Source: Escherichia coli (GTDB lineage: Bacteria; Pseudomonadota; Gammaproteobacteria; Enterobacterales; Enterobacteriaceae). Taken from it: a DNA stretch of 64,000 bases. Positions within the stretch are counted from its first letter, which is position 1. Each line of letters opens with the position of its first letter. The notes under the pieces were generated by a model, which did no database searches, was not told the DNA's origin, and was given only the letters and a program-made list of their open reading frames with translations. The DNA is taken from assembly GCF_003334405.1 (NCBI RefSeq), contig NZ_QOWM01000003.1; one strand, 5' to 3'. Positions 1-64,000 of this stretch are shown here, one piece after another. The translations under genes were made by a program, and so were the position numbers.

Positions 1-298
1 CCGGAATGAACCAGCCTTCCGGAACCTTAAGGTAAAAGGTTGCCAGCAGCGCAAATACCGCCAGCAGACTGTGGGTAAAACCACGATGCCCAAAAGCGCG
101 GGCGATCGGTTTTGATATCCATTTTAATCGCTGCCCAAGAAACGACTTTGGGTGATCGATGTCCGGTAACAAACACGTTAGGATTGCGGAAGGGACAATA
201 TGCCACCAGTCACCCTGTGCCAGCACGGGCGTCAGCTCGGCATTTTTGGCAAATACCGCACAAGCAATAGAAAAGAGAAGGTGACCTTCCGCCGTCAT
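1..298 (-). CDS. ydjM: Inner-membrane protein YdjM, N-terminal part (gene runs off the left edge of the window)
   Basis: Not in the ORF track because there is no stop inside the window. My own reverse-strand translation from the ATG at 298..296 gives MTAEGHLLFSIACAVFAKN... and stays open to position 1. It matches recalled E. coli YdjM. LexA boxes lie just upstream. Confidence 0.8.
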   Translation of the reverse strand, partial: MTAEGHLLFSIACAVFAKNAELTPVLAQGDWWHIVPSAILTCLLPDIDHPKSFLGQRLKWISKPIARAFGHRGFTHSLLAVFALLATFYLKVPEGWFIP

Positions 299-312
299 GA
301 TAAAACTCACTA

Positions 313-350
313 AACTGTCGATACGTACAGTATAGGATTTTTATACAGTA
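313..350 (-). promoter_or_regulatory. Two tandem LexA (SOS) boxes upstream of ydjM
   Basis: The reverse complement of 313..332 is TACTGTACGTATCGACAGTT, a CTG-N10-CAG SOS box. The reverse complement of 331..350 is TACTGTATAAAAATCCTATA, which keeps the CTG half and has a degenerate second half. ydjM is recalled as a LexA regulon member. Confidence 0.8.
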
Positions 351-420
351 CACGGAAGTGGTGACGGTGTAACTCTTTCTCTTAAATTGACGATTAATCC
401 GTCAGTTGAATGCAATTTCA

Positions 421-457
421 GATAAAGAACCAGGGGCAGCGAGATCACTGCCCCTGG
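421..457 (-). terminator. Intrinsic terminator downstream of hxpB
   Basis: Hairpin ccaggggcag / ctgcccctgg (430..439 pairs with 448..457). On the - strand it is followed by TTCTTTATC. It lies 4 nt after the hxpB stop. Confidence 0.7.
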
Positions 458-460
458 TCA

Positions 461-1129
461 TTAACCGAGAAGGTCTTTTGCGGTGAGTTCTGTCAGCGAT
501 GAGAGTTTGACGTCTGCTAATACAAAACGTGGATCATTTTGCGCTTCTGGCGCAGGAACGACGATGGAACGCATGCGGGCTGCTTTAGAGGCGATCATGC
601 CATTTACCGAATCTTCCAGCGCTACGCAGGTCAGAGGGTCAACGCCCAGTTTTGCTGCGCAGTCGAGATATACTTGCGGATGCGGCTTGCTGTAAGGCAG
701 TTTTTCGGCCGAGGCGAGGGCATCGAAACTGTCGCGTAAGTCAAACATGGTCAACACTTTTTCCAGCATATGTAGTGGTGACGCGGAGGCCAGTCCCACC
801 AATAAACCTTGTTCTTTGCATAACGCAACGGCTTCGCGCACGCCTGGTAATAATGGACGTGTCTCTTCAACCAGTGAAATGGCACGGGCAATAACCCGTT
901 CTACTACTTCCTGACGGCTTGGCCCATTCCACGGTTGCCGGGCGTACCAAAGATCGACCACCATATCGATGCGTAAACCTAAGGTGTCCGGCAGCTCGTT
1001 ACGACGGGAGATATCCACCCCCAGGCTTGCCATCACATCCAGTTCGGCTCGATCCCATAAAGGTTCTGAGTCGATAAGTAATCCATCCATATCAAAAATT
1101 GCAGCAAGAATCTGACGCGGGGTTGACAT
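461..1129 (-). CDS. hxpB: HAD-superfamily sugar-phosphate phosphatase (hexitol / 2-deoxyglucose-6-P phosphatase)
   Basis: ORF track 222 aa. HAD motif I DMDGLLIDSE lies near the N-terminus. Sequence matches recalled YniC/HxpB. Confidence 0.95.
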   Translation of the reverse strand: MSTPRQILAAIFDMDGLLIDSEPLWDRAELDVMASLGVDISRRNELPDTLGLRIDMVVDLWYARQPWNGPSRQEVVERVIARAISLVEETRPLLPGVREAVALCKEQGLLVGLASASPLHMLEKVLTMFDLRDSFDALASAEKLPYSKPHPQVYLDCAAKLGVDPLTCVALEDSVNGMIASKAARMRSIVVPAPEAQNDPRFVLADVKLSSLTELTAKDLLG

Positions 1130-1275
1130 TACAACCTCTCCTTTAGAGCATTATGTGTAAGGTATTAAGCCGTGCTTATGATTAAGCGCCTATCATATCG
1201 CCTTTAAAGAATGGGCGAAAACAGATATCTACAGGTAAACTAAGTGAAACGACGCGTCTTAATCAAGGAGAACTC

Positions 1276-1812
1276 ATGACGTATCAACAAGCTGGACGCA
1301 TTGCTGTTTTGAAAAGGATTTTGGGTTGGGTGATTTTTATACCTGCATTGATCTCTACATTGATTTCTTTGCTGAAATTTATGAATACCCGGCAGGAAAA
1401 CAAGGAAGGCATTAATGCGGTCATGCTCGACTTTACTCATGTCATGATCGATATGATGCAGGCGAATACGCCTTTTTTGAATTTATTCTGGTATAACTCC
1501 CCGACGCCCAATTTTAATGGTGGCGTGAACGTTATGTTCTGGGTGATTTTCATCCTGATTTTTGTCGGACTGGCGTTGCAGGATTCCGGTGCCCGGATGA
1601 GTCGCCAGGCGCGCTTCTTGCGGGAAGGTGTTGAAGATCAACTCATTCTGGAAAAAGCCAAAGGGGAAGAGGGGCTAACGCGTGAACAAATTGAGTCCCG
1701 TATTGTTGTTCCGCACCATACTATTTTCCTGCAGTTTTTCTCACTGTATATCCTGCCGGTTATTTGTATTGCTGCAGGTTATGTGTTCTTTTCTCTGCTT
1801 GGGTTTATTTAA
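1276..1812 (+). CDS. yniB: Membrane protein of unknown function YniB
   Basis: ORF track 178 aa with several hydrophobic segments. GGAG lies 7 nt upstream of the ATG. Matches recalled YniB. Confidence 0.9.
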   Translation: MTYQQAGRIAVLKRILGWVIFIPALISTLISLLKFMNTRQENKEGINAVMLDFTHVMIDMMQANTPFLNLFWYNSPTPNFNGGVNVMFWVIFILIFVGLALQDSGARMSRQARFLREGVEDQLILEKAKGEEGLTREQIESRIVVPHHTIFLQFFSLYILPVICIAAGYVFFSLLGFI

Positions 1813-1835
1813 TCAAAAGGCCGCACGGAGCGGCC
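1811..1835 (-). terminator. Hairpin terminator shared by convergent yniB / yniA (better tail on - strand)
   Basis: ggccg (1819..1823) pairs with cggcc (1831..1835). On the - strand it is followed by TTTTGATT. It overlaps the yniB stop codon. Confidence 0.55.
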
Positions 1836-1852
1836 ATTATCCTCAACCCATA

Positions 1853-2713
1853 TCATGCTGCTAATAATCTATCCAATGACTGCTGAGCAATAACCAAATG
1901 CTGACCGCCAAATAACCTTGCACGATTTAACAGCGTGTAGAGTTGGTAAACCGGTTGACGTTCAAGGAAATCGGCAGGTAGCGGGGATACTGACTGATAG
2001 CCGTCATAGATTTGTGGCGGCTGTTCAGTATGCAGCGGTAACATCGCCAGGTCGCACTCTCGGTCACCCCAGTAGCAGGCCGGGTCGAAAATGTACGGGC
2101 CATCCGGACCCAGTGCACAGTTGCCGGACCATAAATCGCCGTGCAACAGAGAAGGCTGCGGTTGATGTGAGGCCAGACGCTGCTGAATATGCTCGACGAT
2201 GGCGTCGATATTGCCGAAAGCGATCCCTTTTTCTGCAGCCAGTTCCAACTGCCAGCCAATCCGTTGTTCAGCAAAAAACGTTGACCAGCGACGTTGCCAG
2301 GTGTTGGGCTGTGGAGTTGTGGAGAGCGCGTTATCGAAATCAAGGCCAAATTGTGGTTGGTCGCTCCATTGATGTAAACGCGCAATTTGCTGACCAAGAA
2401 TAAATGCGCTATGCGCATCCAGCGGACGAGGTGGGAGATAATCCATCACCAGAAAACTGTAGTCACGGTCAGCGCCAACTGCCCAAACCTTAGGCACGGT
2501 GACGGTTTTACTACGCGACAGTAACTCCAGTTGGTCGGCTTCGGCGGTAAAACCGGGAAGCAGTTCCCTTTCATCACATTTGACGAAAAAATCATGTCCT
2601 GCATAGCGCAAATGCCATGCGGCATGGACTTCTCCGCCAGGCAGTTCATTACGCAGTTCGATTTCGCCTTCACCTAACTGCTCGCTCAAAAGACGACTGA
2701 TTGCCTGCCACAT
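1853..2713 (-). CDS. yniA: Fructosamine/ketosamine-3-kinase family protein
   Basis: ORF track 286 aa. It has the kinase catalytic-loop-like LLHGDLWSGN. Matches recalled YniA. Confidence 0.93.
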   Translation of the reverse strand: MWQAISRLLSEQLGEGEIELRNELPGGEVHAAWHLRYAGHDFFVKCDERELLPGFTAEADQLELLSRSKTVTVPKVWAVGADRDYSFLVMDYLPPRPLDAHSAFILGQQIARLHQWSDQPQFGLDFDNALSTTPQPNTWQRRWSTFFAEQRIGWQLELAAEKGIAFGNIDAIVEHIQQRLASHQPQPSLLHGDLWSGNCALGPDGPYIFDPACYWGDRECDLAMLPLHTEQPPQIYDGYQSVSPLPADFLERQPVYQLYTLLNRARLFGGQHLVIAQQSLDRLLAA

Positions 2714-2818
2714 GATGTCTCTCCCATGTTGTCTGCCAGATCATAAGGTTAGCGCAAGAATGCGGTGTAAAAACACGAGCTAACGCACACCACAGACTGA
2801 TTATTGCCCAAAAACCAT

Positions 2819-3109
2819 TTATTTTCTGTTGCTATTCCATTCCTCCCAGGTCGTGATGGTGATTTCAGGATCTTTGCCGGTTGCACTTTGGGTAAGCCCC
2901 GAAACCAGTTCTCTAATTTCTTCTTCACTTTGGGTACTGATAAGTCCAAAAGTGTTAGTTCCCAGCTCATGGATATTTCCCTCATCATCCGTCATAGTGA
3001 GCAAAAAACCGTCGCGAGTCAGGTAATTATTCAACTCGTTAATTTCAGTCAATGTATCCTCATGCAACATGACGGTTATGACATAACGGACAAGATCGCC
3101 ACTGGCCAT
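2819..3109 (-). CDS. ydiZ: Small acidic protein of unknown function YdiZ
   Basis: ORF track 96 aa (MASGDLVRYVITVMLHEDTL...). Matches recalled YdiZ. Confidence 0.88.
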   Translation of the reverse strand: MASGDLVRYVITVMLHEDTLTEINELNNYLTRDGFLLTMTDDEGNIHELGTNTFGLISTQSEEEIRELVSGLTQSATGKDPEITITTWEEWNSNRK

Positions 3110-3180
3110 AGTTCACCCCTTTGTTATCACATGACTTTTGAGCATAGTCGGAGAAACGCGTTGCCGACAGGTTGGTGATG

Positions 3181-3211
3181 ATTCCCCCAATGCTGGGGGA
3201 ATGTTTTTGTT
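3181..3211 (+). terminator. Strong hairpin plus T-tract oriented on the + strand, between two - strand genes
   Basis: attccccca atgc tgggggaat forms a 9-10 bp stem. It is followed on the + strand by GTTTTTGTT, and on the - strand by CATCACCAACC. See findings. Confidence 0.6.
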
Positions 3212-4139
3212 AGCGGGAAAGGTAAGCGTAAATTTTTTGCGTATCGTCATGGGAGCACAGACGTGTTCCCTGATTGAGTGTGGCTGCACTCCCCGCAGCT
3301 ACGCCAAAACGAACCATCTCTTCAAGAGAGGCATTTTCTGCCAGTTTCAGTGTCATCGCGCCGACCATGCTGTCACCAGCGCCAACGGTACTCTGGCTTT
3401 TCACCGGTGGTGGCACCACCTGAATACAGTTTTCACTATCAACACCCAGCGCTCCTTGTGGACCCAGGGAAACGACAACCCGTTTGGCCTTGCCGCTATT
3501 AACGATTTCCTGCGCGGCTTTGCGGACATCGTCCGGCTGGGTGAGTTCGCGATTCACCAGCGCACTGAGTTCTTTTTGGTTAGGCTTAACCAACTCGATG
3601 TTACCAATTGCCAGTGCTGCACTTAACGCTTCGCCAGAACTGTCGACGATGCAGCGGATCCCTTGTTTTTGCGCAGCGGAAATCAGTTGGGTTAATTTTT
3701 CCAGCTTCACACCTGGCGGCAGGCTTCCGCTTATGACCAGGATGGCCCCGGATTCAATTTCCAGAACTTGCTCTTCAAGCTGGCGAAACTCATCTTCATT
3801 TAATGCCGCGCCTGGCATAACAAAACGATACTGCTCACCGCTTGCTTCCACATGTACGTGTAAATTCTGCCGGGTCCAGTCTTTGGCTTCTACAGTAGCG
3901 ACGGGGACATTTTCATCCGCCAACAGTGAAACCAGGTGTTCGCCGGTCGCGCCACCCGCCGGGAAGATCGCTGTGGCACTGCCTCCAAGATGGGCAATGG
4001 CGCGGGCGACGTTGATGCCGCCGCCCCCGGGTTCGAACACCGGTGCGGTACAGCGCAGTTTTCCTTCGGGATAAATTTGCGGGGTAATTGTTGCGCTATC
4101 GAGAGAGGGCGCAAGTGTCAACGTATAGATACGTACCAT
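3210..4139 (-). CDS. pfkB: 6-phosphofructokinase II (ribokinase/PfkB family)
   Basis: The ORF track gives 310 aa starting MMVRIY, and I call the second Met (309 aa). PfkB-family motifs GGGGINVA and GAGDSMVGAM are present. Confidence 0.95.
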   Translation of the reverse strand: MVRIYTLTLAPSLDSATITPQIYPEGKLRCTAPVFEPGGGGINVARAIAHLGGSATAIFPAGGATGEHLVSLLADENVPVATVEAKDWTRQNLHVHVEASGEQYRFVMPGAALNEDEFRQLEEQVLEIESGAILVISGSLPPGVKLEKLTQLISAAQKQGIRCIVDSSGEALSAALAIGNIELVKPNQKELSALVNRELTQPDDVRKAAQEIVNSGKAKRVVVSLGPQGALGVDSENCIQVVPPPVKSQSTVGAGDSMVGAMTLKLAENASLEEMVRFGVAAGSAATLNQGTRLCSHDDTQKIYAYLSR

Positions 4140-4425
4140 CATTTCCTCCTATAGGCTGATTTCAGTCTGGCACCGAATCAGCGGAAAGTGAAGAAATTAA
4201 CAATATGATTTATTGGAGCTTTATTTAAAATTTTGCAGATAAATATATATAAATAAAAATCTGTTTTCGCCACATGCTTATTCAAAAAATGAAATAAGAA
4301 TACATTGCTAAGTTATTCGCGCCTTTTTATAATTCGTTACCTTTCCAGGGACGCTAATCTTTGATCCTTAAGAAAGTTTCCGGGACCGCGATGGTCTCTT
4401 TTTTTGTTGTACGGACTCTTGATAA

Positions 4426-5184
4426 ATGAAGCTTTTGAAGACAGTTCCTGCCATCGTTATGTTGGCGGGGGGCATGTTTGCGTCACTGAATGCAGCTGCC
4501 GATGATTCCGTTTTTACTGTCATGGATGATCCTGCCAGCGCTAAAAAACCTTTCGAAGGTAATCTGAACGCAGGATATCTTGCACAATCAGGCAATACGA
4601 AAAGCTCCTCACTTACGGCTGACACCACCATGACCTGGTATGGACACACCACTGCCTGGTCGCTGTGGGGGAACGCCAGTAATACTTCTTCTAATGATGA
4701 GCGTTCTTCAGAAAAATATGCGGCGGGCGGGCGTAGCCGTTTTAATTTAACTGATTATGACTATTTATTTGGTCAGGCAAGCTGGCTGACAGACCGTTAT
4801 AACGGCTATCGAGAGCGCGATGTGTTGACCGCGGGTTATGGGCGTCAGTTTTTGAATGGCCCGGTACACAGTTTCCGCTTTGAATTCGGTCCAGGTGTGC
4901 GTTACGACAAATATACCGACAATGCCAGTGAAACCCAGCCGCTGGGCTATGCCTCCGGGGCTTATGCATGGCAGTTGACTGACAACGCTAAATTTACGCA
5001 GGGTGTTTCGGTCTTTGGCGCGGAAGACACAACGCTGAACTCCGAAAGCGCATTAAATGTTGCTATTAATGAACATTTTGGACTGAAGGTGGCTTACAAC
5101 GTCACATGGAACTCTGAACCTCCAGAGTCTGCACCGGAACATACCGACCGTCGGACAACCTTATCGCTGGGCTACAGCATGTAA
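4426..5184 (+). CDS. ydiY: Outer-membrane beta-barrel-like protein YdiY (DUF481 family)
   Basis: ORF track 252 aa. The N-terminal signal peptide is MKLLKTVPAIVMLAGGMFASLNAAA. The body is rich in aromatic and Gly residues. Confidence 0.92.
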   Translation: MKLLKTVPAIVMLAGGMFASLNAAADDSVFTVMDDPASAKKPFEGNLNAGYLAQSGNTKSSSLTADTTMTWYGHTTAWSLWGNASNTSSNDERSSEKYAAGGRSRFNLTDYDYLFGQASWLTDRYNGYRERDVLTAGYGRQFLNGPVHSFRFEFGPGVRYDKYTDNASETQPLGYASGAYAWQLTDNAKFTQGVSVFGAEDTTLNSESALNVAINEHFGLKVAYNVTWNSEPPESAPEHTDRRTTLSLGYSM

Positions 5185-5192
5185 AATTATCT

Positions 5193-5230
5193 GCCGGACC
5201 GTGTTATGCGGTCTGGCTGTCTTCGTTTGT
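5193..5230 (+). terminator. Intrinsic terminator after ydiY
   Basis: A 9-bp stem gccggaccg / cggtctggc (5193..5201 pairs with 5209..5217) is followed by TGTCTTCGTTTGT. Confidence 0.7.
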
Positions 5231-5236
5231 CACTGC

Positions 5237-5344
5237 TCAGCCCCAAATCATTGCTGCCCAACGTAGCAACAACATAGCGCCACAGATTGCCAGTAGCACC
5301 ACCACCATCTTCCAGTGTTTTTTATCAAAGCGTTTAGTCGGCAT
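5237..5344 (-). CDS. yniD: 35-aa single-TM small protein YniD
   Basis: This is the C-terminal 35 codons of the 72-aa track ORF: MPTKRFDKKHWKMVVVLLAICGAMLLLRWAAMIWG. AGGA lies 7 nt upstream of this ATG. Matches recalled YniD. Confidence 0.8.
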   Translation of the reverse strand: MPTKRFDKKHWKMVVVLLAICGAMLLLRWAAMIWG

Positions 5345-5515
5345 ACCAGTGTCCTGCATATCTCTTGTGCGTGATAACGGAGTGTAACAAAAGGGACAGG
5401 CATCAAGGGATTTTTTGTTATTACAGCCGTCGGGTGGCGTTGTGCACATGGTCACTGTTTCTGCGTTTTATGAAAAAAATAAAATTATGTATCGATATAT
5501 ATCGTAAATAGCTGG

Positions 5516-7415
5516 TTATAAATACGTCTTTATTTCATCAGCACTAAAACTCAGGCTTTGGCTGATTGCATTAATAGCAGCATAATATGTTTCTACAGTT
5601 TTATAATGCTTATGATGAATGGCTATATGAACAGCTGACATGTTGTCATGATTTTTAGCGGCCAATAGTGTAAATAACTGATGTTGACTAAAAGAATGTT
5701 TTTTTGCAAAAGCACCCAGCGTCGATATATAAGATAACACGACGTCTTCATTACCCTTGCTCATGGCGATGTATAATGCAGGGGTTCCCTGTGCTGTAGC
5801 TCCTTTTAATAAATCCATGATGTTAGCTTTGCTCAACTTGTATTTAAAGGCGATGCCATTAATTTTAGAGAGGAACCGTGTGACACACAAAGGGTGATTA
5901 TTTTCCATTGCGGCGTATAATCCTGGCTCACCATCATGTATTTTCATGGCTAAAATACTCATCACCAGTTTTTTGTTTAAAAGCTCTTGTGCTATTGGAG
6001 TGGTTAATGCATTCAGAAAGATATCGATTATTTCATCGAATCCATACAACATGGAGATATAAAGTCCAGGTGTTTCGTTAGCACTTTTAGTTTGCAGTAA
6101 TTTAACCAGATTATCTTCATGAATGATGTGATTATCTACCAGTGACTGAATTTCTTGCATAAATATTTTCACGTTGTCAGTATGTCCGTTCATCATAGCC
6201 AAAAATAAAGCAGGTGTACCAACGCTATTCTGCGCAGTTATTATTTCAATGATTTCTTTTTCAGGGAGTATGGGCAACTGTTTGAATAATGTAATAAGCT
6301 GTTGAGTCTGGCCTGTAGCCATTATTAACAACATTGCCGATGGATGTATAGGGGCAAATGGCATTCGTGATGCAATACCCGCGAAAATAGCCCCTGGAAC
6401 TCCCACAGGTAATAGGGGCAGAATAGCAATTGCACAGTTGCGAACATATCTATCAGCCCAGGTCTGAGCATCGGGACCTGAACTGATGAACTTATCAAGC
6501 GAAAGAAAGCCCCGTGCTGTCCTGTGGGTGTCTCTGACGGCAACGTTGGTATCGTTCGGGTCGTAAACGGACACAACATAATTTAATTGTCCATACACTG
6601 ACTGCTTTATTCGTAGCCTTACTGACAAAGTATGATTGTCTATATATAAAATCGCGGACATATGACTGACATTGTTTGCCATCATTCGACAAAAGAAAAT
6701 ATCTAAAGCGAAGCCAAAATCCTTACTCGCGATAACGCGACTCCCTGCAGGAGGATGGCGAAGTAATGCTCTGAACTCCGCGTCCCGGACTAAGGGAACA
6801 TGCTGCTGTATGGATTCAACGGAGGAGTAATGTTTAATCAGGTTGACTTTGCCTTTTCCATTTCTCAATGAATCAAGGGCGTATTGCAATGACAGATGGC
6901 GACAAAAAATAGCGTCAGAAGGAGATTGCAAAAAACATGCACTACCATTGAGATTTACTGTTGGGTGTATAGTTTTTTTCTCTATGGATTTTTTTAGACA
7001 GTTTCATACAATGGTTACGATCTTCAGCAGTTAACTCTTCCTGTTCAATATAATCCAGTATGCTTCGCAAATGGTTAGCTTTAATAGGCGTGGTTTCCAG
7101 TAATAAGGAAATGATTTCTTTTTTATAGTGTAATGTAATGAGTATATTTTCTGTATGGATGGGTGAAGTGGCAAAGTTAATGGTAAAAAGGGCAGTGGAA
7201 TAACAATTTTGTGATATTTTTCGACAGTTTGCGGTAAATTCCTGAGTAACACAGTATGACAGCATCGAACTTAAGTCAGAGGTATCAAGTAGGGTGATGA
7301 GCTGGCGCGCAAATTGATTAATAGGCTCTGATGAAGGTGTTGGTATGTCGCTATCGATGTGCAATCTATGAGGAGACTTATAATGAGTTCTGATAATGAT
7401 ATCGTTTTGACTCAT
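5516..7415 (-). pseudogene. arpB: Ankyrin-repeat protein gene arpB, disrupted by a frameshift
   Basis: Two adjacent - strand ORFs, 6942..7415 (157 aa) and 5516..6931 (471 aa), lie in different frames and are separated by TAG. The C-terminal part carries repeated ANK-like motifs: TPALFLAMMNGHTDNV, TPGLYISMLYGFDEII, EPGLYAAMENNHPLCV, TPALYIAMSKGNEDVV. The DNA is AT-rich. Confidence 0.85.
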
Positions 7416-7819
7416 AATCTGTTCGCCTTATATATATCTGGAGGTTTTGAGGATGATGATTAATTATTATCGCCAGAACGAAATGTGCACGAAAAATTGT
7501 TATAAGAATTGTGTCACTTTTATCATTGTGATATGACCACTTCGTCATTAATCTCATGAGCGTTTAAAATACTACCGCCAAATCACGCAACGAACTTTGC
7601 TGGATTCAGTTTATGCTGCTGTAAATCCGCTCGCAGTAAACCTTTCAGACGCACCGTGATGTTATCAGTTGTTCTTTAAGCGTTTTGCTGGTGTACTCAC
7701 TACAAACGAATTGCGAATCGAATCAATGTGAAACGGAAAGGTACAATCTCCCTTTTTTTAGTGTTAACATCGCTCAACCGGGTGGAAGGTGAGAGGTTAA
7801 TGTCTTTCATTTGTGTACC

Positions 7820-7938
7820 TGATTGCGAACCAATTTAGCATTTGTTGGCTAGATGGTTTCGCAATGAACTGTTAATAAACAAATTTTTCTTTGTATGTGA
7901 TCTTTCGTGTGGGTCACCACTGCAAATAAGGATATAAA
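7820..7938 (+). promoter_or_regulatory. thrS translational operator (tRNA-Thr anticodon-arm mimics)
   Basis: Hairpin gtgatc...ggtcac (7897..7917) has a 7-nt loop UUCGUGU that presents CGU in the anticodon position, just upstream of the SD and ATG. A second long stem, ttgcgaacca / tggtttcgcaa (7823..7864), has a UGU-containing loop. This matches the classical ThrRS autoregulation model. Confidence 0.75.
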
Positions 7939-9867
7939 ATGCCTGTTATAACTCTTCCTGATGGCAGCCAACGCCATTACGATCACGCTGTAAGCCCCAT
8001 GGATGTTGCGCTGGACATTGGTCCAGGTCTGGCGAAAGCCTGTATCGCAGGGCGCGTTAATGGCGAACTGGTTGATGCTTGCGATCTGATTGAAAACGAC
8101 GCACAACTGTCGATCATTACCGCCAAAGACGAAGAAGGTCTGGAGATCATTCGTCACTCCTGTGCGCACCTGTTAGGGCACGCGATTAAACAACTTTGGC
8201 CGCATACCAAAATGGCAATCGGCCCGGTTATTGACAACGGTTTTTATTACGACGTTGATCTTGACCGCACGTTAACCCAGGAAGATGTCGAAGCACTCGA
8301 GAAGCGGATGCATGAGCTTGCTGAGAAAAACTACGACGTCATTAAGAAGAAAGTCAGCTGGCACGAAGCGCGTGAAACTTTCGCCAACCGTGGGGAGAGC
8401 TACAAAGTCTCCATTCTTGACGAAAACATCGCCCATGATGACAAGCCAGGTCTGTACTTCCATGAAGAATATGTCGATATGTGCCGCGGTCCGCACGTAC
8501 CGAACATGCGTTTCTGCCATCATTTCAAACTAATGAAAACGGCAGGGGCTTACTGGCGTGGCGACAGCAACAACAAAATGTTGCAACGTATTTACGGTAC
8601 GGCGTGGGCAGACAAAAAAGCACTTAACGCTTACCTGCAGCGCCTGGAAGAAGCCGCGAAACGCGACCACCGTAAAATCGGTAAACAGCTCGACCTGTAC
8701 CATATGCAGGAAGAAGCGCCGGGTATGGTATTCTGGCACAACGACGGCTGGACCATCTTCCGTGAACTGGAAGTGTTTGTTCGTTCTAAACTGAAAGAGT
8801 ACCAGTATCAGGAAGTTAAAGGTCCGTTCATGATGGACCGTGTCCTGTGGGAAAAAACCGGTCACTGGGACAACTACAAAGATGCAATGTTCACCACATC
8901 TTCTGAGAACCGTGAATACTGCATTAAGCCGATGAACTGCCCGGGTCACGTACAAATTTTCAACCAGGGGCTGAAGTCTTATCGCGATCTGCCGCTGCGT
9001 ATGGCCGAGTTTGGTAGCTGCCACCGTAACGAGCCGTCAGGTTCGCTGCATGGCCTGATGCGCGTGCGTGGATTTACCCAGGATGACGCGCATATCTTCT
9101 GTACTGAAGAACAAATTCGCGATGAAGTTAACGGATGTATCCGTTTAGTCTATGATATGTACAGCACTTTTGGCTTCGAGAAGATCGTCGTCAAACTCTC
9201 CACTCGTCCTGAAAAACGTATTGGCAGCGACGAAATGTGGGATCGTGCTGAGGCGGACCTGGCGGTTGCGCTGGAAGAAAACAACATCCCGTTTGAATAT
9301 CAACTGGGTGAAGGCGCTTTCTACGGTCCGAAAATTGAATTTACCCTGTATGACTGCCTCGATCGTGCATGGCAGTGCGGTACAGTACAGCTGGACTTCT
9401 CTTTGCCGTCTCGTCTGAGCGCTTCTTATGTAGGCGAAGACAATGAACGTAAAGTACCGGTAATGATTCACCGCGCAATTCTGGGGTCGATGGAACGTTT
9501 CATCGGTATCCTGACCGAAGAGTTCGCTGGTTTCTTCCCGACCTGGCTTGCGCCGGTTCAGGTTGTTATCATGAATATTACCGATTCACAGTCTGAATAC
9601 GTTAACGAATTGACGCAAAAACTATCAAATGCGGGCATTCGTGTTAAAGCAGACTTGAGAAATGAGAAGATTGGCTTTAAAATCCGCGAGCACACTTTGC
9701 GTCGCGTCCCATATATGCTGGTCTGTGGTGATAAAGAGGTGGAATCAGGCAAAGTTGCCGTTCGCACCCGCCGTGGTAAAGACCTGGGAAGCATGGACGT
9801 AAATGAAGTGATCGAGAAGCTGCAACAAGAGATTCGCAGCCGCAGTCTTAAACAATTGGAGGAATAA
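7939..9867 (+). CDS. thrS: Threonyl-tRNA synthetase
   Basis: ORF track 642 aa ([18 protein letters not shown]...). Class II aaRS. Confidence 0.98.
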
Positions 9868-10413
<546 letters not shown>

Positions 10414-10432
10414 GGCCTTCAAGTAGCACTGT

Positions 10433-35853: not shown

Positions 35854-36720
35854 TCAGGCACCGAACCCCATGACCTGTTTAACATATTCCAGAGGGAAAT
35901 CTTTGCCAGTCCATAATGTGAACTGTTCAGCCCCTTGCCACAACAACATGCCGTATCCATCAATCGTTTTGCAACCAGCTTGTTGCGCCTGCTGCAATAA
36001 CTTCGTCATATGCGGGTTATACACGCATTCAGTGACCAGAAGTCCCGGATGTAACAGACTGATATCATTAACCAATGATTCATTCTCAAGGGGTTTCATA
36101 CCCACTTTTGTGCCATTGGTTAAAATGTCGGCGGAAGCCAGGGCTTCAGCAAAGGCTTGCTGATCGGCGAGATCGGTGACCGTGACGACACAATCGGTGT
36201 TTTCATTAACCCGCTGCGCGAAGGCGAGGGCTTTATCGAAGAACTCATCCCGACGGTTAAAGAGTTTAATTTCTTTTAAACCTTCAATTGCCCCCTGCGC
36301 GCCAATTGCCGTTGAGGCACCACCGGCCCCTAACAGCACCATCGTTTTGCCTTTGATATCAAAACCGCTCTCTTTAATGGCGCGAATATGGCCCGTGCCG
36401 TCGGTGTTATAGCCACGCAGATAGCCATCATCATTAACGATGGTGTTGATGGCCCCCACCAGTTTGGCAGCTGGTGTTAATTCATCAACATATTCACACG
36501 CCAGTTGTTTGTTCGGCATCGATACACCAGTTCCGCGCATTTTGAGGGCTTTTAATCCTTCAATTGCTCCAGGAAAGCTATCGTTATCCACTTCGAAGGC
36601 CATATAGGTAAATGGCAATCCCGCTTTTTCTAAGGCTTTATTCTGCATTTCGGGCGATAAACTGTGGCGGATAGGATAGGCCATCAACCCAATCAATTCG
36701 TATTTTGCGGTAACATCCAT
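35854..36720 (-). CDS. ydiB: Quinate/shikimate dehydrogenase (NAD/NADP)
   Basis: ORF track 288 aa with Rossmann motif [12 protein letters not shown]. It is an AroE paralogue. Confidence 0.96.
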
Positions 36721-36731
36721 AATTAACTCCT

Positions 36732-37997
36732 TTAACCTCTATGCTTAATTGTGTTTAACCGGGTGCAAAATTTACGCTCGCCAAACCGCACATCATTTTC
36801 AGGAATAATGAAAACGCGGTAATAGCGGATAAAAACAATAATTGCGGTAATCAGGGCCAGCAGCGCGAAAGTAAAATCGAGAACAATGATATATTGCAGG
36901 CCGATGTTCGACAGATAACCGGTAATCAGTGGAATAACAAAGTTAGCCAGTCCACCCATCATCATATAAATACTGGTGACTTTGGCTTTGCTTTTGGGAA
37001 AAAACTCTGACATGACCGAAACGCCGAGCTGTAAAATGCCGCCAGCTGCTGAGAAACCGATAACAAAGGCTCCGGCATTGCACACCAGTGGAGAAGGGTA
37101 CAGGTAGATAATGGCTGCTGTTATTGTTGCCAGTGCAGAGTTAAATACATTAGCCCAGATGGGCCGGACCATTTTTTTCAGTAGTGCGGCAAAAATAAAG
37201 ACACAGACCAACGAGCCCATACTGTAATAAGAGATGGTTTTTAATGCCTCAGCTTCTGACATACCAGCAAAAGCCATCGCATATTTGGGCATCCACACCA
37301 CAATCACATAAAAGGTCGAGAATGCGGCTACACCGAACAGTACCGATGAAACACCTTCCAGCCAGACTAACGGTTTGCTGTTCATTTGCGGTAATTCATT
37401 AGTTACGCTGGCGTCCACCAACTGGCTGGGGAATTTGCTTTTCAACAGCATCAGCGTGATCAGTACAAATAGAATACCCGGAATAATCAGCCCATAGCCG
37501 TACCAGATATTATTGAGCAACATATAGCTCACCAGCATTGGGTAGAACATTTGCCCAAATGACACCATCGCTTTAACCAGTATGACCGCCGAACCAGAGG
37601 CTTTCGGAAAGCATTCCATGAGCGCGGGGTAGCCACCCGTATCCAGCGCTGAGTTAGCGATACCTACGCACACTGCCAGACCGTAGGCGAGAGTTAAATT
37701 CGGGCAAGCGGGAATACCAAAGAAGAATAGCAGATACATTATTACTGCCATTAATATCACCGCCCGACGACCAAACTTATCGGAGATCACACCGAAGAAT
37801 AAAATACTGATCAATCGCCCCAAACCGATACCGGAAATTAAGTAGGCAATGCCCGCGTTGTCAGTGGAAAACTTTTCCGCCAGAGATGACATATTTTGGG
37901 CAAGCGTAATAACACTAATGCCGTGCAGGAAGTAGCTGAAGTAAATACAAAGAACAGCCAGGATAAATGGCGTGCTGAAAGCCTTATTTTGAGACAT
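36732..37997 (-). CDS. ydiN: MFS transporter, substrate unknown
   Basis: 421 aa from [11 protein letters not shown] (the track ORF starts 2 codons earlier). It is polytopic with the MFS loop motif DKFGRR, and is a paralogue of YdiM. Confidence 0.92.
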
Positions 37998-38223
37998 TTT
38001 CACAGCTCCTTGCTGAAAGATAATTTCGTTACCGTACGTATTGTTCTCCGACGGTTTACATAATTACTATACTGAAGATGATTTTCCCTGGGTACATGGC
38101 ATAAAGTTTATGTTTCCAGGAATATTGCATGTCATAGTTTGTTTTTGATCGCGATTTTCCTTAGTTAGCGCAGAAAGAGTTATTTATCCGTAAGATCTTG
38201 CATGACCTGAAAAGAATATTGCA

Positions 38224-39438
38224 TTACCCACCCGGAGCGACATTTTCCTTTAGCGAGTGATGCCGCGTTTTTTTGCGGCTGCGTAAGCCGATAAACAGTG
38301 CCAGTAAAAAACCGATGGCAGCGATGGCGGTATCGAACCACATAATATCGGCAATACTTCTTTGGGACAGATGAGCCGTAATCAACGGAATAGTAAAGGT
38401 CGCAATACTGCCCGCACTGTAATAGATCCCTGTAGCTTTACCTTTAGCGTAAGGGAAACGTTCAGCCATTAACGTCAGGCCAATTTGCACAACACCTCCA
38501 GCAGAGGTAAAACCAATGACAAAAGCAAATATTATCACCACATAAAATGTGGGATGCAGGCAGACGGTAAACAGAGCAATAAATGAGATAAAGGTGTACA
38601 GCATCAGTAATGTTGTTGGGCGAACGGTATTACGAATGAGTGGAGCGGTAATAAATACACAAAGCAGCGAACCCACGGTGTAGATACTGAGTAGTTTGAT
38701 CGACATAGTGTATGACATGCCTGCAACAAATTGTCCGTACTGTGCCAGCCACTGGCTAACCAGATAAAACGTTGCCATTGAGATATAGCCATATAAGGTA
38801 TAACTGGCTAAATAGATAATTGAACAGCGATGTTCCGTAGAGCTGGTGGTTTTCTTTATGACAGGTAAGCGACGACCCGGATGGGGTGGGAACGTACAAC
38901 GGTATAAAAACAGAGCGTTAATAAACATAATGCCTGCAGCAATCATAAAGGACCAACCGAACCACAGTTCAGCCCACACTAACAGGCTAATGATTAGCGG
39001 TAATAAAAATTGTCCGCTGGAAACAAATGCTTTAATTAAAATATTGGCTGTCCCAGGTGAGCGTGGAAAAGCTTCCATCAAACTGGGATAAGTGCCTGCA
39101 TCGAGAAAACTGTTTGCCATTCCCGCCAGAAAGCCAAAAACATAAGCGATAATGATGTTATTGGTCTGCAGGATGCCAAAAAAGAAGGCCATATAGCAGC
39201 ACATCCCGAGCATGATAAAAGGGCGGCGACCAAAGCGATCGGATAATAATCCTGCAAAAAGCAAGACACTTAATCGACCAATGCCCAGCGATGAGATAAC
39301 TATCGAGACACCCGCGGCATTAGTCTGCCAAAGTGTCTCCAGCGAGGCCATATTCAGGCTCATCAAAAGGACGCCCATACCATGCACCAGGTAATTAAAA
39401 TACAACCCAAGTGCGGTAGGGAAATAGGGATTTTTCAT
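38224..39438 (-). CDS. ydiM: MFS transporter, substrate unknown
   Basis: ORF track 404 aa with MFS motif DRFGRR. It is clearly alignable by eye to YdiN. Confidence 0.92.
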   Translation of the reverse strand: MKNPYFPTALGLYFNYLVHGMGVLLMSLNMASLETLWQTNAAGVSIVISSLGIGRLSVLLFAGLLSDRFGRRPFIMLGMCCYMAFFFGILQTNNIIIAYVFGFLAGMANSFLDAGTYPSLMEAFPRSPGTANILIKAFVSSGQFLLPLIISLLVWAELWFGWSFMIAAGIMFINALFLYRCTFPPHPGRRLPVIKKTTSSTEHRCSIIYLASYTLYGYISMATFYLVSQWLAQYGQFVAGMSYTMSIKLLSIYTVGSLLCVFITAPLIRNTVRPTTLLMLYTFISFIALFTVCLHPTFYVVIIFAFVIGFTSAGGVVQIGLTLMAERFPYAKGKATGIYYSAGSIATFTIPLITAHLSQRSIADIMWFDTAIAAIGFLLALFIGLRSRKKTRHHSLKENVAPGG

Positions 39439-39537
39439 AGGTTCTACTTAGCAAAGGTGCTTTAAAAAGTGAAGCGATGTTGTGTCAGCATCCGTTCATT
39501 ATTGTTGTAACAACGACAATTCCTTTCTGTGGAAAAA

Positions 39538-39894
39538 TTAACAAAGCCGCTCCAGATCGTGTGCATATAATTCAGCAGCTACCGATTGATAGATCTTCCA
39601 GTCAATAAAATTGCCATCAGGGTAGACTCGTTGAAATGCGGTTAAGTCGGGGAAAAAACGCATGGTGTTGTTGCCGATGCGGTTATTTATTTTCTCTATG
39701 ATGGCATGAAGATGTTTTTTTCTTTGCTGACGCATAGCCAACAGTTGCTCGACTACACGATCAGGAATGGCACACTTGCCATTTTCCCACTGACGCCAGC
39801 TTTCACTGTCACCGGTCTGGGCAATCCAGGTCGCGCATTCATCAATAGTCATGGCAAAAATATGGCGGAGTGCCTGGAGTTCATAAGCGTTCAT
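39538..39894 (-). CDS. ydiL: Small HTH-like protein YdiL (DUF1870)
   Basis: 118 aa from MNAYELQALRHIFAMTIDECATW. The track ORF starts 9 codons earlier. Confidence 0.85.
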   Translation of the reverse strand: MNAYELQALRHIFAMTIDECATWIAQTGDSESWRQWENGKCAIPDRVVEQLLAMRQQRKKHLHAIIEKINNRIGNNTMRFFPDLTAFQRVYPDGNFIDWKIYQSVAAELYAHDLERLC

Positions 39895-40031
39895 CGTGTA
39901 ATGGCTGCATGAAATAAACAATAAAATATAAATAACATTATCAGCCTGCTGACGGCTTGAAGAGAGTCACAGTATCTTGTGCAACATTATTGGAAAGAGT
40001 GAGGGGCGAGGTAGCGAAGCGGAAAAATGTT

Positions 40032-40137
40032 AAAAAAAAGCCCATCGTGGGAGATGGGCAAAGACTACACACAGCAATTCGTTGTTTCACTCAGGGGATT
40101 TCCATGCTTATAAATCAATATGTTGATTTATAACCGT
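40032..40137 (-). ncRNA. rprA: RprA small RNA (Hfq-dependent activator of rpoS translation)
   Basis: The - strand reads ACGGTTATAAATCAACATATTGATTTATAAGCATGGAAATCCCCTGAGTGAAACAACGAATTGCTGTGTGTAGTCTTTGCCCATCTCCCACGATGGGCTTTTTTTT. This matches the RprA sequence as I remember it and ends in a hairpin plus U8 terminator. Confidence 0.9.
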
Positions 40138-40293
40138 GAGCTAATAGTAGGCATACGGACTTTTTGCGTCGATCAGATTCGTCTCATTAGTTTAAAAACT
40201 GTAAAGAATTTGCGACAGGTACTACCAGCTGAATGGCGGTAAGCAGGAAAATATGGGGAAGAGCAAGCAAATATCAATTAGCGGTGGTTAACA

Positions 40294-40316
40294 ATCAGGC
40301 GGCAGAGCCGCCTGAT
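40294..40316 (-). terminator. Hairpin downstream of ydiK
   Basis: atcaggcgg cagag ccgcctgat forms a 9-bp stem. The - strand tail TGTTAACC is weak. Confidence 0.5.
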
Positions 40317-40322
40317 GAGAAA

Positions 40323-41435
40323 TTACTTATTCGGTTTCTCGATTTCGCCAAGTTCTTCGAGAATTTCTTCCGGTTGGTCCGTCGGCGGCGGGACTTCTTC
40401 CACCCACGCGGCAAACAGACGCCAGGAAACGGCTAACAGAACCGGACCAATAAACAGACCGATCATCCCGAAAGCAATCAAACCACCAATAACGCCAGAG
40501 AGAATCAGGATCAGCGGTAAATCGGCACCCATGCGAATTAACATTGGGCGGATGACGTTATCCAGCGTGCCAACCACACCGCTCCACACTAACAATACCG
40601 TTCCCCAGGTGGTATCGCCAGTCCAGTAGAGCCAGATAATCGCCGGAATCAGTACCGGCAACGGGCCAAGCTGGACAAGGCAGGAGAGGATCATTAACAC
40701 CGTTAGCAACGTTGCATAAGGTACGCCGGATACGGCGAGGCCGATACCGCCAAGCACTGCCTGTACTAACGCCGTCACCACCACACCCAGCGCCACCGCG
40801 CGGATAGCCTGTGCCGCCAGCAGCACGGCGGCATCTCCGCGAACGCCTGCCAGACGGGTTGCAAAATGGCGAATGCCTTGTGCCACCTGTTCACCGCGCC
40901 AGTACAGCAGGGCACTGAAGAGAAGCATCAGCGCACAATGCACCATAAAGCGCCCGATATGCGCCGCCTGCCCAACGAACCAGGTGGTGGTGGTGCCAAT
41001 ATAAGGGCGGACTTTCGCCATGATCGCCGTCCCCCCCATATCCAGCAAGTTGTGCCAGCCTGCATACAGCTTCGCGCCAATCACCGGAATGGTATTAAGC
41101 CACGCCAGATCGGGTAACGTCATGTCACCGCTGGAAATGGCTTTAATTAGCGGGCCGCTGCCGTCGACGATACTGTTAACCAGCAAAGCAATAGGGATGA
41201 TAAACACCATCACTAATAACAGCGTCATCACCAGAACGGCGAGAGAGCGGCGGCCAAACATGATCTTTTGCAAACGTAACAATACCGGCCAGGTGGCGAT
41301 AACCACCGTACCGGCCCATGCAAAGCCGAGAATAAAGGGTTGAACAATCCACAGACATGCCACAATCATGATGGCTAAAAACAGCACCGAAAGCAGAATT
41401 TGTGCGACATCCCTGGGCTGACGAACATTTACCAT
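40323..41435 (-). CDS. ydiK: AI-2E/PerM (UPF0118) family inner-membrane transporter
   Basis: ORF track 370 aa and polytopic. Matches recalled YdiK. Confidence 0.93.
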   Translation of the reverse strand: MVNVRQPRDVAQILLSVLFLAIMIVACLWIVQPFILGFAWAGTVVIATWPVLLRLQKIMFGRRSLAVLVMTLLLVMVFIIPIALLVNSIVDGSGPLIKAISSGDMTLPDLAWLNTIPVIGAKLYAGWHNLLDMGGTAIMAKVRPYIGTTTTWFVGQAAHIGRFMVHCALMLLFSALLYWRGEQVAQGIRHFATRLAGVRGDAAVLLAAQAIRAVALGVVVTALVQAVLGGIGLAVSGVPYATLLTVLMILSCLVQLGPLPVLIPAIIWLYWTGDTTWGTVLLVWSGVVGTLDNVIRPMLIRMGADLPLILILSGVIGGLIAFGMIGLFIGPVLLAVSWRLFAAWVEEVPPPTDQPEEILEELGEIEKPNK

Positions 41436-41610
41436 AACTACTTTTCACCTTTTTTGTGCGTCAAATCGTCGACGCGACGTGAACACGCGAAACTCACCTG
41501 CATAATGATGAGCAATTTCAGCGGTTTTTAACAGGCCGATTCTGCCCTTAATTCTGATGGGCGTGTTAGAAAAAAATGTGGTACAACAACTCAGGCAACA
41601 CGCAAACGAT

Positions 41611-41733
41611 TTACTCGTCGTATTTCAAGTTGCATGTGCTGCGGCTACGTTCGTTCACCCCAGTCACTTACTATTGTAAGCTCCTGGAGTTCACTCGCTT
41701 GCCGCCTTCCTGCAACACGAAATCCATAGAGTA
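41611..41733. repeat. ERIC / IRU element (enterobacterial repetitive intergenic consensus)
   Basis: An imperfect 120-bp palindrome containing ...TTCACCCCAGTCACTTACTATTGTAAGCTCCTGGAGTTCACT.... This is the reverse complement of the ERIC core GTGAATCCCCAGGAGCTTACATAAGTAAGTGACTGGGGTGA as I recall it. The arms pair: ttactcgtcgtatttcaagttgca with tgcaacacgaaatccatagagtaa. Confidence 0.8.
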
Positions 41734-41823
41734 AACAAACATCACCTTTCAGTGCGCTATTGCAGCAGCCTGAAAGAATAGTGTATCGACCTACATCACA
41801 GACCGCAGGAAAGGGTCAATATA

Positions 41824-44800
41824 ATGATTCCACAGATTTCCCAGGCACCCGGCGTCGTTCAACTGGTGCTTAATTTTTTGCAAGAGCTGGAGCAACAAGG
41901 TTTTACCGGCGATACGGCGACAAGTTATGCCGATCGTCTGACAATGTCGACCGACAACAGTATTTACCAACTTCTCCCCGATGCGGTGGTATTTCCGCGT
42001 TCAACCGCAGATGTGGCGCTGATCGCCCGTCTTGCCGCGCAGGAACGCTATTCATCGCTGATCTTTACCCCCCGCGGCGGCGGCACCGGCACTAACGGTC
42101 AGGCGCTCAACCAGGGGATTATTGTTGATATGTCCCGCCATATGAACCGCATCATCGAAATTAACCCTGAAGAGGGCTGGGTGCGCGTTGAGGCCGGGGT
42201 GATAAAAGATCAACTCAATCAGTACCTGAAACCGTTCGGCTACTTTTTTGCGCCGGAACTTTCGACCAGCAACCGGGCAACGCTCGGTGGGATGATCAAT
42301 ACCGATGCATCCGGTCAGGGATCGCTGGTCTATGGCAAAACGTCAGATCACGTACTTGGCGTACGCGCGGTGTTGTTGGGGGGCGATATTCTCGATACGC
42401 AACCTTTACCCGTCGAATTGGCGGAAACGCTGGGTAAATCCAATACCACAATCGGGCGAATTTATAACACGGTTTATCAACGTTGCCGTCAGCAACGCCA
42501 GTTAATTATCGACAACTTCCCCAAACTTAACCGCTTTCTTACCGGTTACGATCTGCGTCATGTCTTTAACGATGAGATGACCGAGTTCGACCTGACGCGC
42601 ATTCTGACGGGTTCAGAAGGGACGCTGGCCTTTATTACCGAAGCGCGGCTGGATATTACACGCTTGCCTAAAGTGCGCCGTCTGGTGAACGTCAAATATG
42701 ACTCTTTTGACTCTGCGCTGCGTAACGCGCCGTTTATGGTTGAGGCGCGGGCGCTTTCGGTAGAGACGGTGGACTCAAAAGTGCTGAATCTGGCGCGGGA
42801 AGATATTGTCTGGCATTCCGTCAGCGAGTTGATTACCGATGTGCCTGACCAAGAGATGCTCGGGCTGAACATTGTGGAATTTGCTGGTGATGATGAGGCG
42901 CTGATTGATGAGCGGGTAAATGCACTCTGTGCGCGGTTGGATGAGCTGATCGCCAGTCATCAAGCAGGTGTCATCGGCTGGCAGGTGTGCCGTGAGCTGG
43001 CGGGGGTTGAACGTATCTATGCAATGCGCAAAAAAGCCGTTGGTCTGCTTGGCAATGCCAAAGGTGCCGCTAAGCCAATTCCGTTTGCTGAGGATACCTG
43101 CGTACCGCCGGAACACCTGGCGGATTATATTGCTGAATTTCGCGCGCTGCTCGACAGCCACGGCTTAAGCTACGGTATGTTCGGTCACGTCGACGCAGGT
43201 GTCTTGCACGTCCGTCCAGCGCTGGATATGTGCGATCCTCAACAAGAGATTTTGATGAAGCAAATCTCTGATGACGTGGTGGCGCTGACTGCGAAATACG
43301 GTGGTTTGTTGTGGGGCGAGCACGGCAAAGGTTTTCGCGCTGAATACAGCCCGGCGTTTTTCGGTGAGGAACTTTTTGCAGAACTGCGCAAAGTGAAAGC
43401 GGCATTTGACCCGCATAACCGACTCAACCCAGGGAAGATTTGCCCGCCAGAAGGTCTCGATGCGCCGATGATGAAAGTGGACGCGGTGAAGCGCGGTACA
43501 TTCGATCGGCAGATCCCCATTGCGGTACGCCAGCAGTGGCGCGGTGCGATGGAGTGTAACGGCAACGGTTTATGCTTCAACTTTGATGCCCGTAGTCCGA
43601 TGTGTCCGTCGATGAAGATCACCCAGAACCGGATTCATTCACCGAAAGGGCGCGCAACGCTGGTGCGTGAATGGCTGCGTTTGTTGGCGGATCGCGGCGT
43701 TGATCCACTCAAACTGGAACAAGAACTGCCTGAATCCGGCGTCAGTTTGCGGACGTTAATTGCCCGCACGCGCAATAGCTGGCATGCGAATAAAGGCGAA
43801 TATGACTTCTCACACGAAGTCAAAGAGGCGATGTCGGGCTGTCTGGCCTGTAAAGCGTGTTCGACCCAGTGCCCCATCAAAATTGATGTGCCGGAGTTTC
43901 GCTCTCGTTTTCTGCAGCTCTATCACACCCGTTATTTACGCCCGCTGCGCGACCACCTCGTCGCTACGGTCGAGAGCTACGCGCCGCTGATGGCACGCGC
44001 GCCGAAAACCTTTAACTTCTTCATTAACCAGCCGCTGGTGCGCAAACTCTCGGAAAAACATATCGGCATGGTTGATTTGCCGCTGCTGTCGGTCCCCTCG
44101 CTACAACAACAAATGGTGGGGCATCGCTCGGCAAACATGACGCTGGAACAGCTTGAATCTCTCAATGCAGAGCAGAAAGCGCGCACAGTGTTGGTGGTGC
44201 AGGACCCCTTTACCAGCTATTACGATGCGCAAGTGGTGGCGGATTTTGTCCGTCTGGTCGAAAAATTAGGTTTCCAGCCTGTGTTACTGCCATTTTCGCC
44301 AAATGGCAAAGCCCAGCATATTAAAGGTTTTCTTAATCGTTTTGCGAAGACGGCGAAAAAGACGGCGGATTTCCTCAACCGTATGGCGAAGCTGGGTATG
44401 CCAATGGTGGGCGTCGATCCGGCGCTGGTACTTTGTTATCGCGATGAATATAAACTGGCGCTGGGCGAGGAGCGTGGCGAGTTTAACGTCTTACTGGCGA
44501 ATGAATGGCTGGCAAGCGCACTTGAGTCACAGCCAGTGGCTACAGTCAGCGGTGAATCATGGTATTTCTTTGGTCACTGTACCGAAGTTACCGCCTTGCC
44601 GGGTGCGCCAGCACAATGGGCCGCGATATTTGCCCGTTTTGGCGCGAAACTGGAAAATGTCAGCGTGGGTTGCTGCGGCATGGCAGGGACTTACGGACAT
44701 GAAGCGAAAAACCATGAAAATTCGCTCGGGATCTATGAGTTATCCTGGCATCAGGCTATGCAGCGACTGCCGCGTAACCGCTGTCTGGCGACCGGATATT

Positions 44801-44880
44801 CCTGCCGTAGCCAGGTAAAACGGGTTGAAGGCACGGGGGTACGCCATCCTGTGCAGGCTTTACTGGAGATTATTAAATGA
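41824..44880 (+). CDS. ydiJ: Large FAD-linked oxidase fused to Fe-S / CCG domains (reported D-2-hydroxyglutarate dehydrogenase, from memory)
   Basis: ORF track 1018 aa. It has an N-terminal FAD-binding oxidase region (PRGGGTGTNGQ), the ferredoxin motif CLACKACSTQCP, and a Cys-rich C-terminal half. Confidence 0.94.
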   Translation: MIPQISQAPGVVQLVLNFLQELEQQGFTGDTATSYADRLTMSTDNSIYQLLPDAVVFPRSTADVALIARLAAQERYSSLIFTPRGGGTGTNGQALNQGIIVDMSRHMNRIIEINPEEGWVRVEAGVIKDQLNQYLKPFGYFFAPELSTSNRATLGGMINTDASGQGSLVYGKTSDHVLGVRAVLLGGDILDTQPLPVELAETLGKSNTTIGRIYNTVYQRCRQQRQLIIDNFPKLNRFLTGYDLRHVFNDEMTEFDLTRILTGSEGTLAFITEARLDITRLPKVRRLVNVKYDSFDSALRNAPFMVEARALSVETVDSKVLNLAREDIVWHSVSELITDVPDQEMLGLNIVEFAGDDEALIDERVNALCARLDELIASHQAGVIGWQVCRELAGVERIYAMRKKAVGLLGNAKGAAKPIPFAEDTCVPPEHLADYIAEFRALLDSHGLSYGMFGHVDAGVLHVRPALDMCDPQQEILMKQISDDVVALTAKYGGLLWGEHGKGFRAEYSPAFFGEELFAELRKVKAAFDPHNRLNPGKICPPEGLDAPMMKVDAVKRGTFDRQIPIAVRQQWRGAMECNGNGLCFNFDARSPMCPSMKITQNRIHSPKGRATLVREWLRLLADRGVDPLKLEQELPESGVSLRTLIARTRNSWHANKGEYDFSHEVKEAMSGCLACKACSTQCPIKIDVPEFRSRFLQLYHTRYLRPLRDHLVATVESYAPLMARAPKTFNFFINQPLVRKLSEKHIGMVDLPLLSVPSLQQQMVGHRSANMTLEQLESLNAEQKARTVLVVQDPFTSYYDAQVVADFVRLVEKLGFQPVLLPFSPNGKAQHIKGFLNRFAKTAKKTADFLNRMAKLGMPMVGVDPALVLCYRDEYKLALGEERGEFNVLLANEWLASALESQPVATVSGESWYFFGHCTEVTALPGAPAQWAAIFARFGAKLENVSVGCCGMAGTYGHEAKNHENSLGIYELSWHQAMQRLPRNRCLATGYSCRSQVKRVEGTGVRHPVQALLEIIK

Positions 44881-45287
44881 TATGGAAACGGAAAATCACC
44901 CTGGAAGCACTGAATGCTATGGGTGAAGGAAACATGGTGGGGTTCCTGGATATTCGCTTTGAACATATTGGTGATGACACCCTTGAAGCGACAATGCCAG
45001 TAGACTCGCGGACAAAGCAGCCTTTCGGGTTGCTGCATGGAGGAGCATCCGTGGTACTGGCCGAAAGTATCGGTTCCGTTGCCGGTTATTTATGTACCGA
45101 AGGTGAGCAAAAAGTGGTTGGTCTGGAAATCAATGCTAACCACGTCCGCTCGGCACGAGAAGGGCGGGTGCGCGGCGTATGCAAACCGTTGCATCTCGGT
45201 TCGCGTCACCAGGTCTGGCAGATTGAAATCTTCGATGAGAAAGGGCGTTTGTGCTGTTCGTCACGATTGACGACCGCCATTTTGTGA
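44877..45287 (+). CDS. menI: 1,4-dihydroxy-2-naphthoyl-CoA hydrolase (hotdog thioesterase)
   Basis: ORF track 136 aa. ATGA overlap with the ydiJ stop. Matches recalled YdiI/MenI. Confidence 0.94.
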   Translation: MIWKRKITLEALNAMGEGNMVGFLDIRFEHIGDDTLEATMPVDSRTKQPFGLLHGGASVVLAESIGSVAGYLCTEGEQKVVGLEINANHVRSAREGRVRGVCKPLHLGSRHQVWQIEIFDEKGRLCCSSRLTTAIL

Positions 45288-45386
45288 CGTTGTCACCAGA
45301 AAAGTGTGACGCATATTGCTTTTGGTCATTATCTGCACAGTAAACGGTGGTATACTGTGCAGGTCTTGTCTAAAAGCGAGGATGCT

Positions 45387-45575
45387 ATGTCTACTCAACT
45401 TGATCCCACCCAGCTGGCCATTGAATTTTTACGCCGTGACCAGAGCAATCTTTCACCTGCCCAATATCTCAAACGTCTGAAACAACTAGAACTTGAATTT
45501 GCTGACCTGCTTACTCTCTCTTCTGCTGAATTAAAAGAAGAAATCTACTTTGCCTGGCGTCTGGGCGTGCATTGA
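45387..45575 (+). CDS. ydiH: Small protein of unknown function YdiH
   Basis: 62 aa from MSTQLDPTQLAIEFLRRDQSNL, with GAGGA 6 nt upstream. The track ORF is a longer upstream extension. Confidence 0.8.
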   Translation: MSTQLDPTQLAIEFLRRDQSNLSPAQYLKRLKQLELEFADLLTLSSAELKEEIYFAWRLGVH

Positions 45576-45728
45576 TCCTGACTTAATGCCGCAAGTTCGC
45601 CAAATCGACCTGGATTAACCTCCGTCCAGGTTCGATGACCTTCTTAATACTGCTTATCTACCGCCTGATATTGTTCAAAAATAATACTAATCGCAGTTTG
45701 TGTTAAAACGGCGGGTTAGCTTTATGAG

Positions 45729-45838
45729 ATTATTCTTATCGCCCCTTCAAGAGCTAAGCCACTGAGAGTGCCGGAGATAAGCGCCGGATGGGGTAGAAAC
45801 CCTTAAGCCTGTGTCGCACAGACTTAAGGGTTTTCTTA
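45729..45838 (+). ncRNA. rydB: rydB small-RNA region, ending in a strong terminator hairpin
   Basis: K-12 has the sRNA rydB between ydiH and sufA on this strand; that placement is from memory and the boundaries are uncertain. What the sequence shows directly is a long hairpin at 45797..45833 (aaaccctaag...cttaagggttt with an inner ctgtg/cacag stem) followed by TTTTCTTATTT. Confidence 0.4.
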
Positions 45839-60164: not shown

Positions 60165-60946
60165 ATCCGTCGCAACATGCTGAACAGTTTCAGAGCCAGT
60201 TAGCGAACTATGTGCCACAGTTCACTCCCGAATTTTGGCCGGTGTGGTTGATCATTGCCGGAGTATTGCTGGTTGGGATGTGGTTGGTGCTGGGGCTGCA
60301 TGCCTTGCTTCGTGCTCGTGGCGTGAAGAAATCAGCCACCGATCATGGTGAGAAGATTTATCTTTACAGCAAAGCGGTCAGATTATGGCACTGGTCGAAT
60401 GCGTTACTCTTTGTATTGTTGCTGGCCAGTGGGCTGATAAATCACTTTGCGATGGTGGGCGCAACTGCGGTTAAAAGTCTGGTTGCGGTGCATGAAGTTT
60501 GCGGATTTTTGTTACTGGCATGCTGGCTCGGCTTTGTGCTGATCAATGCCGTTGGGGATAATGGTCACCACTATCGCATTCGTCGTCAGGGGTGGCTGGA
60601 ACGAGCGGCAAAACAAACGCGATTTTATTTGTTTGGCATTATGCAGGGGGAAGAACATCCTTTCCCGGCAACAACCCAGTCTAAATTTAATCCCTTACAG
60701 CAGGTCGCCTATGTTGGTGTCATGTATGGATTGCTGCCGTTGTTACTATTGACGGGGCTGCTGTGTCTCTATCCGCAAGCCGTGGGAGATGTGTTTCCTG
60801 GCGTAAGATACTGGTTATTGCAGACACATTTTGCTCTGGCATTTATAAGCCTCTTTTTTATCTTCGGTCATCTTTATCTTTGCACCACGGGGCGTACGCC
60901 ACACGAAACCTTTAAAAGCATGGTCGATGGCTATCACCGGCACTAA
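60161..60946 (+). CDS. ydhU: Membrane cytochrome b-type subunit (PhsC-like)
   Basis: ORF track 261 aa with several TM segments carrying conserved His. ATGA overlap with ydhX. Confidence 0.9.
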   Translation: MNPSQHAEQFQSQLANYVPQFTPEFWPVWLIIAGVLLVGMWLVLGLHALLRARGVKKSATDHGEKIYLYSKAVRLWHWSNALLFVLLLASGLINHFAMVGATAVKSLVAVHEVCGFLLLACWLGFVLINAVGDNGHHYRIRRQGWLERAAKQTRFYLFGIMQGEEHPFPATTQSKFNPLQQVAYVGVMYGLLPLLLLTGLLCLYPQAVGDVFPGVRYWLLQTHFALAFISLFFIFGHLYLCTTGRTPHETFKSMVDGYHRH

Positions 60947-60949
60947 CGA

Positions 60950-61762
60950 ATGATCATTACACAAGCAGACCTGCGAGAATGGCGTATCGGAGCGGTGATG
61001 TATCGCTGGTTCCTGCGCCATTTCCCACGCGGCGGTAGTTATGCCGATATTCATCATGCACTGATTGAGGAAGGATATACGGACTGGGCGGAGAGTCTGG
61101 TTGAGTATGCGTGGAAAAAATGGCTGGCGGATGAAAACTTCGCGCATCAGGAAGTTTCCTCTATGCAAAAACTGGCCACAGACCCCGGAGAGAGACCATT
61201 TTGCAGTCAGTTTGCCCGCAGCGACGATCATGCTCGCATCGGCTGTTGTGAGGATAACGCCAGAATCGCAACCGCTGGGTATGCCGCGCAAATTGCCAGT
61301 ATGGGTTATAGCGTGCGGATTGGAAGTGTCGGCTTTAACAGTCACATTGGCAGCTCCGGTGAACGCGCACGGGTTGCTGTAACCGGTAATTCTTCGCGGA
61401 TAAGCAGCGCTGGAGATAGCAGTCGGATTGCGAATACCGGAATGCGAGTACGCGTTTGTACATTGGGTGAACGGTGTCATGTCGCCAGTAATGGTGACCT
61501 GGTGCAAATCGCCAGCTTTGGCGCAAACGCCAGAATTGCCAACAGCGGCGACAATGTACACATCATTGCCAGCGGTGAAAATTCAACGGTAGTGAGCACG
61601 GGCGTGGTCGACTCAATTATTCTCGGGCCAGGAGGAAGCGCCGCACTGGCATATCATGACGGCGAAAGAGTTCGCTTCGCCGTCGCCATTGAAGGTGAAA
61701 ACAATATTCGAGCCGGAGTCCGCTATCGTCTTAATGAACAGCATCAGTTTGTTGAGTGCTGA
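60950..61762 (+). CDS. ydhT: Repeat protein of unknown function YdhT
   Basis: ORF track 270 aa. Residues 93-227 are 15 tandem nonapeptide repeats (see findings). Confidence 0.9.
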   Translation: MIITQADLREWRIGAVMYRWFLRHFPRGGSYADIHHALIEEGYTDWAESLVEYAWKKWLADENFAHQEVSSMQKLATDPGERPFCSQFARSDDHARIGCCEDNARIATAGYAAQIASMGYSVRIGSVGFNSHIGSSGERARVAVTGNSSRISSAGDSSRIANTGMRVRVCTLGERCHVASNGDLVQIASFGANARIANSGDNVHIIASGENSTVVSTGVVDSIILGPGGSAALAYHDGERVRFAVAIEGENNIRAGVRYRLNEQHQFVEC

Positions 61763-61773
61763 TAGCTTTACCT

Positions 61774-63378
61774 TTAATCAAACGAAAGACGCCGACGAGC
61801 ACGGGATGCAGGCTTTACGACCGCCCGAGCCATCGCCTCACCAATTTCTGCACATGCCGTAAGTCCCTGAACGAAAGGCTGGTCGTGCATCAACCAGGGC
61901 AACGCGCCGAACGCTACGCGCCCACGAATATCTTCGGGTTGCTGTAACGTATAATCTTCGCCAACATCAGGGATTTCATCCCCTGTTTTCTGTAATTGCT
62001 CGCGTAGCCCAGGGAAAGGGATATCTTTCACTTTAAGCGGACGTTGTCCGCGGGCATCAATAAAAACGTCAAACGAGTAGCTGTTGTCTTCCGTTTTCAG
62101 GACGGTGCGCGACTCATTAATTTCCATTTTGTAGTCTTCACCGAGGGCGAGAATATGAATGATTCCCGCTTCACGTAAGGCAAGTAGGCGACGAATAGAC
62201 TCTGAAGGGATTGCCGCATAATTATCGATGAAAACCCGGGCAAGGCCTTTACTGAACCGTTTATGGTCGTGTTCATTCAGATGTGGAACAATTTCCTGTA
62301 CGGCTTCATGCAGGCGCAGAATGACATAACGCCAGGGAACAGTATGTTTTTCTCGTTTATTGCGTTCGACTTCCTGGAGATTTTTTTCTGCCCAGTCAAA
62401 TGGGTCGCGTTGTTTGCGCTCGGCAAACCAGGCTTGAGCAAAGGAATCGACATTCAGGCTCTCTAAGGCTATGCGTTGACTCCAGTCTGGATCAGCAAAC
62501 TTGATTTCCTCTACTATCAATCTAAATACCCGATCCAAAAGGCCCTCTTCGCCTTTTTGAATCTCAGCATTTAATGCCTGATCGGTGACGATGTGTAAGG
62601 GCTCGTAGGGAATAGGGCAATAGAAATCGGCTTCGGGTAAAATACCCGTGCGCGACAACAACGTGATATTTAGCTTTTCACTTGCGTTATCGCGGTGAAA
62701 AACGACGTGTTGTTTATCATCTTCAATGAACGAACCATGCTGAATAGCCACTGCCATTGCCGCATCCAGTCCGCTCAAGGATGTTCCCATAATACCCACG
62801 TTACACGCATCGACCTTTGCTTCCATCAGGCCTGACCACGGGCTGGGAAAATACGTTCGGGTTGCTTCTTCTTCATCAGGCCAGACGTGACCCGTGGCGA
62901 TCACCGCTAAATCAAACGTCTCGCTGGGTAAATCCTGATTTGTAGCGAGCATGACGCCAGCATTTGTAATTTGCAGATCGGTAACCTGGCATGATTCATA
63001 AACAGCCACTGCAAATTTTTGCTGTCGTGCCTGGTCTACTAGTCGTAAAAATTGATCGCGGAAATATTCGCCCAGCAGAATTCGCGGTAAAAACTGACGA
63101 TCGTGCAAGGTTTCTTTTTTAACGCCATAACGCTGGAGATGGCTGTCTTCTTGCTTTTGTAGCCATTCGAGATACGTACAATAAATCGGCGGTATTTCAA
63201 TACTGGCAATATTTGCCAGCATCATTTTTGAGTTTTCCTCATCACTGTATGGCATCCCGACACCGGCCTCGTCAGCCTGCTCGAAGATAGAAATAGAAAG
63301 TGGAGTTTGTTGCTGTAGAAGCGAGAATAAGGTGTAGATCCCCGTAGGCCCGGCACCCACAATAGCAATTTTTTTCAT
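61774..63378 (-). CDS. ydhS: FAD/NAD(P)-binding protein of unknown function
   Basis: ORF track 534 aa with N-terminal Rossmann KIAIVGAGPTG. Confidence 0.92.
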   Translation of the reverse strand: MKKIAIVGAGPTGIYTLFSLLQQQTPLSISIFEQADEAGVGMPYSDEENSKMMLANIASIEIPPIYCTYLEWLQKQEDSHLQRYGVKKETLHDRQFLPRILLGEYFRDQFLRLVDQARQQKFAVAVYESCQVTDLQITNAGVMLATNQDLPSETFDLAVIATGHVWPDEEEATRTYFPSPWSGLMEAKVDACNVGIMGTSLSGLDAAMAVAIQHGSFIEDDKQHVVFHRDNASEKLNITLLSRTGILPEADFYCPIPYEPLHIVTDQALNAEIQKGEEGLLDRVFRLIVEEIKFADPDWSQRIALESLNVDSFAQAWFAERKQRDPFDWAEKNLQEVERNKREKHTVPWRYVILRLHEAVQEIVPHLNEHDHKRFSKGLARVFIDNYAAIPSESIRRLLALREAGIIHILALGEDYKMEINESRTVLKTEDNSYSFDVFIDARGQRPLKVKDIPFPGLREQLQKTGDEIPDVGEDYTLQQPEDIRGRVAFGALPWLMHDQPFVQGLTACAEIGEAMARAVVKPASRARRRLSFD

Positions 63379-63467
63379 TGTTACTTACCTGTACGCATTC
63401 TTTCGAATTTAGTGTTATCAGATAAGTTTGGTTGAGATTTTTAGAATTTGAGAAATTTCAGACAGGG

Positions 63468-63491
63468 ATGAAAAGGGCGCTAACCGCCCTT
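63468..63491 (-). terminator. Intrinsic terminator after ydhR
   Basis: The - strand reads AAGGGCG GTTAG CGCCCTT followed by TTCATCC. Confidence 0.65.
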
Positions 63492-63503
63492 GATTAAATT
63501 CTG

Positions 63504-63809
63504 TCAGGCGAGTTTTGCCTGATTGATTTGACTAAGTGGCTCATTGACATCGAAAACTTTGGCGACAACTTCCTCAACGCCGAGATTTTTCAGTCGGGCA
63601 GTATGTTTTTCCAGATAGGCAAGGGCGCTTTTTTCATCAGTGAAAAGGTAGATCCCACCGGCTTCGTGGTTCTTTTCACTTTCTGTCCATACCTTCCACA
63701 GAAAACCAGGTTCCTGATTAATCGACTCAGCAAGTGGTTTAAGCTGCTCAGCCATTGCGTCGCCAAATGGGCCATTAAAAGCAAAATGAAGTTGTAACAA
63801 AGTTGCCAT
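63504..63809 (-). CDS. ydhR: Small dimeric alpha+beta-barrel (ABM/monooxygenase-like) protein
   Basis: ORF track 101 aa ([27 protein letters not shown]...). Matches recalled YdhR. Confidence 0.9.
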
Positions 63810-63884
63810 AGCGATTCTCCTTCTGATAACGCATACGAAGACAGTGTAAATCTTTTAACGTATTGGATACAGAGAAGAAACAGA

Positions 63885-63919
63885 GGGAAAAAGGAGAAGA
63901 CCAGATTAAGAAAATCTGG
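63885..63919 (-). terminator. Terminator after tRNA-Val
   Basis: The - strand reads CCAGATT TTCTT AATCTGG followed by TCTTCTCCTTTTT. The stem starts in the tRNA 3' CCA. Confidence 0.6.
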
Positions 63920-63993
63920 TGCGTCCGAGTGGACTCGAACCACCGACCCCCACCATGTCAAGGTGGTGCTCTAACCAACTGAGCTACGGACGC
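63917..63993 (-). tRNA. valW: tRNA-Val (anticodon GAC)
   Basis: The - strand reads GCGTCCGTAGCTCAGTTGGTTAGAGCACCACCTTGACATGGTGGGGGTCGGTGGTTCGAGTCCACTCGGACGCACCA. That is 77 nt with a cloverleaf, a T-loop GGTTCGAGTCC, the GAC anticodon in CTTGACATG, and an encoded CCA. The last 3 nt of the window (tgg) would be the CCA end of the upstream valV. Confidence 0.95.
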
Positions 63994-64000
63994 AGGATGG

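Follow-up and report, generated by a model that had tools for sequence, protein, structure and literature searches.

A tandem half-site motif conserved in the ydiN and ydiP-ydiQ control regions of Escherichia coli and its probable recognition by the AraC-type regulator YdiP

About a dozen adjacent genes of Escherichia coli K-12 (ydiL, M, N, B, F, O, P, Q, R, S, T, and fadK) have no defined physiological role, and YdiP, the AraC-family regulator among their products, has so far had no accepted operator. A short motif occurs three times in the spacer between ydiM and ydiN and three times between ydiP and ydiQ, which raises the question of whether the two regions answer to one regulator. An earlier note on this DNA had proposed that they do, with YdiP as the obvious candidate and with ydiN-ydiB-aroD, perhaps extended by ydiF-ydiO, and ydiQRST-fadK as the regulated units. 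No published description of such an operator was found in the literature searched. Judged by its conservation, the repeated motif is a real regulatory DNA element common to the region upstream of ydiN and the ydiP-ydiQ control region.

Sites and Spacing in the Window

Gene coordinates were taken from the RefSeq annotation of MG1655, the sequence of which is identical to that of the window, the 64,000-nt stretch of DNA analyzed here. The six sites form two trios, designated N and PQ (Table 1). On the ydiN side, the 9-mers that drew attention to them are AATATTGCA (38121-38129), GATCTTGCA (38194-38202), and AATATTGCA (38215-38223); on the ydiP-ydiQ side, they are AATCTTGCA at 31010, AATCTTGCA at 31083, and AATCTTGTT at 31104. 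All six are on the + strand, spaced by 73 and 21 bp within each trio, and the offset from trio to trio is 7111 bp. The window sequence bears out the positions, orientation, identical spacing, and offset given in the earlier note, together with the extended 14/16 match that it described between the middle sites, PQ-b and N-b, and its distances to the start codons of ydiN and ydiQ (124 and 118 bp, respectively) agree with the RefSeq annotation. Two of its details required correction. The last 9-mer had been said to overlap the ydiM stop codon; it ends at 38223 and only abuts the codon (38224-38226), which is overlapped by the T that follows. The consensus had been written as AATMTTGCA, to which the PQ-c 9-mer has two mismatches; the conserved core is instead ATNTTGCA, with a C.AA.W extension upstream.

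Table 1. Control-region features and genes of the ydi cluster in the window
Feature	Position	Strand	Sequence	Remarks
ydiQ	30128-30892	-		RefSeq MG1655
-10-like element, putative ydiQ promoter	30950..30955	-	TATTTT (GCACACTATTTyCA)	conserved
Block around PQ-a	30981..31025	-	TTTTTTTGCAAGATnGTTGGnAAnnAAAACAnnTTnnnCnGTCG	minus-strand consensus
Half-site PQ-a	31005..31018	+	CCAACAATCTTGCA	ydiQ ATG 118 bp away; followed by a conserved A-tract
Half-site PQ-b	31078..31091	+	CGTACAATCTTGCA	
Half-site PQ-c	31099..31112	+	TAAATAATCTTGTT	AATCTTGTTT nearly invariant across genera
-10-like element, putative ydiP promoter	31135..31140	+	TATAAC	conserved
ydiP	31208..32119	+		AraC-family regulator, candidate binder; AraC_binding/cupin and HTH_18 domains
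ydiN	36732-37997	-		RefSeq MG1655
-10-like element, putative ydiN promoter	38066..38071	-	TATAGT	GTATAnTAAT conserved in Escherichia, Citrobacter, Kosakonia
Block around N-a (~40 bp)	38092..38129	-	TGCAAnATACCTGGTAACnAAAACGnCATGyTATGTAgg	consensus from ydiN upstream alignments
Half-site N-a	38116..38129	+	CCAGGAATATTGCA	closest to ydiN; ATG 124 bp away
Half-site N-b	38189..38202	+	CGTAAGATCTTGCA	first member of 21-bp tandem pair
Half-site N-c	38210..38223	+	AAAAGAATATTGCA	second member of 21-bp tandem pair; abuts ydiM stop codon
ydiM	38224-39438	-		RefSeq MG1655
Candidate ydiL-promoter site	39974..39993	-	CCAATAATGTTGCA	93 nt upstream of ydiL ATG

The arrangement is specific to the two spacers. 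A scan for AATMTTGCA, as the earlier note had suggested, gives six exact matches on both strands of the window, four of them inside the two spacers, and the 73/21 arrangement, scanned as ATNTTGCA-N65-ATNTTGCA-N13-ATNTTG, occurs only at the two known trios and in none of 100 shuffles. The 21-bp pair by itself matches the window only at both trios (0.02 expected), and 40 of the 42 such pairs in 893 kb of related loci lie within these two spacers. Both remaining pairs are inside fadK (window position 27020) and are a coding-sequence accident: in distant genera, synonymous changes erode it. When a position weight matrix (PWM) trained on non-Escherichia sites only was used to score the 128,000 window positions, five of the six E. 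coli sites came within the top 6. These five score 14.7-21.1 bits (PQ-a, 21.1 bits, rank 1; N-c, 16.6 bits, rank 3; N-a, 15.3 bits, rank 5), and unrelated K-12 DNA (50 kb) peaks at 11.0 bits.

Conservation across Genera

The comparison took in about 45 genomes of more than 10 genera, with Escherichia at one end and Yersinia, Dickeya, and Brenneria at the other. In this set, both loci keep the half-sites in the same orientation together with the 21-bp pair, and the flanks diverge. The conserved half-site is CnAAnWATnTTGCA, in which the base that the earlier note had treated as variable is free. Its information profile comprises C(-6), A(-4), and A(-3) followed by A0 T1. T3 T4 G5 C6 A7, that is, two conserved patches ~9-10 bp, or about one helical turn, apart. 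The six sites lack dyad symmetry; their downstream flanks agree with a mirrored half-site at no more than 3 of 5 positions (range, 0-3). Sites b and c are 21 bp apart at both loci in all genomes except on the ydiN side of Kosakonia, where the spacing is 22 bp. The site-b core, ATNTTGCA, has 0 mismatches on the ydiN side in nearly all genomes, and a site-a ortholog near ydiN was found in all genera examined.

Of the 73/21 arrangement for which the earlier note had asked about co-conservation, both sets of sites and the 21-bp pair are conserved, but the 73-bp distance is not general. Sites a and b are separated by 73-76 or 84 bp in both spacers of Escherichia, Citrobacter, and Kosakonia and by 250-380 bp elsewhere (observed up to 379). 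Among Yersinia species, the distance is 331-337 bp and varies in 1-bp steps, which argues against a strictly phased long form, and because the values shift in this way we do not claim helical phasing of the long distances. The distance from PQ-b to the ydiP ATG is 123-126 bp in most genera, although the length of the spacer ranges from 315 to 911 bp.

The gene context is stable around ydiP, which is divergent from ydiQ, syntenic in at least 45 loci, and the sole regulator gene that adjoins the motif in every locus found. In distant genera, a divergent LysR gene adjoins the ydiN-side pair at ~120-145 bp. The E. coli clade and two further loci, L043 and L045, have no such gene; E. coli has lost it and retained the pair.

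Predicted Promoters and Other Candidate Targets

The a-sites lie in longer conserved blocks that span about -35 to -76 of the putative ydiQ and ydiN promoters and include about 25 bp of extra conservation with no counterpart at b and c; the block at ydiN may include a weak fourth half-site. Relative to the putative ydiN -10 element, the predicted positions are about -66 for the N-a core, -140 for N-b, and -160 for N-c, and the PQ-a core is predicted near -71 by the putative ydiQ -10 element. On the ydiP side, all genera have TATAAC, TATACA, or TATATC at 29-31 nt from where site c begins; from this putative -10 element, the PQ-c core is predicted at about -42 to -35 and PQ-b at about -63 to -56, so that the b/c pair overlaps the predicted ydiP -35 region. 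A consensus σ70 scan gave no site on the ydiN strand and none for the ydiQ promoter, and a published map of transcription start sites has no start for ydiN, ydiQ, or ydiP. Both observations fit silent, activator-dependent promoters, and the lack of a recognizable -35 element at ydiQ and ydiN points to activator dependence.

The ydiL promoter is a possible fourth target. Its candidate site scores 15.7 bits (rank 4) and is kept in Escherichia, Citrobacter, and Kosakonia but was not seen in Yersinia. The full half-site there forms a palindrome, ATGTTGCACAAGAT, whereas the trio sites are not palindromic, and it is followed by a CRP-like TGTGA-N6-TCAAG sequence at 39971..39956. No conserved copy of the motif was found in the aroD-ydiF spacer, which holds a hairpin and different conserved repeats; a 12-bit match at 35058 in this spacer is unconserved even within Escherichia. 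Phylogenetic footprinting strongly backs one part of the co-regulation proposed earlier, a single shared sequence-specific factor; with the copy missing, there is no support for extending the ydiN unit to ydiF-ydiO.

Candidate Binder and Alternative Explanations

The trio probably serves as operator for a local AraC/XylS-type regulator. This is most likely YdiP, the best candidate on the grounds of adjacency, AraC-type domains, and site architecture. The sites have the form of operators of this family: asymmetric half-sites head-to-tail ~21 bp apart without dyad symmetry, two patches per half-site about one helical turn apart with room for two HTH motifs, and an AraC-family gene that adjoins and diverges from the operon. 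Among curated equivalog families, none had its cut-off reached by YdiP, and the only full-length alignment of the protein to a curated family was with HpaA (E = 4e-13, under the family cut-off). The only direct data on YdiP binding come from two published experiments. ChIP-exo in glucose M9 gave five weak sites (sdhC, uxaB, secG, cspA, and yihQ), and ChIP-seq at 15 °C gave csp-linked sites; neither set includes a site in the ydi cluster. Both used C-terminal tags beside the HTH domain and no candidate inducer, and for these reasons the negative result is weak. In the DNA near the five ChIP-exo peaks, no match of 13 bits or more was found near the peak genes (the gltA-sdhC spacer was partly covered).

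The cis-element could be real and define one regulon but be bound by a protein other than YdiP, either YdiL or an unlinked or global factor of the Enterobacterales. YdiL, a member of the Aca2/YdiL family (Pfam PF08965), has a solved dimeric HTH structure (1S4K), and a role as a DNA-binding autorepressor has been suggested for it (PMC8434428); the palindromic version of the motif, ATGTTGCACAAGAT, in its promoter and the absence of ydi sites from the YdiP ChIP lists are in keeping with such a role. However, Aca2-type dimers bind inverted repeats, and the inverted repeat that they or other dimeric HTH proteins would need is missing at the six trio sites, which are head-to-tail, 21 bp apart, and without a dyad partner. 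Moreover, the sites persist in L045, in which ydiL was not found, and in L043, where ydiL is far from its usual position. As for global and other factors, the consensus sequences of CRP, FNR, ArcA, TyrR, RcsAB, and LysR-type proteins (T-N11-A) were compared by eye with the six sites, and none fits. A σ54 element (TGGCAC-N5-TTGCA) requires GG 11 bp upstream of the GC of TTGC, and inspection showed no GG at this distance on either strand at any of the six sites. The CytR operator consists of GTTGCATT octamers, in which TTGCA is preceded by a conserved G and followed by TT, located between tandem CRP sites; in the ydi sites, any base (C, A, T, or G) may precede TTG, the base after GCA is variable, and the invariant AT lies outside the octamer. 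We consider a binder other than YdiP unlikely.

A different possibility is that the three sites are independent, with a being mainly core promoter sequence (a -35-like TTGCAA or an UP-like A-tract) or the target of a second protein, and b/c the operator of a divergent regulator gene, which would be ydiP in one spacer and, in distant genera, the LysR gene on the ydiN side; the 73-bp match would then be incidental. The constant distance of b/c from ydiP and its ~120-145 bp from the LysR gene agree with this, as do the range of a-b distances (73 to 379 bp) and the additional conservation of the a-block. Site a, however, carries the same 14-bp half-site as b and c, including the upstream C.AA patch, and the N b/c pair persists without core mismatches in three genera from which the LysR gene has been lost and must therefore serve ydiN or ydiM. 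In addition, the short-form distances of 73-76 or 84 bp, which differ by about one helical turn, occur at both unrelated spacers and suggest a same-face constraint. Independence of the sites seems quite improbable. Finally, the motif is short and its consensus was picked after the fact, as would be said in favor of chance recurrence, yet the number expected from shuffles is 0. A functionless relic of a duplicated segment is at odds with the a-b spacers, which, in keeping with the near-random identity described in the earlier note, are identical at 15 of 58 positions (26%); the trios are therefore not a duplication. An Rfam search likewise gave no family match in either spacer, and no family besides RprA was found. 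Both chance and relic are already contradicted by conservation of the sites in more than 10 genera despite diverging flanks and are scarcely credible.

A Model for Regulation by YdiP

With YdiP as the preferred binder, one DNA-binding domain would read the asymmetric 14-bp half-site C-n-A-A-n-W-A-T-n-T-T-G-C-A. Sites b and c, head-to-tail and exactly two turns (21 bp) apart, would accommodate a dimer, as expected from their spacing, and the third half-site, a, in the same orientation, sits within the conserved ~40-bp block. YdiP on the a-block would activate ydiQRST-fadK and ydiN-ydiB-aroD, and on the ydiP-side b/c pair, over the predicted -35 region, it would regulate its own gene. At both loci, b/c may cooperate with a, in the short form (73 or 84 bp) through dimers that touch on the same DNA face and, in the long form (250-380 bp), through looping. 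That the regulation is activation and not repression is something that we infer, as we do the promoters. The inducer would be a hydroaromatic compound such as shikimate, quinate, or a related molecule. The half-sites are on the + strand at both loci and so have opposite orientations toward ydiQ and ydiN as compared with ydiP, which a simple class II model leaves unexplained.

Expression data for both units speak for this model: ydiQRST is raised in shikimate-overproducing strains (PMC4015609), as is ydiN-ydiB-aroD according to the account of Johansson and Liden (2006) given in PMC4585142. It is conceivable, although doubtful, that the motif defines a YdiP regulon joining ydiN-ydiB-aroD, ydiQRST-fadK, ydiP, and possibly ydiL-ydiM, which together would encode a single inducible, CoA-dependent route for hydroaromatics of the quinate/shikimate type in the Enterobacterales. 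On this tentative reading, the compounds would be taken up and dehydrogenated and then passed to a CoA-transferase/ligase, an acyl-CoA dehydrogenase, and an ETF/ETF-QO electron module in a layout analogous to that of the carnitine cai/fix system, and the ligand of YdiP would be a hydroaromatic compound. A conserved, specific operator common to two or three promoters of the cluster would give YdiP a regulon far removed from the cold-shock role put forward on the basis of ChIP. It would also link the quinate/shikimate module to the ETF/acyl-CoA module, hitherto used only in reverse β-oxidation engineering.

Comparison with Known Systems

The araC-araBAD system, with its AraC half-sites I1-I2, O1, and O2, resembles the ydi arrangement in several respects. 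Both have a divergent AraC-family gene, the product of which has a cupin-type ligand domain, and asymmetric half-sites in head-to-tail pairs with a spacing of 21 bp. Further likenesses, taken for ydi from the predicted promoters, are that one pair lies by the promoter of the structural genes and another on the regulator's own promoter, that there is an additional distant half-site, and that a half-site of poor consensus is proximal to the promoter. The ydi sites differ in the sequence of the half-site, in the recurrence of the same layout at two separate loci 7 kb apart, in the placement of the strong tandem pair toward the regulator gene and away from the structural genes, and in their distances of 73-84 or 250-380 bp; the ydi operator is also a prediction from sequence, with no demonstrated CRP site. 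The operators of Aca2/YdiL autorepressors are similar in that a palindromic motif is present at the ydiL promoter and YdiL is encoded in the cluster, but the six trio sites are direct repeats that lack dyad symmetry. Although YdiP is under every curated equivalog cut-off, it would resemble RhaS/RhaR, MelR, XylS, and HpaA, which are cupin-type, local, inducer-dependent activators of catabolic operons with tandem sites that reach the -35 region.

Half-site Trios in the ydi Cluster

Over 9.5 kb the window is 100% identical to E. coli K-12 MG1655; its ydi cluster runs in reverse orientation. An earlier note had read three copies of AATMTTGCA (sites a, b, and c) both in the ydiP-ydiQ spacer and upstream of ydiN, and had proposed one regulon with YdiP as the candidate factor. 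The positions given for both trios are exact, as is their 73/21-bp spacing on the plus strand. Two details are corrected: the first trio has AATCTTGTT as its third site, and the last 9-mer on the ydiN side, described as overlapping the ydiM stop codon, ends at 38223 and abuts that codon (38224–38226). A background scan of both strands found six exact copies of AATMTTGCA in the window, four of them in these two spacers. The pattern ATNTTGCA-N65-ATNTTGCA-N13-ATNTTG is matched in the window only at 31011 and 38122, and never in 100 dinucleotide shuffles; the 21-bp pair by itself also matches only in these two spacers, with 0.02 expected. The a-b spacers are identical in register at 15 of 58 positions, so no segment is duplicated, as the note had maintained. 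A search of Rfam found no family within either spacer, RprA being the only one nearby.

Conservation across 78 sites from 13 representative genomes falls on C(−6), A(−4), A(−3), W(−1), A0, T1, T3, T4, G5, C6, and A7. This defines the half-site as an asymmetric 14-mer, CnAAnWATnTTGCA, whose two conserved patches are separated by about one helical turn; the base formerly written as M is free. None of the six E. coli sites has a dyad partner. When a weight matrix trained on non-Escherichia sites only was run over the E. coli window (128,000 positions), 31011, 31084, 38216, 38122, and 31105 were among the six best positions, at 14.7–21.1 bits; in 50 kb of unrelated K-12 DNA the maximum was 11.0 bits. 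The middle site upstream of ydiN, N-b (GATCTTGCA), has a lower score because its flank is specific to E. coli.

Features of the ydi cluster and its relatives (window positions unless a locus is named)
Feature	Position	Strand	Remark
fadK, ydiT, ydiS, ydiR		minus
ydiQ	30128–30892	minus
ydiP	31208–32119	plus
ydiO, ydiF, aroD, ydiB		minus
ydiN	36732–37997	minus
ydiM	38224–39438	minus
ydiL		minus
ydiQ putative −10-like hexamer TATTTT	30955..30950	minus	conserved
ydiN putative −10-like hexamer TATAGT	38071..38066	minus	conserved
ydiP putative −10-like hexamer TATAAC	31135–31140	plus	conserved 29–31 nt past start of site c
ydiL promoter half-site CCAATAATGTTGCA	39980–39993	minus	15.7 bits, rank 4 in window; 93 nt from ATG
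LysR-type gene, locus L027	17493–18392	plus
LysR-type gene, locus L030	17510–18409	plus
LysR-type gene, locus L034	17468–18370	plus
LysR-type gene, locus L041	18051–18953	plus

Conservation and Spacing

Judged by its sequence conservation, the motif is a genuine operator common to both loci. Scanning species-representative genomes with YdiP gave 51 loci, in which the ydi cluster is wholly syntenic, from genera that include Escherichia, Citrobacter, Kosakonia, Enterobacter, Pseudocitrobacter, Symbiopectobacterium, Pectobacterium, Serratia, Dickeya, Yersinia, and Brenneria. Motif sites are kept in both spacers across these genera. All usable loci have WATCTTGCA by ydiQ and WATCTTGCA-N13-AATCTTGTTT by ydiP, an arrangement retained while the spacer expands from 315 to 911 bp, and most genera keep site b of this spacer 123–126 bp from the ATG of ydiP. 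Upstream of ydiN, TATnTTGCA-N13-AATnTTGCA has 0 core mismatches in nearly all genomes, and the third site is found in all genera. Within 893 kb of these loci, 40 of the 42 pairs with at most one mismatch fall in the two spacers.

The other two pairs are one orthologous spot in fadK (27020–27048, TTGTTGTA ... ATTTTGCA, antisense to codons 160–172), which decays at synonymous positions in distant genera and is thus a coding-sequence accident; it is nearer consensus in E. ruysiae and C. amalonaticus. Loci L044 and L048–L051 (Shigella flexneri and several records labeled E. coli) were excluded from the comparison. In these, ydiP and its neighbors seem truncated or strongly diverged; the ydiP match is partial in L044 (query residues 1–160) and L048 (32–125), and identity is 46–49% in L050 and L051.

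The spacing is a shared feature only in part. The 21-bp pair is kept at both loci, the b-c distance being invariant (on the ydiN side always 21 bp, except for 22 bp in the Kosakonia/Enterobacter clade), but the a-b distance depends on lineage, so that the match at 73 bp seen in E. coli belongs to a single clade. Members of this clade have a and b 73–76 or 84 bp apart, about 7 or 8 turns, in two unrelated spacers, which suggests that sites placed close together are constrained to the same face. Phasing is not claimed for the long form because its values shift in 1-bp steps. Both E. coli a-b spacers (31019–31040 and 38140–38155) contain GATCGC, which includes a Dam site, at 19 and 26 bp counted from where site a begins; taxa with 73-bp spacing conserve TGnGATCG...CAAAAG on the ydiQ side.

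Distance between sites a and b by lineage
Lineage	ydiP-ydiQ side (bp)	ydiN side (bp)
Escherichia except E. albertii	73	73
E. albertii	73	84
C. amalonaticus group	73	73–76
Kosakonia	73–74	84
Pseudocitrobacter	73	74
C. freundii complex	250–251	73–74
Pectobacteriaceae (Symbiopectobacterium, Pectobacterium, Dickeya, Brenneria), Serratia-labeled contig, Yersinia	316–337	270–379

In Symbiopectobacterium, Pectobacterium, Serratia, Dickeya, Yersinia, and Brenneria, a LysR-type gene (299–300 aa), oriented divergently to ydiN, separates ydiN from ydiM; the ydiN-side b/c pair is ~120–145 bp upstream of this gene. The two loci were therefore ancestrally alike, each with an operon, a site a, a b/c pair, and a divergent regulator gene, in that order. 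The LysR gene has been lost from Escherichia, Citrobacter, and Kosakonia, where the pair is nonetheless intact and adjoins the ydiM stop; it must therefore be used by ydiN (or ydiM), and its binder must persist.

Predicted Promoters

Site a lies inside a conserved block of ~40 bp on its gene-proximal side, with the minus-strand consensus TTTTTTTGCAAGATnGTTGGnAAnnAAAACAnnTTnnnCnGTCG for ydiQ and TGCAAnATACCTGGTAACnAAAACGnCATGyTATGTAgg for ydiN; GTTGG/CTGG-nAAC-nAAAAC is common to both. Within the block, at a 21-bp distance from site a, a segment similar to site c minus one base (AAAACAGATTG versus AAAACAAGATT) could be a weak fourth half-site. From the −10-like hexamers, the a cores are predicted near −71 (ydiQ) and −66 (ydiN), with the blocks spanning about −35 to −76; at the predicted ydiP promoter, c would be at about −42 to −35 and b at about −63 to −56. 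A consensus −35 is absent from all three putative promoters, and a published map of transcription start sites has none for ydiN, ydiQ, or ydiP and one for aroD, within ydiB. Both absences fit silent, activator-dependent promoters at these predicted positions. An A6–A7 tract (31019–31025) directly after site a of the ydiP-ydiQ spacer, the same in every genus examined, could bend the DNA intrinsically or serve as an UP-like element.

Extent of the Proposed Regulon

The earlier note had extended the ydiN unit to ydiF-ydiO, which is unsupported because neither the aroD-ydiF spacer (34923–35064) nor the orthologous spacers of L008–L026 contain a conserved ATNTTGCA. A 12-bit K-12 hit at 35058 is not retained even within Escherichia. 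The spacer has a GC-rich hairpin (35028–35054) and different conserved repeats, suggesting a separate operator for ydiF-ydiO. The repeats read GAATATTCA...AAATATTCA in C. amalonaticus and Kosakonia; the C. freundii complex has a palindrome, CCAGATATTCG...CGAATATCTGG.

The half-site in the ydiL promoter forms a palindrome, ATGTTGCACAAGAT (block 39956–39993, minus strand), and is followed by a CRP-like TGTGA-N6-TCAAG (TGTGACTCTCTTCAAG). The block is kept in Escherichia, Citrobacter, and Kosakonia, and none was seen in Yersinia. It may be a further target of the regulon or an autoregulatory site of YdiL.

In shikimate-overproducing strains ydiQ, ydiR, ydiS, and ydiT are strongly up (PMC4015609), and ydiN, ydiB, and aroD are up according to Johansson and Liden (2006) as cited in PMC4585142. 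These data agree, indirectly, with common hydroaromatic-responsive control. A literature search found no paper linking ydiF or ydiO to shikimate or describing a YdiP operator.

Candidate Binder

As read from sequence, the element is probably an AraC-type operator that defines the regulon of an uncharacterized regulator, with YdiP as candidate binder, predicted promoters, and activation as the proposed sign of regulation. YdiP has AraC_binding/cupin and HTH_18 domains; it met no curated equivalog and aligned over its full length only with HpaA. Its gene is the sole regulator gene that adjoins the motif throughout the loci: the LysR gene, lost from the E. coli clade, is missing from L043 and L045 too, and ydiL was not found within L045 and is far from its usual position in L043. 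The main rival, YdiL, is an Aca2-family dimeric helix-turn-helix protein of solved structure, but proteins of its type recognize inverted repeats, and the trio sites are direct ones.

Real counter-evidence to YdiP comes from published binding studies. In glucose M9, ChIP-exo detected five weak sites (sdhC, uxaB, secG, cspA, and yihQ), and ChIP-seq at 15 °C detected csp-linked sites; neither list has a YdiP site in the ydi cluster, and the DNA sampled near the ChIP-exo peaks has no good match to the motif. Because the protein carried a C-terminal tag next to its DNA-binding domain in both experiments and no candidate inducer was supplied, the missing ydi signal is weak evidence.

YdiP is ranked first because the layout of the sites resembles control regions of the araC-araBAD type, and by this analogy it is somewhat favored as the binder of the operator. 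Such regions typically carry head-to-tail pairs of asymmetric half-sites, the members of a pair being two helical turns apart; one pair covers the promoter of the regulator itself, a composite site extends to the −35 of the structural operon, and one more half-site lies at a distance. The ydi spacers resemble these regions in their head-to-tail pairs and distant half-site and, if the promoters lie where predicted, would also do so in the pair at the regulator promoter and the composite site around a.
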